The position numbers and the translations under genes were made by a program. Shown here piece after piece: positions 1-64,000 of a DNA stretch of 64,000 bases. The stretch is taken from positions 1,902 through 65,901 of the forward strand of contig JAHFJR010000002.1 in NCBI GenBank assembly GCA_023245775.1, given 5' to 3'. Every line of letters begins with the position of its first letter. Position 1 is the stretch's first letter. Source of the stretch: Candidatus Peribacteria bacterium. GTDB taxonomy: Bacteria > Patescibacteriota > Gracilibacteria > Peribacterales > Peribacteraceae. A model generated the notes under the pieces. That model ran no database searches and was not told the DNA's origin. It saw nothing but the letters and a program-made list of their open reading frames with translations.

Positions 1-79
1 TGGTGCCGCTGGGGGTCTGGCGGAGGGTGATGGGCTGGGTCTGGTAGCCGATGATGTCGACCTTATTGAGAGAGAACAT
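1..79 (-). CDS. ssb: single-stranded DNA-binding protein, first 26 codons only (gene runs off the left edge)
   Basis: Reverse complement of 1-79 reads ATG then MFSLNKVDIIGYQTQPITLRQTPSGT. This matches the conserved SSB OB-fold N-terminus (NKVxLIG...LRxTPSGT). It is too short to appear in the ORF track. Confidence 0.55.
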   Translation of the reverse strand, partial: MFSLNKVDIIGYQTQPITLRQTPSGT

Positions 80-306
80 CTCTGAGGGGGGAATGGAAGT
101 AGAGGAGGCCGCGGGGCCGAGTCCGGAAAGTCCGAACGTGAACGAACGTACACCTTCTCTTTTCTCCCTGCAAGAGAAACAGATTGAAGAAAATATTTTT
201 TGTTTTCCACTCCTACTTTTTTTGCGGTCTGTCGAGGCAGAGAAGATCGCTTCGCAGTACACTTTCACGTAACTCCGCGCTCAGAATTTTTTTCGCGCAG
301 CGATTC

Positions 307-3300
307 ATGATCAAGCGTCTCCTTCTCCTTCCTCTGGCCCTCGCCTCTCTCACCGTTGCCGTGACTGCGAGTGCAGACAATTTTCGTCCGAAGATGAGCC
401 GCCCCGAGAGCTATAAGGACATACTCTATGGGGTGGATGAGGTGCACAGAAACCTTGATTCGGTGCAGTGCGGCGGGTGGGTGGCGGGAGAACAGCAGGT
501 GGATGGAACGAGTGTGACGGGGGATGTGCCGCGGCCAAACAACGGAGACATCATCGATCTCCCAGGCCACCAGAACCCCGATCCTCTTGGCAATGCGAAG
601 ACCGGAGTTGGGGTCCGTGGAGAGTTCGCATTCCCCGACAGTGCGCGTGGGTACGATTCCGCATGTGATATCCATGAAGACCAGATCCAGGATCCAGACC
701 TCCAGAGACTCGGGATCGACCTGCAAATTCATGAAGACGGGAGTGTGGAAGCCGTTGCCGGCGACGGTCACATCGACATCAATCCCTTCCACTGGTGCCT
801 TCTCGATGATCGAGCCGACAAGGCGACGCCCATGTACTGCAAGAGACTCTTCGAAGCATGGAAGCAGATGTCAGAACTTGGAGATTTCTGTCGCGACATG
901 GAAGTGTGTCCCGGCCCCGTCTGCGAAGATCAAGAGATCTGTGATGATGAAGGATGTCACACCGAGAGTGTCTGCACGGACCAACCGTGTCGCACCGAGA
1001 ATATCTGTACCTCCATTCATCCTCCTATTCAGAGTACGTGTGACTGCGAAGCATTCGCTCCAGAGGAACGTGATTACTGTCCACCTCGTCCCGAGAAGAG
1101 GTACTGCTTCGATCCACAGTACACCTTCGTCTGCGAAGGGAGCAGTGCGGTGCAGGAGCCGGTGCACAGCATCCTCCAGCAGGATGAGTCCAATGATGTA
1201 ATTTCCACGACCGATCTGCCACCGCAACCACTCACGTGTCGCACGCCGTGGAAACCGAAGATCGATAACAAGATGACCGAGTGCCACTTCAATAAGATTT
1301 GCGAACCGGATATCTGTCACGATGAAACAATCTGTGGAGACGAGTGTCATACCGAGGAGAAATGTGAAGACGTGTGCCATGAGGAAGAGAAATGTGAAAA
1401 CGAGTGTCATACCGAGGAGAAATGTGAAGACGTGTGCCATGAGGAAGAAATCTGCGATGAGGATGGATGTCGTACCGAAGAAATCTGTGAACCTGAATGC
1501 CATGATGAAGAAATCTGTGAGGATGGATGTCGTACCGAAGAAATCTGTGAACCTGAATGTCATGATGAAGAAATTTGTGAGGAGGCGTGCCACGATGAGC
1601 AGTTCTGTACTCCTGGTCCCTGCTTCTACCAGGAAGTGACTGATGAAGAAGGAAGGCATGATGCGATCACTGCTTCGTACTACCGTCACTACGCGGGGGA
1701 TTTTTCGGACCTCGGTGTCTCTGTGAGGGCAGAGAGCGGGACAGGGACAGTGAAAACATGGAATCTCCGTGCCGAATGTTATGAGTATTACAAAGGTTCA
1801 GTGACGGATGAGGACACTGGTAACGGGAGCGGAGATTTCGATCCGAAGGACACGATCACGGGGGGGATGGATGACGCGCAGAATCACGAGCAGTGTGAGA
1901 TCGTCCTCGATGGTGCAGACCAAGAGCACCCCGAGAATCTCCAGTGGCCGGATGGCGATGGGCACGCACAGAAGGAGAATGTTCCAGCACACACCCAAAC
2001 GGGATCCGTGCGTGACGAACGGGTCGCACCCGATCCGTGGGTGACCGATAGCAGCACGAATCTCGCACTAACAGGGACCAAGAAAGACCGACATACGAGA
2101 TTCTATGATACGGACCTTGCGGGACTCTTTGGGTCCATCATTCCCGTCAAGCAGCGCGCGAGCGAGACGGTTGCCGATCACGCGCGAACAGATACCTTCG
2201 ACGATACCGATCACCGTGGGCTTGCGGGATACTGGGAAGCGCAGCAGAAGATCCTTCTGCAGATGGTTCGCGACCCCACTGTGCGCCTGATCATGCCTGC
2301 GCGGTTCCTCACCGGACTCGATGATAAGAACCCGCTCTACCAGTACGTACGCGGCATCGTTTCCAGATCTGATGGTATCGTGGAGCTCACGCTGCGCGGA
2401 GGTCCCGACGACCTCGGGAATGCGCTCGCCGCACTGCGCAGTAGCTACGTCTTACCGATCACCGAAGTGCCTATTCCGATTCTCCTTCCGCTCGTCTCCA
2501 TCGAGGATCTCGATCGATTGATCTTCCAGTGGCAGCAGTGGCAGGCTCAGGAAGAGAAGCAGGGCTCTGAGTTCGCTTCGCAGGCCGACCCACTCATCGA
2601 GAAGCTCCGTCACTACAAGGACATCATTCTCTCGGAGCGGAAGTTGCGTGGTGCTCTCAATAAGGAGGTGACGACACTCTTCGAGCCGATCCGCGTGTTC
2701 GATGAATTCATGGCGAAGTGGTACAAGGACAACACGGAGAAGATCAAGGAAGCTGCCGTACAGTCGAATCAGCGGAAACAGCTGAAGCGTATCTGGCGCC
2801 ATCTCCAGAACTCGATGCTGCAGGCGGACACATGCCAGTTGCAGTGGTGCTCGAATATGCGGTACTCGGTTCCGATCTACTCGCTCCTCGATGGCTGGTG
2901 GCAAGAGGAGGAGGCTGCTGCTGGGGACGCAAGGAATCTGGATTACGTTCCGCCAGACGATCTTCGCACTATCGAGTTCACGCCTCCGAAAGATCAACTG
3001 TACGATTTCTCATTCCTCGATCTTCCGAGAGGGCAGTTCAGGATCCCCGTCCTCTCTCCCACACAGGTGAAAGTGAACCTTCCTCTGCCACCCCAGTCGC
3101 GTTCTCCGGTCCAAAATCCTGAGGATTTCCCCGATCTCCCCTCCCTCCCCGATGCGTCGGTCTTCGATGGCTTCCCCGTGCCTGAGGTGCACCTTCCAGA
3201 GGAGAGAGTGCTCGAGGTAGAGGTAGAGGCGTCAGATCTCGGGCCCGTCAAGGAGGTGCTTCGTGCGTTCCGCCAAATCATCGACGGCACATCGATCGAT

Positions 3301-3864
3301 GATCAGATTGCGCAGGAGGAGAGCGAAGACAGCAACGGAGGGATCCTCGAAGACGAAGGTCCGTACGAACCTCCGTACGATCGCACCAGCATGCGCGGTG
3401 CGTACTGCCGCTTCGTACGCAGCATCTTGATTTCGCCCGATGCCAACGAAGAGAACCCCGGTGATGATCAGCATGGGGACCCCGAGAAGATCGTGCACGT
3501 CGAAGGGGACCTCAAGGAGCGTGTCGCACGCCTCTTCTCTCGGTGGATGCCGATCCTCCCAGAGGACCGGGCTGGCAGAACGGCCCGTCTGAACGAAGAA
3601 TTTCCAGATCCAGATGTCCCGCCCACCTGCAAGGAGGATGTGATCTGCGCCTTCCTCCTCGGCGAACGAACCACGATGGTACCGTGGAAACTCTTCTTCC
3701 CTGATCAGACCACGGACTTCACCGCCCTCCGCGAGAACATGAAGTCACAGACACTTCCTCAGACGGACGATGAGAATCCGTATCTCCATGCCCCCGTGTC
3801 TCTGCTCAAGCGCCTCTTCCCATCTATCGATCTCCCGATCACGATCGATCTCACGGTCCAATGA
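307..3864 (+). CDS. orphan exported protein, 1185 aa, with an acidic Cys/His-rich repeat region
   Basis: Long ORF. The internal ATG at 307 gives a signal peptide MIKRLLLLPLALASLTVAVTASA. There are dozens of Cys in an acidic context and no family I recognise. First gene of an overlapping operon. Confidence 0.8.
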   Translation: MIKRLLLLPLALASLTVAVTASADNFRPKMSRPESYKDILYGVDEVHRNLDSVQCGGWVAGEQQVDGTSVTGDVPRPNNGDIIDLPGHQNPDPLGNAKTGVGVRGEFAFPDSARGYDSACDIHEDQIQDPDLQRLGIDLQIHEDGSVEAVAGDGHIDINPFHWCLLDDRADKATPMYCKRLFEAWKQMSELGDFCRDMEVCPGPVCEDQEICDDEGCHTESVCTDQPCRTENICTSIHPPIQSTCDCEAFAPEERDYCPPRPEKRYCFDPQYTFVCEGSSAVQEPVHSILQQDESNDVISTTDLPPQPLTCRTPWKPKIDNKMTECHFNKICEPDICHDETICGDECHTEEKCEDVCHEEEKCENECHTEEKCEDVCHEEEICDEDGCRTEEICEPECHDEEICEDGCRTEEICEPECHDEEICEEACHDEQFCTPGPCFYQEVTDEEGRHDAITASYYRHYAGDFSDLGVSVRAESGTGTVKTWNLRAECYEYYKGSVTDEDTGNGSGDFDPKDTITGGMDDAQNHEQCEIVLDGADQEHPENLQWPDGDGHAQKENVPAHTQTGSVRDERVAPDPWVTDSSTNLALTGTKKDRHTRFYDTDLAGLFGSIIPVKQRASETVADHARTDTFDDTDHRGLAGYWEAQQKILLQMVRDPTVRLIMPARFLTGLDDKNPLYQYVRGIVSRSDGIVELTLRGGPDDLGNALAALRSSYVLPITEVPIPILLPLVSIEDLDRLIFQWQQWQAQEEKQGSEFASQADPLIEKLRHYKDIILSERKLRGALNKEVTTLFEPIRVFDEFMAKWYKDNTEKIKEAAVQSNQRKQLKRIWRHLQNSMLQADTCQLQWCSNMRYSVPIYSLLDGWWQEEEAAAGDARNLDYVPPDDLRTIEFTPPKDQLYDFSFLDLPRGQFRIPVLSPTQVKVNLPLPPQSRSPVQNPEDFPDLPSLPDASVFDGFPVPEVHLPEERVLEVEVEASDLGPVKEVLRAFRQIIDGTSIDDQIAQEESEDSNGGILEDEGPYEPPYDRTSMRGAYCRFVRSILISPDANEENPGDDQHGDPEKIVHVEGDLKERVARLFSRWMPILPEDRAGRTARLNEEFPDPDVPPTCKEDVICAFLLGERTTMVPWKLFFPDQTTDFTALRENMKSQTLPQTDDENPYLHAPVSLLKRLFPSIDLPITIDLTVQ
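1315..1607 (+). repeat. in-frame tandem array, 30-nt / 10-aa period (C-H/R-x-E-E-x-C-E-x-x), about 9-10 units
   Basis: 1341-1380 is identical to 1401-1440 (40/40). 1461-1499 is identical to 1521-1559 (39/39). Translation: CHTEEKCEDVCHEEEKCENECHTEEKCEDVCHEEEICDEDGCRTEEICEPECHDEEICEDGCRTEEICEPECHDEEICEEACHDEQFC. Confidence 0.9.
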
Positions 3865-4604
3865 AACTCTCTCGTCTCTCCATCGGCCTCCTCGCGAGCC
3901 TAGGCATCGTGATTACCTTCTTCACATCGAATGCGCGAGTCTCTAGCCAGACTTCGGCCTCGCCAGAACTCTGTCGAGCTCGGTTCATCGAGGAATTGGG
4001 AAAAGTACACGATACGTATCGTGCACACGTCTTCGGCGCGAGAGAAGGTGGAGACGACGGACTGGGTGTGTTGCTCTCCGGAGGTTCTGTATCAGGGGAT
4101 GCCATCGGCAAGGGCATCTTCGAGACGAAGGGTCGACTGAGCTCGGAACTCATCGAACCGATCGTCGAGAGCTATCGCGTCCTTCGTTGCCGGAGTATCG
4201 CGATCTGTAATGCGATGAAAGCGTCGAACAAGCAGGACGGTGAGACTCCGTTGACCATCGATACGCTCGGGTGTGCAGCGGAGACGATCGACAGATACGC
4301 AGAGTGCAGGAAGACGAAGGAGGACCTCACGATGGACATTCCACATCTCGTGCTCGAGTGTGGGCGCACCGTCGCTCGTTCGCTTGCAGCTGAGCGTGCG
4401 ACTCTTCGTCTCGCACTCTCCTACGACAGTGGGTACCGCGCTTCACTGCAGCTTGGGGGCATGATCGATTGGATGCAGGAGGATGCGCCAACAGCGGTGC
4501 TCGCTCCCCTGCAATCGATGGTCAACATGCTCGGGAAACTCCATGAGATCCCCTGTTTCATTGGTCAGTGTGATGACCCACGTCCTTCCACAATATCAGA
4601 ATGA
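3861..4604 (+). CDS. orphan exported/membrane-anchored protein, 247 aa
   Basis: The ATG overlaps the upstream stop (ATGA at 3861-3864). N-terminal hydrophobic segment LSIGLLASLGIVITFF. Confidence 0.7.
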   Translation: MKLSRLSIGLLASLGIVITFFTSNARVSSQTSASPELCRARFIEELGKVHDTYRAHVFGAREGGDDGLGVLLSGGSVSGDAIGKGIFETKGRLSSELIEPIVESYRVLRCRSIAICNAMKASNKQDGETPLTIDTLGCAAETIDRYAECRKTKEDLTMDIPHLVLECGRTVARSLAAERATLRLALSYDSGYRASLQLGGMIDWMQEDAPTAVLAPLQSMVNMLGKLHEIPCFIGQCDDPRPSTISE

Positions 4605-5470
4605 CACCGAAGCATCTTCCCACGGGCGCTACACGGCATCTCTGGTCCGTGTGGCAGCGGCATCAAGGACTGATCGTCGTGCTCACAGGTCTCAGTATTC
4701 TTGCTGGGTCTTCGCACTATTTTCTCTCAGCAGCTCTCCTTGATGGCTCTCCTGACGCAGGCTCGGGTTCGATGAGTAGCAGCGAAGAACTGCGCATCTG
4801 TGCATCACAAGGCACGATGTTCGATGGGATCACGAACCTCTCGACGGTTCTGGAGACGTTTCGACAGCGTGTGAGTGCGATCGTAGAGGAGCGTGAGGGG
4901 TACCTGCGTAACAGTGCACGGTGGACCTGCCTCCCTCTTGATGGACAGCAGGGAGCCAATGACGCACCGGCGCCGGCGATCCTCCGTGCGCTCGCTGATG
5001 AACTCCCCGGCTGGAGTGTGCGGACTCCCGATGGCAGTACGATGCCTCGCCCCGTCACGTTCGCGTCCTTCGCATCGATCCTGAGTGAATTCGAACGTGA
5101 GTACGAATGCAAATTATCCGAATTCAAAGAGGATGCCTTCCTCATTGTCTATGCCGATCAAGACCAAGCGACTCCCACGGGGATCAAGGCGATTCAGGCC
5201 GACTTCATCGCTCGAGCACCGGCGTTTCGGAGCTTGCAGGACATCGAACGACAACGTGCACGCATCGCCGTCGAACGGACGATCCAGGACGTGCGTTCCT
5301 ACGAGCTCAGTTACACCTATGCCAAGCAGCTCGTGTGTTTCCAGCGTGCGTCGCTCGACCTCAAGAATGAACTGAGTCTTCTGGCCGATACCGTCAGTTG
5401 CATGCCGAAGGTGTGGGATGCGCTCACGTCGCTCCATGACCCTCTCTCCTCCTCCAGCTCGTCCGAATGA
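4601..5470 (+). CDS. orphan membrane-anchored protein, 289 aa
   Basis: ATGA overlap at 4601-4604. One N-terminal TM segment (LIVVLTGLSILAGSSHYFLSAALL). Ser-rich C-terminus. Confidence 0.7.
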   Translation: MTPKHLPTGATRHLWSVWQRHQGLIVVLTGLSILAGSSHYFLSAALLDGSPDAGSGSMSSSEELRICASQGTMFDGITNLSTVLETFRQRVSAIVEEREGYLRNSARWTCLPLDGQQGANDAPAPAILRALADELPGWSVRTPDGSTMPRPVTFASFASILSEFEREYECKLSEFKEDAFLIVYADQDQATPTGIKAIQADFIARAPAFRSLQDIERQRARIAVERTIQDVRSYELSYTYAKQLVCFQRASLDLKNELSLLADTVSCMPKVWDALTSLHDPLSSSSSSE

Positions 5471-7305
5471 GACGACTCTCCCTCCGTACATCGGGCATGC
5501 TCCTCCTGCTCTCACCGCAGGTTGTCTTCGCTGCATCGACGTTCGATCTCTTCTGGGATGAGTCGAAATTCTCTCGTCCATCGGTGATACCCACACACCA
5601 GGTGATGCAGTTTGTGATCAATGAGATGCGACACTGGGAAGGCAGAGGGATCGTCATCGGTGAGGATGATATCAAAGCGGCGATGCAGATGGACCTTGGT
5701 ACGCTCTGCTTGAACAAAGTCGATGTGTCCGATCAGCCGCTGACGCATCTGCAGGAGATGGGGACTGAGGACACGGGATGCCTTGCCCTGCGCAAGGCGA
5801 TCCTCTCACTCCTCTTTAGTGAAAAAGAGGCCATGGAACTTGGAAATGATCTCCTGTCTGCTGCGAACGGTTCCGAACTCTCGATTGCCGACGAACCTCA
5901 CCGACTCCTGCGAGTCGGAGCACTCAGTCTGATCCTGAAGGAGATCTGGTCCGGCAAGGCTCTCGGGCTGATCCCGTGGGATACAGGCCCCGATCTCCAG
6001 AGGAAGGTGGATGATCTCGATGACAGCCTTCTCGCACTCACGAGCGAGGAACTTGACGCCGTGATTCTCCGTTTCCATTACGGCTACTTCCGTGATCAGA
6101 GAGAGCAGGATCCACGCTTTTCAATGGTCGGACTTCCCGTAGTCGATGCGCTGCAGCATCTCGCTGATGAGCTCGGTATCACTGGGGATCCGAAGGCGAT
6201 CGGCGAATTTACAACTCCGGGCCCTGGTGCTGGAATGAGGACTCCGAATGTCGCTCTCTGGGCGCGCAAGGATGACATCGGATTGGGATGGATCCACCCA
6301 CCACATTTCTCGCGTCTTCAGATCAGAGAGGCGGATCAGTATCCGGTGCTTGCCGACGAACCGGGAGCCACGACGCTCGCGTACCCATTCAACTACGGTG
6401 GATCGACCCCTTCGTCTCCTCCCGTGAAGTCACCGCTCTGTAGTCGTACCGTTGCACGATATGGGTATCTCTGCCGACGTGTTCCAGTGTCTCATTCAGA
6501 GTGCCAGAATGATGAAGAAGGCAAAATTTCCCTCGTCGAATGCACCGATGAAGAGGAGGTGACCGAGACGAAGCAAGGCCCCAGCATCTGTCTGGGGCTC
6601 GACAACCTGTACATCGATGACGGCACTCCTCTCGTCGAAGACGAGAATCCTGGGCAACTCCATCCAGACTTGACGCCTGCCGACACTGCACATCTCTGTT
6701 CGCCAGAGACGAAGATTCTGTATCAGGACGACATCAGCGCGCATGCGTGTTACATCGGGCTCTGTCTCCTCCAGTCGATGAGCGGCCACACGTTGATCCC
6801 GAATCGCAATCCTGTCCTCACGAATGAGACGACGTCTCCGTACGCCTCGTGTGTTCGTGCCGATCCACAGTTGGGTCTGTACAGTGAGGCTGCGCACGAT
6901 TCCCCCTATCCTCTCCCCGACTACATCGGGCATCAGCTCGTGCAGGAGTTCGATCGCGAGTACTGCCAGAAGACGGGAGACGCTCCGCGTCCGGTGCTCG
7001 GAGACTGTGCCTTCTTCAGTAACCAAGTCACCGCTCAGCCGAGCTACTTGCAGCACACGGTCACGAATACCCTGGTGAACGAGGCCGCATCTGTAGCGAG
7101 GAATCAGGAGAATTTCCTCTCACTCGCCACCGCCATCGGGCAGCGTGTCTCCATCGATCAGACGGTCGTTCTCGAGAGAAAACTCTTCGCGGGTCTTGCG
7201 GCGTTCATGCAGCAGATGGCCGACCTCCTCTCGGAACTGAAGCGTGCACCGATCACAACGACCGCCTGTCCGTGGACGGGCCCTTTCCAAGTGTTCGGAT
7301 CCTAA
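5467..7305 (+). CDS. orphan exported protein, 612 aa
   Basis: ATGA overlap at 5467-5470. Signal-peptide-like N-terminus MRRLSLRTSGMLLLLSPQVVFAAS. Contains an acidic Cys-containing segment. Confidence 0.7.
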   Translation: MRRLSLRTSGMLLLLSPQVVFAASTFDLFWDESKFSRPSVIPTHQVMQFVINEMRHWEGRGIVIGEDDIKAAMQMDLGTLCLNKVDVSDQPLTHLQEMGTEDTGCLALRKAILSLLFSEKEAMELGNDLLSAANGSELSIADEPHRLLRVGALSLILKEIWSGKALGLIPWDTGPDLQRKVDDLDDSLLALTSEELDAVILRFHYGYFRDQREQDPRFSMVGLPVVDALQHLADELGITGDPKAIGEFTTPGPGAGMRTPNVALWARKDDIGLGWIHPPHFSRLQIREADQYPVLADEPGATTLAYPFNYGGSTPSSPPVKSPLCSRTVARYGYLCRRVPVSHSECQNDEEGKISLVECTDEEEVTETKQGPSICLGLDNLYIDDGTPLVEDENPGQLHPDLTPADTAHLCSPETKILYQDDISAHACYIGLCLLQSMSGHTLIPNRNPVLTNETTSPYASCVRADPQLGLYSEAAHDSPYPLPDYIGHQLVQEFDREYCQKTGDAPRPVLGDCAFFSNQVTAQPSYLQHTVTNTLVNEAASVARNQENFLSLATAIGQRVSIDQTVVLERKLFAGLAAFMQQMADLLSELKRAPITTTACPWTGPFQVFGS

Positions 7306-7307
7306 CC

Positions 7308-9098
7308 ATGCGTCGTTTCCTCCCTCTCCTCATTGGCTGTTCACTCTTTCTGCCTCAGACAGTGTCTGCGGAGGCTCTCTCTGCGTGGGTCCAGCGTGTG
7401 CTCGACCGCACAGATCAGGCGCTCTCACTCGCAGAGGGGCTCCCTGGCTCCGACCCTGTCCCTACGGTGATCGATCAGATCAAGAACAATCTCTCGGTGG
7501 TGCGAGATGCGAAGAGCGCCGTGTGGGATTTCGCATTGGAAGGGGAGTTCCTGAAGGAACGGACGATCTGTTTTCAGAGTGATCGGTTCCTCTTCCTCGA
7601 TAAGATTCATACAGTCGAGGATGCGCTGACAACTGCTATCCAAGCAGACAAGACAGCATCTGCCTCCAGACTCCTGGATATCTATACCTTCCTCCTCGAG
7701 GCGTACCGTTCCTTCCTGCGTGGGTCCATCGATCCTTCCTTTGCAGATTCTCGCTTACGGTTCACCTACAGTTTCGAGCTTCCACTCGGAGACGCCAGCG
7801 CTCCCGATCGAGAAGAAGAGACGGATTCCGATGAACCACTGTGTCCATACACGACGGATTACGGTCCACATTCCATCGCCTACATCCCGCTTGCGAACGG
7901 CGAAGGGTCCGTCGAGGGCAGCTCGCTGTTCGATGTGAAGAGTTACGGTTGTGACAGGGACAAGGTCCAGCAGATCCTCGATCACCTGCCTGACCCCATT
8001 CCTTCCGATGCGTCGGAGGAGACGAGAGCACAGATCGATGCGATCCATGCAGAGGCGTCAGATCTGATCGACTTTCTGGACACATCGAATGCACTCGCGT
8101 CGGATCTGTACACACTCGTACGTGATGCCCTCTTCAATATCGAGAGTACGATTGCCATCATCACCGGCAAACCCGCGCCGACGGCATCGGAGGATCCTGT
8201 TGCTGCCCCATCGCACGATGCGAGGGAAGGATGCCTCCGTCCACCTGCCCCTGATTCCAGTCGCGGAGACTCTGGGGATATCGAGAGTATTCTCGCCTCA
8301 TTCCCCGACTACTTTGATGCGAAGAATCTGCACATGGATCCGCTCACGCTCTCCCTCACCTTCGATCCCCCTTCAGACCTGACACTTCCGATCGGTGTGC
8401 TCTTTCGTTCCACGGACGATTTCTTTTCAGTGATGCCGAGTGCGCAGGGCTTGAGTCGTTCATTTTCGGAGCGAAAAGGGACGACAGGGTTCGACCGACC
8501 CTTCGAGCGTGCCCTCACGGATCATCCCCAAAATGACCTGATGATCAGTTGGATCTGGCGGTGGATCCAGCGAGGCGTACTCGGTTCTGTCTCGGCGGGT
8601 ATCGATCGCGAGACGAGTTTCATCGAGTCGATCAGTCGCGATGCCTACGAGCGTACGCTGGAAGCAGTGCGGCCGCTTGAGAATGCAGCACAGGCACTGA
8701 GTGATGTGACCACAGAGGAGTTGCCGAAGAAGTACATTCCATCGCTCGTGTACTTCCTTCGACGGTCATGCATCGATGGCCACTGTCGTGAGACGCTCGA
8801 CGCTGTAGGAAAACGCATCTTCAATCCCTACTGCCATCCGTACGTGTCGGGTCTGTATGCCAATAACCGCGTTGCGGAGAAGTGCTTCTGTCAGCCGAAG
8901 GATGATGACCATCAAGATGGCCTCGACCTTGCAGGATGTGATGTCAACGAGGACGATCCGAATTCTGGGAATGAGGATTGCCAATTCTTCAAGAAGTTTT
9001 GCTCGGAACACTTCAACGCCGACGATTATAGGAGTCTTGATGAGCAAGAGGGCGCACCGATTCTGTGCGGAGAGACGTCGTCTGCCTCTTCCGAATAG
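7308..9098 (+). CDS. orphan exported protein, 596 aa
   Basis: The ATG at 7308 lies 2 nt after the upstream TAA. Signal peptide MRRFLPLLIGCSLFLPQTVSAEA. Acidic Cys-rich C-terminus. Confidence 0.7.
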   Translation: MRRFLPLLIGCSLFLPQTVSAEALSAWVQRVLDRTDQALSLAEGLPGSDPVPTVIDQIKNNLSVVRDAKSAVWDFALEGEFLKERTICFQSDRFLFLDKIHTVEDALTTAIQADKTASASRLLDIYTFLLEAYRSFLRGSIDPSFADSRLRFTYSFELPLGDASAPDREEETDSDEPLCPYTTDYGPHSIAYIPLANGEGSVEGSSLFDVKSYGCDRDKVQQILDHLPDPIPSDASEETRAQIDAIHAEASDLIDFLDTSNALASDLYTLVRDALFNIESTIAIITGKPAPTASEDPVAAPSHDAREGCLRPPAPDSSRGDSGDIESILASFPDYFDAKNLHMDPLTLSLTFDPPSDLTLPIGVLFRSTDDFFSVMPSAQGLSRSFSERKGTTGFDRPFERALTDHPQNDLMISWIWRWIQRGVLGSVSAGIDRETSFIESISRDAYERTLEAVRPLENAAQALSDVTTEELPKKYIPSLVYFLRRSCIDGHCRETLDAVGKRIFNPYCHPYVSGLYANNRVAEKCFCQPKDDDHQDGLDLAGCDVNEDDPNSGNEDCQFFKKFCSEHFNADDYRSLDEQEGAPILCGETSSASSE

Positions 9099-9112
9099 GA
9101 TAAGCTGTTGCT

Positions 9113-12100
9113 GTGAAATCCTCCGACTTCGTCCATCTCCACTGTCACAGTACCTTCTCGCTCCTCGAGGCGGTGCCTTCCCCCGAAGAGATCATTCTCC
9201 GTGCCAAAGAACTTGGCCAGACTGCGGTGGCGCTTTCGGACAAGGGCTATACGTACGGCCTCATCGAGTTCTATAAAGCAGCGAAGGATCATGGCCTGAA
9301 GGCGATTCTCGGACTCGAGACCTACGTCGCCGCTCGCACGAGACATGACAAAGAGAGCTCCAGCGATACCCGTCGCTCTCCATTGGTCCTCCTCGCAGAG
9401 ACCGAAGAAGGGTACCACAACCTCCTCCAGCTCGCGACGAAAGCTGCGCTCGAGGGCATGTACTACAAGCCGCGTGTCGATACCGAACTTCTGAAACAGT
9501 ACGGCAAGGGGCTCATCGCCCTCACGGGGCCGTTGAGTGGTGCGATCCCGCAAGCGGCACTCGCCGGAGATGATCAGCGAGTGAAGATGCTCCTTGAGCA
9601 GTATCGATCTTTCTTTGGTTCTGAGAATGTCTACTTCGAGCTGAATGATCTACCGAATGTGCCAGGACAATCCGAAACCAATCAGCAACTCATCCGCTAT
9701 GCGAAAGAATTCTCGGTGCCGCTCGTGGCCACGTGCAACAGTCACTACTGCAGACCGGAAGACAGCGAAGCGCACGATGTCCTCCTGTGTATCCAGAAGA
9801 ACGCAAGCGTCACCGACACGAGTCGATTTTCGATGATGGGGAGCGATTTCTCGATGCGTCCGTTCGAGGAGATGGAGACAGCATTTGCCCACGTACCCGA
9901 GGCACTGGAGAATACGCGGGTCATCGCGGATCGGTGCAGCGTGAAGATTCCCTTCGGTCAGTACAAGATCCCCAGTTTCCCCGTGCAGGAAGGGCAAACG
10001 GAAGAGTCGCTCCTGAAGAGTCTGTGTGACACAGGTCTCGAGCGGCGGTATGGGGCGATCCTGAAAAAAAGCCCCGAGCGCACACAGGAAATTCAGTCTC
10101 GTCTTGCCTACGAACTCGAGGTCATCAAGAAAATGGGATTCTCTGGATACTTCCTCATCGTTGCTGACTTCATCTGCGAAGCGAAGAAGCGCGGCATCAC
10201 CGTCGGTCCAGGGCGCGGATCGGCAGCGGGATCCATCGTGAGTTACGTGCTCGATATCACCACACTTGATCCGCTAGAGCACGGTCTTCTCTTCGAGAGA
10301 TTCCTCAACCCCGAGCGTATCAGCATGCCGGATATCGATATCGACTTCGCTGACACACGTCGAGATGAAGTCCTCGAATACGTACGTGGGAAGTACGGTG
10401 CCGATCGCGTCATCCAGATCTGCACGTTCGGGACGCTCGCGGCACGCGCTGCCGTGAAAGATGTTGGCCGTGCATTCGGCGTGTCCTTCGCCGAGATGAA
10501 TGCGCTTGCAAAATTGATTCCAGATCGCCCCGGTACGACCCTCGAGGAGGCTCTCAGCACCGACGAACTGCAGCAGGAAATTGGTAGCAACGAGACCTAC
10601 CGCAAGATTCTGGAGATTGCACTGAAGCTCGAAGGCAAGGCGCGTCACGTGTCGGTCCATGCATGTGGTGTCGTCATCACACCCGAACCGGCAGTGCAGT
10701 ACACCGCGCTCCAGCGTGCGCCGAAGGATGAGAACACCATCATCACCCAGTACGACGCGAAGCCGCTCGAATCGCTCGGCCTTCTGAAGATGGACTTCCT
10801 CGGCCTCAAGAACCTGACGATCATCCAGACGGCTCTCCTCATCATCGAGCGTATGCACAGCGTGAAGATCGACATGGCAACGATCCCAACGAACGACAGA
10901 AAGACGTTCGAACTCCTCTCGCGCGGCGAAACGACGGGGGTGTTTCAACTCGAGTCCGCTGGGATGCGGCGGTATCTGAAGCAACTGAAGCCTACTGCCT
11001 TCGACGACATCACCGCCATGGTCTCGCTCTATCGGCCTGGTCCGATGGACAAGATCCCCGACTACATCAAGTGCAAGAATGGCCAGAAGGATGTCTCGTA
11101 CCTGCATCCCGATCTCGAGTCGATCCTGAAGCCGACGTACGGAGTGGGCATCTATCAGGAGCAGATTCTGGAGATGGCGCGCGTCTTTGCGGGTTTCTCC
11201 CTCGGGGAAGCCGACTTGCTGCGTCGGGCCATCGGCAAGAAGATCAAGAAGGAACTGAATGCACAACGTGAGAAATTCATCCGCGGAGCGGTCGCTCGTG
11301 GATACAAGGAGAAACTCGTGACGACGATGTTCGACGACGTCATCACACCGTTCGCGGGATACGGGTTCAACAAATCACACGGAGCGTGTTATGCGCGCAT
11401 CGCGTACGAAACAGCGTACCTGAAGGCGCACTATCCGACGGATTTCATGGCCGCACTCCTCAGTAGTGAGGACGGTGACACCGACCGCATCAGCATCGAG
11501 ATCGAAGAGGCGCGCGCGATGGGGATCGCGGTGCTGCCGCCGGATATCAACGAATCCCTCGCGCACTTCACGTCGCTCGAGGGCGGCAAGATCCGCTTCG
11601 GCCTCCTCGGCATCAAGGGAGTGGGCGAGAGTTCCATCCGTCAGATCCTGGCCATTCGCGACGGAGTAGATGGGAAACATCGGGCACCTTTTACGAGCAT
11701 CGAAGATCTCGCCATGCGCGTGCCGAGTAAACTGCTCAACAAGAAATTGCTGGAGTCTCTGGCGAAGTCAGGAGCCTTCGACTCACTCGGAGAACGAGCG
11801 ATGCTTGTCTCCCAGTATGACAAGATCGCCGACTGCAGCAAATCCACGTGTGACAGAGGCGCTTCGCAGGCCGATCTCTTCGAGTCTCTTGGGGGTGGCT
11901 CTGCGAATGCTTCCATCGCCTTCGATCCTACGGATCCCGCAAGTCCCCACCAGAAATTGATGTGGGAGAAGGAGACGCTGGGGCTCTATGTCAGCAGCCA
12001 TCCGCTTGCAGGACTCAGGAAGTACATCAGCAAGAAGGCGAGACTCATCGAGACACTCACGGGTGATGACATCAACAGGAAGGTGACGGTGGCTGGCATC

Positions 12101-12937
12101 AGAGAGCAGATGAAACTGATCCATACGAAGAAGGGGGACACGATGGCGATCATCACGATCGAAGATCCCACCGGTCGCATGGAGGTGACGCTGTTCCCGC
12201 GAGTCTATGCCCAGTTCAAAGATCTCCTCGAGAAGCCAGATTCCTTCCTCGTACTCGCAGGCATGCTCGATATGCGTATGGGGCAGCCACAGTTGAAAGC
12301 GGAGGCGATCAAACGTGTCTCCCTCGAGACGATGGTGCAGAAGGCCAAGCAGGAAGGCATGTTCCATGAAGAGGAGACGAAGAACTGGAGTAGTGCCGGC
12401 AGTCGTCGCCATGGAGAAGAGGAGATCCCAGCAACGGTAGAGACGGGCGCGGATGAAGAGATCGCTCCCACCATCGTTCCAAGGTCTCCTGTCATGGCAT
12501 CCCCCTCAGAGAGCCCTCTCGGCCCGCTCGCGGCGTGGATTCAGAGCGGCATGCAGACAGAAGAATCCCTGAAGAAGGTCGGGCTGGAAGGATATGTAGT
12601 GAAAGACGGAAAGTTGAAAGTGCCTGCCTGCCGGACAGGCAGGGAAAGTGAGGATGGAACTGTCAACCTTCCACTGTCCCCGTCCGACCGCATCCGGGCG
12701 GGCACTGTCCACAAGCAGTTTTCCATTTCCATCCACACCATCACACTCCCATCCCGCGCACCGAAACAACTCCTCCTCGATGTGAAGTCGATCTTCGAGA
12801 CATTCCCCGGCTCCGAGAAGGTGCAGCTGAAGATCGGAGAGAAAGATGTGCCGGTGGGACTCACGATCACCATGTCTCCCTTGCTTGAAAAACGCATCGA
12901 AGAGGCGGTGAAGAAGTACGGAGAAGTGGAGAGTTGA
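9113..12937 (+). CDS. dnaE: DNA polymerase III alpha subunit (1274 aa)
   Basis: PHP-domain N-terminus FVHLHCHSTFSLLEA. Conserved pol III alpha blocks (GPGRGSAAGS, PDIDIDF, LKMDFLGL, GYGFNKSH). OB fold near the C-terminus. GTG start 14 nt after the upstream stop. Confidence 0.95.
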   Translation: MKSSDFVHLHCHSTFSLLEAVPSPEEIILRAKELGQTAVALSDKGYTYGLIEFYKAAKDHGLKAILGLETYVAARTRHDKESSSDTRRSPLVLLAETEEGYHNLLQLATKAALEGMYYKPRVDTELLKQYGKGLIALTGPLSGAIPQAALAGDDQRVKMLLEQYRSFFGSENVYFELNDLPNVPGQSETNQQLIRYAKEFSVPLVATCNSHYCRPEDSEAHDVLLCIQKNASVTDTSRFSMMGSDFSMRPFEEMETAFAHVPEALENTRVIADRCSVKIPFGQYKIPSFPVQEGQTEESLLKSLCDTGLERRYGAILKKSPERTQEIQSRLAYELEVIKKMGFSGYFLIVADFICEAKKRGITVGPGRGSAAGSIVSYVLDITTLDPLEHGLLFERFLNPERISMPDIDIDFADTRRDEVLEYVRGKYGADRVIQICTFGTLAARAAVKDVGRAFGVSFAEMNALAKLIPDRPGTTLEEALSTDELQQEIGSNETYRKILEIALKLEGKARHVSVHACGVVITPEPAVQYTALQRAPKDENTIITQYDAKPLESLGLLKMDFLGLKNLTIIQTALLIIERMHSVKIDMATIPTNDRKTFELLSRGETTGVFQLESAGMRRYLKQLKPTAFDDITAMVSLYRPGPMDKIPDYIKCKNGQKDVSYLHPDLESILKPTYGVGIYQEQILEMARVFAGFSLGEADLLRRAIGKKIKKELNAQREKFIRGAVARGYKEKLVTTMFDDVITPFAGYGFNKSHGACYARIAYETAYLKAHYPTDFMAALLSSEDGDTDRISIEIEEARAMGIAVLPPDINESLAHFTSLEGGKIRFGLLGIKGVGESSIRQILAIRDGVDGKHRAPFTSIEDLAMRVPSKLLNKKLLESLAKSGAFDSLGERAMLVSQYDKIADCSKSTCDRGASQADLFESLGGGSANASIAFDPTDPASPHQKLMWEKETLGLYVSSHPLAGLRKYISKKARLIETLTGDDINRKVTVAGIREQMKLIHTKKGDTMAIITIEDPTGRMEVTLFPRVYAQFKDLLEKPDSFLVLAGMLDMRMGQPQLKAEAIKRVSLETMVQKAKQEGMFHEEETKNWSSAGSRRHGEEEIPATVETGADEEIAPTIVPRSPVMASPSESPLGPLAAWIQSGMQTEESLKKVGLEGYVVKDGKLKVPACRTGRESEDGTVNLPLSPSDRIRAGTVHKQFSISIHTITLPSRAPKQLLLDVKSIFETFPGSEKVQLKIGEKDVPVGLTITMSPLLEKRIEEAVKKYGEVES
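12623..12703 (+). repeat. palindromic repeat modules embedded in frame in the dnaE 3' region
   Basis: cctgcctgccggacaggcaggg (12623-12644) is followed by a ccttccact motif. The 27-nt string tccccgtccgaccgcatccgggcgggc (12677-12703) recurs identically at 13394-13420. Confidence 0.8.
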
Positions 12938-12993
12938 GTTCTGCAGCGCGCCCAGAAAGGGCGCTCCAAAATACAGTGATAGAGAGATAAAAT

Positions 12994-13016
12994 GGAGCGG
13001 GCATTCTTGCCCGCGT
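12994..13016. terminator. GC hairpin (gcgggc-attctt-gcccgc) with flanking T/A runs; likely dnaE terminator
   Basis: The 23-nt string ggagcgggcattcttgcccgcgt is identical to 48072-48094. It is followed by cgttcgattttt on the plus strand. Confidence 0.45.
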
Positions 13017-13041
13017 CGTTCGATTTTTCCTTTTCTTCGTT

Positions 13042-13047
13042 CATACT
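13042..13047 (+). promoter_or_regulatory. -10-like hexamer CATACT, 6 nt upstream of the tsaC ATG
   Basis: Part of the recurrent TAnnnT-N6/7-ATG arrangement. No Shine-Dalgarno motif. Confidence 0.4.
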
Positions 13048-13053
13048 GCAGTC

Positions 13054-13755
13054 ATGCACATTCTCCCCGAATCTCCGGAAGCCATTGATGCTGCTCTGAC
13101 CGTCCTGCAGTCGGGCGGCATCGTCATCCATGCGACGGAAACCTGCTACGGCATTGCGTGTGACCTTACGAATCCAAAAGCCGTTGAGAAATTATTCAGG
13201 GTGAAGAAACGACCACCCGATCAGCCCGTCAGCGCGTTATTCCCATCGATGTCCAAGGCTGAGGAGTATGTCGACTTCTCTCCGCGAGCCCTAGAGTTAG
13301 CCAAAAAGTATCTGCCGGGTCCACTGACGATCGTGCTTCCAAGCAAAGCAGATTCCCCCAACCTCTTCGTCATGCCCTCTCCCCCTGCCCCTCTCCCCGT
13401 CCGACCGCATCCGGGCGGGCCGTTCCGGGAGAGGGGTGACTCGTTCCCCTCTCCCCGAAGGGGGGAGGAGTTAGGGGTGGGGGCGACGATCGGCATTCGC
13501 ATTTCCTCCTTCCCTCTCGCGCAGATTCTGGCTTCGCGTTTTGGAAAACCGATGGCGACGACCTCAGCCAATCTTCATGGGCTGCCGAATCCTTACAGTG
13601 TTGCCGATATCCAGTTGCAGTTAGCAGACCAACAGCATCTTCCGGATCTCTTCATCGATAGCGGATCGCTCCCGATCGCTCCTCCATCGACCGTGATCGA
13701 AGTCATCGGTCAAGAGCTTAGAGTCCTGCGAAAAGGGGAAATTGCTATATATTAG
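13054..13755 (+). CDS. tsaC: L-threonylcarbamoyladenylate synthase, Sua5/YrdC/YwlC family (233 aa) with an internal repeat-derived insertion
   Basis: IHATETCYGIACD, KKRPPDQPVS, LPGPLTIVL and TSANLHG are YrdC-domain motifs. Confidence 0.85.
   Translation: MHILPESPEAIDAALTVLQSGGIVIHATETCYGIACDLTNPKAVEKLFRVKKRPPDQPVSALFPSMSKAEEYVDFSPRALELAKKYLPGPLTIVLPSKADSPNLFVMPSPPAPLPVRPHPGGPFRERGDSFPSPRRGEELGVGATIGIRISSFPLAQILASRFGKPMATTSANLHGLPNPYSVADIQLQLADQQHLPDLFIDSGSLPIAPPSTVIEVIGQELRVLRKGEIAIY
13373..13485 (+). repeat. composite palindromic repeat insertion in frame inside tsaC (about 37 codons)
   Basis: It lies between LPGPLTIVL... and ...IGIRISSFP and encodes PSPPAPLPVRPHPGGPFRERGDSFPSPRRGEELGVG. 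It contains the 27-nt string shared with dnaE and the hairpin cccctctcccc-gaa-ggggggagg followed by ttaggggtgg. Confidence 0.8.
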
Positions 13756-13770
13756 AAATAATGTTATAAT
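13742..13770 (+). promoter_or_regulatory. sigma70-type promoter TTGCTA-17-(TGt)TATAAT, 7 nt upstream of ATG 13778
   Basis: -35 at 13742-13747, extended -10 TGt at 13762-13764, TATAAT at 13765-13770. It overlaps the tsaC stop. Confidence 0.6.
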
Positions 13771-13777
13771 AGTAAAT

Positions 13778-14656
13778 ATGATGTCATATGAAGGGAATCT
13801 GGCTCGTCAGGAGGCTGCAGATAAGGCGGCACAGGAGATTGCCGGTTCTTTCCACGCCATTGAACCTATCCGTGAGGAGACGGGAGGCGAGATCTTCGCC
13901 CTGATGAGTGACAACAGGGATCAGCAGGCAATCATAGAAAAAGCGACCGCACTGAGAGTTCTGTTTAAGAGCCTGTCGTATGGCGATTACTGTATCCTGG
14001 AGAGTGCTCTTCAACGTGCCGATAAACATACTGATTTCTCTCTGGAGAGAGCCGATGGAACTCCGGCCCTTCAGCAAATCTATGATCTCCTAGGAGATCT
14101 CCAATCCAACGTACGTTCGGAAAGGTTTCTGAATGACGCACTCCTTCTCCTCCGCATATCGTTCCCGCTTGGCAAGAATGTCGTGAATGCATCGATGCAA
14201 GAGGACCCGCAACATCCCCTCAGTCTGGATGCTGGGAGACCTTGCAGTGTACAACATGCGACCATGAACGTGCAGCTTTCTCCGGAAGGCGATGACACCA
14301 CACGCATTACCGTTTCTTCGGAATCTCCCGATACGCGTTCCTGTCTTCTCTCCGAAGGGCAGACGATCATTCTCGGGCGCAAACTCGTGATGAATAGCTG
14401 TTTTGGTGTCAACATGGGCGACGGAATAACCATGCTGGTCTCGTTGCCCGTATCGGACAAGTTCGTATCGCGTGGCGCGGTGCTGATCGGTCGTCACCAC
14501 GGGAGGATCTTCATCTTCGATCGTGGCGCGCGTAACAGTATCAGCGCAACACAGCAGGACCTCAGAGTCGAGTATGACCCGAATGCCGAGAACCCGAATG
14601 GCAGTCTCGGTCAGAGCATCGTCAGCTACGGGTCAGATGCGGCATTTGGTGTATGA
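13778..14656 (+). CDS. hypothetical protein (292 aa) with a possible C-terminal FHA-like domain
   Basis: ORF with an AT-rich canonical promoter. The C-terminal pattern ILGRK...VSRGAVLIGRHHGRIFIFDRGARNSI resembles the FHA GR...SR...D.G..N signature. Confidence 0.55.
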   Translation: MMSYEGNLARQEAADKAAQEIAGSFHAIEPIREETGGEIFALMSDNRDQQAIIEKATALRVLFKSLSYGDYCILESALQRADKHTDFSLERADGTPALQQIYDLLGDLQSNVRSERFLNDALLLLRISFPLGKNVVNASMQEDPQHPLSLDAGRPCSVQHATMNVQLSPEGDDTTRITVSSESPDTRSCLLSEGQTIILGRKLVMNSCFGVNMGDGITMLVSLPVSDKFVSRGAVLIGRHHGRIFIFDRGARNSISATQQDLRVEYDPNAENPNGSLGQSIVSYGSDAAFGV

Positions 14657-14669
14657 TTCGCCCAATCTC

Positions 14670-15116
14670 ATGCGCTGCCCCCGCTGCAAATCCGAAGACA
14701 CCGCCGTGATCGACTCCCGTCTTGCAGAAGACGGGCGCGCCATCAGACGTCGGCGCGAGTGTGGCAAGTGTGAGCATCGTTTCACGACGTTCGAGCGTCA
14801 GGAATTGGCGTCACTCATTGTTGTCAAGCGGGACGGCACGCGTGAGCCCTACAGCCGCACCAAGTTGGAGCGCGGCATCTGGATCGCCTGCACGAAGCGG
14901 CCGGTGTCCCAGAAGGACATCGACAAGATGCTCAGTGATCTCGAGGAGAAATGGGGCAAGAATAAAGAAGAAGTGGAAAGTTCCACAATCGGAAGCGACG
15001 TGATGAATGCACTCGCGAAGCTCGACAAGGTGGCCTACATCCGCTTCGCCTCGGTGCATCGCGAATTCAAGGATGTCGCCGAGTTCAAGGAGGAGCTTGG
15101 GAGATTGTTTAAGTAG
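14670..15116 (+). CDS. nrdR: transcriptional repressor NrdR (148 aa)
   Basis: MRCPRCKSEDTAVIDSR...RRRRECGKCEHRFTTFE zinc ribbon followed by an ATP-cone. Confidence 0.9.
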   Translation: MRCPRCKSEDTAVIDSRLAEDGRAIRRRRECGKCEHRFTTFERQELASLIVVKRDGTREPYSRTKLERGIWIACTKRPVSQKDIDKMLSDLEEKWGKNKEEVESSTIGSDVMNALAKLDKVAYIRFASVHREFKDVAEFKEELGRLFK

Positions 15117-15119
15117 AGC

Positions 15120-15257
15120 AGCCCTCACTCCGGCGCTGATGCGCCACCTCTCTCCATAAAAATGGAGAGAGGATGTCTAGGAATGAACTCGTATTGTTAT
15201 GGAACGCGGGCCCCCTCCTCTCCATTTTTATGGAGAGGAGGTTGGGAGGTGAGGGCT
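15120..15257. mobile_element. MITE-like palindromic element, copy 1 (138 bp)
   Basis: Terminal inverted repeats agccctcactcc / ggaggtgagggct. Internal hairpins ctctccataaaaatggagag and ctctccatttttatggagag. A near-identical copy is at 42525-42649. Confidence 0.8.
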
Positions 15258-15309
15258 GTACCAGAAATTTTCTGTCAACTTCTGTTCTTTCTTCCGCTAT
15301 CCTCCTCCC

Positions 15310-17073
15310 ATGCTCCGTACCCATACTTGCGGCGAACTCACGGCAGAACACGTTGGCAAAGAGGCGACGGTCTGTGGCTGGGTGAATACACGCAGAGACC
15401 ACGGCGGGCTCATTTTCCTCGATGTGCGCGATCGCTACGGGCTCACGCAGGTCGTGTTCCATCCCGAGACGGACGAGACAGTCTTCGCCCTCGCTGAATC
15501 CGTGCGACCCGAGTGGGTTCTTCAGTTGAGCGGTATCGTCTCCAAGCGTCTCAAGGGAACGGAGAACCTCAGGATGCCGACCGGGGAGATCGAGCTGGTC
15601 GTCTCGAAACTCGAAGTGCTGAGTCGAGCGAAGACCCCTCCGTTTGAGATTGATTCGCAGAAGCCTGTCAACGAAGAATTGCGTTTGCAATATCGTTATC
15701 TGGACCTTCGGAGGGCTCAGATGCAACGAAATATTACATTGCGTTCTCGGGTGTTCCAGATCATCAGGAAATATTTCACGGAGCAGAACTGTCTCGAGAT
15801 CGACACCCCGTGCCTCATCAAGGGTACGCCGGAAGGTGCTCGCGAATACATCGTCCCGTCGCGCGTGTATCCCGGCACGTTCTTCGTTCTCCCGCAGAGT
15901 CCCCAGCAACTCAAGCAACTCTGCATGGTCGGCGGGCTGGATAGGTACTTCCAGATCGCACGCTGTTTCCGCGACGAAGACCTGCGTGGTGATCGGCAGC
16001 CCGAGTTCCTCCAGCTCGACTTCGAGATGAGTTTCTGTGAGCAGGCGGATGTGCAGAAGATCGTGCAGGGGTCGATCGAGCAGATCATCGCTCAGTGCAG
16101 CAGCAAGAAACTGAAGTGGGGAAAAGTCGGCAGCTTCACATGGCAATTCGTGACGGATACGTACGGTTCCGATAAGCCCGATCTGCGGTACGATCTGCCG
16201 ATCGTCGATGTCTCGGAGATCGCGGCAGGTTGCGGTTTCAAGGTGTTCGAGGAAGCACTGAAACTCAAGAATGGGGTCGTCAGGGCTCTTCGCGTTCCGG
16301 GAGGAGCCGTGCTTGCTCGCAGCGAGATCGACACGTGGACGGAGCTTGCGAAGGAGCTCAAGGCTAGGGGACTTGCCTACATTCTCTTCAAGGAAGATGG
16401 ACCCCAGTCCCCGCTTCTCAAATTCTTCAAGGACGGGTTCCTAGGTCAGCTCATCCAGAGAACCGGAGCGAAGACGGGTGATGCACTGTTCTTCGGCGCC
16501 GATACGGTGAAGATTGTCTGCGCCGCCCTCGGTCGGATTCGAAGCGAGTCCGCAAAGCGATTCACTCTCATCGACGAGAAGACGCACGCACTCTTCTGGG
16601 TGACGGACTTCCCGATGTTCGAAGAGAACGATGACGGTTCGCTCACGTTCTCACATCACCCGTTCACCAGTCCGAACGTCGATGAGTGGAAGCATCGGAA
16701 GGAGGAACCCCTCAAGGTGCACTCCGTCTGTTACGACCTCGTGCTCGATGGGTACGAACTCGGTTCCGGTTCCATCCGTATCCACGATCCTGTGCTGCAG
16801 TCTCAGGTCTTCGACATGCTCGGCATTTCCCCAGAAGATCAGCAGAAACGCTTCGGCCATATGCTGAATGCATTCGAGTACGGCGCGCCTCCCCACGGCG
16901 GCTTTGCGTATGGCATCGATCGCGTCGTGATGATCCTCGCTGGTGAGCCGAACATTCGCGAAGTGACGCCGTTTCCAAAGGACCAGAAGGCAAAAGATCT
17001 GATGCTCGGAGCTCCGGCTCCCGTGCCTGCAGAGCAGTTGAAAGAACTACAGCTTTCCCTCGATCAGGAGTAG
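15310..17073 (+). CDS. aspS: aspartate--tRNA ligase (587 aa)
   Basis: MLRTHTCGEL..., class II aaRS motifs (FRDEDLRGDRQPEF, GGFAYGIDR), OB-fold N-domain. Confidence 0.95.
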   Translation: MLRTHTCGELTAEHVGKEATVCGWVNTRRDHGGLIFLDVRDRYGLTQVVFHPETDETVFALAESVRPEWVLQLSGIVSKRLKGTENLRMPTGEIELVVSKLEVLSRAKTPPFEIDSQKPVNEELRLQYRYLDLRRAQMQRNITLRSRVFQIIRKYFTEQNCLEIDTPCLIKGTPEGAREYIVPSRVYPGTFFVLPQSPQQLKQLCMVGGLDRYFQIARCFRDEDLRGDRQPEFLQLDFEMSFCEQADVQKIVQGSIEQIIAQCSSKKLKWGKVGSFTWQFVTDTYGSDKPDLRYDLPIVDVSEIAAGCGFKVFEEALKLKNGVVRALRVPGGAVLARSEIDTWTELAKELKARGLAYILFKEDGPQSPLLKFFKDGFLGQLIQRTGAKTGDALFFGADTVKIVCAALGRIRSESAKRFTLIDEKTHALFWVTDFPMFEENDDGSLTFSHHPFTSPNVDEWKHRKEEPLKVHSVCYDLVLDGYELGSGSIRIHDPVLQSQVFDMLGISPEDQQKRFGHMLNAFEYGAPPHGGFAYGIDRVVMILAGEPNIREVTPFPKDQKAKDLMLGAPAPVPAEQLKELQLSLDQE

Positions 17074-17090
17074 GGAAAATGGCAAGGGTA

Positions 17091-17099
17091 TGCTATACT
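17091..17099 (+). promoter_or_regulatory. extended -10 TGcTATACT, 6 nt upstream of ATG 17106
   Basis: TG at 17091-17092, TATACT at 17094-17099. Confidence 0.4.
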
Positions 17100-17105
17100 A
17101 CGAGG

Positions 17106-18038
17106 ATGTCTACGAATCCTCCTCCATCGACGGTCGGTACGGCGGGGGCTCCATCGGATGGTGGGCGTGAAGCCGCTCGAGTCGCTCGTCTGGGGAAGGA
17201 ACGTGCGGAGAGGGAAGCGAAGCTCCAGCAGCATTTGCGGGAGCAGCATGCAGAGGAGCAGCATAGAGCACAACGGGCGCTGGAACAGCGCTCGTTCGAT
17301 GCGTCCGATCACAAGAGAGCGCAGGAGGGATATCGCATCGAGATGCACGCTCGCCAGAGTGAAATGGAAGATCGGAAGCTTGCACAGGAGAAGGAGGAGA
17401 AGAGAGGTGTGGAGCAGAAGCATCGACGCGAAGAAGAGGTGAAGCGAGAGAAGAAGTACATGAGCAAGCTTCGTGAGTCAGGGGAACTGAAGATGGTTGA
17501 GCAACATCGTCAGAGCATGGTGAAGCGTGACTATGAAGCTGGCCGGCAGAATGCGATGATCAAATTGCAGGCCAAGTTGCAGATGGCGAAGCAGGCGGAG
17601 TCTGCCCACCTCGAGGAGATCGAACGTGAAGTGCGTGCACGCAAGGTTGTGATCGAAGGCGAGACCCACGCGGAGCTCTATCATCTGGAGGGCACGTATC
17701 GCATGCGGATCCATACACTGGAGAGTGAACTTGCTCGCGATACGGTGGGAGCACGAACAGGGAGTCTTCGTGAACAACAGCAGAAGCGCTCTGTTCTCGA
17801 AGCCGAAGTCCGCACCAAGCGTCAACGTGTTGACAGAGAAATCGAAGAGCAGAAACAGCAGATCGCGATGCACGATCGCACGAAGAAAAATTCCATCGAT
17901 TCCGATGCGCAGGTGAAGCGGATCGAGATCGCCGCCGAACACCAGCGTGCCAATCGTCTAGCGGAGCAGTGGTATGGTGACTGCCTCAACGAACTCAAGA
18001 GGGCGTACGATGAGCAGCACTCCAAACGAGGAGCATAA
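17106..18038 (+). CDS. hypothetical highly charged coiled-coil-type protein (310 aa)
   Basis: Long ORF with a K/E/R/Q-rich sequence. The start was chosen from the -10-N6-ATG pattern; ATG 17079 is an alternative. Confidence 0.55.
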   Translation: MSTNPPPSTVGTAGAPSDGGREAARVARLGKERAEREAKLQQHLREQHAEEQHRAQRALEQRSFDASDHKRAQEGYRIEMHARQSEMEDRKLAQEKEEKRGVEQKHRREEEVKREKKYMSKLRESGELKMVEQHRQSMVKRDYEAGRQNAMIKLQAKLQMAKQAESAHLEEIEREVRARKVVIEGETHAELYHLEGTYRMRIHTLESELARDTVGARTGSLREQQQKRSVLEAEVRTKRQRVDREIEEQKQQIAMHDRTKKNSIDSDAQVKRIEIAAEHQRANRLAEQWYGDCLNELKRAYDEQHSKRGA

Positions 18039-18057
18039 CGCAGTACAATGATTGTAT

Positions 18058-18118
18058 GCCCAGGTGGCGAACCTGCCTCCCGGAGGGAGGATGGCAGACC
18101 TGCCTACCGGCAGGCGCG
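18058..18118 (+). pseudogene. degenerate copy of the tRNA-Leu 5' part, interrupted by two palindromic modules
   Basis: gcccaggtggcgaa + [cctgcctcccggagggagg] + atggcagac + [ctgcctaccggcagg]. With the bracketed palindromes removed it matches the tRNA-Leu 5' end gccggggtggcgaaatggcagac (18373-18395) at 21/23 positions. Confidence 0.65.
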
Positions 18119-18141
18119 TCTTCCTTCCCTATTTCTCTTCT

Positions 18142-18408
18142 ATGTTTACAGTCTATGTGCTTCGTAGCCAAAAGCGAGAATATTGGTATGTAGGACTCAC
18201 TGCCAATCTTGAGCGTCGTGTTACTGAGCATCAGGATGGCAGAGAGCGTACGACAAAACCTTATCGTCCGTTTGATCTTGTACACACTGAAAATTTTACA
18301 ACTCGACCTGAAGCTCGAAAGAGAGAAAAATACTTAAAGTCAGGCTCTGGAAAAGAATGGTTAAAAACCCCTGCCGGGGTGGCGAAATGGCAGACGCATC
18401 AGCCTTAG
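18142..18408 (+). CDS. small GIY-YIG nuclease superfamily protein (88 aa)
   Basis: FTVYVLRSQKREYWYVGLTANLERRVTEHQ...ARKREKYLKSGSGKEW is a GIY-YIG (UPF0213-like) pattern. The 3' end overlaps tRNA-Leu. Confidence 0.75.
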   Translation: MFTVYVLRSQKREYWYVGLTANLERRVTEHQDGRERTTKPYRPFDLVHTENFTTRPEARKREKYLKSGSGKEWLKTPAGVAKWQTHQP

Positions 18409-18458
18409 GAGCTGACGGGAGCAATCCCATGGAGGTTCAAGTCCTCTCCCCGGCACCA
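18373..18458 (+). tRNA. tRNA-Leu (anticodon TAG), long variable arm, CCA encoded
   Basis: Manual cloverleaf. Acceptor GCCGGGG/CCCCGGC. Anticodon stem TCAGC/GCTGA with loop CTTAGGA. Variable arm cgggagcaatcccatg. T-arm GGAGG-TTCAAGT-CCTCT. Confidence 0.85.
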
Positions 18459-18497
18459 CCGATTGTCGCGTTCTCCCGCCTCGCCTATGCTAGGCGT

Positions 18498-19847
18498 ATG
18501 AAGAGAGCGATAGGATCAAGACGTGCTGTCATCGCATGGGTAGGTGCTGTGGTGCTCATCCTCGTCTCCCTTCTCACGTATCAATCTTTCCGGCAGGGAT
18601 ACAACATTCCCGTCTGGCAGGTCGACCACTTTGACCATGCTGATTTTCGTTACGTTGCAGAGATCTTCTGGGGAGAACCTCATGACCTTCGTACCTATCA
18701 ACCAGATTTCTCGGAGGATTGGGGTCGCTACTTGGACGCCGTCCCCTTCCGGGGCATCGGTGTTGGGACGTACTACCTGACACTCCGTGCGTTGATCGGC
18801 TTCGTGAATCCTGGGGTCGCAGCGGACCCCATACGCTTAGGTGTGTTCATCGCTTGGTCGATGAAGCTTCTGCTCGCTTCTGCATACGCGATCTTCTTTG
18901 GGGTCTGCCGTCGTCGCGTTGGCACGCGCCTCGCTCTCCTCTGTCTCGCTCTCCTTCTGTTTCCTTGGAAAACGTGGATCCTCATCGAAGAGATGCTCGT
19001 CGAGCCGCTCGTCCGGATTCTCTTCGTCCTAGCGATGAGCGTCCTTCTCTCCATCCACGAGTCTCGTGGACGGCTTCGCCTTGGCGCTGCGCTCTTCCTC
19101 TTCCCCTTCCTCCTCGCTGCACACCTCAAAGCTCCGTGGATGTTCTATCCCCTCCTCATTCTTCCGGCGATCGTCCTTCGTCTGCATGCGGAGAAGCTCT
19201 CCCTCAGGCATGCACTCCCAGCAGTCGCTCTGACCCTCTGCGTGCCGCTTACGCTCCTCCTCGTCAATGTTCTTTGGTGGCAGGATCTCACACTCTCTCC
19301 TGGGGCGGGACTCCATGCACAGTTCAAGACGGGGGAGTACACCTCTTCGCTCTGCAGATCCCCCACTCCTCTGGTGACTGTTTTCTGTAACAGAACGACT
19401 AAGCTCAACAGTTGGTGGAACGTGTACATGGGGCCGGATGCACTTCCCGAAAATTACCGCGCACTCGATCGTGGTGTTCTTCCCTACATCCTCCATACAC
19501 CACAGCGGATGATCACCGATGCCTTCGATGGACTTCGGGTTGCGAGCAATGTCCCCGAAGGCGCTATGGATATTCTCCCGTATGGGGCTTCGCTCGTGAT
19601 CCTGCTTCTGGATATTTCTACATGGATTCTTCTTCTCGTTGGACTCTTCCAAAAAGAAACCATCCTCCTCTCAGCCGCAGGTCTTGGCCTCTGGATCATC
19701 CCAGCAATCGGTGCAATCTTCGCATTGTACGATCCACGCTATCATCGACCGATGGCTGGCATTCCTCTGATTCTTGCGATTCTGATCGCAGTGAAGCTGT
19801 ATGGAATATGGAAGAAGAATGGAAAGCAGCAGAAAAAATCGCTGTAG
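18498..19847 (+). CDS. polytopic integral membrane protein (449 aa), possible GT-C-type glycosyltransferase
   Basis: Many hydrophobic segments. The ATG at 18498 lies after the tRNA and is preceded by TATGCT-N6. The family assignment is tentative. Confidence 0.6.
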   Translation: MKRAIGSRRAVIAWVGAVVLILVSLLTYQSFRQGYNIPVWQVDHFDHADFRYVAEIFWGEPHDLRTYQPDFSEDWGRYLDAVPFRGIGVGTYYLTLRALIGFVNPGVAADPIRLGVFIAWSMKLLLASAYAIFFGVCRRRVGTRLALLCLALLLFPWKTWILIEEMLVEPLVRILFVLAMSVLLSIHESRGRLRLGAALFLFPFLLAAHLKAPWMFYPLLILPAIVLRLHAEKLSLRHALPAVALTLCVPLTLLLVNVLWWQDLTLSPGAGLHAQFKTGEYTSSLCRSPTPLVTVFCNRTTKLNSWWNVYMGPDALPENYRALDRGVLPYILHTPQRMITDAFDGLRVASNVPEGAMDILPYGASLVILLLDISTWILLLVGLFQKETILLSAAGLGLWIIPAIGAIFALYDPRYHRPMAGIPLILAILIAVKLYGIWKKNGKQQKKSL

Positions 19848-19898
19848 GTTTTAACCACTCCATATTCCGAAGAATCTATCTTGTGATTCTTTAATCAC

Positions 19899-21998
19899 TC
19901 ACTTCGCAGAAGTTTTTTGCAATTCCTCAACTCTCCTCCCGACTGCGATCTTGAAAAAAGAAAGAATTTGTCTCCTGTGAATAATCCGATAGAACTGATC
20001 TCTTTGCTTCTGAGGAATGGGGGCTTGTTCTGCTTGCGACATCAATAAGTTCACCGCGATACTGTTGTCAGTTTCTGTGAAAATTTTAGAAAGATCTTCG
20101 CTCGTTTTCTTGAGCGCAGACAGATTATTCTTATCCAATCCTCGTACAACAAGGATACACTTTTGTATCAACGTGTTGACACTTTTTACTATATCCACCA
20201 TAGCGGTATTGAAGGTGGGTGTTGTATCGGTATATTCCGTCATCGTTGTTACAATGTTCATTTGGGCCTCAAAAGGCAGTTTCTTGAATGCAGATGTATC
20301 AAAACTCTCGAATGTCTTTGGATTTTTTTCTTCTTGGAAAGTTGGGGGTCCATTCTCCTCTTTTTGCGCTTCACCTGATTTCTTTTCCTCACTCTTTTTC
20401 TTTCCTATCACGTTCCAGCGGCTTTCCTCCTCCTCCTTCTTCTTCAGATCTTCTAGTTTCTTTTCCAACACTTTTCGTGCAGTAACCAGTTCCTTCAGCT
20501 TCGTTTCCAGCTCCGCGAGTTTCAACTGATACGCCTCGGTCTTTTCAGAGTCTCCAGCATCCCTCCTCATGGATTCCTTCAACTCGTCAATGTTTTTCTG
20601 CAGACCTTTCTCCGTTCCATTCGACAGGGAGATCTGTGTCTCCAGTGACTTCTTCTCCTTCAAAAATTCCTCCTGCGTCTTCTCCTTCGTTGCTGCTTCA
20701 GCGGCCTTGTCTTTCGTCTGCTTGATCGCCTTCACATCCTTCCCCTTCAGGCTCGTGCTGTCTCCGAGTGCACTCACGATCTGGAGGAGCCCCATGAGAA
20801 TACCAAACAGACGTTCCATGCTGTCTTTCGGATGCATCTGAATGTTGCTTGGATCAAAGTTTGTCGATTCGATATCAACTCCCATCATGCGCATCGTTCC
20901 TTCCGCCATCGAGCGCTCATACTCATTCTTGGCAGTGCGATAGCGATTGATGAGCGAGGTGATGGTCCTACGAGCGCGCTCGGTGAGCGGTGCACCCTGT
21001 TCGTAGGAGAGACGACTTTCATTTCCGATGCGATCGAGGACGTTCCTCTGCTCTGGTGTCAGTGTTTGCAGGAACTGCTCGGCTTCTGGCGATGGTCCTC
21101 CTTGTGCGGTTCCGAGGAGGACGCCGCAGACGCTCTGTTGTACTCCTTGCGGGAGCGCCGTGAACCCTTGCATGACACCCATGAGCATCTGCTGAGCCCC
21201 TATGGGGAGTGTCTCGTAGACGCGCACGACCGGTCCCTGCAGTTGCTGCGGCAGTGTCTGGATCTGTTTCGCTGCTTCCGGTGGCTGGATGCGCTGGAGT
21301 CGCTCGTTGAGGTCGAAGCGCATCTGTTCGCCCTGCTTCGCAAAGCGTGGGTCGTCGGGCCGTGGGATGCCTGGGGACTGCGGCGCTGAAGGTGCGGAAG
21401 CAGGTTGTGCAGTGGGAACGAGATAATCTATTTCCCGCTGGATACTGTTGATCTCTTTTTCTATCTTCAGGATTCGTCCTGCGATGATCATGTTGCGACC
21501 GTGGCTCATTTTCGAGAGAGCAGCGATCATCGACTTCTTCTCTCTAATGGTATCGGTCAGGAATCTCCGTCTGCGTTCAATTCGCTGTGCTTCCTGAGCG
21601 GGGTTCTTCCTCGGGTGGATGGAAATAAAATCTGATTCCCTGCTGATCGACCACGGCGCGTTTTGCCCTTTCAGATGTGCATTACGTCTCGTGACATAGT
21701 CTTCGATCTCTTTTGGTGATTTCCCTCCGACGAAGTGCGAGAACATACACTGCTCCATCTGCTTGACTTGATCCCATTGCTTGTTCGCTTCTGCGGTTGC
21801 TTGCATCAGCTGCGGTGATTGCATCAGATGGTTGAACACGTCCTGAGGATTTTCCCCATAGAGCGAGAGAACGGGAACCTTCTGGACTTCTGGAACCTTT
21901 GCAGCGTTCTGCTCCTCAGGTGTTCCTCCTGCAAACGCAAGGAGACGCATCTCTCTCGAGGACCAGTCTCTGCCGACGGAGAGGGAGACTGGAAACAT
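19899..21998 (-). CDS. orphan protein (699 aa) with a long K/E-rich coiled-coil segment
   Basis: Long ORF with no signal peptide. The start is immediately adjacent to the upstream stop (TAAATG). Confidence 0.65.
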   Translation of the reverse strand: MFPVSLSVGRDWSSREMRLLAFAGGTPEEQNAAKVPEVQKVPVLSLYGENPQDVFNHLMQSPQLMQATAEANKQWDQVKQMEQCMFSHFVGGKSPKEIEDYVTRRNAHLKGQNAPWSISRESDFISIHPRKNPAQEAQRIERRRRFLTDTIREKKSMIAALSKMSHGRNMIIAGRILKIEKEINSIQREIDYLVPTAQPASAPSAPQSPGIPRPDDPRFAKQGEQMRFDLNERLQRIQPPEAAKQIQTLPQQLQGPVVRVYETLPIGAQQMLMGVMQGFTALPQGVQQSVCGVLLGTAQGGPSPEAEQFLQTLTPEQRNVLDRIGNESRLSYEQGAPLTERARRTITSLINRYRTAKNEYERSMAEGTMRMMGVDIESTNFDPSNIQMHPKDSMERLFGILMGLLQIVSALGDSTSLKGKDVKAIKQTKDKAAEAATKEKTQEEFLKEKKSLETQISLSNGTEKGLQKNIDELKESMRRDAGDSEKTEAYQLKLAELETKLKELVTARKVLEKKLEDLKKKEEEESRWNVIGKKKSEEKKSGEAQKEENGPPTFQEEKNPKTFESFDTSAFKKLPFEAQMNIVTTMTEYTDTTPTFNTAMVDIVKSVNTLIQKCILVVRGLDKNNLSALKKTSEDLSKIFTETDNSIAVNLLMSQAEQAPIPQKQRDQFYRIIHRRQILSFFKIAVGRRVEELQKTSAK

Positions 21999-22352
21999 TT
22001 AGATGGAGAGAGTGGAGGACATCTGCGATGTAATCGATTGCAGCTGGATTTCGTCTTCTCCGGAAAGTTCCTGTTCCAGCGACTGCATCGCGGTGCGTTT
22101 GTAGGTGTGAAATTCTTGCATCCATCGATGCATGAATTCCTCGGATCTTTGGTCATATTCCGCGTACGCTGCATGGAAGCGCGCAGCCAGCTCTTCTCTC
22201 TCTTCAGGGCTCGCTGTGGTAGCCTCACGTTTCGTCCGCTCAAGATTTTCAGTGAGCAGTGCCGGCTCGATGTCGATCATGATGGAGTCATACAGCTCAG
22301 GGCCCGTCAGGAGCGGCAGGTCCAGCGTGGAGAAGGCAGGGGGGGTCGGCAT
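21999..22352 (-). CDS. hypothetical protein (117 aa)
   Basis: ORF directly abutting the 699-aa gene. The start at MPTPPAF was chosen because a TATAAT (22378-22383, minus strand) lies inside the longer version. Confidence 0.5.
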   Translation of the reverse strand: MPTPPAFSTLDLPLLTGPELYDSIMIDIEPALLTENLERTKREATTASPEEREELAARFHAAYAEYDQRSEEFMHRWMQEFHTYKRTAMQSLEQELSGEDEIQLQSITSQMSSTLSI

Positions 22353-22436
22353 GGGAGTGAGATGAATTTTTCTAAGTATTATAGCAGAGAACGAAGTTTC
22401 GTACAAGAATCCCCGTGCAGCACTCTTCTGGATGTT

Positions 22437-22445
22437 TGGTACGAT
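22437..22445 (+). promoter_or_regulatory. extended -10 TGgTACGAT, 6 nt upstream of ATG 22452
   Basis: TG at 22437-22438, TACGAT at 22440-22445. Confidence 0.4.
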
Positions 22446-22451
22446 GCGCTC

Positions 22452-24116
22452 ATGCGTGTGACCCTTCCACTTCTCTCGCTGCTCGTTCTCCCCCTCACAG
22501 CGTTCGCTCTCACGATCCAGCCTGCGACGCTCTTCCTCGATGTTCGTTCATCGAGTCCCGAAGCGGCGGGGATTCATCTGCTTGCCGCCGATGGCATCGT
22601 GAATGGCTACAGCGACGGGCGTTTCGGTCCCACAAGACAGATCAATCGTGCGGAGTTTCTGAAGATCGCGATGAAGAGTGCCTCGACGATCTCGTCGGAA
22701 TTCGCACCCGAAACGTGCTTCCCGGATGTCAAGAGTGACGACTGGTTCAGCCTGTTCGTCTGCACAGCAAAGGCGAAGGGGGTCGTGCGTGGCCGTCCCG
22801 ATGGTCTCTTCCACCCCGAACAACCGGTGCAGTACGACGAAGCGCTGAAGATACTCACACTCGTTTTCGACTACACGATTCCCGCCCTCACGAGTGGCGA
22901 TTGGGCCGAGCCGTACTACCGTGCGGCGGCCACGAAGTCCGTTGATCTTCCGATCACGATCCGGTTCGATACACCCCTCACACGCGGCCTCGCCGCGCGC
23001 CTCGCCGCCGCATTCCTCGCTGAGTCCGCTGGGCAACTCCCCGCACTTCGCCTCGCGGAGGCAGGACAGTATTCTAGGTCATCAGAAACATCCTCATCGA
23101 GCTCATCTTCCTCTGAAGCATCGCTCGCACCTACCGCACCTACCGTCCTTGCCCAACCTCCTCCACCTTCTTCAGCATCACTCTTCACGCTCCCGTCCGT
23201 CAGTCATTTCCTCGTGCTCGGACAGAGATCGGATGCCATTGCCAATCTCTCGATCACCAGTCGTGGCGAGACGGCTCGTCTTGTCTCCGCACAGGTGAAA
23301 CTTTTTTCAGAGGTCACAGCTCTCGATACGCTCGAGCTCGTGAATGCCCTCGATGGGACGGTTGTGATGACCCTTCCACGCAGGACCACAACGGATCTGT
23401 CCGACTACAAGATGACGTACGAAGCGCAGATCGATCTCGCTGATCAACTGAGAATTCCTGCAGACAAACCTCTCCAGCTCGTGCTCCGTGCGAAGATCCG
23501 TAGCATCGACAACAATGGTGCATCCGAGCAGTTCCTCCAGGTGCGCACATTCTCCGTGACGACCTACGGTGAGACAACGCAGAACACCATCAATCATCCA
23601 GCCGTCGCTCCGTTCCCTGCTCACCAAACATCATTCGGTCGAATCGTAGGCGTGCAGAGAGTGTCACCGGAACGTTCGACGATTCTCTCTGGGACCGGAA
23701 GCAGTGTGAGTACATTCTCGTTCAGTGGCAGTGTGCTTGCGGGGAAATCATTGACCATCGAGCACGTGGCGTTTCAGATGCTCAAGACTGGTGGCGTGAC
23801 GGTGAGCAATTGGCGGATTCGTCCACAGGGATCGCAGATGTCCATTCCCTGCACGGTGAGCCAGACGGACGGCTCGGTACTCACGTGTACGAATCTAGGT
23901 TCCATCGGAACCCTCGGGGCGTCATCTCTGGTTCTCGAGGTCCTCGCGGACATCGCTGTTTTCCCGAGCACGACTTCTGCAAGCCTCGAGATTGATCTCG
24001 CTTCGGGTGGTTCACCCTCGTCGTTTGGCAGTGTTCAGTGGACGGATCAGTCGGGACATTTCCGCTGGATCGAAGGACCATCGCCCCCTACGAAGGGGAC
24101 GAAATGGCAACCTTAG
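22452..24116 (+). CDS. SLH-domain cell-surface (S-layer-like) protein (554 aa)
   Basis: Signal peptide MRVTLPLLSLLVLPLTAFA. SLH motifs (GIVNGYSDGRFGPTRQINRAEFLKI; GVVRGRPDGLFHPEQPVQYDEALKIL). Ser-rich linker and a beta-rich C-terminal part. Confidence 0.75.
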   Translation: MRVTLPLLSLLVLPLTAFALTIQPATLFLDVRSSSPEAAGIHLLAADGIVNGYSDGRFGPTRQINRAEFLKIAMKSASTISSEFAPETCFPDVKSDDWFSLFVCTAKAKGVVRGRPDGLFHPEQPVQYDEALKILTLVFDYTIPALTSGDWAEPYYRAAATKSVDLPITIRFDTPLTRGLAARLAAAFLAESAGQLPALRLAEAGQYSRSSETSSSSSSSSEASLAPTAPTVLAQPPPPSSASLFTLPSVSHFLVLGQRSDAIANLSITSRGETARLVSAQVKLFSEVTALDTLELVNALDGTVVMTLPRRTTTDLSDYKMTYEAQIDLADQLRIPADKPLQLVLRAKIRSIDNNGASEQFLQVRTFSVTTYGETTQNTINHPAVAPFPAHQTSFGRIVGVQRVSPERSTILSGTGSSVSTFSFSGSVLAGKSLTIEHVAFQMLKTGGVTVSNWRIRPQGSQMSIPCTVSQTDGSVLTCTNLGSIGTLGASSLVLEVLADIAVFPSTTSASLEIDLASGGSPSSFGSVQWTDQSGHFRWIEGPSPPTKGTKWQP

Positions 24117-24264
24117 AAGTTGGCTGAGATCACGAGCAGGAAGGCTCCTGCGAAGGTCGTGTAGAGCGTTGCGAGAACGCACAACTTCTCGTAGTGACTC
24201 TGTTCATGAGGCAACATATGGATGTGTGTAAAGAAGTAATGTTACTATTATACAATACTTCTAT

Positions 24265-25110
24265 CTATTTAGCAAGTACCCTCTTGAGCTCTCTAGCCAT
24301 GCCTTCCACAGCCTTTGAGGCCTCTTTCTGCCAGTCGGAACCCTTGGAAGCGTAGAGAATGCCACGGGAGGAGTTCACGATGGCTCCGGTTCCGTCTGCA
24401 AGAAAGCCTGTGCGGCAATCTTCCGCTGTTCCCCCCTGCGCCCCATAGCCGGGAATGAGGAATGGAACATGCGGCATGAGGGTCCGGAGGTACGTGAGTT
24501 CTTCGGGGTAGGTCGCGCCGATGACAGCGCCGATGCAGCTGAGATTGCTCTGTTGTCCAAGTCCAGCGGTTGCCCAACTTTCGACCAGCTGTGCGAGGTG
24601 TTCGTGCACGACTTCGTCGCCGATCGGAAGATCCTGCAGCTCACCGGAGCTCGGATTACTCGTTTTTACGAGGATGTAGATACCACGATCATTCTTTGTA
24701 CACGCATCGACAAATGGCTTGATCCCATCCGAGCCAAGGTATGGTGACACCGTCAGCGCATCGATCGGCTTGTCTTCTCCTAGGTACGCTTCAGCGTACG
24801 CATCGCACGTTGAACCAATATCGTTGCGCTTGCCATCCGCGATGACGATCAACCCTTTCTTCTGCGCGTAGCCGCAAACCTCGAAGAAGACTTTCATTCC
24901 TTCCCACCCGAGTAGCTCGAAGTACGCGAGTTGCGGCTTCACCGCACATGCGATATCGCTGACTGCATCGATGATTCCCTTGCAGAATTTCTCGACACCC
25001 GCTGGAGATTTTTCGATGCCTTCGGGCAGTTGCTGCAGGATCGGATCAAGACCGACACACACGGGTGATGTTTTTTTGATGCGCAGAGCGAGACGATCGG
25101 CGTAGTGCAT
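24265..25110 (-). CDS. pyrF: orotidine 5'-phosphate decarboxylase, type 2 (281 aa)
   Basis: VCVGLDP, ADGKRNDIGST and LIPGYGAQGG motifs. Confidence 0.85.
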   Translation of the reverse strand: MHYADRLALRIKKTSPVCVGLDPILQQLPEGIEKSPAGVEKFCKGIIDAVSDIACAVKPQLAYFELLGWEGMKVFFEVCGYAQKKGLIVIADGKRNDIGSTCDAYAEAYLGEDKPIDALTVSPYLGSDGIKPFVDACTKNDRGIYILVKTSNPSSGELQDLPIGDEVVHEHLAQLVESWATAGLGQQSNLSCIGAVIGATYPEELTYLRTLMPHVPFLIPGYGAQGGTAEDCRTGFLADGTGAIVNSSRGILYASKGSDWQKEASKAVEGMARELKRVLAK

Positions 25111-25177
25111 ACGACCCTGATTCTAGACTTCTTTGCAGTATTTGACAAACATACTTGTAATATGTTTTATTATCTCT

Positions 25178-26113
25178 ATGCAGAGCAACCTTCGAACCCT
25201 CAATCCACTGCCGTCTGATGATCCTGCGGTCGACTGGAGCGAGCCTGCAACATGGGTATATAGGAGTGCGGATGCTGGAAAAGCAATCGAAGAAGCGAAG
25301 AGCATACGAGGTGCAGTCGCTGCATCCTATGGTCTTCGTACGGCACTGCATGGTTCCCCTATTCTCCATTCCGGATTCTCGCTGGAAAGTATTGACCCCA
25401 TGCATCTCGCCTCACTGAAGACGGGGATAGAGGAGGAATTTCCGCGATCAGTCAATCCCGGACTCCATGAACATCTGGATCTTGCCGGGGTAACAGCACG
25501 GACAATTGTAGAGCAATTGCGTGGCAGAGTTCCTGGGGTTCTTCCTCCTGTTGCAGCCGAGACGGCAAGCTATCTCAACGACATCGGGAAGCTTTCAGGT
25601 GTCTTCCGTTATTTTCTCAATGATGTGCTTGGTGATGCGATGCTCAGTCGCATCGGCGTCCGTTCCGACATCACCGCGGCATTCCAACCGCTCCAGTCCT
25701 ACATCGGCCCTTTCACGAATGCTGAGTATCGGAAGAAGAACGAGACAAACGCTGCTCAGGGGATCCGCCAGTATGCGGATCGTGTTCTCTCTGTACTCAC
25801 TCCCCCGCAGAAGATTTGGATTCTTTCAGATGTGTTAGGCAGGAGGAGCAAGGAAGTAGCAGGTGCATTGACCACCTTCGACGAGATGCTTGCGTATCAC
25901 AGTAAGACGCGCAGTTCGCCTGATGCCTATGAAGATCTCATCAAGGAGAAGGCGCTCTGGCCTGCCGAGATTTATGCCTACAATCATATGGCCGGATGGA
26001 GCGAGGGATGGGCGCACATCTACAGAACCATTCGAGACGATATAGAGACTATCGGGATTGATCTTGGTGATATTCGTTCGCGTGTCGCCGATCACTATCC
26101 GCTCGAGAAATAG
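25178..26113 (+). CDS. hypothetical protein (311 aa)
   Basis: ORF. TTGACA (25142-25147)-17-TTTTAT lies 7 nt before ATG 25178. The TTG at 25133 would place that promoter inside the gene. Confidence 0.5.
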   Translation: MQSNLRTLNPLPSDDPAVDWSEPATWVYRSADAGKAIEEAKSIRGAVAASYGLRTALHGSPILHSGFSLESIDPMHLASLKTGIEEEFPRSVNPGLHEHLDLAGVTARTIVEQLRGRVPGVLPPVAAETASYLNDIGKLSGVFRYFLNDVLGDAMLSRIGVRSDITAAFQPLQSYIGPFTNAEYRKKNETNAAQGIRQYADRVLSVLTPPQKIWILSDVLGRRSKEVAGALTTFDEMLAYHSKTRSSPDAYEDLIKEKALWPAEIYAYNHMAGWSEGWAHIYRTIRDDIETIGIDLGDIRSRVADHYPLEK

Positions 26114-26120
26114 GTAACAC

Positions 26121-27617
26121 TTACACCCCCACTGATTGTCGATACTGCAGCGCCTCCGCGATGTGTACGACGTCGATCCCTTCGCTGCCGGCCAAGTCTG
26201 CGATCGTGCGTGCGACTTTGATGGTGCGGTGGTAGGTGCGTGCCGAGAACTGCAGACGCTCGGCGGCTTGTCGAAGGAGCGTCTCGCTCTTCTTGTCGAG
26301 CGGGCAGAGAGATTCCAGATCCTTCACGCTCATCTCTTTATTCGTGGAAATACTGCGGCCCTTGAAACGTGCGATCTGACGTGCGCGTGCGCCTGCAACG
26401 CGGGAACGGATGACCGCACTCGTCTCTGCTGAAGGATTCTTCTTCCCCTGCAGATCCGCGATCTCGACTGGCTGCACATCGATCGTCAGGTCGATGCGGT
26501 CCAGCAGCGGTGCGGAGATTCTCCGCTTCATCGATGCCGCTGATGCGGCAGAAAACTTCGGTGGGTTCATCGCGGCCACAAGGATGAAATCAGAGGGAAA
26601 GGTGACGGTGCCCTGTGCTCGGTTGATCGTGATCCGCCGATCCTCCATCGGTTGCCTCAGCACCTCGAGGACCTGCGGTGGGAACTCCGCAAGTTCATCG
26701 AGAAACAGGACTCCTCTGTGTGCGAGCGAGATTTCTCCGGGAGAGGGATGTTGTCCGCCACCGACGATGGCGATGCCACTCGCGGTGTGGTGCACCGTGC
26801 GAAGCGGACGCTCTTCGATCAGTGGCGTGGAGCTAGGGAGGAGATTTGCAACCGAATAGATGCCGGTGACCTCGAGCGATTCATCTCGTGTCAGTGGAGG
26901 CAGGATGCCGCGCAGTGCATTCGCGAGGAGCGTTTTCCCAGAGCCCGGTGTCCCAGAGAGCAGCACGTTGTGGCCTCCAGAAGCGGCGATCTCCAGTGCG
27001 CGTTTCGCCTGCGCCTGTCCTCGAACATCGGAGAAGTCGACGATGGGAAACGTACTTGGTGCACAGGCGGGGGTACTGATCACGGGAGCCTGCATCTCGC
27101 CGCGAAGACAGGCGATGACATCCGTGAGCTTAGCGAGCGCGAGGATCTTCATGCCAGGGACGAGCGCCGCTTCACTTCCATTCATCTCCGGAACGACGAC
27201 TGTTTTGAGTCCCATCTCGCGTGCTGCGAGGACGCAACTCAGGACCCCCGTGACATGTCGCAGGGATCCGTCGAAGGCGAGTTCGCCGAGGAAGGCAGTC
27301 TCTTTCAGTGCGGTGGTCGGGAGCTCGATGATGTCATTGCTCGCAAGGACGCCAAGTGCGATAGCGAGGTCGAACCGTGAGCCTGTTTTGCGGATGTGTG
27401 CGGGAGCGAGGTTCACATTGGTCGTGCGCCCCATGGCGGTCCGGTATCCAGAGGATTTGATGGCCATGATGACGCGGTGCTTGCTCTCTTGAATCGCCGT
27501 ATCTCCGAGGCCTCCGATGAAGAAATGCGCTTCGGAGGAAGGAGTGACACCGATCTCCACTTGGACAGGGAGGGCCGTGAGTCCGAAGGTAGTGAATGAG
27601 GTGAGTTGTGTGAGCAT
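26121..27617 (-). CDS. comM: Mg-chelatase-like AAA+ protein, YifB/ComM family (498 aa)
   Basis: N-terminal Lon-like domain (MLTQLTSFTTFGL...), Walker A GTPGSGKT, ChlI-type C-terminus. Confidence 0.9.
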   Translation of the reverse strand: MLTQLTSFTTFGLTALPVQVEIGVTPSSEAHFFIGGLGDTAIQESKHRVIMAIKSSGYRTAMGRTTNVNLAPAHIRKTGSRFDLAIALGVLASNDIIELPTTALKETAFLGELAFDGSLRHVTGVLSCVLAAREMGLKTVVVPEMNGSEAALVPGMKILALAKLTDVIACLRGEMQAPVISTPACAPSTFPIVDFSDVRGQAQAKRALEIAASGGHNVLLSGTPGSGKTLLANALRGILPPLTRDESLEVTGIYSVANLLPSSTPLIEERPLRTVHHTASGIAIVGGGQHPSPGEISLAHRGVLFLDELAEFPPQVLEVLRQPMEDRRITINRAQGTVTFPSDFILVAAMNPPKFSAASAASMKRRISAPLLDRIDLTIDVQPVEIADLQGKKNPSAETSAVIRSRVAGARARQIARFKGRSISTNKEMSVKDLESLCPLDKKSETLLRQAAERLQFSARTYHRTIKVARTIADLAGSEGIDVVHIAEALQYRQSVGV

Positions 27618-27742
27618 GGGAGACCGCTGAGGAGGAGATAGAAAACGGTGAGGTAGCCCTATGGTGTACTTACGTACACCTTTCTGCAATACTGTGATGC
27701 AGACAGGAAGTAGAAGTATGTTCTTATCCTTTCCCCTCCACC

Positions 27743-28105
27743 ATGCTCACCACCAGAGAAACAGGAATCCTCGGCGAAGAAACGGCTGCACAGTCTCTCG
27801 AGAAGAGCGGCTACATTGTTCGTGAGCGCAACGTCCGGTTCGGAAAATTTGAGATTGATATCGTGGCCTTTGACCCTGTGCAGAAGATGATTGTCTTCGT
27901 CGAGGTGAAGACGAGGACGCAGTATTCGGATGCGTATCCGATTCACTCCGCGATGCATTACCGGAAACGTCGTTCGATGAGGAAGGCCATCGCACGCTGG
28001 GTCATGGAACATCAGTACGACGGCCCCGCTCGCACCGATGTGATTTCTGTGTCAAGCGGCAGAGTCGTGGAACATCTGAAAGATCTTGGATCGGAGTTCT
28101 ATTAA
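27743..28105 (+). CDS. yraN: YraN-family (UPF0102) endonuclease-like protein (120 aa)
   Basis: GILGEETAAQSLEKSGY...EIDIVAFD...VFVEVKTRT pattern. Confidence 0.8.
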   Translation: MLTTRETGILGEETAAQSLEKSGYIVRERNVRFGKFEIDIVAFDPVQKMIVFVEVKTRTQYSDAYPIHSAMHYRKRRSMRKAIARWVMEHQYDGPARTDVISVSSGRVVEHLKDLGSEFY

Positions 28106-28120
28106 TACATCAGTAGCACC

Positions 28121-28507
28121 CTAGTACTTTGACACTTCATGCTCGACTACTTGTGGCACAGCATCTCTCTCGAGGGTTTTCTCTTGCCTCCATTTCCTGA
28201 TTTCTTCCATGGGATTTCGGAAGACAGAGACGACCGCCAGCATTCCAGCAAGAGCCAAACCTGCAACGGTAGCAATCCTCCGTTGTTCAGTTGGAAGATC
28301 TAACTCTGATTTTCTAGATTCCAGAGGAGGCGTATGAGATTTTTCATCGTCCCAATCGAGAGGATGACCCAGACGGAAGACGTTCGGGGTAGGATGATTT
28401 TCATCGCTGGGGCCGTGGTCATAGCGCACGAATCTCCCAAAGTCAGTTGGCATAAAGATATATAGGAAAACATTAGTAATTATTGTCCATATTCGCCGTG
28501 GAGTCAA
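28121..28507 (-). CDS. hypothetical membrane protein (128 aa; start uncertain)
   Basis: ORF with a TM segment [16 protein letters not shown]. It has a TTG start; the alternative ATG gives MPTDF. Confidence 0.4.
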
Positions 28508-28517
28508 GAGACGACTT

Positions 28518-30326
28518 TTGTGCTACAATAAGAGGATTTCCTCTCAACCAATACCTAGACACTCTCACCCTCGGCGACAGTTCGCGACTCTGAGCGGGGC
28601 GCTCGCCATCGCGATCGTTGTGCTCACCGTTCTCTTCGGTCGGTTGAGTCTTGCCGATGGCGTCTGTGGAGATGGCGCGATCGATAGTCCGGAACAGTGT
28701 GACGACGGCAATCTGAAGAATGGTGATGGATGCACGAGCATCTGTATGGTCGAGCAGTGCGGCAATGGTACGCTCGATACCAAAGAGCAGTGCGATGACG
28801 GAAGTACGACGGATGGCGACGGATGCAGTCACTCGTGCCTGATCGAATTCTGTGGAGATGGCGGGGTGGATGCTGGCCGTGGAGAGACGTGTGATGATGG
28901 CAACGGAGTCAGTGGTGACGGTTGCGATGCTTCGTGCAGAACAGAGGGATCTGATGTTCATGCGAAGCAGAAGGAACTCGACCTCGTCATCGAGGCGCCT
29001 CTCCCAGAGGTGCTCCACCAGAGTGCTGGTGAGCAGACGGTAGTGGTGACATCAGATGCATCGCAGACTGCGGTTGCGGCGGAGAGCATTGCCCCCACGC
29101 CGACGACTCCCCTGCAGGCCACTCAGGCCAAGAAATTTCTTGCGAGTCCGGAGAGTGACGAGCTCAGGTCGCACCTCACTGCGGAGCAAGATAGTCAGCT
29201 TGGGCAGATCCTCTCGGCTCTCAGTAGTGGCGAACCACTGACTCCCCAGGAGCGCGTGTGGGCGGGGGAGCTCCGTGATGCCATTGCAGAGGCGCAGGCA
29301 GCCGAACGTGAACGGTACACGAATCTCCTCCGAGCATTCATCACGCCCATCAGTGCGCAGGTGATGGATGAGAAACACCTCGATGCCTCTCGTCTCGTCG
29401 ACGTTGCTCTCCCTCTGGCGGTCACCGAACTCCAGCAGGCAGTCGAGGTCATTCAGCGCGGAGAGCTGAAACAGCAGGTGCTCTCCGACAGCGCAAAACT
29501 CAAGCGTCTCGGCATCGACATCGAGAGTGCAGTCCCCAGAGACACACTCGAAAAACTCGATAGCCATCACTCGATCGCTGTCTTCGAAGCCATCAAGGAT
29601 CTGAAGGAGGCGGCCGAAGAGCATGCGACCACCAACCTTCCTGCCTCCCTAGGCAGTATCCAGAGTGAAGCGGAGACACTCCGACAGGCACTGCCCATCC
29701 TCGAGCGTGAGTACGGACTCCGTCACGATGAAGCCGATAAACTCCTTGCGGATATTACGAGCATTGCAACGCAGACGAATGCGCAGAGTACGGATCGGCT
29801 CGTCAATAGCGTTCACCGTTTTCTTGGCTTCCTCGAACGCAAGAATGTGTTGACGAGCGCCGATCTCGCGTCGGGTGCAGAGACGCTCCATCCTGCGGCA
29901 GACGTCACGCGCATTGCGGCGGAAGCGGGTGATGATCCTCCGACGGTCGACATCCGCTCGTTCGTTGACGGCATGGCTGCCAAGGCACCCGATGCCTACA
30001 AGGCAGCCTTCGTCAGTGGCACGCTTGCGGAGCAACGGAGTGCTCTCCTCCAATTGCTTACGGAGAATGATCGCGTCTCTGCTCTTCTCGAAGAGCTGAA
30101 CAATGCCGGTCGCACGGAGATCGATGCGCGTTTTGCAGCCCTCAAGAAAGATATTGCGAATGCGGGAGAAGGAACAGACACAGACTCTCTGTGCGATGAC
30201 TCCATCCAACGTGCCCTCGAGTGCACAACTCAGTTCCTGAAGGATCTCGAGGAGGCTGGACGTTCGAAGAATGCACTCTCCCAGATCATCGGTTCTCTCC
30301 AAGATTATTTCGGCATCGGCCAATGA
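28518..30326 (+). CDS. membrane-anchored protein with Myxococcus-type cysteine-rich repeats (CxxGDG...EQCDDGN) and a long helical C-terminal region (602 aa)
   Basis: Four repeats: [23 protein letters not shown] / [23 protein letters not shown] / [26 protein letters not shown]-terminal TM segment. The TTG start is uncertain. Confidence 0.7.
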
Positions 30327-31429
30327 GCGATTTCCTCCCGCCAACCACCGGCGTCGAAACGAGTATGGCTCCCGCCTTGCCCGCGGTCATGCCTGCACTC
30401 GCGCCGGAGCGCAAAGGGATCGATCTCGCGGTCATCAAGAAGGGCGCGAAGGACTTCCTCGACTTCATGGACAGTTCGAAAGAGGTCTTCTACGGCTACC
30501 TCTACCATCGTACGGGGTCTGAGGCATTGGCTCGCACTCTCATGACCGAGATCTACATGGTGCTCCTCAGTCGCGCACTGTCCTTCTGGTGGTTTGGGAC
30601 ACTCAGCCTTTCGCTCCTTCTGGAGCATGCCGATAAGGCTCTCTCGCAGCAGTCGCTCGGAGAGGCGGATCTCGATCGTGTGTATCTTCCCACACTTGTG
30701 TGGCTCTCGGAGGCGGAACGCGCATCAGTCGGGACGCTCCATGATGCACTCTGGACACTTCCAGCTCCGGCACAACACCTGCTCATCCTCTCCCTCTTCG
30801 TTGGTCTCTCGGACGCGCGAATCGCAGAGCTTCTGACACTGAAACCTGAGGACGTGACGGCTCAATTGCTGACAGCCAGAGAACTCCTCATGGCGCGTTG
30901 GCAACCGATCCCCGAGATGGCTGGAAAGTTGCAGTCACTCGTCTTCGTTCCCTCGCTCGATCTCGCGAGTGAGTCGACGTTGCGTTTTGCCATCGTCGAG
31001 AAGTACAACGCGCTCCGCTTCCGCAGGTATCAGTGGGTGATCATCGGTGGGCTCTTTGCGGTCATGAGCAATGTGATCGTCGCGGGGGTCCTTGCCTTCG
31101 CGGTCATCACGCAGCCGCCGACGTCACTGCGTGGTGCGAGTGCGCAGGTGGCATCGCTCGATGCGGTGCTCCTCAAGCGTCAGATGGAACTCGCAGATGC
31201 CAAGAAGGCGATGGGCGCCGTGTTCCAAGAGACTCAGCGTGTCGCTGCGTACGGTGCCGCGCGCGATCTGACGGCGCTCGGTCTTGGCTCTGCTCTGGAG
31301 TCCCTGCAACAGCAGCAGCATCACGACGTGGATGCCAATCGTCTGATGAAGTTGATGGAGAGGGCGAGGACAGCGATGGTACGAGAGATTGCCTTCTTGG
31401 TGCGGGAGTACATTCTGCATCTGCTCTGA
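30323..31429 (+). CDS. ECF-like sigma factor fused to a TM segment and a C-terminal extracytoplasmic domain (368 aa)
   Basis: ATGA overlap with the upstream gene. Region-2-like [26 protein letters not shown]. Region-4-like [46 protein letters not shown] segment [25 protein letters not shown]. Confidence 0.6.
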
Positions 31430-31430
31430 T

Positions 31431-32129
31431 CTAGCGCTCGATCACGAGTGCTGTCTTCGCGCCCTGTTCGATGTTCTCCTTCACACCTGTCCAATCGTGC
31501 ATGGCTCGCATCAGAACATCTGTCGCATAGAAATATTTTTCTCCCCTCTTGGTGCCTGTGTCATTCGTGATGAATCCGTCCTGTGTGTATCCCGTGACGA
31601 CGAGCATGTGGTACCAGGGACCTGCTCCACTGTAGTAGGGATTGTGGAGGAGCCGACCTGCTGCCGGAACGATCACCGGAGTACCTTTTGAGAGTTCGTC
31701 TTGCAGGAGTGGAGCAGTGGGGTCACTCAAGAGTCGCCAGTGATAGCCGTAGAACTTCGATGCGATCTCCCCGAGTTGCAGTGCCGTCACATCATCACCG
31801 TATCCGTGCTCGTGCTCCCAAGCGATCATCTCCTGCACTTCCTGCTCCGCCTGCTCGGGACTCAGAGGCGTCTGCTCAAGGTAGTGATGTACCAGAATGA
31901 GTGACATCTCTTCGCAGGCTTCCTCGTGGAGCGAATCCCAGTTGGCGAAGGGTGCCTGTGGGGAGAAAGGCACCGTGATCAGAACGCTTGGAGCCCTGAT
32001 ACTTGAGGAAAACGCATGCATCGGCGGATGCTCGATGACGACAGATGGGGGATCGAATACGGGTTTCTGCGTGCAGCCGACAAGGAGCAAGAAAGTGACG
32101 ACAGAGGAGGGAAGGTGGAGACGTACCAT
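31431..32129 (-). CDS. peptidase C39-like domain lipoprotein (232 aa)
   Basis: Lipobox LLLVGC. PFSPQAPFANWDSLHEEACEEMS and WYHMLVVTGY...ITNDTGT resemble the C39-like (YvpB-type) family. Confidence 0.55.
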   Translation of the reverse strand: MVRLHLPSSVVTFLLLVGCTQKPVFDPPSVVIEHPPMHAFSSSIRAPSVLITVPFSPQAPFANWDSLHEEACEEMSLILVHHYLEQTPLSPEQAEQEVQEMIAWEHEHGYGDDVTALQLGEIASKFYGYHWRLLSDPTAPLLQDELSKGTPVIVPAAGRLLHNPYYSGAGPWYHMLVVTGYTQDGFITNDTGTKRGEKYFYATDVLMRAMHDWTGVKENIEQGAKTALVIER

Positions 32130-32162
32130 GGGCGGCGAGTCTATCAGAGACATGGAGAATGG

Positions 32163-33068
32163 ATGGAGATGACCTACACTTCCACCATGGGCTCTCCTTC
32201 CTCTTTTTCCTACGAATCCATGGGGACATCGTGGAAGATCACGATCTGGGATGTCTTGGAAGACGGAGAGTTGGCAGAGCTGCAAGGAGAGATCACGTTC
32301 CAGAGCGCAGCATTCTCTTCGCTCTACTCGCGGTTCGATTCCTCCTCTCTCGTCTGGTCGCTTTCGAGGAAGCGCGGAGTGGTTGATGTTCCAGAAGATC
32401 TCATCACAATGCTTCGGATCTATGAGCGTCTCGAGCCCTTCTCTCAGGGAAAATTCACGCCATGCATCGGCTTCACGCTCTCGGATCTCGGGTACGACAG
32501 CGAGTACTCACTCAAGGAGAAAGAGCACATTCGCCCTGTTCCGAAATTTTCAGAAACACTCAACATCATCGATGACACACATCTCGAACTCTGTGATGCC
32601 GTCCTCCTCGATCTCGGTGCGGTCGGCAAAGGATTCTTCGTCGATAAGATTGCGGCATTCCTCAGGAGTCGCGGATACAAACGTTTCCTCGTCGATGGAA
32701 GCGGAGATACCCTCTATGAGGGCGATGGTCAGCCGATCCGTTGCGGTCTCGAAGATCCTTCGGATGCCGCGAAAGCGATCGGCGTCCTCACGATGACAGG
32801 AGGCGCGTTCTGCTCATCGGGAAACAATCGTCGTCGGTGGAGTGGCCACCATCACATTCTCGATCCGCACTCGCTTCGTTCACCTGAGCACATCGTTGCG
32901 ACCTGGGTGCAGGCTCCGACGGCGGCGATGGCCGATGCACTCGCGACGTGTATTTTCCTTGCAGAGCCTGAGAATTTTTCATCGACTCCATTCGAGTACT
33001 GCATCCTGAACCAGGAGTACAAGGTCAAGAAGTCGGCGGGGTTTTCTGCAGAGCTGTTTCGTGGTTAG
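32163..33068 (+). CDS. apbE: FAD:protein FMN transferase, ApbE family (301 aa)
   Basis: MGTSWKITIWD, DLGAVGKGFFVDKIA and FCSSGNNRR...HHILDP motifs. No signal peptide is evident. Confidence 0.8.
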   Translation: MEMTYTSTMGSPSSFSYESMGTSWKITIWDVLEDGELAELQGEITFQSAAFSSLYSRFDSSSLVWSLSRKRGVVDVPEDLITMLRIYERLEPFSQGKFTPCIGFTLSDLGYDSEYSLKEKEHIRPVPKFSETLNIIDDTHLELCDAVLLDLGAVGKGFFVDKIAAFLRSRGYKRFLVDGSGDTLYEGDGQPIRCGLEDPSDAAKAIGVLTMTGGAFCSSGNNRRRWSGHHHILDPHSLRSPEHIVATWVQAPTAAMADALATCIFLAEPENFSSTPFEYCILNQEYKVKKSAGFSAELFRG

Positions 33069-33302
33069 TGATTAGGGAACCTCTGAACAATGCCTTCTGC
33101 TTCGTCATCTGCGCCACTCTTTCCTTGTTCGGGAGCGCCATACCTGCCTGCCTTCCGACAGGCTTGGCGCGGGAAGCATCCCGCTCCCAATCAAATTTTG
33201 GCTTGCTTCCTCGCATAAGAAAATATTGTACATTCTATTGTAAGAATAATTTCATAACAGCAGCGCCCCTCCGCGGGCGCGGCGAACGTTGGACCGTCGC
33301 AG

Positions 33303-33911
33303 TTACGACGCGCTTGCCTCCGCCTGAATCTTCTTCACTGCGTCCATGAACCCCATCGGTGTGAGCGAGCTGCCATTCACGACATCGAGTGACAGTGCAT
33401 CGATCGATTTCCCGATGACGAGTTGCTTGTAGCCCTCACCGAAGGCCTCTTGCATGCTCTTACTCTTCGGTTGGGTTGCTGTGCCTTCGTATGTTGCAGT
33501 AGCAATGATGCCGCTTTTCAGCGTCAGAGAGACATGGATCTCTTCGCCTCCTGCGGGAGAACGATAGATGCCTGCAGCCGAGAAGGTTCCGTCGGCGTAC
33601 TTCTGTTGTTGGAGAGGAGCTAGGTCCGCCTCGGGCCTCATCGCAGCCGCGCTGCTCGGTTGCATCATCGCCGCTGCACTCGATCGTGTTCTCGCGGCCT
33701 TGCTTGTTTGCATCATGGCTGCACTCGATGCCGGTGGCAGAACCGCAGCCTCACTGCTCTCCATCGCTTCGCTTGTCGGCACATCACTCAGTGTTGTATC
33801 GATGCTGGTCGTCTGGTCAACCGTTGTCGGAGGAGGACTGTCCGTGCTGTCTCCTGCGCAACCTGCAAGGAGTGTCGAGAGAATGACAGCACCTGTGAGA
33901 GACTCTTTCAT
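33303..33911 (-). CDS. FMN-binding-domain lipoprotein (202 aa)
   Basis: Lipobox LLAGCAG. S/A/M-rich linker. C-terminal FMN_bind-like region YADGTFSAAGIYRSPAGGEEIHVSLTLKSGII...DVVNGSSLT. Confidence 0.65.
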   Translation of the reverse strand: MKESLTGAVILSTLLAGCAGDSTDSPPPTTVDQTTSIDTTLSDVPTSEAMESSEAAVLPPASSAAMMQTSKAARTRSSAAAMMQPSSAAAMRPEADLAPLQQQKYADGTFSAAGIYRSPAGGEEIHVSLTLKSGIIATATYEGTATQPKSKSMQEAFGEGYKQLVIGKSIDALSLDVVNGSSLTPMGFMDAVKKIQAEASAS

Positions 33912-34224
33912 CTTCAGATTGATCTCCCGATTGGCCTTGTACGAGAGCGGAGCGAAGAACGGCTGCGGTTGCGTCATGAGACAGGGGGAAAATCGGAGGG
34001 ATGGTACGTGAAAATATACTTCAGCGTATAGTGTGGTTCGTACACCAAACAATCATTCTGCGGTTTCTGGCTGCGATTGACAATACAGAATGATAAAAGG
34101 ACAATGAAGATGTTGCAGATTGCTGCAGCTCGTACAGGTTGTTTGTGACATCGTTTTTGATTTGGAGCCTATCAGCCTAGGCTGATGGTTAGATCCCTCA
34201 CATCATCGTCAAAACTATAATCGT

Positions 34225-34301
34225 GGAGCCATAGCTCAGCTGGTTAGAGCGCTTCCCTGTCACGGAAGAGGTCGCGGGTTCGAATCCCGTTGGCTCCGCC
34301 A
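34225..34301 (+). tRNA. tRNA-Asp (anticodon GTC), CCA encoded
   Basis: Manual cloverleaf. GGAGCCA/TGGCTCC acceptor, GCTC..GAGC D-stem, CTTCC-CTGTCAC-GGAAG anticodon arm, GCGGG-TTCGAAT-CCCGT T-arm. Confidence 0.9.
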
Positions 34302-34311
34302 CGTCGTTCGC

Positions 34312-34393
34312 GAACGACGTGGCTCCGCCACCAACTACTCGAACGACGTGGCTCCGCCACCAACTACTCGAACGACGTGGCTCCGCCACCAAC
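34312..34393 (+). repeat. 2.8 tandem copies of a 29-bp unit carrying a copy of the tRNA-Asp 3' end
   Basis: Unit gaacgacgtggctccgccaccaactactc at 34312-34340 and 34341-34369, partial from 34370. gtggctccgcca compares with the tRNA 3' end ttggctccgcca. Confidence 0.9.
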
Positions 34394-34398
34394 CACGC

Positions 34399-34404
34399 TA
34401 CAAT
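34399..34404 (+). promoter_or_regulatory. -10 hexamer TACAAT, 6 nt upstream of ATG 34411
   Basis: Fits the TAnnnT-N6-ATG pattern. Confidence 0.4.
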
Positions 34405-34410
34405 GATTCC

Positions 34411-34668
34411 ATGTGGTACTTTTATGTGCTTCAAAGCATTAAACAGTCGGATTATTTTTACAAAGGATCAACCAATGATCTTCGAAGAAGATTCAGCCAA
34501 CACAACACTGGCGCAGTGACTTCGACCAAGCCATATCACCCTATGCGATTGGTGTATTACGAGGCATATGTCTCCGAGCATGGTGCGAGAATAAGAGAAG
34601 CTTCAGTGAAGAAAAGTGGCAGTGTGCTTGTATCATTGCTCAAGCGTATTCGAGAAAGTCTTGAGTAG
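34411..34668 (+). CDS. small GIY-YIG nuclease superfamily protein (85 aa)
   Basis: WYFYVLQSIKQSDYFYKGSTNDLRRRFSQHN...REASVKKSGS is a GIY-YIG pattern. The longer ORF-track version starts inside the tandem repeat. Confidence 0.75.
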   Translation: MWYFYVLQSIKQSDYFYKGSTNDLRRRFSQHNTGAVTSTKPYHPMRLVYYEAYVSEHGARIREASVKKSGSVLVSLLKRIRESLE

Positions 34669-34670
34669 CT

Positions 34671-34720
34671 CGCGGGGGTTGGCTCCGCCACGTCGCTCGC
34701 GAGCGACGTTGCTCCGCCAC
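34671..34720 (+). repeat. second copy of the tRNA-Asp 3' end plus a 20-nt palindrome, downstream of the GIY-YIG gene
   Basis: cgcgggggttggctccgcca + acgtcgctcgcgagcgacgt + tgctccgccac. Compare the tRNA 3' end + acgtcgttcgcgaacgacgt at 34291-34320. Confidence 0.85.
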
Positions 34721-34748
34721 ATCAAAAAATATTTCCTTTCTACGATTC

Positions 34749-35903
34749 TTATCGAAAGAATCTTTTAAAAGCAGCCACCATTGGAGCGAAGAGTGATACG
34801 GCACTTTTTGCCGTCAGCTCTTGTTCCGATATTACAAATTGGGCATCGATGTCTGCTAAAAGTTGGGTGAGAGTTGTTTCAAATACTTCATAACTAATCT
34901 CTCCATTTCTCAAGCGCTGAGAAACTTCGAGAGCTTCTTTTTGTTTCTGTGCCATTCCTTGCACTAGTTTCCGTCTCTCTTGATCTGGAAGAGGATTGCC
35001 ATCGAGCTGCTCAATCCGATACATGTTCATAACGAATGCATCGAAAGGACCATCGAGGCGTTCGTAAGCACCCGATAAGGATTTACTCGGCTGATGCTTA
35101 AAGGGTGAAAGTGCGACCTTCATATGAATTCTCATCCCTGCATCCGCATCAAGCACGCGCAAAATCTCACTATAGAAATTCGTCACCAGACAGGTCACCG
35201 GAGAAAAGCGTGGATGCGGACGGTTCTCTACTGCATAGAATGCACGTGCTACAGCTCGCAACGCCTCCTTACTTTCCTGATCAGAAAAAACTGGACTCAG
35301 TGCTATGGTGAAGAGTCCGCCTCCCCGAGAAGACATAGGAACTGTCTCTGGATCAAGATCTAGGCGTTGCAGTACAGCTTCGCGTATGTGCTGAGGAGTT
35401 TCAGGATGGCTCGATCCTTTCCATTGATCTTTGCCCAGCAGATAAGCAACAACCTGTTCGGCAGCGAGTCCTTGGAGGCCAGCACTCTCGTCGGTATCGT
35501 ACTGTTCGCTTTCGAAAATATGAATCACCGCATTACGATTTGTGGCGAGGAGTTCACTGGCAGCTTGTTCAACTGCATCTCCCCGCAACTCCAATTCTTC
35601 AAGAAATGTAGCCGTCATGAGATCTGTCGTAATATCGGCATGTTGCTCGGCAAGCTCTTCGTACTCTCTTGGCTCATTGGAAGGAACGATGACAAGACCT
35701 CCGGTTTGTTTTTCAAGAAAAGTTCTTAGTCCTCTCCGGATCTTCTCAAATCGATCCTCATTGGAGGAATCCGTGCCAAGTTCCACAACAGTAAGTTGCT
35801 GTTCACGAGCTTGCTGAGATCCGATGTCACAAACATAACCTTTATCACCAATGAATTGTAAAAGTTGCTGCGAGCGTTCCGAAGATTGTTGAGCACTATT
35901 CAT
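34749..35903 (-). CDS. hypothetical protein (384 aa)
   Basis: ORF, AT-richer by eye. A canonical promoter lies directly upstream of ATG 35903. Confidence 0.6.
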   Translation of the reverse strand: MNSAQQSSERSQQLLQFIGDKGYVCDIGSQQAREQQLTVVELGTDSSNEDRFEKIRRGLRTFLEKQTGGLVIVPSNEPREYEELAEQHADITTDLMTATFLEELELRGDAVEQAASELLATNRNAVIHIFESEQYDTDESAGLQGLAAEQVVAYLLGKDQWKGSSHPETPQHIREAVLQRLDLDPETVPMSSRGGGLFTIALSPVFSDQESKEALRAVARAFYAVENRPHPRFSPVTCLVTNFYSEILRVLDADAGMRIHMKVALSPFKHQPSKSLSGAYERLDGPFDAFVMNMYRIEQLDGNPLPDQERRKLVQGMAQKQKEALEVSQRLRNGEISYEVFETTLTQLLADIDAQFVISEQELTAKSAVSLFAPMVAAFKRFFR

Positions 35904-35910
35904 TAGTAGT

Positions 35911-35938
35911 ATAATACTAAATTTACTATTTATGTCAA
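35911..35938 (-). promoter_or_regulatory. sigma70-type promoter TTGACA-16-TATTAT, 7 nt upstream of ATG 35903
   Basis: Minus strand: TTGACA = 35938-35933, TATTAT = 35916-35911. Confidence 0.6.
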
Positions 35939-36038
35939 ATTTCTTTGACCACGAACTGAAGAGAAAAAACGAACCATATTCAGGATGTCCGGCCACTCTT
36001 CACGATCACCTAAAGCATTAGGTGTGTTCTTGATGAAC

Positions 36039-36719
36039 TCACGCCAATCTCTTTCCCTCGGCATATGGTGCGATCACAACTGCTGATACGCCCAAGCAGA
36101 AATACCAGACAATTTCTGTGACTGGAACGCCGCCAAGAACCGTATGCCCGAGGGGTGTACCCCACAAGAACCAGTAATGCTTGAGGTATTCGGTCGTGTC
36201 ACCAAGGAGCATCACGTAGATGACGATTGCGAACGCTGCGAGGAGGGCTCCGCTTCCAATGGAGAGCAAGAGCATCGTCGGACGACGAAGAAGAATACCG
36301 ATTGCCCACAGGACCATGACGAGTGATGCGGTGATGATCGAGTTGATACCGATCGCATCGGTGAGCAGAAGAAATGCGACAAAGAATGATGTGATGAAAA
36401 GCGGCAACATCATAGGACGCGGCTTTTCGGTTGCGATAAAACGAATCCCTCTGATGACTGGAAGTGCCGCAAAAGCAACGCCGAATATGGCAAATCCGAA
36501 GAGTACATCTTCCGGTGAGAGGACGCCTTGCCCGACGATGGTCGGTGGCGACCAGTAGTCACGAAAGTACCAAATTTCAGACAGTGGGCCTGAGATGGCT
36601 CCGGCTAGGGAAAACTTGAGCATCATCGATCTCAGATCAGCACGCAGTACAAAGCAGATGGTCCACAGTACGAAGAAAAAGAGTCCGAGACACAGGTAGG
36701 CGTACAGATCGAGGCTCAT
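36039..36719 (-). CDS. polytopic membrane protein (226 aa), function unknown
   Basis: About 7 hydrophobic segments. Start at MSLDLYAYL. Confidence 0.55.
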   Translation of the reverse strand: MSLDLYAYLCLGLFFFVLWTICFVLRADLRSMMLKFSLAGAISGPLSEIWYFRDYWSPPTIVGQGVLSPEDVLFGFAIFGVAFAALPVIRGIRFIATEKPRPMMLPLFITSFFVAFLLLTDAIGINSIITASLVMVLWAIGILLRRPTMLLLSIGSGALLAAFAIVIYVMLLGDTTEYLKHYWFLWGTPLGHTVLGGVPVTEIVWYFCLGVSAVVIAPYAEGKRLA

Positions 36720-36812
36720 AGGTGGAAGTGTACAAAAAAATCCTAGTGACGTCACATCAGCGTCCCGTAGGTGAAGACTCTAGCCACGCTGCAAATATAC
36801 TCTCTCCTCCCC

Positions 36813-36818
36813 TATACT
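36813..36818 (+). promoter_or_regulatory. -10 hexamer TATACT, 6 nt upstream of ATG 36825
   Basis: Fits the TAnnnT-N6-ATG pattern. Confidence 0.4.
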
Positions 36819-36824
36819 CTCCCC

Positions 36825-38321
36825 ATGATCGATCCGCGCATCTTCCGTGCCTACGACATTCGTGGCAAAGCCCATGAGCAGCTCACTGAGGAGGCGTGCC
36901 TGCTGATCGGCAGAGCGTTCGGGGAGATTCTGCAGGAGAAATATGGGAAAGAGAACAAGCACCCGGCGGTCGTTGTTGGGCGCGATGCACGGCTACATAG
37001 TCCTGTGTTTGAAGAAAAAATTGTCGAAGGGTTACTCTTGGCAGGTTGTCAGGTTTTTCGCATCGGCCAGACACCGAGTCCCATTAACTACTTCACGATC
37101 TGTACCAAGAAATTCGACGCCGGCGTGCAGGTCACGGCGAGTCATAACCCGAAGGAAGATAATGGTCTGAAGCTTCAGATTCGTGATGCAGAAGCGTTCT
37201 CTGGAGAGGATTTGCAAGATCTTCGTAGGCGCATTGAACGCTCACTACAAGATTCCCCTCTCCCTTCGGGAGAGGGGCTAGGGGTGAGGGAAGGGCAGGC
37301 AGGGGTGAGTGCCGAAAACTTCGATGCAATCACCCCTTACACCTCTTTTCTGACGCAACTTTTCCCCAACGTCGGCCAGGGCAAGAAAATCGTCGTCGAT
37401 GCCGGCAACGGGGTCGCGGGGCCCGTGTACTGCGAGGTGCTGAGGAAGGTCGGCTGTGAGGTGATCGAGATGTACACCGAACCGGATGGGAATTTCCCTA
37501 ATCACGCGGCGGACCCGAGCAAACATGCGACCCTCAGAGAACTGCAAAAACGAGTGGTGGATGAGAAAGCCGATTGCGGATTTGCATTCGACGGTGACGG
37601 AGATCGCATTGGGCTCATCGATGAGAGGGGCGCGATCGTGACGGCCGATTCAACCTTACTCCTCCTCGCGAAGGATCATCTATCGCGTCATCCGAAAGCG
37701 CCGATCATCTTCACCGTGAGTAACTCGAGCCTGCTCGAGAGCGAGGTGAAGGCGTGGGGCGGAGTCCCCGTAATGTGCAAGGTCGGCCACTCGTTCGTGG
37801 AGCATGCGATGCGAGAGCACGGAGCCAAACTCGGCGGCGAGCAGTCGGGACATTTCTTCTGTGGAGAGGATTATTTCGGATTTGATGACGCGCTGGTTGC
37901 GGGACTCAGGATGTTGGCGATTCTTGGATCAACGTGGGCCGAACGCCCGCTCCCTTTGATGGAATCTACAACACAGAAGAAACGGAGCGCCCGTTCGGGG
38001 CGCGTTGACTCGAGAGTATCCGTTTTGATCTCAGCTTTCCCTCGCACCTACCAAACCCCCGAATTCCGTCCACACTGCGCAGATGAGAAAAAATCCGAGG
38101 TCGTTCGTCTTGCCACAGCGCACTTTGCAAAAAAATACCCCGTCGTCACTCTCGACGGCGCACGCATCGATTTTGGTGATGGCGCATGGGCGGGGATACG
38201 AATAAGCAATACGAGTCCGTGCCTGAGCATCTGCATCGAGGCGCGGAGTCCGAAAAAGTTGAAACACGTGGAATCGGAGGTTTTGGAACACTTGAAGACC
38301 TATCCGGAGGTCGAGTTGTAG
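36825..38321 (+). CDS. phosphomannomutase/phosphoglucomutase family protein (498 aa) with repeat-derived insertions
   Basis: IFRAYDIRG, the active-site block TASHNPKEDNG, GFAFDGDGDR and GGEQSGH are alpha-D-phosphohexomutase motifs. Confidence 0.9.
   Translation: MIDPRIFRAYDIRGKAHEQLTEEACLLIGRAFGEILQEKYGKENKHPAVVVGRDARLHSPVFEEKIVEGLLLAGCQVFRIGQTPSPINYFTICTKKFDAGVQVTASHNPKEDNGLKLQIRDAEAFSGEDLQDLRRRIERSLQDSPLPSGEGLGVREGQAGVSAENFDAITPYTSFLTQLFPNVGQGKKIVVDAGNGVAGPVYCEVLRKVGCEVIEMYTEPDGNFPNHAADPSKHATLRELQKRVVDEKADCGFAFDGDGDRIGLIDERGAIVTADSTLLLLAKDHLSRHPKAPIIFTVSNSSLLESEVKAWGGVPVMCKVGHSFVEHAMREHGAKLGGEQSGHFFCGEDYFGFDDALVAGLRMLAILGSTWAERPLPLMESTTQKKRSARSGRVDSRVSVLISAFPRTYQTPEFRPHCADEKKSEVVRLATAHFAKKYPVVTLDGARIDFGDGAWAGIRISNTSPCLSICIEARSPKKLKHVESEVLEHLKTYPEVEL
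37255..37309 (+). repeat. palindromic repeat module in frame inside the PMM/PGM gene
   Basis: cccctctccc-ttcg-ggagagggg followed by ctaggggtgagggaagggcaggcaggggtgag. It encodes SPLPSGEGLGVREGQAGVS. The same module type occurs at 13441-13483 and 51375-51446. Confidence 0.8.
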
Positions 38322-38333
38322 AAGAAAAAACGA

Positions 38334-38339
38334 TAGAGT
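38334..38339 (+). promoter_or_regulatory. -10-like hexamer TAGAGT, 7 nt upstream of ATG 38347
   Basis: Fits the TAnnnT-N7-ATG pattern. Confidence 0.35.
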
Positions 38340-38346
38340 GTGTGCC

Positions 38347-39993
38347 ATGAGAGCTCCTCTTTCGATGACCGGCAAGCGTTGGCATCTGAAGAATGCGGAG
38401 ATGCCGAAGGATCTCGTGGAATTCCTGAAAAAATCGCGCGGGATTTCCGATGATCCGACTGCGAAACTTTCGGATCCGTTTCTGTTTCCCGAAATGGAGA
38501 AAGCGGTCGCGCGTATCGAGAAAGCGATGCAGAAGAAAGAAACCATTGCGATTTTTGGCGATTACGATGCCGACGGCGTCACGGCTACCGCGCAGCTCGT
38601 GCGGTTCTTCCGCCGTCACGGGGTCGAGCCGGTCGTGTATCTGCCAGATCGATTGAAGGAGGGGTACGGCATGAGGAGGAAGAGTATCGATGAGTTGAAA
38701 GCAAAAAATGTTTCACTCATCATCACCGTTGATACGGGCATCTCGGCGAATGACGAAATTCTGCATGCATCAGGGCTCGGGATCGATACCATCGTGACCG
38801 ATCATCACCGAGCACAGCACGGTCGGCCTCCGGCGTTCGCGGTGATTCATCCGACCGTTCCCAGAAAATTTCCGAATCCGCATCTCTGCGGTGCGGGGGT
38901 TGCGTTCATGTTCGTACGTGCATTGGAACACGGGATCCCTTGGCAAGGCATCGAGGAAGACATCGTCCTCGCGACGATCGGTACGATCGGTGATCTCGTT
39001 CCACTCACGGGTGAAAATAGAACGCTCGTGATCCATGGCCTGCACATGATTGCAAAACTTCGGGAGGGCCCGCTCCATGATCTGATCGAGAGTGTGACAA
39101 ACGGGAAACAGATCACGAGCAGTGACATCGCTTTCCGCATTGTCCCGCGCATCAATGCTGCAGGGCGTATGCAGCATCCGGTCCTCGCCCTCGATGCGCT
39201 CCTTGAAGGCGGAGAAGCGATCGAAGTCTTGCATCGGCTGAATGGCGAGAGACAATTGGCGATCGAAGAGGCGCTCGTTCTGTTGCGACCAGACATTGAT
39301 GTCGCGGAACCATTCATCCTGGGCATCTCCCCCCACATCACCTCCGGTATTGTGGGTCTTGCTGCTGGTCGACTGACCGAAGAATATGGTCGTCCGAGTT
39401 TGATCGCGAGCGTGCAAGGAGAACACTGCGTCGCTTCACTCCGTTCGATTGAGAGTATCGATGTGATGTCCTGCCTCGAGCATCCAAGAGTTCGCCCTTT
39501 CCTTCTGGCCTTCGGTGGACATGCACAGGCTGCAGGGTGCACGTTTTTGGCTTCCAAGAGGGCTCCGTTGCAAGCCGCTCTCTCACAGTCCATTCGGGAT
39601 CTTGGTTTTTCCGATGAGGCATTGCTTCCAGTGATTGCGATTGATCATGAACTTTCTCCAGACAGTGCGCATCTGATGCTCGCAAAAAAATTACAATCTC
39701 TGGAGCCCTTTGGTGCAGGGAACGAACAGCCGGTTTTTCTCATGAAACATCTTCGTCTTGAGAGCATGAAAACAGTCGGCGCCGATGCAGCACATCTCCA
39801 GCTTGGTTTCGGTGCGCTTCAGGGAATCGCGTTCAAGATGGGCGGGCTTACTGAGTACCTGTCCATCGGAGCACCGCTTGATCTCGCCTGTTCTCTGTCC
39901 GTGAATTCGTGGAATGGACGCGAGAGTCTCCAGTTGATGGTCGAAGACATGCGAACGAGTGATCATACTGGTACCAACCCTCCCTCCATCTGA
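38347..39993 (+). CDS. recJ: single-stranded-DNA-specific exonuclease RecJ (548 aa)
   Basis: DHH family motifs: IAIFGDYDADGVTA, ITVDTGI, VTDHH. DHHA1-like GGHAQAAG. Confidence 0.9.
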   Translation: MRAPLSMTGKRWHLKNAEMPKDLVEFLKKSRGISDDPTAKLSDPFLFPEMEKAVARIEKAMQKKETIAIFGDYDADGVTATAQLVRFFRRHGVEPVVYLPDRLKEGYGMRRKSIDELKAKNVSLIITVDTGISANDEILHASGLGIDTIVTDHHRAQHGRPPAFAVIHPTVPRKFPNPHLCGAGVAFMFVRALEHGIPWQGIEEDIVLATIGTIGDLVPLTGENRTLVIHGLHMIAKLREGPLHDLIESVTNGKQITSSDIAFRIVPRINAAGRMQHPVLALDALLEGGEAIEVLHRLNGERQLAIEEALVLLRPDIDVAEPFILGISPHITSGIVGLAAGRLTEEYGRPSLIASVQGEHCVASLRSIESIDVMSCLEHPRVRPFLLAFGGHAQAAGCTFLASKRAPLQAALSQSIRDLGFSDEALLPVIAIDHELSPDSAHLMLAKKLQSLEPFGAGNEQPVFLMKHLRLESMKTVGADAAHLQLGFGALQGIAFKMGGLTEYLSIGAPLDLACSLSVNSWNGRESLQLMVEDMRTSDHTGTNPPSI

Positions 39994-40184
39994 AACACAT
40001 CGGTGACGGGCGATTGCAGTGCCATGGCGACTTTGTAGGCGAGCAGAACGGACGGATTCGTCGCACCACGCTCAATACTCATGATCGTCTGACGGCTAAC
40101 GCCTACCCTGAGTGCAAGCTCTTCCTGTGTCATGCCTCGCTCGAAGCGGAGACGACGGATGGTATTGTGGAGACTGGCTGGCAT
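39963..40184 (-). CDS. XRE-family helix-turn-helix transcriptional regulator (73 aa)
   Basis: IRRLRFERGMTQEELALRVGVSRQTIMSIERGATNPSVLLAYKVAMAL is a classic HTH_3 pattern. Its 3' end overlaps the recJ 3' end (convergent). Confidence 0.8.
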   Translation of the reverse strand: MPASLHNTIRRLRFERGMTQEELALRVGVSRQTIMSIERGATNPSVLLAYKVAMALQSPVTDVFQMEGGLVPV

Positions 40185-40248
40185 GAGACGAAGGAGAAGA
40201 GAGAATCGATACTTCGTACGTAGTGTCCGAACTCTGTGTGAGTAGACG

Positions 40249-40280
40249 CATTGTCCATTGTCAATTATCCATTGTCAATT
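40249..40280. promoter_or_regulatory. direct repeats (ccattgtcaatt x2 plus an extra cattgtc) in the XRE/hsp20 divergent intergenic region; candidate operator
   Basis: ccattgtcaatt at 40255-40266 and 40269-40280. cattgtc also at 40249-40255. Confidence 0.4.
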
Positions 40281-40325
40281 CGCGATATTACCTCATACCT
40301 ACCCCCTATCCGCTACACGGTCTTT

Positions 40326-40355
40326 TTGCTTAGAAGCAAGCGGGAGTTGTATAGT
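40326..40355 (+). promoter_or_regulatory. promoter TTGCTT-18-TATAGT, 7 nt upstream of the hsp20 ATG 40363
   Basis: -35 at 40326-40331. -10 at 40350-40355. Confidence 0.45.
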
Positions 40356-40362
40356 AGCAAGA

Positions 40363-40854
40363 ATGATACCTTCCCCATTCCACGGCATCTTTTCTTCTTC
40401 CGTGCACTCGCAGGAGGGAGAGACTGCTCATCAAGCGAAGGCAGTCCCTTCTCCACACAAGCATGTCAGTGCACCCCTGTCAGCTGTTCCTCTGCATCCT
40501 GCGGGAGTCGGGCAGGCCCGCCCGCCAAGCGTCGGGCAGGTGGCGCTCGATATTTTCGAGTACGACAACTACTACATCATCAAAGCGCCGATTGCTGGAG
40601 TGCGTCTCTCGGATCTCGACATCGAAGTCTCGGACAATGTCCTCACCATCCGCGGGGTCCGACGCCAAACGGATACGATTGCGGAGGATCAGTACTATTT
40701 GAAGGAGTGTTTCTGGGGTGAATTTCAGCGATCCGTCACTCTACCCTGCTCCATCGATCCTCGCAAGATCAAAGCCACGTTCAACAAGGATTCTATCCTC
40801 AAGGTCATTGTCCCCAAGCAGGAGGGAATTAAGATTGTGAGGATCAACGACTGA
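40363..40854 (+). CDS. Hsp20/alpha-crystallin family small heat-shock protein (163 aa)
   Basis: ALDIFEYDNYYIIKAPIAGVRLSDLDIEVSDNVLTIRGVR...FQRSVTLPCSIDPRKIKATFNKDSILKVIVPK is an ACD pattern. Confidence 0.85.
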   Translation: MIPSPFHGIFSSSVHSQEGETAHQAKAVPSPHKHVSAPLSAVPLHPAGVGQARPPSVGQVALDIFEYDNYYIIKAPIAGVRLSDLDIEVSDNVLTIRGVRRQTDTIAEDQYYLKECFWGEFQRSVTLPCSIDPRKIKATFNKDSILKVIVPKQEGIKIVRIND

Positions 40855-40948
40855 GTCGTGGAAAGTGAAGAGTGGAACGTTGGAAGGACGATCGATGTTG
40901 GATCACATCATTCTTTGCTGGAGCAGTATTTTGGATGCCTCATTCCTG

Positions 40949-41083
40949 TCCTCACCCCTGCCTGCCGGCAGGCAGGTCCCGTCCTCCTCTCCACTGATGT
41001 GGAGAGGAGGTGGCCTGTGTTTCACTAAAAACAGTGCGCCCTTCTCCAGCCCTCAGGCAGGAGAAGGGTCGGGGATGAGGACC
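40949..41083. mobile_element. 135-bp nested palindromic element related to the MITE-like family
   Basis: Ends gtcctcacccc / ggggatgaggac. Serial hairpins: cctgcctgccggcaggcagg (perfect 20-nt palindrome, 40957-40976), cctcctctcca-ctgatg-tggagaggagg, cccttctcc..ggagaaggg. Confidence 0.7.
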
Positions 41084-41272
41084 GTCAAGGCTGAAGCAGA
41101 GAACAGTAGACGCATTGCTCATGTCTGCAGCTTCTGTGTACTCCACCAAAGAATGATGGGATCCGATGTTCCGCCATCCTCGTTTATCGTAGATGCTTCA
41201 CAGCATCTGGAGAAGAGAGTACCGTCACCTTCCACCTTCCACTTTCCGCTTTCAACGTTCCACCCTATTTTT

Positions 41273-41926
41273 ATGAAGATCAATGTTCTCGCACTTGCCT
41301 CCTGTTTTCTCCTCGTCGCCTGCTCTGGTGATATCGCACGGGGACGAGCCGAGTATGATCGTGCGGTGCAGTACTTGCAGGGGGTGGGGAGGGAGAAGGA
41401 TGAAACGAAGGGGATTGCGCTCCTCGAGAGTGCGAGCGATGCAGGAAATGCGGATGCGCAGATACGACTTGGGTACCTGTATCTGAGAGGCAAGAGCATC
41501 GCCAAGGATGATGTGAAAGCACTCCTCCTCTTCAAGCGTGCGGCGTTGCAGGGGAATGCAGATGCGCAGTACAACGTTGGACTGGCGTACGTCAAAGGGA
41601 TTGCGACAGTGGAAAATCTGAAGGAAGCATTCGCGTGGTTTCTGAGGGCTGCCCTTCAAGGCGATGCAGGATCACAGTACAACCTCGGTGTGATGTACAT
41701 GAATGGGGAGGGCGTGGTGCGCGATCCGCTTGCTGCGTACGTGTGGTTCAAAGAGGCCACGGACAACGGGTATGAGGGTGCGAAACAGGCCCTCGAGAGT
41801 GCCAGAAGTCTCCTTTCGAGTGATCAAGTGAAGGCGCTCCGTGATGAAGTAGAGAAGATCGAACACCGTATCAAGAAGCCGAGACCCACCCCGCAGGCCG
41901 TGGAGGTCCAGACACAACCGTTGTAG
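41273..41926 (+). CDS. Sel1-repeat (TPR-like) lipoprotein (217 aa)
   Basis: Lipobox FLLVACSG. Repeated GNADAQxxLGxxYxxG Sel1 motifs. Confidence 0.8.
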   Translation: MKINVLALASCFLLVACSGDIARGRAEYDRAVQYLQGVGREKDETKGIALLESASDAGNADAQIRLGYLYLRGKSIAKDDVKALLLFKRAALQGNADAQYNVGLAYVKGIATVENLKEAFAWFLRAALQGDAGSQYNLGVMYMNGEGVVRDPLAAYVWFKEATDNGYEGAKQALESARSLLSSDQVKALRDEVEKIEHRIKKPRPTPQAVEVQTQPL

Positions 41927-41935
41927 GCTCGTTCC

Positions 41936-42562
41936 ATGCGTGTCCTCCTCCTCGACAACGACGATTCGTTCACGTGGAACCTATGGCAGCTCATCCGTTC
42001 ACTCGGTGCCGACTGCGACGTGGTCCATCATCGTGAGACATCGATCGCGGAGATCAAACAATACAAACCTGATCGTATCGTGATCTCGCCAGGTCCGGGA
42101 GGCCCTGCAGAAGCCCTTCTTGCGTGTGAGGTGATCAGGAAATTTGGTCGAAAAATTCCCATCCTTGGAGTTTGCCTTGGACATCAGTGTCTGGCGCATG
42201 TTTTCGGAGGGAGGAATTCGGTGATGCGTGCGCCGAGTGTCATGCATGGGAAGACGAGCAAGGTGTTGCATGGCGGCACCAGTATTTTTTCTGGAGTACC
42301 TTCGCCCTTGAAAGTCGCTCGGTACCATTCACTGATCGTGCAGTCATTGCCGGAGGGGTTTGAGTTGCTGTGTTGGACTCAGGAGCGCGATGCTTCGCGC
42401 GGAACACAAGAAACATTGATCATGGCCATGCGGCACAAGACGTTGCCACTGTTTGGCGTGCAGTTTCATCCGGAATCTTTTTTGACGGAGTATGGAGAGG
42501 AGTTGATGAGGAATTTTCTGTACCAGCCCTCACTCCGGCCTGTGGGCCACCTCTCTCCATAA
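41936..42562 (+). CDS. pabA: glutamine amidotransferase component II of aminodeoxychorismate/anthranilate synthase (208 aa)
   Basis: ILGVCLGHQ with the catalytic Cys, FGVQFHPES. The last 12 codons and the stop lie inside the MITE-like element. Confidence 0.85.
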   Translation: MRVLLLDNDDSFTWNLWQLIRSLGADCDVVHHRETSIAEIKQYKPDRIVISPGPGGPAEALLACEVIRKFGRKIPILGVCLGHQCLAHVFGGRNSVMRAPSVMHGKTSKVLHGGTSIFSGVPSPLKVARYHSLIVQSLPEGFELLCWTQERDASRGTQETLIMAMRHKTLPLFGVQFHPESFLTEYGEELMRNFLYQPSLRPVGHLSP

Positions 42563-42649
42563 AAATGGAGAGAGGATGCCTAAAAATGAGAGAAGGGAGA
42601 GGCCCCCTCCTCTCCATTTTTATGGAGAGGAGGCTGGGAGGTGAGGGCT
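42525..42649. mobile_element. MITE-like palindromic element, copy 2 (125 bp)
   Basis: Same termini and hairpins as 15120-15257; only the central about 20-30 bp differ. Confidence 0.8.
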
Positions 42650-42657
42650 GTTACAAT
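42649..42657 (+). promoter_or_regulatory. extended -10 TGtTACAAT, 7 nt upstream of the pabB ATG 42665
   Basis: The TG lies at the last bases of the MITE-like element. TACAAT at 42652-42657. Confidence 0.45.
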
Positions 42658-42664
42658 CTTAGCA

Positions 42665-43957
42665 ATGAAGATCACGAAGCTTCATCTTCAGGCCTTCTCC
42701 CCCACCAACTTCCTCACGAAGCTCTCCGCCCACGAAACATTTCCCGTCCTCATGCGTACGGGCGAGTGGACAATTCTCAGTTGGAATCCTGTGAAGCGAT
42801 ACGAGTGGACGAGTGCGAAGAAGGCGCAGAAGGATTTGAAAAAGTTGCATGCGGCGAGACATGTGCGCTCCGCAGAGTCACTTCCGTTTGTCGGTGGCAT
42901 CATCGGATCAGTCAGCTCGGACGCTGGGTACGAATTGCTTGATCTGAAGCCAAAAGCGAAGGATCGATGGCGATTGCCAGTCGTACAGGCGGGCGTGTAT
43001 GAAGAAGCATTGCTTTGGAATGGGAAAGAGATTTTTGTCATCGGCTCAAAAAAATTTGCAGCGGAAGTTTTCAAGATTCACGGTCGCAGAGTTTCTGACA
43101 AGAAAGTTCCCACTTTAAAATTCCATTCGAGCATTCCCGAGAAAAAATATGCGGCAGATTTCAAGAAGATTCAACGGCACATTCTCGCAGGTGACGTATA
43201 TCAACTGAATCTCACGTACACGCTTGACGCGTCTTCTCCTTGTGAAGATCGCATGCTCTTTCAGAAGCTCTTTCAGAAGAATCTGGCACCCTGCGCTGCG
43301 TATCTCGATGCAGGTTCACATCGTCTGCTCTCGTTCTCCCCCGAGAGGTTTATCAAGATCGAAAAGGGCAGTATCGAAACCTGTCCCATCAAAGGCACGC
43401 GACCGCGTGGGATTGGTCCACGAGCAGATACCCGCTTCAGACAGGAATTGCTCGGAAGTGCAAAAGAACAGGCGGAGCTCTCGATGATCACAGATTTGCT
43501 CCGGAATGACATCGGACGCATCGCGACGATTGGCTCAGTGCGTGTTGCAGAGAAACGCCTTGTAAAAGGGCTCGTTGCGGTATGGCATACCAGTTCAAGA
43601 ATCGTCGCAGAACTTGATCCGAGGCTCTCGCCGATCGATGCGCTGTTCTCTATGCTCCCAGCGGGTTCGGTCACCGGCTGCCCGAAGCGACGTGCATTCG
43701 AGCTGATCGATGCGATCGAAAAAGTGCGGCGCGGTCCGTACACGGGGGTGCTGTTTTCCCTTAGCGATCACGGCGTGCTCGATAGTTCCATCGTGATTCG
43801 GACGCTCGTACGAAAAGGCAGAACACTCTCTCTCGGTGTTGGTGGCGGGATTGTCGCAGATTCCGATGTACGTTCGGAGTGGGAAGAAACGAAGCACAAA
43901 GCGAAACCATTTATCCTTGCTCCAGCAGCGCCCCTCCGTGGGCGCGGTGGTATTTGA
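42665..43957 (+). CDS. pabB: chorismate-utilising enzyme, aminodeoxychorismate synthase component I-like (430 aa)
   Basis: GDVYQLNLT, PIKGTRPRG, ITDLLRNDIGRI and GGGIVADS motifs. The length fits short PabB rather than TrpE. Confidence 0.75.
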   Translation: MKITKLHLQAFSPTNFLTKLSAHETFPVLMRTGEWTILSWNPVKRYEWTSAKKAQKDLKKLHAARHVRSAESLPFVGGIIGSVSSDAGYELLDLKPKAKDRWRLPVVQAGVYEEALLWNGKEIFVIGSKKFAAEVFKIHGRRVSDKKVPTLKFHSSIPEKKYAADFKKIQRHILAGDVYQLNLTYTLDASSPCEDRMLFQKLFQKNLAPCAAYLDAGSHRLLSFSPERFIKIEKGSIETCPIKGTRPRGIGPRADTRFRQELLGSAKEQAELSMITDLLRNDIGRIATIGSVRVAEKRLVKGLVAVWHTSSRIVAELDPRLSPIDALFSMLPAGSVTGCPKRRAFELIDAIEKVRRGPYTGVLFSLSDHGVLDSSIVIRTLVRKGRTLSLGVGGGIVADSDVRSEWEETKHKAKPFILAPAAPLRGRGGI

Positions 43958-43979
43958 GTATGTTACAATCCAGCCGCTC

Positions 43980-44810
43980 ATGAAGCTCACCCAAGCCATC
44001 CTCCCCGTTGCGGGCTTCGGCACGCGGTTCCTCCCGTGGACGAAGGTCGTGCCAAAAGAGTTATTGCCGATTGGGAATAAGCCCATCATCGCGCTTTTGG
44101 TCGACGAATGTATGAGTGTGGGGATCCACGACATCTGTTTCGTGATCAGTAAAGGAAAAGAGTCGATCCCGCAGTTCTTCTATGCTCAGCCGCAGCTGGA
44201 ACATCACCTCGAGAAGCGCGGGAAACTGCACCTCCTTGAAGAGCTCACGAAGTATCATTCCGTCAGGTTCCATGTCGCCTATCAGGATGAGATGAAGGGT
44301 GACGGTCATGCGATCCTGCAGGCCAAGAATTGGGTGGATTCGGAGCAAATCGCCATTCTCTACGGTGATGATCTGATCAAAGGGGACCAGAACGGTTTGC
44401 AACAACTCGTGAGCGCTTTCGATGCATTGGAATCGAAGAAAGATGCAGCAATGCTCTGTCTGCAGGACGTTGAGAGGAAACTCGTCTCAAAATACGGCAT
44501 TGTGGACATCAAGCCCGACAAGCATAAGAGTCGCACGAAGAAAATTCTAGGTTTGGTGGAGAAACCGAAGCCCGAAGAGGCGCCGTCCACACTCAGTATC
44601 GTCGGCAAGTACCTCATCCCCCGTTCGACGATTGCCGAGCTCGAGAAGGTCGAGAGTGGACACCATGACAAGGAGATCCGTCTCATCGATGCGCTGAAGG
44701 CGCAACTACATAACAAAAAAATCTCCGTCTACGGATACGAATTCGAAGGCCGAAGATTTGATACGGGGACGCCGGAAGGATACAAGGAGGCGGTGAAGGA
44801 GCTAGGATAA
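43980..44810 (+). CDS. galU: UTP--glucose-1-phosphate uridylyltransferase (276 aa)
   Basis: AILPVAGFGTRFLPWTKVVPKELLPI, VEKP and GRRFDTGTPEGY motifs. Confidence 0.9.
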   Translation: MKLTQAILPVAGFGTRFLPWTKVVPKELLPIGNKPIIALLVDECMSVGIHDICFVISKGKESIPQFFYAQPQLEHHLEKRGKLHLLEELTKYHSVRFHVAYQDEMKGDGHAILQAKNWVDSEQIAILYGDDLIKGDQNGLQQLVSAFDALESKKDAAMLCLQDVERKLVSKYGIVDIKPDKHKSRTKKILGLVEKPKPEEAPSTLSIVGKYLIPRSTIAELEKVESGHHDKEIRLIDALKAQLHNKKISVYGYEFEGRRFDTGTPEGYKEAVKELG

Positions 44811-44993
44811 TTCGTGAAAGAAAACCTTGTCAGTTTTCTCTCACGGGCTCTCTTTCCCTTTAAGGTGCGCTCCAGCAGCGGGGCCCACGCCTGCGTGCCG
44901 TAACGCCGGCATTTGCAGTGCATAAAAACGGCACTCCGGTGTGCAGGCACGAGACCCGCTGCTTCGCGGCCTTTTACAATTTTTGTTGTGTAT

Positions 44994-45021
44994 AGAAAAA
45001 CGGGAGCGGGTGGCTACCCGC
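44994..45021 (-). terminator. intrinsic terminator for the minus-strand toxin-antitoxin operon
   Basis: Minus strand: gcgggt-agcc-acccgc followed by tcccgttttt. The hairpin overlaps the toxin stop codon. Confidence 0.5.
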
Positions 45022-45256
45022 GTTTATAAATCTTGTCCCTGTAATCTGCATCAACGACGATCCATGATCCCATTTCGTTTTTTGTGAAGACGATGCGTAT
45101 GTCTCCGATACGGCATCGATAGGTGTTTCTCTTGCCGGACAACGGTTTTAAATCAAGGTCATCCCAGCGGCCGTTTAGAAATTGATCCACAGCACCAATG
45201 ATTCGTCGTTGAATCTTCGGTTGCTGCCTTCGGAGAAACTTTTCAAAGTGATTCAT
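45014..45256 (-). CDS. type II toxin, RelE/ParE superfamily (80 aa)
   Basis: KPLSGKRNTYRCRIGDIRIVFTKNE...VVDADYRDKIY matches the RelE/ParE pattern. It overlaps the upstream antitoxin gene by 14 nt. Confidence 0.7.
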   Translation of the reverse strand: MNHFEKFLRRQQPKIQRRIIGAVDQFLNGRWDDLDLKPLSGKRNTYRCRIGDIRIVFTKNEMGSWIVVDADYRDKIYKRG

Positions 45257-45536
45257 GGAGCGTACGTCGTTTTCTTTTAGCCATTTCTTTTCTTCTTAGC
45301 GACTTCTCCGCCATTTTCAAGCGTGCCAAAAACTCATGCCCCTCCATCCCTCTCGGGAAATGCAGCCCTATTCTGCTGTTCTTTTCATAATAAACGACAT
45401 CTTCCAGTGGTTTGATGACAAGGTTCCCTCCCGCATCCTCCTCGGCAAGAAAATTCTTCGTCTGGAAACGGTCGCGCCATTTCTTTGGGAGCGTGACGGC
45501 TCCCTTGCCCCAGAGACTGAGTGTGGTGGAAATCAT
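45243..45536 (-). CDS. AbrB/MazE (SpoVT-AbrB)-type antitoxin (97 aa)
   Basis: LWGKGAVTLPKKWRDRF...GGNLVIKPLE is a looped-hinge-helix pattern. Basic C-terminal tail. Confidence 0.65.
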   Translation of the reverse strand: MISTTLSLWGKGAVTLPKKWRDRFQTKNFLAEEDAGGNLVIKPLEDVVYYEKNSRIGLHFPRGMEGHEFLARLKMAEKSLRRKEMAKRKRRTLHESL

Positions 45537-45621
45537 AGGAATACTAGGAAAGCTAGTAATACTAGTATATTCTTTTTCGAGAACAGTTGCAAGCAACCCT
45601 TGTCATTTCTTTCCGAATTTG

Positions 45622-45627
45622 TACAAT
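45622..45627 (+). promoter_or_regulatory. -10 hexamer TACAAT, 6 nt upstream of ATG 45634
   Basis: Fits the TAnnnT-N6-ATG pattern. Confidence 0.4.
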
Positions 45628-45633
45628 CATCCT

Positions 45634-45963
45634 ATGAGAGCCTTCACTCCTGAGCATCTCGGCGAGACAAAGATTATTTCTTTTCTAGGTACAGACGATA
45701 ACAAAGTGCGACTAGTGACCGCTGTGCAGGATAGTGGAGATGGCATTATGACTGGTGTGCGAATGAATAAGAACGGAGAACTTATTTTTGGCTGGGAAGC
45801 TTATACGGGCGAAAGCCGAGAAGTGTATCAACCTCCGATTGCTGTGATGATCGAATTGCAAAATCGACTTCGCAGTGTCGTTCAGCCCTATGTTTCAGGG
45901 AACACATTTGATCGCGAAGGATTGATTGATGCCATAGGGTTTGGAGGGCATCACGGCGGATGA
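45634..45963 (+). CDS. hypothetical protein (109 aa)
   Basis: ORF. The start is supported by the -10-N6-ATG arrangement. Confidence 0.45.
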   Translation: MRAFTPEHLGETKIISFLGTDDNKVRLVTAVQDSGDGIMTGVRMNKNGELIFGWEAYTGESREVYQPPIAVMIELQNRLRSVVQPYVSGNTFDREGLIDAIGFGGHHGG

Positions 45964-45966
45964 TCA

Positions 45967-47970
45967 TTACACCTCTCGCCTCAGCAGTTCTATTTCATCT
46001 CTCAAATCCGCAGCCTTTTCAAATTCCTCATTCTTCGCTGCGAGCTCCATCTGCTCGGTGAGCTCTTCGATGAGGCGCTTCTTCTCGTCCTTCGGGATCT
46101 TGTGATGGTCGTACTTCTTGCGTGTCATCTTCAGCTTCGTGTGCTCCTCCGCGATGTCTTGGATCGCCTTAATGATCGTCTGCGGCGTGATGCCATGCTT
46201 CGTATTGTATTCCTCCTGAATCTTCCTGCGACGATTCGTCTCGTTGATGGCGGCCTGCATCGCATCGGTCATTCGATCGGCATACAGCACGACGTGACCG
46301 TTGATGTTTCTGGCAGCGCGACCGATCGTCTGAATCAGTGCATCGCGTGAGCGGAGAAAGCCTTGCTGATCGGCGTCTAAGATCGCGATGAAGCTGACCT
46401 CCGGGAGATCCAAGCCCTCACGCAGCAGGTTGATGCCCACGAGAATATCGATGATCCCTGAGCGTAGTTGCCGGAGGATTTCGATGCGCTCCATTGTCTC
46501 GATGTCGCTGTGCAGATAGCGGACATTGTAGTCGACATTCCGGTAGTACTCCGCGAGGTCCTCGGCGCTCTTCTTCGTGAGGGCTGTGATCAGCACACGC
46601 TCACCGCGCGCGATCGTCTCATTGATCTCCTTCGTGATGTGGTCGATCTGATTCTTCTTCGGATGCACCGTCACAACGGGGTCGAGAAGCCCCGTCGGGC
46701 GGATGATTTGCTCTGCAATGAGATCTTTTTTGGCTTGCCCGATCGGTGACGGGCGGGTGTTCTTGTACTCGTACGGACCCGGAGTCGCCGACACGTACAC
46801 GGCTTGCTTGACTCTCTCCTCGAATTCCGAGAACTTCAGCGGTCTATTATCCATTGCACTCGGCAATCTGAAGCCGTAATCGATGAGGGTCTTCTTCCGC
46901 TGTAAATTTCCCTCGTGCATGCCGCCGATCTGCGGGATAGAAATATGCGACTCGTCGATGAACATCAGGAAATCATCGGGGAAGTAATCGAGCAGCGTCT
47001 CGGGTGGCGAGCCTGCTTCGCGGTTCGAGAAGAACCGCACGTAGTTCTCGATGCCCGTGCAGTAGCCGGTTTCCTTCAGCATCTCGATGTCATACTCCGT
47101 GCGCTGCCGAATACGCTCTGCCTTCGCGATCTCTCCGGCTTTCAGGAGTTCCTTCTCGCGAAGATCCAATTCCGCTTTGATGCCGTCGATCGCTCCATCG
47201 ATCTTCTCCTTGGTCGTGACGTTATGAGCAGCGGGGAAGATCTTGAACTCGTTCATCTCGCCGATGAGTTCGCCGGTGAAACTGTCAACTTCTTGAATCG
47301 TTTCGATTTCATCGAAGGGCATCTCAACTCGAATCACCGTGTCGCCGCTCGGCGGGAAGATCTCGACGGTGTCCCCAAGAACATGGAACATCCCCTGTTT
47401 GAAGCTCATGGAACTGCGCTTGTACTGGATGTCCGTGAGGAGTCGGAGGAATCTCTGACGCTGGAACGGCTGGCCGCGCTTGATCGTGAATGCGAGTGAC
47501 TGATAGTCCGCGACACTCCCGAGTCCGTAGATGCACGAGACGGAAGAGACGATGAGCGTATCGCGCCGCGTGAGGAGATTATTCGTTGCGGCGTGGCGAA
47601 ACTTTGCGATCTCCTCGTTGATGCTCGCATCTTTCTCGATGTACGTATCCGTCGTCGGCAAGTACGCCTCGGGTTGGTAGTAGTCGTAGTACGAGACGAA
47701 GTAACTCACTGCATTGTCCGGAAAGTACATCTGGAACTCGCTGCAGAGCTGTGCTGCGAGCGTCTTGTTGTGCGCAAGCACGAGGGTCGGGCGATTGTGC
47801 TTCGCAATGAGGTTCGCCATCGTGAATGTTTTTCCGGTGCCGGTCGCTCCAAGCAGCGTCTGGTGTCTCTCGCCCGCATCGATTCCTGCATTCAGTTTTG
47901 CAATTGCCGTCGGCTGATCGCCGGTGGGCTGGTAGCTGGAGACGAGGCGGAAGGGAATTGGAGCATCCAT
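45967..47970 (-). CDS. uvrB: excinuclease ABC subunit B (667 aa)
   Basis: QPTGDQPTAI, Walker A GATGTGKT, helicase motifs, C-terminal UVR domain (EFEKAADLRDEI). Confidence 0.95.
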   Translation of the reverse strand: MDAPIPFRLVSSYQPTGDQPTAIAKLNAGIDAGERHQTLLGATGTGKTFTMANLIAKHNRPTLVLAHNKTLAAQLCSEFQMYFPDNAVSYFVSYYDYYQPEAYLPTTDTYIEKDASINEEIAKFRHAATNNLLTRRDTLIVSSVSCIYGLGSVADYQSLAFTIKRGQPFQRQRFLRLLTDIQYKRSSMSFKQGMFHVLGDTVEIFPPSGDTVIRVEMPFDEIETIQEVDSFTGELIGEMNEFKIFPAAHNVTTKEKIDGAIDGIKAELDLREKELLKAGEIAKAERIRQRTEYDIEMLKETGYCTGIENYVRFFSNREAGSPPETLLDYFPDDFLMFIDESHISIPQIGGMHEGNLQRKKTLIDYGFRLPSAMDNRPLKFSEFEERVKQAVYVSATPGPYEYKNTRPSPIGQAKKDLIAEQIIRPTGLLDPVVTVHPKKNQIDHITKEINETIARGERVLITALTKKSAEDLAEYYRNVDYNVRYLHSDIETMERIEILRQLRSGIIDILVGINLLREGLDLPEVSFIAILDADQQGFLRSRDALIQTIGRAARNINGHVVLYADRMTDAMQAAINETNRRRKIQEEYNTKHGITPQTIIKAIQDIAEEHTKLKMTRKKYDHHKIPKDEKKRLIEELTEQMELAAKNEEFEKAADLRDEIELLRREV

Positions 47971-48071
47971 AAGACGAGGGAGTGTACAGGAAGGCAGGGG
48001 AGATTCAAAGAGTCCTCCGTTCGCTGCCGATGTACATCGACAGCGAACTCAATAAAAAACCAAGATCAAAA

Positions 48072-48094
48072 GGAGCGGGCATTCTTGCCCGCGT
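48072..48094 (-). terminator. intrinsic terminator downstream of the yafQ-like toxin (same 23-nt hairpin as 12994-13016)
   Basis: Minus strand: gcgggc-aagaat-gcccgc followed by tccttttgatcttggtttttt. Confidence 0.5.
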
Positions 48095-48110
48095 AGATCT
48101 TGTGAATCGT

Positions 48111-48380
48111 TTAGCCGATTCCCACCGATGCGTGCGTGCCAGTTCTGAGAAGTTCGATGGTGTCAGTATCAAGGTATCGGAAGAGGACGACCCAATTGTG
48201 AGCGAGATGAGCATCCCATGTGCCGGCGAAAGAGCCCTTGAGTGGATGTGTTCTATATTTTTCTGGCAACTTCGGTGATTCCAAATGATGCAGGAACTCT
48301 TTGAAGGGGCGCATCGAACATCCCGAATGCTTCAGTCGCTCCAGATCCTTCTTGCAGAGTCTGTGCAGGCGAAACTTCAT
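48111..48380 (-). CDS. yafQ: type II toxin, YafQ-family mRNA interferase (89 aa)
   Basis: KKDLERLKHSG...HPLKGSFAGTWDAHLAHNWVVLFRY...LLRTGTHA matches the YafQ pattern. It overlaps the antitoxin stop by 4 nt. Confidence 0.7.
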   Translation of the reverse strand: MKFRLHRLCKKDLERLKHSGCSMRPFKEFLHHLESPKLPEKYRTHPLKGSFAGTWDAHLAHNWVVLFRYLDTDTIELLRTGTHASVGIG

Positions 48381-48649
48381 AGTGCATCGATGTAGTCTGA
48401 TGCTTCTTTCGCAGAGTCAAATGAGGCGACGATGTCCGGATACTTGATCTGCTGAAGGAGAGCCTTCTCAGCTTTCGCAGTCAATCCGTTTTCCGTGAGC
48501 CATGGCAGGGGAATGGTTTGCCTACGCACCATGTGCGTGAAGAAAATGCGAACAGCCGTTGCGAGATCGAGCCCGTTGGTTTCCGCGATTTTCTGTGCCT
48601 TCTTCTTGAGAGCGATAGGCATGCGAACATGGAAGGTTGTTGTAGTCAT
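48377..48649 (-). CDS. dinJ: RelB/DinJ-family antitoxin (90 aa)
   Basis: FHVRMPIALKKKAQKIAETNGLDLATAVRIFFTHMV is a ribbon-helix-helix DinJ pattern. Confidence 0.7.
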   Translation of the reverse strand: MTTTTFHVRMPIALKKKAQKIAETNGLDLATAVRIFFTHMVRRQTIPLPWLTENGLTAKAEKALLQQIKYPDIVASFDSAKEASDYIDAL

Positions 48650-48655
48650 ATCACA

Positions 48656-48685
48656 ATTGTATCTTATTGTATCTTTTTGTGTCAA
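48656..48685 (-). promoter_or_regulatory. sigma70-type promoter TTGACA-18-TACAAT, 6 nt upstream of the dinJ ATG 48649
   Basis: Minus strand: TTGACA = 48685-48680, TACAAT = 48661-48656. Confidence 0.6.
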
Positions 48686-48742
48686 ATCGAAATCTTCAAT
48701 GCACCAAGCGCAAACGAATTTGCAGTACCTCGGCATTCATTC

Positions 48743-48967
48743 TTAGAGACAGGCATGTTGCAATTTTTCATGTTGTTCTCGCCTGATGTCATCTGCTGTC
48801 ATCACTGAACCGTCAGGATTCCTACGTGGCGTAGGCACGTCATACGGAGCAACCACCCCTCTTCTACCAAGGCTTGGGTGAATATCGGATTCCGGCGTAA
48901 AACTGAGCCTTTGTATGTGCTGGAGTGTGTCGACCATAGAAATCAGGGAAGAATCATACCATGACAT
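48743..48967 (-). CDS. hypothetical small protein (74 aa)
   Basis: ORF only, no recognisable motif. Its start overlaps the serS promoter. Confidence 0.25.
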   Translation of the reverse strand: MSWYDSSLISMVDTLQHIQRLSFTPESDIHPSLGRRGVVAPYDVPTPRRNPDGSVMTADDIRREQHEKLQHACL

Positions 48968-48989
48968 ACTTTCGGTCCATCACTATACT
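48961..48989 (+). promoter_or_regulatory. promoter ATGACA-17-TATACT, 6 nt upstream of the serS ATG 48996
   Basis: -35 at 48961-48966. -10 at 48984-48989. Confidence 0.55.
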
Positions 48990-48995
48990 CCTCGC

Positions 48996-50363
48996 ATGAT
49001 CGACCTCGCTCTCGTCCGCAAAGATCCCGTTGCATACCAAGACGCGTGCAAGAAGAAGAATATCAAGCTCAATATTGCCGCGTTTCTGAAACTCGACGAA
49101 GAACGACGAATGCTCATGGCTGAGACGCAGACGATGCAGGCTGAGCGCAATGCCGTGAGCAAGAAAGTGCCGACGATCAAAGAGAAGACTGAGAAAGAAA
49201 AAGTGATCGGAGAAATGAAATCACTCGGCGAGAAGCTCAAGGCAGGTGAAGAGGAACTCATCGAACTCGACAAACAGTGGATGGCCTTGCAGTTGCAACT
49301 TCCATCCATTCCCCTGCCGTCTGTTCCCGTTGGGAAAGATGACACGGAGAACAGAGAACAGAGGAAGTGGGCCCCGAACCAGTCGTCCGCTTCGGCGGAC
49401 TCCGGTACAGGGCAAGACGGTCTTCCTATCTTCGATTTCGAACCGAAGGATCACGTCGCGCTCGGAACAGCTCTGGATATCATCGACATTCCCCGCGGTG
49501 TGAAGATCGGTGGATCGCGAAGCTATTTTCTGAAGGGTGACGGTGCGAGACTCGAGCTTGCGATCCTCCAGTTCACGATCGATCTTCTGACCAAGCGCGG
49601 CTTCACGCTGTTTACGCCTCCGCTCATGGCCAATTACGCAGCGATGATGGGTACAAGCTATTTTCCTGGAGGTGAAGAGCAGGCGTATGCGATCGGTGTC
49701 GACCGCACGCCGGAACTTGGCTTAGACGGAAAAGATGCGAAACAGATCGAATCCGATCGCCTGTACCTCATCGGCACCTCGGAAGTCGCGGTCGCGAGTT
49801 ATCACTCAGGCGAAACGTTTAAGCAAAGCGAACTTCCGAAGCGTTACGCGGGCCTCAGTAACTGTTTCCGTCGCGAAGCGGGCACGTATGGCAAAGACAC
49901 GCACGGGCTGTACCGTATTCATCAGTTTCAGAAAGTTGAGCAGGTGGTTCTCTGCGAGAATGATGAAAAAACGAGTGCCGCACTGCATCAGGAAATTCTT
50001 GGCAATGCCGAAGCGGTGTTGCAGGCTCTTGAACTTCCGTACCGCGTTGTCGATGTCTGCACGGGTGACATGGGCCGCGGACAGATCTTCAAGAACGACA
50101 TCGAGACGTGGATGCCAAGCCGCAAGGGCTATGGCGAAACGCACAGCTGTTCGACGTTTGGAGAATTCCAGGCACGCCGACTTGGCATCAAGTACGAGAC
50201 CGAGTCAGGCGAGAAGAAGTACGTCCACACACTGAATAACACCTGCATCGCCTCCCCGCGCATCCTCATCCCGATTCTCGAGATCTACCAAAACAAGGAC
50301 GGTTCTGTGGCTATTCCAAGCGTTCTGCGACCGTACATGGGAGGGCAGGAGGTTATCAGATAG
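48996..50363 (+). CDS. serS: serine--tRNA ligase (455 aa)
   Basis: N-terminal coiled-coil arm. Class II motifs (FRREAGTYGKDTHGLYRIHQF, TLNNTCIASPR). Confidence 0.95.
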   Translation: MIDLALVRKDPVAYQDACKKKNIKLNIAAFLKLDEERRMLMAETQTMQAERNAVSKKVPTIKEKTEKEKVIGEMKSLGEKLKAGEEELIELDKQWMALQLQLPSIPLPSVPVGKDDTENREQRKWAPNQSSASADSGTGQDGLPIFDFEPKDHVALGTALDIIDIPRGVKIGGSRSYFLKGDGARLELAILQFTIDLLTKRGFTLFTPPLMANYAAMMGTSYFPGGEEQAYAIGVDRTPELGLDGKDAKQIESDRLYLIGTSEVAVASYHSGETFKQSELPKRYAGLSNCFRREAGTYGKDTHGLYRIHQFQKVEQVVLCENDEKTSAALHQEILGNAEAVLQALELPYRVVDVCTGDMGRGQIFKNDIETWMPSRKGYGETHSCSTFGEFQARRLGIKYETESGEKKYVHTLNNTCIASPRILIPILEIYQNKDGSVAIPSVLRPYMGGQEVIR

Positions 50364-50385
50364 AAAGAAGTACTATAAAATCTAT

Positions 50386-50414
50386 TTGACATTAAGTCAA
50401 TAATATATTATAAT
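50386..50414 (+). promoter_or_regulatory. consensus sigma70 promoter TTGACA-17-TATAAT, 6 nt upstream of ATG 50421
   Basis: TTGACA at 50386-50391, exact 17-nt spacer, TATAAT at 50409-50414. Confidence 0.65.
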
Positions 50415-50420
50415 ATGAGT

Positions 50421-50762
50421 ATGAGTACAGCATTACGTCATACAGACTTCAGTGGTATCCCAGCGGGGGATTTTGTTGTTGTCGGGAAGACACAGGAATT
50501 TCCTCGTCTCAGGATTCAGCCAGAGGACCCGTTGGAAAATGGCCATTCCATTGATAAAGATGAGAGGGATGTTGATGATTTTTTCGCGGCGTCCGATAAT
50601 GTGGCTAAATTACTAGAAGCAACGAGGGGGGAGATAGAGGAGGTGCTGCCGCCCACTCAGTCAAAACCACAGCCAAGATTCTTTGCCTATCAACCAAAGA
50701 CCTATACAGAGAAGCCGCTTCCGACGCAGTTTTCCGGAATAGAAGAGCTCCCTCGGAGGTGA
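50421..50762 (+). CDS. hypothetical protein (113 aa)
   Basis: ORF. ATG 50415 directly abuts the -10 hexamer, so ATG 50421 is the likelier start. Confidence 0.45.
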   Translation: MSTALRHTDFSGIPAGDFVVVGKTQEFPRLRIQPEDPLENGHSIDKDERDVDDFFAASDNVAKLLEATRGEIEEVLPPTQSKPQPRFFAYQPKTYTEKPLPTQFSGIEELPRR

Positions 50763-50806
50763 GACATGACGAATGACTTCCTCTTTTGAGTTATGCTGTT
50801 TTCTGC

Positions 50807-51991
50807 ATGCGCATCCTCTTCACCCGTTTCCCTCTCGAGAGCGCCGACGGCGGCAGCGAGAATCAGACGATCTGGCTGATGGAGGGGCTAAGGGCTCGCG
50901 GGCATGAGGTGAGTTTTCTCGGAAGTTGTGATGTTCTCTTGCGTCGCACAAAAGAATTGGGAATGAAGAATGATGAATTAAGAATAGGGATTCCTCCTGT
51001 AACGAAATGGGGAGCGATCAGTTTTCTCTGGCGAAGAAAAAAAATGCAACAAACTCTGATTGCAGAAGTGCAGAAACTTTCCACTTTCCCTACCTGTCCG
51101 GTAGGCAGGCACTTTCCACCTTCCACTCTTATCATGCTCAGCCTCAGCGAGAAGCTCCTCCTCACTCCTTGGGCAGTCTCGCAGGGCATGAGAGTGATCT
51201 GGATCGAGCACGACCGCATCGGAGCATGGCTTCGATGGAATCCTTGGCTGCCGATGCTTCGACGTCTCTCGAAGCTCGTGACGATCGTCTGTGTGTCTGA
51301 ACTGAGCAGGAAGATGTATGAAGAGATTGGGTTTGAGAAGAGCAATCTTATCGCTATTCCGAATGGGATTCCTTCCCCTCTCCCTTCGGCCCGCCCGAAC
51401 GTACCCATTCGGTACGGGCGGGGAGAGGGGTCAGGGGTGAGGGAGGAAAAACAACTCCGTCTCGGTTGTCTCTCCCGCCTGAGTCCCGAAAAGGGTGTGG
51501 ATGTGCTCATACAATCTCTCGAATCCCTGCCGGAAGTGTCTCTGAGCATCGTCGGAAAGGGGCGTGATGAGGCGTACCTTCGTCAGTTGATCTTGGATGA
51601 CACGCAGCGCATGGGGGGAGAGCGGATCACTCTGACATCCTCCGTCGAGGATCTCGATGCGTTCTATCGTTCACTCGATGTGCTCGTCCTTCCCTCCTCC
51701 GACCATGATCCATTTGGGTTGGTTGCGGCAGAGGCGATGATGCGCGGTCTCCCCGTCATTATCACCGATGCATGCGGTATCGCAGGGTACATGGAACACG
51801 ATGAGGATGCCCTGATCGTTCCTGCAGGATCGCCGCGAGCCCTTACAGATGCCATTCAGCATCTTCTTGAGCCTCGGGCACGAGAACGGCTGGGTGCGAG
51901 GGGACAGACGAAGGCAGAAGAGCGCTTCAGTTTGAGCAGAATGATTGATGCCTATGAGGAATTGTTGCTCGGGGAGAGAAAATGTGTTTAG
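50807..51991 (+). CDS. glycosyltransferase family 4 (GT-B, group 1) (394 aa) with two repeat-derived insertions
   Basis: MRILFTRFPLESADGGSE N-domain. The C-domain SRLSPEKGVDVLI...VLPSSDHDPFGLVAAEAMMRGLPVI is an EX7E-type motif. Confidence 0.85.
   Translation: MRILFTRFPLESADGGSENQTIWLMEGLRARGHEVSFLGSCDVLLRRTKELGMKNDELRIGIPPVTKWGAISFLWRRKKMQQTLIAEVQKLSTFPTCPVGRHFPPSTLIMLSLSEKLLLTPWAVSQGMRVIWIEHDRIGAWLRWNPWLPMLRRLSKLVTIVCVSELSRKMYEEIGFEKSNLIAIPNGIPSPLPSARPNVPIRYGRGEGSGVREEKQLRLGCLSRLSPEKGVDVLIQSLESLPEVSLSIVGKGRDEAYLRQLILDDTQRMGGERITLTSSVEDLDAFYRSLDVLVLPSSDHDPFGLVAAEAMMRGLPVIITDACGIAGYMEHDEDALIVPAGSPRALTDAIQHLLEPRARERLGARGQTKAEERFSLSRMIDAYEELLLGERKCV
51077..51128 (+). repeat. ttccac-flanked palindromic module in frame in the GT4 gene
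   Basis: ctttccactttccc + tacctgtccggtaggcagg + cactttccaccttccactc, encoding STFPTCPVGRHFPPSTL. The same architecture occurs at 53998-54061. Confidence 0.8.
51375..51446 (+). repeat. nested palindromic module in frame in the GT4 gene
   Basis: cccctctcccttcgg [cccgcccgaacgtacccattcggtacgggcgg] ggagaggggtcaggggtgagggagg, encoding SPLPSARPNVPIRYGRGEGSGVRE. Confidence 0.8.
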
Positions 51992-52018
51992 AATGCACCC
52001 TTTCTCTTTCTCACTGAT

Positions 52019-52315
52019 ATGTCTGAAGAAAGCCCCAGAGACGTACAGGCCTCACAGATCCTTCTCCTGAGCGATGGAGAGAAAACAGTCCTGTCTCAGC
52101 TGACAGGTATTCGCGGTACACTGAAGGCACTGAGACTGGACCTCTGCTCCGTGGGTGGATCCTATTTCCTAGATCTCCCTTCGGATCTCACACACCTCAT
52201 TCCAAATGGGACGGTCGATCACTTGGCCGAATCTCTTCGCCGTATATTCAACATCGTCTGTACACCAATTGCCAGTACCTGCTATGTGTCGTCTCAGTCT
52301 GCTCAGGTACGATGA
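52019..52315 (+). CDS. hypothetical protein (98 aa)
   Basis: ORF filling the gap between the GT4 and amidase genes. No motif recognised. Confidence 0.35.
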   Translation: MSEESPRDVQASQILLLSDGEKTVLSQLTGIRGTLKALRLDLCSVGGSYFLDLPSDLTHLIPNGTVDHLAESLRRIFNIVCTPIASTCYVSSQSAQVR

Positions 52316-52322
52316 GACCCTC

Positions 52323-54884
52323 ATGCGGCGCCGAGGACTCACTTCATTCCTGCTGACGATCTTCTTGCTCCTGCAGAGTGTTCCCGCATTTGCGGCTCCT
52401 TGGGCTGCTCTCGCATCTATCGTGACCCTAGACTTTCGCACAGAGATCGATGCCTTCAGTGTGCGTTTGCCTCTCTCAGGATCAGAGGTTCGCTATTCGT
52501 ATGTGCAAGGAAAAAAGTGGTCGCCTTGGATCGTCTTCGACAATGACGGAGATAGCAGCAGAGGAGAGGAGAGCGAGCTCGTGATGCTTCCTTCTTCTGT
52601 GCGCTCTCTCCGGGTACAGGGCGTTGCCTCACGGGAGGATGTCCATCCGATCCATGTATCGAAGGATCCTGTCTCTGTACGTGTCGCATCCAAGACAGCT
52701 GGAATGAATCCAAGCATCATCCGTCGTCGTGAGTGGGGTGCAGATGAATCCTACCTCTTCGATCTGCCGACGAGAGAAGAGACGATGCCCTCCGCTGGAG
52801 ATATCGCGAAGGGAGACACGGTGGTCACCGATTCTGTGCAGAGTGGGAATCGCATCAAGGACTGCCTCGAGGCGCAGCAGAAGTACGGAAGCGAATTCAA
52901 GATTGCGTCGACCCTTTCGAAAGACTCCTCAGGCAAGAGCTATCGTTGGCCCTTGCAGTACAGCTCCGCCGTGAAATTGTTGGTGGTGCACCACTCGGCG
53001 CTCAACGTGAATGGAGACCCACGTCCACCCATTGAACGGATCCGCGCACTCTACAAGTACCATGCTCTCACGAAGGGCTGGGGCGACATCGGCTACCACT
53101 TCGTCGTTGACGAGAACGGTCAGGTCTACGAGGGGAGAGAGGGTGGAACATCCGTTGTTGGAGGTCATGCCTACTGCAACAACGTCGGGACCATTGGCAT
53201 TGTCCTGATGGGGAATTTCGAACTCGAGCAGCCTAGTCAAGTGCAAGTGAAAGGGCTCCAGCGACTCTTGAGTGATCTCAGTCACGAGTATGGGATCGAT
53301 GTCACACGGAGTGTGCAGTTCCACGGGAAGACATTCGCTTCGCCCGTCGTCGGGCATCGGGATCTCCTCTCTACTCTCTGTCCCGGCTACTCGCTCTTCG
53401 GAGTGCTCTCGCAGATCGTCGCGCATCTGAAGTCCGGAGAACTCGATGCTTCGGTACAATTTCCTCCGCCTCGTTCGAGTTCTTCTTCGTCAGCATTCTC
53501 TTCATCTGCGAATGGCGGATTTCTGGGGCTTGCCGAAGGCATTTCGTTCATCGGTCGCACCGCGATCGATATGAACCCGAGTGGGAAGCAGCGTCTGAGT
53601 TTTGCGTACACGGCGGGGGAGGCAGGAGCGTACGAGGGCAAGAAGATCGGCGACGTGCGTCTGTCATCGCCCAGCATCACGCTGATGCAAGATGACGGTA
53701 TCCATCACATTCCAGTGAGAAAAGGCATTCTTCTTCAGACGGATCTTCCGGCGGGTGAATCCGTCACGATCCAACTGATCGTCCAGGCACCACCCGATGC
53801 GGGGAGCTATTCGATGGAGATCGCAGGACTCCGTTTTACGCTCTCCGTTGCGGGTCGTCGTGCTCGCGCGGGAGAGTTCATCAATCCCTTTGCAGGCAAC
53901 CCTGTGCACATCGTGCATCCGACGGAGATCAAACGAGATGCTGCACTGACCGTGCGTTCTGTTTCTCTGAGACGATCTCGTCAGATTTCTTCCTCATCAC
54001 CTTCCACTTTCCCTGCCTTGCCGGCAGGCAGGCACCTTCCACCTTCCACTTTAAACTTTCCGCCTTCCGCCCCTTCTTCCATCCGTATTCGTCTGAGCGC
54101 GTCCCCTTCTCCGACCATCACCTTCCAAGCCGCAGGGAGGATCAATGACACGGTGGTTCCTGCGGGGACATCGGTGCATCTGTTCGCGCGTGGATCCGAG
54201 TGCTTTGCAGCAATAGCCGGAACCCTCTCTGTTCGTGATCGTGTTCTGCGTTTGCAATCACAGCAGTCCGAATTCCTCACGATTGATGCTGTGAGATCGA
54301 ACGTTGGTGCGTACAAGGGCGTCCTCGAGTGCCGTGTCCTTGAGGGGTCTCTCGTGCTCATCAACGAACTGCCGCTTGAAGACTACATGGCTGGGCTCGC
54401 TGAAGAGCCGGATAGTGAGCCGTACGAGAAACAACGTGCGTTCGCGATCGCCGCTCGCACGTATGGCGCGTACTACATGCAATCTTCACAGCGTAAATTT
54501 CCGAGCATGCCCTACGATGGCAGCGACAGTCCTGCGGAATTTCAGTTCTATCTGGGGTTGAACTTTGGAGAGAAGAATCCGCAGTGGCTTCGCGCTGTTT
54601 CGAGTACTGCACACCAAGTTCTTCGTTCTTCGGGGCAGCTCATCAAGTCGCCGTACTTCAGTAGTGACGACGGACGTACGAGAAGCCCCGCAGAAGCTGG
54701 CTGGAAAAATTTTCCGTTTGCAGAAATATTTGCAAGCAAGCGTGACCCGTGGTGTGCAGGCCTTCCTCTCAGCGGTCATGGAGTCGGCATGTCGGGCTGC
54801 GGAGCCCGAGGGCAAGCCATTGCCGGTAGTAGTGCTGAGCAGATTCTGCAGTACTACTATCCTGGGGTGCGGATTCAGGAGTAG
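52323..54884 (+). CDS. exported bifunctional cell-wall enzyme: N-acetylmuramoyl-L-alanine amidase (Amidase_2/PGRP) domain plus C-terminal SpoIID/LytB domain (853 aa)
   Basis: Signal peptide MRRRGLTSFLLTIFLLLQSVPAFA. Amidase_2 block LVVHHSAL...GWGDIGYHFVVDENGQVYEGREG...GHAYCNNVGTIGIVLMGNF...GHRDL..TLCPG. SpoIID-like block EDYMAGLAEEP...RAFAIAARTYGAYY...SPYFSSDDGRT...GHGVGMSGCGA. Confidence 0.8.
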   Translation: MRRRGLTSFLLTIFLLLQSVPAFAAPWAALASIVTLDFRTEIDAFSVRLPLSGSEVRYSYVQGKKWSPWIVFDNDGDSSRGEESELVMLPSSVRSLRVQGVASREDVHPIHVSKDPVSVRVASKTAGMNPSIIRRREWGADESYLFDLPTREETMPSAGDIAKGDTVVTDSVQSGNRIKDCLEAQQKYGSEFKIASTLSKDSSGKSYRWPLQYSSAVKLLVVHHSALNVNGDPRPPIERIRALYKYHALTKGWGDIGYHFVVDENGQVYEGREGGTSVVGGHAYCNNVGTIGIVLMGNFELEQPSQVQVKGLQRLLSDLSHEYGIDVTRSVQFHGKTFASPVVGHRDLLSTLCPGYSLFGVLSQIVAHLKSGELDASVQFPPPRSSSSSSAFSSSANGGFLGLAEGISFIGRTAIDMNPSGKQRLSFAYTAGEAGAYEGKKIGDVRLSSPSITLMQDDGIHHIPVRKGILLQTDLPAGESVTIQLIVQAPPDAGSYSMEIAGLRFTLSVAGRRARAGEFINPFAGNPVHIVHPTEIKRDAALTVRSVSLRRSRQISSSSPSTFPALPAGRHLPPSTLNFPPSAPSSIRIRLSASPSPTITFQAAGRINDTVVPAGTSVHLFARGSECFAAIAGTLSVRDRVLRLQSQQSEFLTIDAVRSNVGAYKGVLECRVLEGSLVLINELPLEDYMAGLAEEPDSEPYEKQRAFAIAARTYGAYYMQSSQRKFPSMPYDGSDSPAEFQFYLGLNFGEKNPQWLRAVSSTAHQVLRSSGQLIKSPYFSSDDGRTRSPAEAGWKNFPFAEIFASKRDPWCAGLPLSGHGVGMSGCGARGQAIAGSSAEQILQYYYPGVRIQE
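53998..54061 (+). repeat. ttccac-flanked palindromic module in frame in the amidase gene
   Basis: caccttccactttcc + ctgccttgccggcaggcagg + caccttccaccttccactttaaactttcc, encoding PSTFPALPAGRHLPPSTLNFP. Confidence 0.8.
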
Positions 54885-54923
54885 AGACACATGGTTTCCC
54901 ATGTCTCTCTGTAGAACATCTTC

Positions 54924-55238
54924 TTAACTTGAATGTTCACAGGACTCATGCATCCCTCCATAGAGGAGCTTCTTGCAAGCGTGGCGGGTTCCTTGGCTCC
55001 TCCTGCATGCGTCCATTCTTCTGGCAAGAAAAAGATTCTGTCCAAGAGCGCGTACGTTATCTTGTTCGAGAGCGATGCGTAATCGCAGTTCTCTTGTCGC
55101 AGCTTCTTGATCGGTGGGCGACAGAGTCTCAAGTTCGAAGAAGTGCTGAAAGGATTCAAGATGTGCAGGCGTGAGGAGACCAATTTCTCCATCCATATTT
55201 GCCACGCCTGAAGGGACGAGTAACATGAGTGCGATCAT
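54924..55238 (-). CDS. hypothetical small protein (104 aa; start uncertain)
   Basis: ORF downstream of metK. Weak signal-peptide-like N-terminus MIALMLLVPSGVA. Confidence 0.3.
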   Translation of the reverse strand: MIALMLLVPSGVANMDGEIGLLTPAHLESFQHFFELETLSPTDQEAATRELRLRIALEQDNVRALGQNLFLARRMDACRRSQGTRHACKKLLYGGMHESCEHSS

Positions 55239-55374
55239 GAAGTATCGTATTTTTTTGTCAAATTTTGTTAGCAGGAGCGACGACTCTCCGCATTTCAATG
55301 GACAAAAATCTGTTCCCCAGATGGAGTAGAGACGCCCCGCTGCGCTGGGCATCTCTACAACATCAGAACATTAC

Positions 55375-56532
55375 TTACCTTACCGCTTTGATCAGCGCAT
55401 CCAGCCGATCACACTTCTCCCACTTCACATCGAGGTCTTCGCGGCCCATGTGACCGTACGAGGCGACTTTCTGGTACTGAGGACGGAGCAGATCGAGGTC
55501 CTTAATGATCGCTGCAGGGCGGAGATCGAAGACCAGAGAAATGGCTTTCTCTAGGGCTCGGTCACTCACCTTCCCCGTGCCGAAGGTATCAACCCGGAGT
55601 GAGACTGGAGCAGCGATACCGATGGCGTAGGCTACTTGCACCTCGCACTTCTTCGCGAGGCCAGATTTGACGACGTGCTTGGCAACCCAGCGTGCGGCGT
55701 ACGCGGCACTCCGATCGACCTTGCTCGGGTCCTTGCCCGAGAAGGCACCACCACCGTGACGGCTGTAGCCACCGTACGTGTCGACGATGATCTTGCGGCC
55801 CGTGAGTCCGCAGTCGCCTGGGGGGCCACCGATGACGAAGCGTCCGGTCGGATTGATGAAGTACTTCGTACTGGCATCGAGGTACGGTCCACAGACGGGC
55901 TCGATGATATGCTTCTTGATGTCCTTGCAGATCTGTTCGTGGCTGACCGTATCGGCGTGCTGCGTCGAGATGACGACCGTCTGTGCGCGCGTCGGCTTTC
56001 CTTCATCGTCGTATTCGATCGTCACCTGACTCTTCCCGTCGGGACGGAGGTAGGTGAGTCCTTTGGACTTGCGCACTTCTGCAAGCTTGCGTGTCAGCTT
56101 GTGCGCGAGTGAAATCGGCAGTGGCATCAGCTCCGGCGTCTCATCGCACGCGAAGCCGAACATCAATCCTTGATCTCCTGCCCCCTGTTCCTTCGTCGTG
56201 GTCTTTGCGGCAGTGACCCCTTGGTCGATATCTGCACTCTGTTCGCCGACACAGACCATGACGGCACAGGCCTTGTGGTCGAAACCGAAGATGCCGTCGT
56301 CGTAGCCAATGTTCTTGATCGTGTCGCGCGCGACTTGTGCCATCGGGATGTAGGTATTCGTCGTGATCTCACCCGCAACGACGACGAGGCCGGTCGTGGC
56401 GAGGCACTCACAGGCGACATGCGAAGCGGGATCCTTGCTGAGCGCGTAGTCGAGCACCGCATCGGAAATCTGATCGCAGAGTTTATCGGGGTGGCCCTCG
56501 GTAACACTTTCTGAAGTAAAGAAGCTTGGCAT
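55375..56532 (-). CDS. metK: S-adenosylmethionine synthase (385 aa)
   Basis: [46 protein letters not shown] and the rest are MAT signatures. Confidence 0.95.
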
Positions 56533-56721
56533 ATGATGGAGAGAATAATAAATAAAAAGTTACCCTGAGCGAGCCGTCAGGCGAGTCGAAGGGTCACAGA
56601 CTCGGAGGTGAAGAGAGAGGACATACGTAGAGGTGGGGAAGGTAAGGAAGGTGAGGTACGTGTGGTAGGTTTGGTAGGTAGGTGGGCAAAAATTCAATGC
56701 GGCTCTACCGACCCGCGGATC

Positions 56722-56750
56722 AGACAAAAAGAACTTTCCCTGAGGAAAGC
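56722..56750 (-). terminator. short intrinsic terminator forming the riboswitch expression platform
   Basis: Minus strand: ctttcc-tcag-ggaaag followed by ttcttttt. The 5' arm could alternatively pair with the ggaaag at the 3' end of the aptamer (antiterminator logic). Confidence 0.45.
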
Positions 56751-56758
56751 TAGTGAAA

Positions 56759-56880
56759 TGCTATCTTTCCCCTGACGGGGCCGAAGGTACCACCGTTTCC
56801 TCTCGAGGAAGGTTGGCGGACGCGTATTGGGTCGGTTACCCTGCCTACCGGCAGGCAGGCACGCGTCACTCTTGATAGGC
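56759..56880 (-). promoter_or_regulatory. SAM-I-type riboswitch aptamer upstream of metK
   Basis: Minus strand: CUAUCAAGAG...CGCCAACC-UUCCUCGAGAGGAAA-CGGUGGUACC...GGGGAAAGAUAG. P1 CUAUC/GAUAG. The conserved AAGAG, GCCAACC, GGUG and GAAAGAU elements appear in SAM-I order. Confidence 0.7.
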
Positions 56881-57003
56881 GATGGTGTGAGAAGGAGTCT
56901 ATGGAAAAGATACTGTGGTTGCATCAGAAAGAAATTTACAATTTTATAATAATATGGTATTATTATACTGATCTACACAAAGACTCGTATCACTCAACAT
57001 TGT

Positions 57004-60000
57004 ATGAATCTATCCGAAGATCATGAGCAGGATGCACACCCAGATATCGAAGATATGGGTGAGAGGAGGGTATCCCAAGCCGCCACTCTTCTTGGTCTTC
57101 TCGATAAGAGAGAAGAGGTGGAAAGAATCATTGCATCGGAGGGAAGGACCGTTCAAGATCTTTGTAGATCTCTGGGAATCTCAGCTCGAGAGAGTCATGA
57201 TGAAGTGAGAGAGAAGACGATAGATCACCCTGAGGATAGAGCACGTGCAATGGAGGAGGAACTTTCTCGTTTGGTAGATCCTACGATTGATGAAATTTCG
57301 AGAGTGATCATAACGTCAGGGTTAGCCGCTGAAGAGATTCGTACATGGTTGAGAGTGAACAACATGGACATTCAATGTCTTGTATCGCAAAGAGGACATT
57401 TGGGAATCAAAAGTTCTGAAGTATCAGAGCAGCTTGCAGGCCATCGGAAGAGAAATTTTTGGCAAAAACTTTTCCATCCAAAAGAAAGAGAGAAGATCGT
57501 GCAAGGGGTACGAGAAGTCTCCAGCGCTCTTGCACGTCTGGATGGAGAGCTTGCAACAAGGCGGCCTCGTTTTGATCACATCACATTGGCAATGCAAAGA
57601 CTCTCTCAGAGACGAGAGGATCTTGTCACTAGCGCAGTTAATCAGTTCTTTGAGCATATTGAAGAGAAATACAGAGGACTTCAGGCAGCATTCGTGACAC
57701 CTCAAGTCAAGGAGGGACTCAATACTGTGTTGATTGCAGAGAACGTACTACCCAAATTGAATGAGCTCAAAGCGGATGGCAGAATGAGTGAGGCAGATTC
57801 GGTGGAGTATCTTGGTCTGCTCCGAGCCAAGTTGGCTGAAGGCTATCTCGATTGGAGCGCTGCAGTAGAAAAGAAAGAAGCGGCGGAGAAAAGGAGAAAG
57901 CGATTAGAGTGTCTCCATCGACAATCACGGCACAGTTTGGAGGGAATAAGTAGCGTCATCGAGAGTAAGGGGAATGAGGCGGCTGACGTTTATTACGATA
58001 GGATCTTTGAGGTATTGCTGCGGGAAGCTGCAAAAGAAGAGATCGAGCGATGGCGAGATGCCTTGTGTACTTTGGTAGGTCCCGACTTGCAGGGGGCCAT
58101 TGCCCAAAGCAGTAAGCAGAGTGTGTATCCGGCAAGGAGTGATTGGGGCGGGGGACATGAGACAGAAAAAGATATTCTGGATCTCAGGGAAGTTCCCATT
58201 GGGGATGTGAACAAGCTCAATGGATTGGTGCGATGGCCGGTGGTCAAGCGTTTTGCAGAACAGTCAGGCCTGATACCAGAAAATATTTTTTTGCGTGTCG
58301 AGCGTATCATTATTGAAAGATTATTTCACGAACAACTATTCCCAGGTGGACGCGAGTCATGGGAGGGTACCGCTGCGAGTTACAAGATAGGTGCGCTACA
58401 GAATCCTGAGGCTTTGCCCCTTTTGCTGAAGCAGATTGAGGCATTCGGGACTGGCCATACGAATGATGCCGTTGTCTATGCTATGGAGAGCCTGCTCTCA
58501 GAGAGTAATCCTGATCACCTCCAACAGGTGCTCCAATCTTTGCCAGAAAACAAAAGAATTTTACTAGAGACTCTTGCGAATGAGCACTCGTATATGACTC
58601 GGTTTGGCAGATGCAATGCTCGGTATGTTACGTGCGTGCTCTTGAAGGATGGTGATTTCACTCTCGCGAAGGAGCAGTTGACAAGAATTTTGGAAAATGG
58701 AGGAAGCTTTGGGGATCAGCAGTTGAAGGATTTTTATCTAGGAAGCAGAGAGTTCGGACCTGAGGCATCGGCAGAACTTCTACAAAAAAGGGAAGAGGTG
58801 GAACAGGTCATCATCCAGAGCAAATTATCTTTCTGGACTCAGGCTGCTGATAAACTGTTGGCAGCACTGGTCCATCCAGGGAACGGAGACAGCGTCGCAT
58901 TCCCCAAAAGAATCGCGAAGGAAGGTCTCGGTGTTTCCGACGAAGCAATGATCGGTGTACTCGACCAGATTTTTTCCACAAAGACGTTCAAGGGAAGCGG
59001 TTTTGAGAGAGAGGCATTCCTCGATGGTCTCCTTGTGCTCAATGCAAAAGAAGACGGGGCAGCTGTCCTAGAAACACTGCTCGGTGTGTATCGAAGTGCG
59101 AAGAATGATCCCTCGAGGATGAGGCGCATCTTCCAGCTTCTCTCTACGCTCGATGCCTTTGGAGAATATGCTTTCGTCGTACCGAGCTCACAGCATGTGG
59201 ATCAGATTCGTTCGGATATTGCTGGTCTGGAGGAACAGCTTCCGCAAACGAAGGAGAAGAGTGGACGGAAGAAGACGAAGGATGCGATAGAAACGCTCAA
59301 AGTCGAACTGCAGAATGTGACCGGACTGAAGGGTATCGAGGATGCTATGACAAAAAAAGTCGTCGAGGTTGCGTGTAGACGGCTGGAATTACCGCAGAAA
59401 TTTCATGAGAAGATCGAGGGAAATTTGGAAGAATTTCTTAGAAGCGGACTGTTCGAAATCGTTCCAACACTTGCAGGAAAATATGACAAGGAGAACAGAA
59501 CCGATGTGAGCAATCTTCTGAGGACGGTCACGGAGCACATTATTGAGGGGGATTTCAATGCATGGCGCTACACGCACGAGCAGACGGCGATACAACTCGC
59601 TGGTCTGACGGAAGAGCAGAAAAAGTTTTGGAGAGAAACGCTGGAACCGATAACGATCGACATCTCACTCTCGGATGATGAAGAGAGCAGGCGAGCGGAT
59701 GAATTGAGAGCCACCAAGGACATTCTTAGAAATGCGAAGGAACACATTCTTGTTGAACAGCCGCATTTTGATTTTTCTAGAGACAGGGCTCGTATGCTTT
59801 CGATACAGGTTGATGGATTGACCGAAAGAATAAAATCTTGCACGTCCGATGATGAAAAGAGATCACTCGTCGTAGAGAAGCGGAGGGTGCAAGCGGAGAC
59901 AACACTCCTCTCTGGATTCTTGGAGATTGAAGAGGCAACAACCGCATCCTTTACACGCGACAGAATCTGTGCGCAGGCACGTGCATTGTGCAATTGTCTT

Positions 60001-60666
60001 ACGACTCTCACCTTACCTTTGGCGGAATTGGACATACAACAGATTGAAAAAATCTTCACGGTCGGTGACATACGCGCTATCAGCGCTTACGAGTCGGATG
60101 ACCCGATGACTCTGCTCAAGGTTGGAGTGGAGCCGCAGGAAACGTGCCAATCTTGGAGAAATGGTGGATACAACCATTGTCTGTTGGCGTATGTGGCCGA
60201 TAGCAATAAAAAAGTGCTGAATGTTGCTGACGGAGAAGGCCGTATTGTGGCAAGAAGCATGATCAAACTGACAAAACAACGTGATCTGCATGACTTTTCT
60301 TCAGAGACAGAGAGGAGAACGTTGCTCATTGAAAAGCCCTATTCCCTCCTTCCGAATGCCGAAGTCTATCGAGCATTCATACGTGTGCTCTTGAAGAAGG
60401 CACAAGGTCTTGATGCTTCGATTACCTTCAGAGGAGATGGGATGGACCCTCAGACGTTGGAGATCTTTGAAGAAGAGGCGGCAACATGTGGCTATGGAAG
60501 GAGAGAAGGTACGTTCGAGCTTTTCATACCGCAGAGCTTGAATAGGTTCGAATATAGCGATGCTCTCGGTGGGGAAATAACATCCTTCGATCGATATCAG
60601 GAACTTCCTGGTGTCACGTTTGAAAGATTGAAAACAGAATCCGGACTCTTGCATGGAGAGGAATGA
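57004..60666 (+). CDS. large orphan cytoplasmic protein (1220 aa)
   Basis: Single uninterrupted ORF, AT-richer by eye, no signal peptide or TM segment, helical-repeat-like sequence. An AT-rich promoter region lies upstream (TTTACA 56935-56940, 17-nt spacer, TATTAT 56958-56963). Confidence 0.7.
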   Translation: MNLSEDHEQDAHPDIEDMGERRVSQAATLLGLLDKREEVERIIASEGRTVQDLCRSLGISARESHDEVREKTIDHPEDRARAMEEELSRLVDPTIDEISRVIITSGLAAEEIRTWLRVNNMDIQCLVSQRGHLGIKSSEVSEQLAGHRKRNFWQKLFHPKEREKIVQGVREVSSALARLDGELATRRPRFDHITLAMQRLSQRREDLVTSAVNQFFEHIEEKYRGLQAAFVTPQVKEGLNTVLIAENVLPKLNELKADGRMSEADSVEYLGLLRAKLAEGYLDWSAAVEKKEAAEKRRKRLECLHRQSRHSLEGISSVIESKGNEAADVYYDRIFEVLLREAAKEEIERWRDALCTLVGPDLQGAIAQSSKQSVYPARSDWGGGHETEKDILDLREVPIGDVNKLNGLVRWPVVKRFAEQSGLIPENIFLRVERIIIERLFHEQLFPGGRESWEGTAASYKIGALQNPEALPLLLKQIEAFGTGHTNDAVVYAMESLLSESNPDHLQQVLQSLPENKRILLETLANEHSYMTRFGRCNARYVTCVLLKDGDFTLAKEQLTRILENGGSFGDQQLKDFYLGSREFGPEASAELLQKREEVEQVIIQSKLSFWTQAADKLLAALVHPGNGDSVAFPKRIAKEGLGVSDEAMIGVLDQIFSTKTFKGSGFEREAFLDGLLVLNAKEDGAAVLETLLGVYRSAKNDPSRMRRIFQLLSTLDAFGEYAFVVPSSQHVDQIRSDIAGLEEQLPQTKEKSGRKKTKDAIETLKVELQNVTGLKGIEDAMTKKVVEVACRRLELPQKFHEKIEGNLEEFLRSGLFEIVPTLAGKYDKENRTDVSNLLRTVTEHIIEGDFNAWRYTHEQTAIQLAGLTEEQKKFWRETLEPITIDISLSDDEESRRADELRATKDILRNAKEHILVEQPHFDFSRDRARMLSIQVDGLTERIKSCTSDDEKRSLVVEKRRVQAETTLLSGFLEIEEATTASFTRDRICAQARALCNCLTTLTLPLAELDIQQIEKIFTVGDIRAISAYESDDPMTLLKVGVEPQETCQSWRNGGYNHCLLAYVADSNKKVLNVADGEGRIVARSMIKLTKQRDLHDFSSETERRTLLIEKPYSLLPNAEVYRAFIRVLLKKAQGLDASITFRGDGMDPQTLEIFEEEAATCGYGRREGTFELFIPQSLNRFEYSDALGGEITSFDRYQELPGVTFERLKTESGLLHGEE

Positions 60667-60750
60667 ACGCTGAAGTTAGATACCCCTCGTCTCCTCTGCT
60701 ACAGTGCCGTACTGTTGATTTCGGAGTCCCCTGCTCCCGTTCTCCACTCT

Positions 60751-63201
60751 ATGCATTTGCTCCTGAGATTGGCACGATCGCCTCTGCTACGGAGAGGCGA
60801 CTGGCAACTGTTTCTGATCGTTCACTGCGCATTCGTCGCTATCGGCATGGCCCCGCTCCTCCTTCGGACACATCTGCTCTCGGGATTGGAGTTCACGTAT
60901 CCGCTGTTTCAGCTGTACACGCCACGTGCGTTGCTGTCGGGGAATGCCTTCTTCAATGCGCTGAATCTCAACGGCTTCCCGACGTTCATCGGCACGGATT
61001 ATTACTCGATGAATCCGTTCACGTATCTCTTCACCGCGCTGCTTCCTCCCTTCGATAGTCTGAATGCTTTCGTCTTCGCGAACATGGTTGCTGGTGGGTT
61101 CTTCTGCTCACTTCTGATCAGGAGACTCGGCTTCTCCCGCGCTGCGGCGATCATCGGAGGTGCAAGTTATGTCACGGGGAGCTGGCTCCTGATCGTGACC
61201 TCCCAATTCGTCGCATTCCTACCGATCCCCCCACTGATGATCTCGATCCTCCTGGCAAGCCGCCAGCATCCTCTGAGGGCATGCCTAGCCGGCACGCTCC
61301 TGTGCACGTACCTGTGGTGGGCGGTGTTCCTCCAGATCACACTGATGATCTTCGCGCTCTCAGCTGCTGCAGCTGTGATTCTGGCTTGGAAGCTGCGTTC
61401 CAACGGGAGGATTGCCAGATCTCCGCTGATTGTCTTCGTCGTGAGTGTCGTCATCAGCACGTTGACGGTTCTGCCAAAGCTCCTCATCACCAAGGTCTAT
61501 GGAGATCTCTCTTGGCGAGCTGCCGGTGTGCCGAGTGCCGAAGCGACATCGCAGGGCATCAGCGCGCTCTCCCCACTACGCTACCTCTTTCCGTACGCCC
61601 AATTCCCGTTCCTCAACTTCGGCGGTGACATCCTCATGCTGTACGTGGGCACATTCGGTTTCCTCTTCCTGCTGACCGGGATCTTCGTCCAGCTTCCGAG
61701 AGCATCGGTGCCGCGCGTGCGTTGGTGGATCACGGGGTACGTGTTGCTCCTGCTCATGGCGATCAATCATTCACCCTTAGCGGCGATCGTTCATTCTTTT
61801 CCACCATTTTCGTACTTCCGTGGGGCTGGACGGTGGATGCTCCTTGGTACGTTCGTGGCAGCTCCGATCATCGCAGCTGGGGTGGATGCACTCGTAGCGG
61901 GGGAGGCGGAAAAACTACGGAGGATGTTCGCAGCTGTGCTCGGCAGTGCCGTCTTCGTACTGTGTGCTTGGCTAGCTGCTATGCAATCGGTGCTCACGCT
62001 GCTGCCGCGATGGCCGATCGCTCTGTTTCAGCGCTACTTTGCTACGGTCCACGAGACACTCGGTTTGCAGCCGCCGCTCACGTACTACGAAACATTCGTG
62101 GAGCGGCGCATTGCCGATCTTGGAGCACATCCCTTGTTCCTAGAACCGCGAACGCTGTTCCCGCTGCTCTCCCTCTTCGTCCTTGCAATCGTGCTCCAAG
62201 ACAGAGTCTGGCGGAGTGTGCGACGGACTCCATGGATCCTGGTTGCCTGCACGCTGCTCACTTCGATGTCCGTGCTGTTTTGGTACAACGAATACATTCC
62301 ACGCGATGCGATTCCCGTGGCGATTCACACGGTTGAATTTCTGAAGGCGCACCCCAGTCTAGCCATCGGCGTCCTCTCGGAACAAGCTTCGATCGCTGCA
62401 TTCAGAGAGAAACCGTCCGAGAGAGACCGCATCGAATGGTCCCTAGAATACCTCGTGCCGAATACGAACTTGTATAACGACATTCCCATCCTCGATACCT
62501 TCGACAATCTTCCCTCGCGGCGTCCGACGGCCTTGGCAAGTTGGGTCGGCGCTCACTGGGCCGGTGAACACTGGATCCTCGGCTCCGACCCGTACCGGAT
62601 CGCGGCGGTGCCAGGATCGTTGCACGACAAATTGGTCGCCTATGCGAAACGCAAAGACATGATGGACGTGATGGGACTTCGATACATCGTGAGCGCCTTC
62701 CCGATCGCGGATACGCGTTTCCGAAAGGTCTTCGAAGCCATCATCACATCGAAGCGGCTTCCTATTGCGATCTATGAGAACCCCGACGCGCGGCCCAAGG
62801 CGTATTTCGCCGATGCCATAGAAACGGTGACAGAGAACGAAGCAGAGACGATCCATCGGATGCTCAGTGGCACATGGCCACGTAGGAAATCACTGATCGA
62901 ATGCGAACCCGAATGCACTCCACTCAAGCCAAGCGGTATGGGAGACGTGACGATCGTGCGTGATGAAGGTCACGCGCTGACGATCCGAACATCTTCGCCA
63001 ACACCGCAGTGGCTCGTGTTGAACGTCAACCGACTGCCGGGATGGATCGTCACGATCGACAGCGCGACAGCGCGAACGGTCTATGCGAATGGCACATTCT
63101 TTGGAGTACAAGTGCCGGGGGGAAACCATACGATCGCATGGAGGTTTTCGTTGATGCAGATTCTGCGGGAAGGCTTACATGGAGCGGTGGATCGTACGTG
63201 A
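60751..63201 (+). CDS. large polytopic membrane protein (816 aa), YfhO-like / GT-C-type candidate
   Basis: More than 10 hydrophobic segments in the N-terminal two thirds, then a soluble C-terminal domain. The family call is tentative. Confidence 0.6.
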   Translation: MHLLLRLARSPLLRRGDWQLFLIVHCAFVAIGMAPLLLRTHLLSGLEFTYPLFQLYTPRALLSGNAFFNALNLNGFPTFIGTDYYSMNPFTYLFTALLPPFDSLNAFVFANMVAGGFFCSLLIRRLGFSRAAAIIGGASYVTGSWLLIVTSQFVAFLPIPPLMISILLASRQHPLRACLAGTLLCTYLWWAVFLQITLMIFALSAAAAVILAWKLRSNGRIARSPLIVFVVSVVISTLTVLPKLLITKVYGDLSWRAAGVPSAEATSQGISALSPLRYLFPYAQFPFLNFGGDILMLYVGTFGFLFLLTGIFVQLPRASVPRVRWWITGYVLLLLMAINHSPLAAIVHSFPPFSYFRGAGRWMLLGTFVAAPIIAAGVDALVAGEAEKLRRMFAAVLGSAVFVLCAWLAAMQSVLTLLPRWPIALFQRYFATVHETLGLQPPLTYYETFVERRIADLGAHPLFLEPRTLFPLLSLFVLAIVLQDRVWRSVRRTPWILVACTLLTSMSVLFWYNEYIPRDAIPVAIHTVEFLKAHPSLAIGVLSEQASIAAFREKPSERDRIEWSLEYLVPNTNLYNDIPILDTFDNLPSRRPTALASWVGAHWAGEHWILGSDPYRIAAVPGSLHDKLVAYAKRKDMMDVMGLRYIVSAFPIADTRFRKVFEAIITSKRLPIAIYENPDARPKAYFADAIETVTENEAETIHRMLSGTWPRRKSLIECEPECTPLKPSGMGDVTIVRDEGHALTIRTSSPTPQWLVLNVNRLPGWIVTIDSATARTVYANGTFFGVQVPGGNHTIAWRFSLMQILREGLHGAVDRT

Positions 63202-64000
63202 ATCGATCACCTTCTCTACCACTCGCGCAACCGCTTCAGCCGCGATCGTGTGCCCCAGAGCGTTCCAGTGTCCGTCGCAGGAGAAGTAGAAGTACGGATA
63301 CACGAGTGCACGTTTGCTCTGCTCGGCGAGGAAGACTGGGACGAGGTCGATGAATGGCACGCCATGATGCTCTGCAATCTTTGCAAAACGTGCGAAGGGA
63401 TAGGAGGGGGTGAATGCCTTCGGTGGATCTTGACCGTACTGCTTTCGAATCAATGCTGCGATATCGGGTGCGGTTTCTAGGAGCTCTGGAACCGAGAAGG
63501 CGATCAGCTGCTTGGGTGGCGATATCTGGCGCTTGAGGGACTGGATCGCCCGATCGACCCTCGCCCATCCCCGTTCGCGCTCGGGTGGTGCTGGCGCGTC
63601 GAACACGTGGTACTCACGCGGATACGGGGGGAAACCGCTGATACCCGAGGGCGATGCTGTCTCCTGTCTCGCGAAACGGTACAAAACATTAGCGAAGCGG
63701 TACAGGGCGCTGTGCATACGTAGCCAGTGGCGCGTGCCGTCGAACGGCGTCCTCTTGCGGAAAGACAGCAAGTTGCCGTCATCATCACGGTACGTGAGAC
63801 GCGTCGCGTGCAGAGGACCTCCCTCCATGTCTGGGTCGCTGTTCTCGACGTCATTGCTGTAGAAGGCCAGGAGGACAATATCCGGATCGAACGTGCTGAC
63901 CACGTTCTCGTACAGAATATCCTCCTGTTCAGTGCCGATGGAACTGAGACCAAAATTCAGCACTTCGACCTTGTCTTTCCCCAAGATCTTCTCCAGCTGC
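63175..64000 (-). CDS. SGNH/GDSL-type hydrolase-like protein, 5' end beyond the window
   Basis: The reading frame is open to the window edge. VLNFGLSSIGT (block II-like), LLAFYSNDV (block III-like) and FSCDGHWNALGH (block V DxxH-like). Confidence 0.6.
   Translation of the reverse strand, partial: QLEKILGKDKVEVLNFGLSSIGTEQEDILYENVVSTFDPDIVLLAFYSNDVENSDPDMEGGPLHATRLTYRDDDGNLLSFRKRTPFDGTRHWLRMHSALYRFANVLYRFARQETASPSGISGFPPYPREYHVFDAPAPPERERGWARVDRAIQSLKRQISPPKQLIAFSVPELLETAPDIAALIRKQYGQDPPKAFTPSYPFARFAKIAEHHGVPFIDLVPVFLAEQSKRALVYPYFYFSCDGHWNALGHTIAAEAVARVVEKVIDSRTIHRSM

Follow-up and report, generated by a model that had tools for sequence, protein, structure and literature searches.

When integrative elements insert into a tRNA gene, they duplicate a portion of it and restore the tRNA; fragments of tRNA genes are common in prokaryotic genomes. 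T4 SegB, reportedly described by Brok-Volchanskaya et al. in 2008, is said to be a free-standing GIY-YIG homing endonuclease whose gene lies in a tRNA gene cluster. SegB also features in PMC13096335. Group I introns with homing endonucleases occupy the anticodon loops of bacterial tRNA-Leu, tRNA-Arg and tRNA-fMet (for a review, see PMC3984707). Stand-alone prokaryotic proteins with a GIY-YIG domain belong to the Slx1 cluster of a 2006 survey (Dunin-Horkawicz et al., PMC1564403), which treats that cluster without mention of tRNA genes, pseudo-tRNAs or palindromes.

The whole stretch of DNA analyzed here, 64 kb from a Peribacteraceae (CPR) bacterium and referred to as the window, contains a GIY-YIG gene inside a partly duplicated tRNA-Leu(UAG) gene. 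We consider it probable, at roughly two chances in three, that this region is a selfish homing-type cassette, in which a mini GIY-YIG gene landed inside tRNA-Leu(UAG) and used the tRNA as its landing pad. Like T4 SegB and other free-standing GIY-YIG genes of phages, it is an intron-free nuclease gene among or beside tRNA genes, with presence/absence polymorphism in relatives and with selfish inheritance through DNA breaks and recombination as the expected mode. Unlike SegB and the characterized GIY-YIG homing endonucleases, the cassette protein (~78 aa) is a catalytic domain only, without a DNA-binding domain. The cassette is also chromosomal (CPR, Bacteroidota, other phyla), with very few occurrences in viral contigs, and its ORF sits inside a partly duplicated tRNA gene, accompanied by a cognate palindrome and the regenerated tRNA. 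With tRNA-targeting integrative elements and prophages it shares a duplicated tRNA part on both sides, one restored intact tRNA, and empty and occupied alleles. Unlike them, it has no recombinase, measures ~0.3 kb rather than kilobases, usually duplicates the tRNA from its 5' end to the anticodon loop, and has a pseudo-copy that palindromes have colonized. The tRNA types (Leu, Arg, Met) are similar to those of the group I introns, and the upstream pseudo-copy often ends near the classical intron site; in contrast to the introns, there is no ribozyme, and tRNA function is kept by duplication instead of splicing. UPF0213 and the stand-alone prokaryotic Slx1-like proteins resemble the window protein in domain, size and motif pattern but have low identity to it and no assigned function.

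All features described below lie on the + strand. The intact tRNA-Leu(UAG), with an encoded CCA, spans 18373-18458 (ARAGORN; Rfam RF00005, 56.5 bits). The GIY-YIG nuclease ORF of 88 aa (18142-18408) matches Pfam PF01541 with an E-value of 6.5e-15 and a score of 55.6 bits against a cutoff of 22.6. Its conserved core of ~75 aa covers 18142-18366, and the final 12 codons are tRNA sequence. The stop codon TAG (18406-18408) is the anticodon of the tRNA, at position 34, so that ORF and tRNA overlap by 36 nt. The ORFs of P0002, P0004, and P0008 also end on the anticodon.

On the other side of the ORF lies a pseudo-copy of the same tRNA. Its positions 1–14 (GCCCAGGTGGCGAA, 18058-18071) match the window tRNA at 12/14 positions and the tRNA of a close relative, L123, at 14/14, and positions 15–23 (ATGGCAGAC, 18091-18099) match at 9/9. 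Two short modules, palindromes of the PAL1 family (named after a 20-nt palindrome, CCTGCCTGCCGGCAGGCAGG), later split this leftover. Module 1, a PAL1b variant (cctgcctcccggagggagg / CCTGCCTCCCGGAGGGAGG, 18072-18090) that is unique within the window, sits in the D-loop after position 14; module 2 (ctgcctaccggcagg / (C)CTGCCTACCGGCAGG, 18100-18114) follows position 23. An earlier, sequence-only reading of this DNA had described a decayed copy split by two palindromic modules and matching tRNA positions 1–23 at 21/23, as well as an ORF that enters the tRNA by 36 nt and stops on the anticodon. Direct reading of the window sequence agreed with all of its feature coordinates, and the ARAGORN call placed the tRNA accordingly. 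After module 2, CGCGTCTTCCTT (18115-18126) and the tRNA sequence CGCATCAGCCTT have 9/12 positions in common, with C18099 shared. This weak continuation, at about positions 24–35, suggests that the decayed pseudo-copy extends past position 23 to about the anticodon loop; the pseudo-copies of relatives clearly extend to positions 35–40.

The insert is 315 bp long (18058 to 18373), and its non-coding portion is shorter than 90 nt. Since it terminates in a copy of the 5' part of the tRNA, a complete tRNA-Leu stands directly 3' of the ORF. The original 5' part, comprising positions 1 to ~35, was displaced and remains upstream, beside the old upstream flank of the gene. In the occupied allele, the insertion has destroyed the junction to the native upstream flank, palindromes split the pseudo-copy, and the tRNA is restored intact. 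Between the tRNA repeats we found the 88-aa ORF only, with no tyrosine or serine recombinase, and the same was true of related loci. Rfam searches of the locus in gathering and E-value modes returned the tRNA alone and no intron, ribozyme or other RNA.

The hexamer TACAAT (18044-18049), read directly from the sequence, is -10-like and ends 8 nt 5' of the pseudo-tRNA start. Similar hexamers are present 7–10 nt 5' of the tRNA +1 in L123, where the cassette is missing, and 5' of the pseudo-copy in L081, L122, and L126. The hexamer is probably the promoter of the resident tRNA-Leu, now driving cassette and tRNA. A sigma-70 consensus scan found no + strand promoter 5' of either of the two cassettes in the window, so we infer promoters from -10-like hexamers only. 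A terminator scan gave a single weak terminator-like match, on palindrome 2.

Within the window, the similarity between pseudo-copy and tRNA is marginal. A generic local alignment of the window tRNA with the upstream 200 nt gave a non-significant z of 1.3. An alignment with flat-cost gaps gave z 3.0, with 11/1000 shuffles reaching the score, and several random window tiles scored equally high. Such values agree with the explanation that the upstream similarity is due to chance, aided by the GGCAG/CTGCC content of the palindromes. Comparative data refute this explanation. The pseudo-copy matches the L123 tRNA at 23/23 positions (z 6.2, 0/1000 shuffles), its position is the exact start of the tRNA in L123, the pseudo-copy of L081 is uninterrupted over 23/23 positions, and dozens of loci have the same layout. 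The earlier claim of similarity beyond chance is therefore upheld by the match to L123 and by dozens of independent loci with the same architecture, and not by the statistics of the window (z 1.3–3.0).

We defined the orthologous locus by the order AspRS, coiled-coil gene, tRNA-Leu(tag). In L123, the AspRS is 84% identical to that of the window and the coiled-coil neighbor matches with an E-value of 5e-31. This site is empty: the tRNA starts 21 nt past the coiled-coil gene, with neither a GIY-YIG gene nor a palindrome. The window tRNA-Leu is the same as the L123 tRNA apart from two compensated acceptor pairs, and the window pseudo-copy has the acceptor sequence GCCCAGG, as in L123. L081, whose orthology is probable, is occupied like the window; it lacks module 1. 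Both L081 and L082 have a PAL1 copy at the position of module 2, and L085/L086 carry the variant of module 1 at the identical tRNA position. L122 and L126 are footprints in which the pseudo-5' copy and the modules are retained and the ORF is deleted. The cassette is thus polymorphic for presence and absence among related genomes, with decayed copies as in the cycle of gain, degeneration, and loss of homing genes. These empty, occupied, and footprint states support what had been proposed from the window alone, namely that a GIY-YIG cassette inserted into a tRNA gene and regenerated it.

The gene itself looks active, given its invariant motif residues and a dN/dS of 0.10–0.30 against relatives, a ratio that indicates purifying selection on the ORF. 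Residues Y5, Y16, R26, H30, and E62, which are of catalytic type, and G18 are invariant across 25 diverse homologs, among them the second GIY-YIG ORF of the window. The conserved protein of ~75–80 aa is the catalytic domain alone and contains no DNA-binding module for a long target site; the C-terminal 12 aa of the window protein are read-through into the tRNA. In a profile search, the best structure matches were the UPF0213 proteins PDB 1zg2 (BH0048) and 1ywl (EF2693), with E-values of 1.4e-9 and 1.7e-9. SLX1 and I-TevI structures also matched, and UPF0213/SLX1 were closer than I-TevI-type enzymes. The product is accordingly a predicted minimal Slx1/UPF0213-like GIY-YIG nuclease of ~78 aa. 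NCBIfam gave no informative family, and the literature searched held no nuclease assay of this subfamily. A domesticated gene is also compatible with the purifying selection and with the fact that L081, although more distant, probably has this cassette in common with the window.

To see the cassette in its wider family, we examined 80 metagenome loci, which are the best tblastn hits to the ORF and not a random sample of the family. A same-strand tRNA abuts the ORF in 75 of the 80, downstream in 59 and upstream in 16, with a typical downstream gap of 4–34 nt. In nearly all loci, the other side of the ORF carries a partial copy of the abutting tRNA (z 5–65), most often of its 5' part, and an upstream pseudo-copy often ends at positions ~37–40, near the classical intron site. 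Members of the family thus nearly always reside in a tRNA gene that has undergone partial duplication. The window has two tRNAs and two GIY-YIG ORFs, and they are paired one to one, each ORF adjoining a tRNA, so the suggested enrichment of such genes beside tRNAs was found at both scales (2/2 and 75/80). A target conserved in this way, with 75/80 loci nested in a tRNA gene, is what is looked for in homing genes. The repeat begins exactly at the tRNA +1 in 37 of 41 testable loci, and 4/41 share the upstream flank. Local tandem duplication including flanks was considered as a general origin of the repeats and rejected, since homology starts at the tRNA +1 in all but those 4/41.

At an E-value of 1e-10 or lower, the family comprises 4830 clusters at 50% identity. 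Its hosts are CPR, Bacteroidota, Omnitrophota, and others, with 60–70% protein identity across phyla. Only 4 related loci were found among 2.9 million viral contigs, and a phage origin was rejected on this count. The same searches bear on whether the locus is the scar of an integrase-driven integrative element or prophage at a tRNA attachment site, with the GIY-YIG gene as leftover cargo. Such elements, too, duplicate and regenerate a tRNA, yet here the insert totals 315 bp without an integrase or other element genes, a unit of ORF plus tRNA recurs in 75/80 loci with the small ORF alone between the repeats, the duplicated part is the 5' part of the tRNA in most loci, and viral contigs contain hardly any members of the family. 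We regard this origin as highly improbable and close to refuted.

Protein clades follow tRNA type, and upstream and downstream arrangements are mixed inside clades. The nearest protein neighbor shares the tRNA type in 71/75 cases (permutation mean 42, maximum 54). Clades specific for a tRNA type could also be expected of a host gene that is tied to the tRNA through processing, repair or guarding and co-transcribed with it, the pseudo-copies having arisen by ordinary local duplication. Such a gene would fit the purifying selection and the close linkage of ORF and tRNA, which lie on one strand a few nt apart. It would also fit an observation of the 2006 survey, a TrmH-like tRNA methyltransferase fused with a Slx1-like domain of prokaryotic type, and the link to RNA metabolism suggested there (PMC1564403). 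We nevertheless judge a host function improbable. The gene is patchy among close relatives with identical tRNAs (L123 is empty; L122 and L126 have lost the ORF). The position of the cassette shifts between syntenic loci (L012 versus L022, L059, and L073). Several tRNA types are involved, and a single 64-kb window holds two unrelated cassettes. The duplications mostly start at the tRNA +1 without local flanks, the host range is very wide at 60–70% protein identity across phyla, and neither window ORF matched a PADLOC defense model.

The second cassette is hosted by tRNA-Asp(GUC) (34225-34301; ARAGORN, Rfam). Its left repeat (34291-34330) consists of the tRNA 3' end, a different palindrome, PAL2 (ACGTCGTTCGCGAACGACGT, 34301-34320), and a repeat of the tRNA 3' end, after which come two more tandem units of 29 nt, ending at 34396. 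The second GIY-YIG ORF (34411-34668, 85 aa, subfamily 'WIN2') is 37% identical to the first ORF of the window (phmmer E 8e-12), and a TACAAT (34399-34404) ends 6 nt 5' of its ATG. The right repeat (34669-34719, alignment z 5.6) is a pseudo-3' copy of tRNA-Asp from T-stem to CCA, then PAL2' (ACGTCGCTCGCGAGCGACGT, 34690-34709) and a copy of the 3' end; it is included in direct repeat D1 and inverted repeat I1. PAL2 (CGTCGnTCGCGAnCGACG) is flanked by 7–10 nt repeats of the tRNA 3' end that resemble a target-site duplication.

The two palindromes divide between the two nuclease subfamilies. Loci of the first subfamily have PAL1-like palindromes in 62/80 cases and PAL2 in 0/80; in the second, PAL2 occurs in 5/5 loci and PAL1 in 0/5. 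PAL1 is thus specific to the first subfamily, and each subfamily has its cognate palindrome. PAL1 interrupts the pseudo-copy in ~60/80 loci, and its density next to the ORF is 34 times that elsewhere in the same loci. The insertions are clean and lie in three loops of the pseudo-tRNAs, namely the D-loop (14/15, 22–24), anticodon loop, and T-loop, and one pseudo-tRNA may contain two or even three of them; in Leu cassettes, positions 22–24 are the commonest insertion point (20 cases). Palindrome variants stay palindromic through compensatory changes. In L012, PAL1 lies in a redundant tRNA copy, with no ORF between the two copies. Further copies of the PAL1 family are found in the window, including those at 40957, 56840, 54012, and 33143.

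The exact 20-mer is dispersed far above chance over many phyla and viral contigs, isolate genomes included; it was seen in CPR, Bacteroidota, Planctomycetota, Proteobacteria, Omnitrophota, and their viruses. Bacteroidota with exact copies include Winogradskyella echinorum KCTC 22026, Flagellimonas yonaguniensis, and Longitalea luteola. Exact copies away from any tRNA or GIY-YIG gene make up 108/125 of those in genomes and ~39/42 of those in viral contigs. The palindrome therefore has a life of its own, for which the homing-type reading does not account. Solo copies show no target consensus or regular target-site duplication, only a weak preference for A at -1 and T at +1. Two other readings of the palindromes were rejected. 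They are not recombination junctions of the cassette, as the pseudo-tRNA stays in register across the palindrome and copies can be multiple; L081, which lacks module 1, and an ORF-less pseudo-tRNA with palindromes also speak against this. Nor are they adapter or assembly artefacts, in view of the isolate genomes, the many independent projects, the paired variants, and the defined tRNA positions.

These properties raise the question of whether the palindrome is itself the mobile or recognized unit. In a two-component system of this kind, similar to REP/RAYT, a dimeric mini GIY-YIG protein would bind, cut, and spread the 20-nt palindrome; tRNA genes would be favored as their loops or cloverleaf-like DNA make good substrates, and the tRNA duplications would be by-products. 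Several observations are in line with it: one palindrome for each nuclease subfamily, palindromy maintained by compensatory changes, clean insertions into pseudo-tRNA loops with up to three per copy, and the redundant tRNA copy of L012, struck by PAL1 without an intervening ORF. The 20-mer also occurs in phyla that overlap the hosts of the nuclease family, the tRNA 3'-end repeats of 7–10 nt around PAL2 look like a target-site duplication, and the window has at least five further PAL1-like copies. On the other hand, for most PAL1 copies no GIY-YIG gene lies closer than 8 kb, regular target-site duplication is absent, and the flank preference (A at -1, T at +1) is weak. A palindrome inside the pseudo-copy would moreover travel with the ORF by descent, so a cognate pattern could arise without a functional link. 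To our knowledge there is no GIY-YIG transposase, which also counts against this explanation. On balance it seems rather unlikely. It overlaps with the homing-type reading, and the two are not mutually exclusive.

The resemblance to REP/RAYT is one of layout only: in both, palindromes are dispersed between genes, and a small gene for a nuclease lies between palindromes of its own type. The RAYT enzyme, however, is an HUH Y1 transposase whereas the enzyme here has a GIY-YIG fold, the link to tRNA genes is peculiar to the cassettes, and identical PAL1 sequences across phyla contrast with the species-specificity of REP.

Under the homing-type reading that we prefer, the nuclease would nick or cut the DNA of the tRNA gene or the cognate palindrome. 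An occupied copy would then serve in recombinational repair, with the flanking tRNA sequences as homology arms, and the cassette would thereby be copied into further tRNA genes of the type it already occupies. With one working tRNA retained, the insertion would be cheap for the host, and the resident tRNA promoter could transcribe ORF and tRNA together. The palindromes may mark the binding or cleavage site of the protein, or may break the direct repeat and so prevent repeat-mediated deletion. Because the intact tRNA is regenerated, an occupied allele would still contain any target located entirely within the tRNA; in homing, the target is typically destroyed.

More tentatively, the 78-aa GIY-YIG protein and its cognate 18–20-nt palindromes (PAL1 CCTGCCTGCCGGCAGGCAGG, PAL2 CGTCGnTCGCGAnCGACG) might together constitute a previously unrecognized class of minimal mobile element, a possibility that we regard as open to doubt. 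A dimeric, domain-only nuclease would recognize the palindrome or a hairpin and place the palindrome in structured DNA, for instance in the loops of tRNA genes; the nuclease gene would propagate by nesting in duplicated tRNA genes. This would account for an identical 20-mer scattered across phyla and viruses, a phenomenon that is unexplained in its own right.

tRNA-nested mini GIY-YIG cassettes with signature palindromes are a large family across phyla that is undescribed in the searchable literature, which did not extend to subscription-only papers. If the homing-type reading is correct, the cassette is among the smallest self-propagating elements known, consisting of one 78-aa nuclease and a tRNA landing pad, and, with thousands of protein clusters, it abounds in phyla about which little is understood, CPR among them. 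The UPF0213/prokaryotic Slx1-like family, with structures already solved, would gain a concrete and testable function. The cassettes would provide a route for the duplication, breakage, and replacement of tRNA genes, including acceptor-stem turnover, and the domain-only enzyme, specific for the sequence or structure of a palindrome or tRNA gene, would be of interest as a very compact tool. The arrangement would also account for recurrent annotation artefacts of two sorts: ORFs over-called through a tRNA or palindrome, with peptides such as 'LPAGRQA', 'VAKWQTRQP', and 'RSRATW', and pseudo-tRNA fragments called as tRNAs with introns.

The window carries a normal tRNA-Leu gene with anticodon TAG and an encoded CCA (18373-18458; called by ARAGORN, 56.5 bits in Rfam). 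Directly upstream lies an 88-residue ORF (18142-18408) in which the GIY-YIG catalytic domain (PF01541, E = 6.5e-15) covers residues 2-71. It has no stop codon ahead of the tRNA, overlaps it by 36 nt and ends on the TAG at 18406-18408, which is the anticodon. Farther upstream, two blocks of tRNA-like sequence, GCCCAGGTGGCGAA (18058-18071) and ATGGCAGAC (18091-18099), alternate with two palindromic modules, cctgcctcccggagggagg (18072-18090) and ctgcctaccggcagg (18100-18114). Together the blocks match tRNA positions 1-23 at 21 of 23 sites. Past the second palindrome, CGCGTCTTCCTT matches the anticodon arm CGCATCAGCCTT at 9 of 12, so that the leftover copy extends beyond position 23 to about position 35. 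A sequence-only reading had described the match over positions 1-23, the two palindromes and the anticodon stop, and had proposed that a GIY-YIG cassette inserted into, and regenerated, a tRNA gene; all the features it described are present in the window.

We considered whether the upstream similarity could be due to chance. Taken by itself, the window nearly allows this: standard local alignment of the tRNA to the 200 nt upstream of the ORF gave z = 1.3, and scoring insertions at a flat cost raised this to z = 3.0, a score reached by 11 of 1000 dinucleotide shuffles and equaled by several unrelated 200-nt tiles of the window. Related sequences decide against chance. The aspartyl-tRNA synthetase (AspRS) of the window (15310-17073) is 72-86% identical to proteins of the Candidatus Peribacteraceae / Peregrinibacteria (CPR), the source group, and we fetched the neighborhoods of its closest homologs. 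In one of them, L123 (GCA_043776335.1), an AspRS 84% identical to that of the window is followed by an ortholog of the window's 319-residue coiled-coil gene (30% identity over 317 residues, E = 5e-31) and, only 21 nt later, by tRNA-Leu(tag). Neither a GIY-YIG ORF nor a palindrome was found at this locus; it is an empty site. The window pseudo-copy matches the tRNA of L123 at 23 of 23 positions (z = 6.2, 0 of 1000 shuffles) and begins 19 nt downstream of the coiled-coil gene, at the place taken by the tRNA start in L123. The upstream fragment is therefore the original 5' end of the gene, to which 315 bp (18058 to 18373) were added.

Other relatives show further states of the same site. In L081, whose protein is 69% identical to that of the window and whose upstream coiled-coil gene is weakly similar (E = 0.002), the pseudo-copy is an unbroken 23/23 match; a canonical palindrome comes at position 23, and then the ORF and tRNA-Leu(tag). 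The absence of module 1 there indicates that this module is a later, separate insertion in the window lineage. L122 and L126 retain an ORF-less footprint, in which 14-21 nt separate the intact tRNA from a pseudo-5' copy that carries inserted modules. L126 additionally has a degenerate palindrome, a pseudo anticodon arm and the string 'ATG aaacagaacatg', which resembles the ORF start joined to the ORF end and so points to an internal deletion. Finding one site empty, occupied or degenerate in different relatives is classically the mark of a selfish insertion. The proposal thus stands: a nuclease ORF inserted into a tRNA gene, the tRNA was regenerated, and the cassette has been gained and lost among relatives.

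Two side features of this locus deserve mention. The L123 and window tRNAs differ solely in the acceptor stem: the functional window gene has two compensated changes (GCCGGGG/CCCCGGC, 18373-18379 and 18449-18455), whereas four relatives (L123, L122, L126 and L081) and the window's own pseudo-copy have GCCCAGG/CCTGGGC. The pseudo-copy of another related locus, L082, has the version of the window's functional tRNA. This could reflect ordinary compensatory evolution, or the cassette could have brought in a foreign tRNA 5' end. The Glu/Arg/Lys-rich coiled-coil protein (17079-18038) evolves very fast (30% identity to L123 versus 84% for the adjacent AspRS), and its relatives have no Pfam annotation.

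Across the wider family, these genes are strictly nested in tRNA genes, their clades are specific to tRNA type, and their palindromes are cognate. A metagenome scan with the core protein yielded 80 loci, the best matches, at 49-68% identity. A same-strand tRNA abuts the ORF in 75 of these best-matching loci, downstream in 59 (typical gap 4-34 nt) and upstream in 16; the sequence of most of the five exceptions ends within about 50-150 nt of the ORF. The enrichment beside tRNAs anticipated by the sequence-only reading thus holds in these loci, as it does for both GIY-YIG ORFs of the window. The tRNAs are of Leu, Arg, Met, Gly and Phe types, with all five Leu anticodons represented when the related loci L081-L086 are counted. 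In nearly all loci the tRNA aligns to the opposite ORF flank far better than to shuffles (z 5-65). Loci with a downstream tRNA have a duplicate of its 5' part (position 1 to about 35-40) ahead of the ORF; in those with an upstream tRNA, it is the 3' part that is repeated, behind the ORF. L044 and L070 have a full-length broken copy, the ORF and then the intact tRNA. Simple local tandem duplication could also produce such repeats; in 37 of 41 testable loci, though, the repeat starts precisely at tRNA +1, with no relation between the flanks upstream of it, which argues against such duplication and for the tRNA sequence itself as the homology unit. Gene calls of many homologs run through tRNA or palindrome features, leaving tell-tale peptides (..RAQVAKWQTRQP, LPAGRQA).

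The nearest protein neighbor has the same tRNA type in 71 of 75 cases (permutation mean 42, maximum 54), and upstream and downstream layouts are mixed within clades. At syntenic Bacteroidota-like loci the ORF differs in place: one genome has it ahead of tRNA-Leu(cag), three others have it behind tRNA-Leu(gag). In L082 (1035-1259), GIY-YIG ORFs flank tRNA-Leu(tag) on both sides; one enters its 5' end, and the other (MYHIYILRSDKDRKLYT..) starts 19 nt past its 3' end, behind a TACAAT hexamer.

By sequence, the protein belongs to the Slx1/UPF0213-like minimal group of the GIY-YIG superfamily. Motif residues Y5, Y16, R26, H30 and E62 are invariant, and dN/dS of 0.10-0.30 indicates purifying selection. 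Among solved structures the closest are 1zg2 and 1ywl, both uncharacterised UPF0213 proteins, followed by SLX1, with I-TevI distant; the protein has no DNA-binding domain. In all, 4830 clusters at 50% identity make up the family (E <= 1e-10). Its members come from many CPR classes, Bacteroidota, Omnitrophota and other groups, and viral contigs have almost none (4 loci).

The palindromes form a family of their own. The consensus, PAL1, is a perfect 20-mer, CCTGCCTGCCGGCAGGCAGG, of which module 2 of the window is a member. Of the 80 loci, about 60 have PAL1-like sequences beside the ORF, where their density is 2.19 per kb, versus 0.064 per kb elsewhere in the same loci. PAL1 is a clean insertion, the pseudo-copy resuming in register beyond it, and has hot spots: in Leu after position 14/15 (16 cases), after 22-24 (20) and in the T-arm (9), and in Arg after 22 (6). 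Both D-loop hot spots are occupied in the window, where module 1 is a variant otherwise seen only in L085 and L086, at the identical position.

A second cassette has its own palindrome. Apart from tRNA-Leu, the 64 kb contain a single tRNA, tRNA-Asp (34225-34301), and behind it lies the one remaining GIY-YIG ORF (34411-34668; 37% identical to the first). This ORF is flanked by 40-nt repeats (34291-34330 and 34680-34719), in each of which two copies of the tRNA 3' end enclose a different palindrome, PAL2 (ACGTCGTTCGCGAACGACGT) or a compensated variant of it; the cassette (34225-34719) also has a pseudo T-arm past the ORF and two extra 29-nt tandem units. Relatives of this ORF share this layout downstream of tRNA-Ser or tRNA-Trp: PAL2 follows the tRNA end (...CCA), and after it the final 7-10 nt of the local tRNA are repeated. 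The palindromes are subfamily-specific: first-type loci have PAL1 in 62/80 and PAL2 in 0/80, second-type loci PAL2 in 5/5 and PAL1 in 0/5. A 12-nt inverted repeat, TTTTTGATTTGG / CCACATCAAAAA (34154-34165 and 34717-34728, 11/12 paired), surrounds tRNA-Asp together with its cassette and may be due to chance.

PAL1 also occurs alone. Intergenic DNA of the window holds at least five further copies of CCTGCCTGCCGGCAGGCAGG or variants away from tRNAs (40957-40976, 56840-56859, 54012-54032, 33143-33162 and 12623-12643), the one at 54012 having an identical short sequence (caccttccac..) on either side. The exact 20-mer is present in more than 120 stretches of GTDB species genomes (L127-L246) from many phyla, and, of 125 such sites, 108 have no tRNA and no GIY-YIG gene nearby. 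Hosts include CPR, Bacteroidota (among them the cultured Winogradskyella echinorum, Flagellimonas yonaguniensis and Longitalea luteola), Planctomycetota, Omnitrophota, Proteobacteria and Chloroflexi; viral contigs of 38-68% GC (L087-L121) hold 42 sites. We know of no explanation for an identical 20-nt palindrome common to several phyla. Solo copies lack a regular target duplication, and their flanks show just a weak preference for A at -1 and T at +1. PAL1 also lies in the variable region, anticodon loop or T-stem of full-length tRNA-like genes (viral contigs L111, 2239-2330, and L088, about 8616; L044, 2892-2985; L070, 605-697), which ARAGORN labels long or intron-bearing tRNAs and which are probably dead copies. 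In L012 (3429-3552), a complete pseudo-tRNA-Leu(gag) with one PAL1 insertion in its D-loop and one in its T-loop precedes the intact gene by 75 nt, and no ORF separates the two; redundant tRNA copies are thus marked by palindromes even where no nuclease gene adjoins them.

Among the nearest known systems are free-standing GIY-YIG homing endonuclease genes (T4 segB in the phage tRNA cluster), tRNA-targeting integrative elements and group I introns that bear homing endonucleases in tRNA anticodon loops; unlike the latter two, the cassette has no integrase and no ribozyme, and REP/RAYT pairs resemble it in layout only. Full-text searches of openly accessible literature, and the 2006 superfamily survey (PMC1564403), gave no description of tRNA-nested minimal GIY-YIG genes or of the palindrome. 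From the arrangement of these loci we infer a homing-type mechanism. The predicted nuclease would break tRNA-gene DNA or its palindrome, and recombinational repair against an occupied copy, with tRNA sequence on either side as homology arms, would move the cassette into tRNA genes of the same type while always keeping one working tRNA. The cassette resembles homing elements in polymorphism, decay and target association. Against homing count the lack of a DNA-binding module, the intact tRNA still held by the occupied allele, which bears on immunity, and the PAL1 copies, most of which are unlinked to the gene. The palindromes may be where the protein binds or cuts, or may act as an operator. Another possibility is that they favor the cassette by splitting the direct repeat into pieces of 14 nt and 9 nt, which would make rare a repeat-mediated deletion that restores the L123 state exactly. 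A more radical reading, that nuclease and palindrome together form a mini-element, seems to us rather unlikely.

Hexamers resembling a -10 element lie 7-10 nt upstream of the tRNA at the empty site and, likewise, upstream of the pseudo-copy at occupied sites. This suggests that the ORF and the tRNA may now form one transcript from the old tRNA promoter; a promoter consensus scan gave no support for such a transcript. Most family members have a stop 4-30 nt ahead of the tRNA, and the homologs P0002, P0004 and P0008 end like the window ORF on the TAG of tRNA-Leu(UAG). The anticodon stop appears to be a by-product: the ORF of the Peribacteraceae clade would have lost its own stop, leaving this TAG as the first in frame. 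As the sole stop of the window ORF lies within the tRNA (5' end at 18373), RNase P cleavage of a joint transcript at that end would yield an mRNA that lacks a stop codon and is thereby a substrate for tmRNA tagging; nuclease expression could be limited in this way, or the effect may simply be tolerated. A nearly identical string, tacaatgattNNatg, precedes the ATG of the second ORF (34399-34413) and the pseudo-tRNA of the first cassette (18044-18058). At 34399, the 6 nt from the end of TACAAT to the ATG would fit a leaderless mRNA.

Follow-up and report, generated by a model that had tools for sequence, protein, structure and literature searches.

A GIY-YIG nuclease gene and tRNA-end-like palindromes at a tRNA-Asp gene: a possible two-part selfish system in CPR bacteria

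The window analysed here is a 64,000-nt stretch of contig JAHFJR010000002.1 from a Candidatus Peribacteria bacterium, and the locus under study, which lies in chromosomal CPR DNA, comprises a tRNA-Asp gene followed by a small nuclease gene set between two palindromes. Its features are the following:

34077..34105, + strand: promoter-like site TTGACA-17-GACAAT upstream of tRNA-Asp (consensus scan, 10/12 matches, weak evidence)
34225..34301, + strand: tRNA-Asp (GTC) with encoded CCA (ARAGORN; Rfam RF00005, 73.3 bits; sequence)
34298..34323, no strand: palindrome A, GCCA-CGTCGTTCGCGAACGACG-TGGC, perfect, 26 nt
34311..34393, + strand: tandem array with a 29-nt period, 2.9 units (TRF, 100% matches)
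34324..34331, + strand: second copy of the tRNA 3' end, TCCGCCAC (sequence)
34411..34668, + strand: GIY-YIG nuclease gene, 85 aa, Slx1/UPF0213-like, catalytic domain only (PF01541, E=2.9e-12)
34669..34690, + strand: tRNA-Asp 3' fragment ctcgcgggggttggctccgcca (sequence)
34687..34712, no strand: palindrome B, GCCA-CGTCGCTCGCGAGCGACG-TTGC, 25/26 positions palindromic
34713..34720, + strand: third copy of TCCGCCAC (sequence)

All the sequence features listed for this locus in a first-pass annotation were found in place, and far beyond chance expectation. The tRNA-Asp gene ends in ttggctccgcca, and its final GCCA doubles as the outer left arm of palindrome A; the 20-nt palindrome originally described (acgtcgttcgcgaacgacgt, 34301-34320) is really a perfect 26-nt palindrome (GCCACGTCGTTCGCGAACGACGTGGC, 34298-34323) which takes in the tRNA's own GCCA. 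A 3-nt direct repeat, TCC, lies on both sides of it (34295-34297 and 34324-34326), and the tRNA-end copy at 34324..34331 is read as the displaced original end of tRNA-Asp. The 29-bp tandem units preceding the 85-aa GIY-YIG gene were confirmed by TRF (2.9 copies) and the gene by its Pfam match; units 2 and 3 of the array keep the right palindrome arm plus TGGCTCCGCCAC, with the left arm replaced by CCAACTACT. The GIY-YIG gene is the sole ORF in the 34217-34727 block. After it, the tRNA 3' part lacking the T-loop, in which the T-stem 5' strand is joined straight to the acceptor 3' strand plus GCCA, was confirmed together with the 20-nt form of palindrome B (acgtcgctcgcgagcgacgt, 34690-34709) and the tgctccgccac that directly follows it (34710-34720). 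In its 26-nt form, palindrome B carries a single outer mismatch (TTGC where TGGC is expected), and its core differs from that of palindrome A by one complementary pair (C..G vs T..A), as had been reported.

The 26-nt palindrome pattern occurs twice in the window, as A and B only, against 0.00 expected in window shuffles, while for the unit CGACGTGGCnnnGCCA 8 matches were counted where 2.2 would be expected. Folded computationally as single-stranded DNA, the hairpin reached -16.1 kcal/mol (z = -4.9). An intrinsic terminator role of the palindromes was rejected, since this is a G+C-rich hairpin without a T-run: a scan of the window found neither a T-run nor a terminator-like site after either palindrome. 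The site at 34077..34105 was the only + strand promoter-like site that the consensus scan returned ahead of the cassette, and the interval from tRNA-Asp to the GIY-YIG ORF contained neither a promoter-like nor a terminator-like site in the window scan; the upstream site may drive the GIY-YIG gene besides tRNA-Asp. Domain searches of the window ORFs found no recombinase in or beside the cassette.

The 85-aa protein matched PF01541 with 47.1 bits (cut-off 22.6) and belongs to a well conserved family with 238 homologues in CPR bacteria. In an alignment of 18 sequences the invariant columns included Y5, Y17, G19, R27, H31, E51 and E63, of which Y5, Y17, G19, R27, H31 and E63 are, from knowledge of the fold, presumably the catalytic GIY-YIG positions. 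A profile search of the PDB gave the UPF0213 structures 1zg2 (3e-9) and 1ywl (3.5e-8), followed by Slx1 (about 1e-5). Consistently with this, the AlphaFold2 model (pLDDT 88), searched with Foldseek, matched Slx1 of Slx1-Slx4 and At-HIGLE (TM 0.64-0.68, probability 1.0), with poor values for I-TevI (E=0.8) and UvrC (E=2). The model comprises a single domain (residues 1-68) plus one helix, and neither the model nor the domain search revealed a C-terminal DNA-binding module. Taken together, the profile matches and the predicted fold indicate that the protein is Slx1/UPF0213-like, of the structure-specific nuclease type, and not I-TevI-like. Nucleases of the Slx1/HIGLE/UPF0213 type cleave branched, flap or junction DNA and are not directed to a specific sequence. 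The reading as a classical homing endonuclease with sequence specificity was rejected, as the catalytic domain stands alone; no NCBIfam family was matched by the protein of the tRNA-Asp locus and no homing-endonuclease family reached its cut-off, the homologue at the window's tRNA-Leu locus scoring 17.5 bits on TIGR01453 (cut-off 56). Phage origin was likewise rejected, with 0 matches of the palindrome in viral contigs and no PHROG family matched by the protein, as was membership of a defence system (no match in PADLOC).

Related loci were then compared across CPR bacteria. A same-strand tRNA gene lies 33-380 nt upstream of the GIY-YIG gene in about 50 of 80 of them, so that the tRNA-targeting GIY-YIG family postulated in the first-pass annotation holds as a family tied to tRNA genes, and not as one of classical sequence-specific homing endonucleases. 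The upstream tRNAs are of the Asp, Ser, Trp, Gln and Arg types, every one ending in GCCA, and a perfect palindrome begins at this GCCA in 45/49 related tRNA loci. The copy that follows the palindrome matches the local tRNA (CCTGCCA at Trp, CCAGCCA at Gln, GCACGCCA at Arg), and a variant locus with GCCC/GGGC/CTGCCC (L034) likewise agrees with its own tRNA. A 24-nt near-perfect palindrome was present within 450 nt upstream of the ATG in 49 of 53 family loci (median 120 nt), against 13 of 335 control windows under the same criterion. In 754 kb of DNA from loci picked solely for carrying the palindrome, 40 of 41 strong GIY-YIG hits had it at or within 430 nt upstream, all 40 genes reading away from it. 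The gene lies 20-356 nt beyond the palindrome, in that same outward direction. Among the protein-anchored loci, those lacking a tRNA have the palindrome ahead of the gene all the same, and tRNA-like 3' ends persist in cassettes at non-tRNA sites. Judged by this placement, the link between nuclease and palindrome is positional, with the gene tightly tied to the palindrome.

No co-evolution of palindrome core with protein lineage was seen: L058 and L080 have a common core and unrelated proteins, and L007 and L014, with proteins 81% identical, have different cores. This mismatch fits structure-specific recognition and, equally, independence of nuclease and palindrome. Family proteins cluster by tRNA isotype across phyla, which could reflect long vertical association with tRNA genes, i.e. 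a host function; the window protein is 80% identical to that of L001, a tRNA-Ser locus, and the window's tRNA-Asp and this tRNA-Ser have the terminal CTCCGCCA in common. Gene remnants lie beside retained palindromes (truncated or deleted genes at L076 and L190, an 18-nt stub at L195), the family is patchily present with several paralogues per genome, and many contigs end at these loci. A related subfamily has its ORF framed directly by inverted repeats of about 17 nt that differ in sequence from the palindrome. The remnants, the contig breaks, the framed subfamily and the variation in tandem unit number described below would be signs of a selfish life cycle.

The palindrome, of general form GCCA, 18-nt core, TGGC, also occurs apart from this setting. 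Direct repeats of at least 2 nt flank 90 of 112 non-redundant copies (68 of 2 nt, 21 of 3 nt), whereas permuted flanks gave 14 on average and never more than 28; of these 90 copies, 87 have a C before the left repeat and 85 a G after the right one. In 107/112 copies the two bases of the variable pair N/N' are complementary, even though the search pattern constrained neither position, and 14 distinct cores were counted in the protein-anchored set, where 7/13 pair positions show changes on both arms; the symmetry of the palindrome is maintained. Repeats without any GIY-YIG gene, one half of what the first-pass annotation had named as speaking against its model, do exist: of 124 metagenomic copies, 84 have no such gene nearby, 71 of these lack a nearby tRNA as well, and 11 have the gene without a tRNA. 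Solo palindromes are present at many non-tRNA sites. An empty site was found in L186 for a palindrome-plus-AA insertion carried by L097, the sole clean pair of an automated search whose output was swamped by tRNA and palindrome cross-matches. On these comparisons, the palindrome itself is a dispersed repeat that behaves like a miniature insertion element at C-NN^G sites. The duplication brackets the palindrome alone and not palindrome plus gene, the gene being outside the visibly inserted unit. For the cassette as a whole, a search starting from the neighbouring 415-aa protein yielded no empty site; this protein has one other homologue, on a 2.2-kb contig. Insertion of the palindrome before G73 with a 2-3 nt duplication accounts for the constant repeat of the tRNA 3' end right after it; what had been taken for a duplication made by the cassette therefore arises mostly from the palindrome.

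A different kind of duplication follows the gene in the window's own lineage. The four closest relatives, with proteins 80-87% identical to the window's, all sit at tRNA-Asp, and in each of them the stop codon is followed by a tRNA-Asp 3' fragment, a palindrome or both; in L204 the fragment shows the identical T-loop deletion. In the closest relatives the gene lies between direct repeats, which in L204 measure about 85 nt. Homology of the window with L201 and L203-L205 covers about 34217-34727 and ends there, and with L201 it consists of a conserved tRNA-plus-cassette block amid different flanking genes. A duplicated tRNA segment is found at both insert ends in the window, the four closest relatives and L022. 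Across the family, by a k-mer test, a tRNA 3'-end copy after the gene was detected in 5/49 loci against 1.9% of control windows; the family palindrome follows the stop codon in the window and in 3 of the 75 related loci whose sequence extends far enough; and palindromes lie on both sides of the gene in the window, L022, L047 and L057, the usual arrangement being the 5' side only. When the tRNA 3' region was aligned locally to the 250 nt that follow the stop, L022 alone matched strongly, and L033 and L040 weakly. A tRNA-end copy after the gene was thus rejected as a family rule, being absent in about 90%, and kept for the window's lineage; the duplication of the target segment that had been claimed applies to the window and its four closest relatives and is rare family-wide.

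The closest relatives differ from one another in how many tandem units they carry, which settles in the affirmative a check proposed in the first-pass annotation. Tandem periods elsewhere, read by eye, are about 25 to 30 nt, and the relation in which the period is the sum of 26 and the duplication length, which holds for the window's 29 nt, was rejected as a rule at other loci. In a second cassette type, which lies upstream of the tRNA, 10-37 nt of the tRNA 5' end are copied upstream of the gene in 4/5 loci checked, and the window's tRNA-Leu cassette has only a split, gapped match to the tRNA 5' end. The pattern said to be common to the tRNA-Asp and tRNA-Leu loci therefore stands insofar as both cassette types lie between an intact tRNA and a partial copy.

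Given what was observed, namely the anatomy of the locus, its recurrence, the duplications beside the palindrome, a single empty site, the linkage of gene to palindrome and the fold class of the protein, we put at roughly 50% the probability that this locus is a copy of a selfish, two-part nuclease-plus-hairpin system residing at tRNA ends and widespread in CPR bacteria (Patescibacteria). For its operation, we infer that this nuclease is the cutting enzyme, and with it a cut geometry and a route of movement. The palindrome ends would imitate the tRNA acceptor end, and insertion between position 72 and G73 of a GCCA-ending tRNA would create a new GCCA and leave the original xyGCCA 22 nt downstream; since the inserted palindrome supplies the new GCCA, the tRNA would remain intact. 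The nuclease would recognise the palindrome as a hairpin or cruciform, by structure and not by sequence, and its short staggered cuts would mobilise or maintain both the palindrome and its own cassette, with host repair required to rejoin the DNA, as the nuclease alone would be insufficient. The GIY-YIG endonuclease SegB is reported to make cuts with mostly 2-nt 3' ends (PMC2330249); ends of this type would fit the 2-3 nt duplication. The window gene probably depends on read-through from the tRNA promoter. Repeated cutting and repair, together with recombination between palindrome-bearing copies, could have generated the half-palindrome tandem units, which the model does not really explain, and also the tRNA 3' fragment and palindrome that form a second module behind the gene; if the two modules then recombined with each other, the gene could be lost, leading to the tRNA-plus-palindrome-only state found at other loci. 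The fuller proposal, that a minimal Slx1-like GIY-YIG nuclease mobilises a 26-nt hairpin mini-element as a new mobile class whose mimicry of the tRNA acceptor end (GCCA/TGGC) spares tRNA genes, is advanced only tentatively.

Three other explanations were weighed against this two-part system. The gene and the repeat could be unrelated, the palindrome being an independent REP-like repeat or RNA-level hairpin that is moved or maintained by another enzyme and prefers GCCA-type sites, and the GIY-YIG gene a UPF0213-type housekeeping or repair gene long resident in tRNA operons, so that the two would merely have a preferred place in common. Such independence would suit the predominance of solo palindromes, cores that do not co-vary with protein lineages, well conserved proteins clustering by isotype across phyla, the ordinary bacterial character of UPF0213 proteins, whose structures have been solved, and a window gene without a promoter of its own. 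We nevertheless consider it unlikely: the linkage persists where no intact tRNA is present, as in the 11 metagenomic palindromes accompanied by the gene only; in palindrome-selected DNA the palindrome lies at or shortly before the gene in 40 of 41 strong hits, with the gene pointing away from it; and pseudogenes, deletion stubs, patchy presence, several paralogues per genome and the direct repeats around the gene in the closest relatives are foreign to a simple host gene.

The two remaining explanations give the gene a mobile role of a more familiar kind. It could be a free-standing homing endonuclease comparable to T4 Seg/Mob, whose targets are those tRNA 3' regions of incoming or sister DNA that have no cassette, and which is copied in by repair, the palindrome splitting the target and thereby protecting the resident copy. 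The catalytic domain is of the right class, the gene has a highly conserved tRNA gene as its neighbour, a position comparable to that of SegB within the T4 tRNA cluster (PMC2330249), close homologues occur at different tRNAs (Asp in the window, Ser in L001), and the tRNA-plus-cassette block is conserved amid different flanking genes in the window and L201. Yet an 85-aa protein without a DNA-binding domain, poorly matched by I-TevI-type structures and below the cut-off of every NCBIfam homing-endonuclease family, is an ill-suited homing enzyme; homing leaves no target duplication, whereas duplications are the rule here, and the solo palindromes at many non-tRNA sites and the absence of both palindrome and protein from the phage data searched make this origin distinctly improbable. 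The model of the first-pass annotation was a classical tRNA-targeted integrating cassette, in which a small circular element with its own copy of the tRNA 3' end would enter the tRNA gene by recombination, performed by host or trans-acting functions; the incoming copy would complete the tRNA, and the 3' fragment it displaced would end up at the opposite side of the insert, like attL/attR. Such a cassette would account for the tRNA 3' fragment and/or palindrome after the gene in the window, L022, L203, L204 and L205 (more weakly in L033 and L040), for the long direct repeat in L204, for the tRNA-like 3' ends kept at non-tRNA sites and for the mirror-image 5' duplication in the cassette type upstream of tRNAs. 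With no recombinase in or beside the cassette, no after-gene copy in about nine-tenths of the family loci and a constant duplication that encloses the palindrome only, we give this model little credence.

Among known systems, the nuclease-plus-hairpin pairing invites comparison with REP/REPIN repeats and RAYTs, with which it has in common short, dispersed, hairpin-forming palindromes, a low-copy nuclease gene flanked by the repeat and many solo copies. However, RAYTs are HUH/Y1 transposases and the gene here is of the GIY-YIG type; in REPs the palindrome is imperfect and a GTAG or CGTC tag stays unpaired, in contrast to a perfect palindrome with a 2-3 nt flanking duplication, usually on one (5') side of the gene only. 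Membership of the CGTC-tagged REPs was rejected, since CGTC is here paired with GACG in a G+C-rich stem of up to 13 bp, with CCA 5' of CGTC. Those REPs have been reported without an associated transposase and consist of an unpaired CGTC head, an 8-9 bp stem starting with A-T, a 4-5 nt loop and a CCA tail (PMC3733652). The best sequence and structure matches of the protein are Slx1, At-HIGLE and UPF0213 (BH0048, EF2693), but Slx1 additionally contains a RING domain and acts together with Slx4, and no link of UPF0213 to repeats or tRNA genes was found in the literature, whereas the present gene belongs to a palindrome-tied cassette in multiple lineages. T4 SegB and the I-TevI family have the GIY-YIG catalytic domain, and SegB a place in a tRNA gene cluster (PMC2330249), but these enzymes carry DNA-binding domains, reside in phages or introns and leave no target duplication. 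The palindrome resembles MITEs in that it has two inverted arms, a short duplicated target and numerous non-autonomous copies, besides a related form in which inverted repeats enclose a gene; it differs in its 26 nt without internal sequence, far below the usual MITE size, and in having no transposase of a known family. Like tRNA-targeting integrative elements, the system enters the tRNA 3' end, leaves the tRNA intact and shows a duplicated tRNA segment in some copies; unlike them, it has no integrase, a cargo of about 0.4 kb and a duplicated segment that is mostly just the xyGCCA beside the palindrome. A literature search found no description of a nuclease-plus-palindrome system.

The pairing of a tRNA-linked GIY-YIG gene with a palindrome, recurring in many CPR bacteria, thus looks like an undescribed kind of selfish DNA. 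If the nuclease drives the palindrome, this would be a new way for bacterial DNA to move, in which a structure-specific GIY-YIG nuclease replaces a transposase and the element is little more than a hairpin; the system would then be functionally parallel to RAYT/REP with a different chemistry, and could point to the missing enzymes of orphan palindromic repeats in other bacteria. Imitation of the tRNA 3' end by the element ends would rebuild the tRNA on insertion and so permit harmless entry into essential genes. The palindrome also offers a testable natural substrate for UPF0213 and bacterial Slx1-like proteins, whose function was the subject of no study that our literature search turned up. 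The loci also matter in practice for CPR genomics: assemblies break at them, they give rise to pseudo-tRNA fragments, and tRNA annotation can be misled by them.

The best-supported reading of the data is a selfish pair, in which a palindromic mini-element that mimics tRNA ends adjoins a gene for a Slx1-like GIY-YIG nuclease; the anatomy, recurrence and statistics of this pair are matters of direct observation. Every feature that the first-pass annotation listed at the tRNA-Asp locus is present in the sequence, which confirms its observation, and its interpretation, a GIY-YIG element family that targets tRNA genes and duplicates the target segment, is partly supported. The locus is laid out as follows:

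34225-34301, tRNA-Asp(GTC) with 3' end ttggctccgcca (ARAGORN; Rfam 73 bits)
34298-34323, palindrome A, perfect over 26 nt (GCCA-CGTCGTTCGCGAACGACG-TGGC), opening with the GCCA of tRNA-Asp itself
34311-34393, tandem array of 2.9 identical 29-nt units (Tandem Repeats Finder)
34411-34668, GIY-YIG ORF of 85 aa (PF01541, E=2.9e-12)
34669-34690, tRNA-Asp 3' fragment without the T-loop, 3' of the GIY-YIG stop
34687-34712, palindrome B, palindromic at 25/26 positions, its core carrying C:G where palindrome A has T:A, a complementary change
3' of palindrome B, a further TCCGCCAC copy, read from the sequence

The palindrome, previously described as 20 nt at 34301-34320, is indeed there but extends to 26 nt (34298-34323). 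Its pattern has a chance expectation of 0 and no site in the 64-kb window other than palindromes A and B, and as single-stranded DNA its hairpin is predicted at -16.1 kcal/mol (z = -4.9).

The GIY-YIG protein has 238 homologues, those with names being Peribacter, Peregrinibacteria, Uhrbacteria or Patescibacteria proteins. Scanning one genome per species gave 80 family loci, all in CPR genome bins (L-numbers denote related loci from CPR genomes or metagenomes, in local coordinates). A same-strand tRNA lies 33-380 nt upstream of the gene in about 50 of the 80, and many of the remaining loci end at a contig edge just 5' of the gene. These tRNAs are Ser (four anticodons), Asp, Trp, Gln and Arg, and all end in GCCA, a few with a variant of it.

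Comparison of the tRNA-to-gene spacers across loci revealed a constant layout: the tRNA ending C-xy-GCCA, an 18-nt perfect palindrome, then TGG-C-xy-GCCA-C, where xy copies the final acceptor-stem bases of the local tRNA. The displaced tRNA end accordingly differs by isotype (CCTGCCA for Trp, CCAGCCA for Gln, GCACGCCA for Arg, CTCCGCCA or CACCGCCA for Ser), and at L034, where the tRNA ends in GCCC, this is opposed by GGGC beyond the palindrome and then recopied as CTGCCC. Insertion of the palindrome between tRNA position 72 and G73 would supply a new GCCA and push the old xyGCCA away, which reproduces the observed layout exactly. At least 11 of 13 palindrome pairs were found at 45 of 49 tRNA loci in a set chosen by protein similarity, blind to the palindrome; the protein-anchored set held 14 distinct cores, with joint change of both arms at 7 of 13 pair positions.

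Family proteins group by tRNA isotype, across phyla. This clustering could also stem from long vertical association with tRNA genes, the main argument for a housekeeping or repair gene long resident in tRNA operons, with the palindrome as an unrelated repeat. An exception is the window protein, which sits at tRNA-Asp yet falls among Ser-linked proteins (nearest L001, 80%); since its tRNA-Asp terminus, CTCCGCCA, is that of tRNA-Ser, the grouping is consistent with a target chosen through the last 8 or so tRNA bases. As to the palindrome, it lies within 450 nt 5' of the ATG in 49 of the 53 family loci with sufficient upstream sequence (median 120 nt, range 20-356), and in only 13 of 335 control windows from the same loci. 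Among the matches listed in 754 kb of palindrome-selected DNA, 40 of 41 strong GIY-YIG matches lay directly at a palindrome or no more than 430 nt downstream of one, the genes pointing away from it. Where no intact tRNA is present, the palindrome is still there and follows a tRNA-like end, xyGCCA. Among decayed loci, L076 and L190 have truncated GIY-YIG genes, L195 retains no more of the ORF than its initial 18 nt, and L145-type loci keep the spacer, the gene being gone.

The palindrome also behaves as a dispersed insertion element. A metagenome scan with GCCACGTCGNTCGCGANCGACGTGGC recovered at least 120 loci with at least 124 copies; among the 124 copies in the matches listed, 29 accompany both a tRNA and a GIY-YIG gene, 13 a tRNA only, 11 a GIY-YIG gene only and 71 neither. 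Direct repeats flank 90 of the 112 non-redundant copies among these matches (2 nt in 68, 3 nt in 21, 9 nt in 1), against 14 on average, and at most 28, with permuted flanks. Because C precedes the left repeat in 87 of these 90 and G follows the right one in 85, the insertion target would be C-NN^G; an insert of 24 nt (CCA...TGG) that duplicates CNNG over 4-5 nt would account for these flanks just as well. N and N', which the search did not constrain, form a complementary pair in 107 of the 112 copies. A single empty site was found: in L186, CTTTTGACAA runs uninterrupted into GGCCCC, where L097 has the palindrome and a second AA.

Three copies overlap tRNA 5' ends by 2-3 nt (tRNA-Met, L108 1432-1457; tRNA-His, L134 5257-5282; tRNA-Cys, L200 8586-8611), so that the element can also occupy, and perhaps supply, a tRNA's first bases. 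At six sites without a tRNA (L028, L038, L056, L075, L122, L179), a conserved segment of ~30 nt, RGTTCTAAC...ACTAGCCCCTGCCA, stands immediately left of the palindrome; it resembles a tRNA-Trp 3' part, ~7 nt too long.

The four closest proteins (L201, L203, L204, L205; 80-87% identical) are all encoded at tRNA-Asp, and similarity to the window spans ~34217-34727 and ends there; the ion-transport gene upstream and Na/Ca-exchanger gene downstream of the L201 cassette have no counterparts at the window locus. Tandem-unit content, which had been proposed as a point to check for variation, does differ: a full palindrome with two half-units in the window, two half-units and no full palindrome in L205, a lone full palindrome in L201 and two degenerate units in L204. 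A tRNA-Asp 3' fragment and/or palindrome follows the stop in all four relatives, and in L204 a direct repeat of ~85 nt lies on both sides of the gene. Bracketing of the cassette by tRNA 3' copies, as originally reported, is therefore real and conserved in the closest relatives, but rare across the family. Recombination between the modules before and after the gene would excise it, leaving tRNA plus palindrome, a state that matches the 13 tRNA-plus-palindrome metagenomic loci among the matches listed.

Arrays of 3-4 units separate tRNA and gene in L019, L020, L007, L050, L058, L080 and L118, each unit comprising the palindrome's right half, TGGCxyGCCAC and a pyrimidine-rich spacer (periods ~25-30 nt by eye). 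tRNA-Asp sequences whose D-loop and anticodon regions hold hairpin-like inserts occur in L004 (~35-150), where ARAGORN detects no tRNA, and in L201 (2661-2730), as a 5' fragment upstream of the intact gene.

Invariant columns in an alignment of 18 sequences include Y5, Y17, G19, R27, H31 and E63. Among solved structures, two UPF0213 proteins and Slx1 are closest in sequence, and the AlphaFold2 model (pLDDT 88) aligns with Slx1-Slx4 and At-HIGLE at TM 0.64-0.68, I-TevI scoring only E=0.8. Searches of the 85-aa protein for a second domain, a defence-system match or a phage-family match found none. These relatives and the single domain suggest a nuclease specific for DNA structure, not a homing enzyme that reads sequence; the palindrome's hairpin or cruciform would be its obvious candidate substrate, which it may cut or move. 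Our literature search found no description of such a nuclease-plus-palindrome system; the closest published analogue, CGTC-tagged REPs, differs in structure from the present palindrome and has no known enzyme (PMC3733652).

The locus at 18052-18458 holds a second GIY-YIG gene (18142-18408; 88 aa, 44% identity to the one at tRNA-Asp), which runs into tRNA-Leu (18373-18458). A more distant GIY-YIG gene directly upstream of a tRNA was found here and in L018/L124, L063, L064 and L150; 10-37 nt of the tRNA 5' end are copied upstream of the gene in L018, L063, L064 and L150, and the window tRNA-Leu gave a split, gapped match only. A tRNA-Leu 5' fragment (gcccaggtggcgaa...atggcagac) precedes the window gene, broken by short hairpin-forming inserts. 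One tRNA-Trp carries both cassette types (L018 2041-2755, equal to L124 5138-5855; L150 1434-2272), the tRNA-Leu-type gene ending a few nt upstream and the palindrome-type gene lying downstream.

A subfamily with N-terminus MFY, 43-50% identical (L065, L067, L068, L069, L074; gene ~2501-2750 in each), has its ORF directly framed by ~17-nt inverted repeats, e.g. ACCCCCTCACTCGAAAA...ORF...TTTTCGAGTGAGGGGGT, so that the gene lies inside a split palindrome. In Uhrbacteria-labelled loci and close relatives (L017, L018, L030, L041, L043, L045, L049), a conserved spacer ~40-130 nt 5' of the ATG (2501) holds, in order, a GGTCACG...ATGTGACA inverted repeat, a terminator-like hairpin (AAAAGAGCGCC...GGCGTTCTTTTG) and a TATAAT-like box just 5' of the ATG, which suggests that the gene of this clade has its own regulated promoter. 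Elsewhere in the window, extended 30/60-nt tandem repeats at 1333-1583 (TGTGAAGACG...CAT...GAGGAGAAA) probably encode a Cys/His/Glu-rich repeat.
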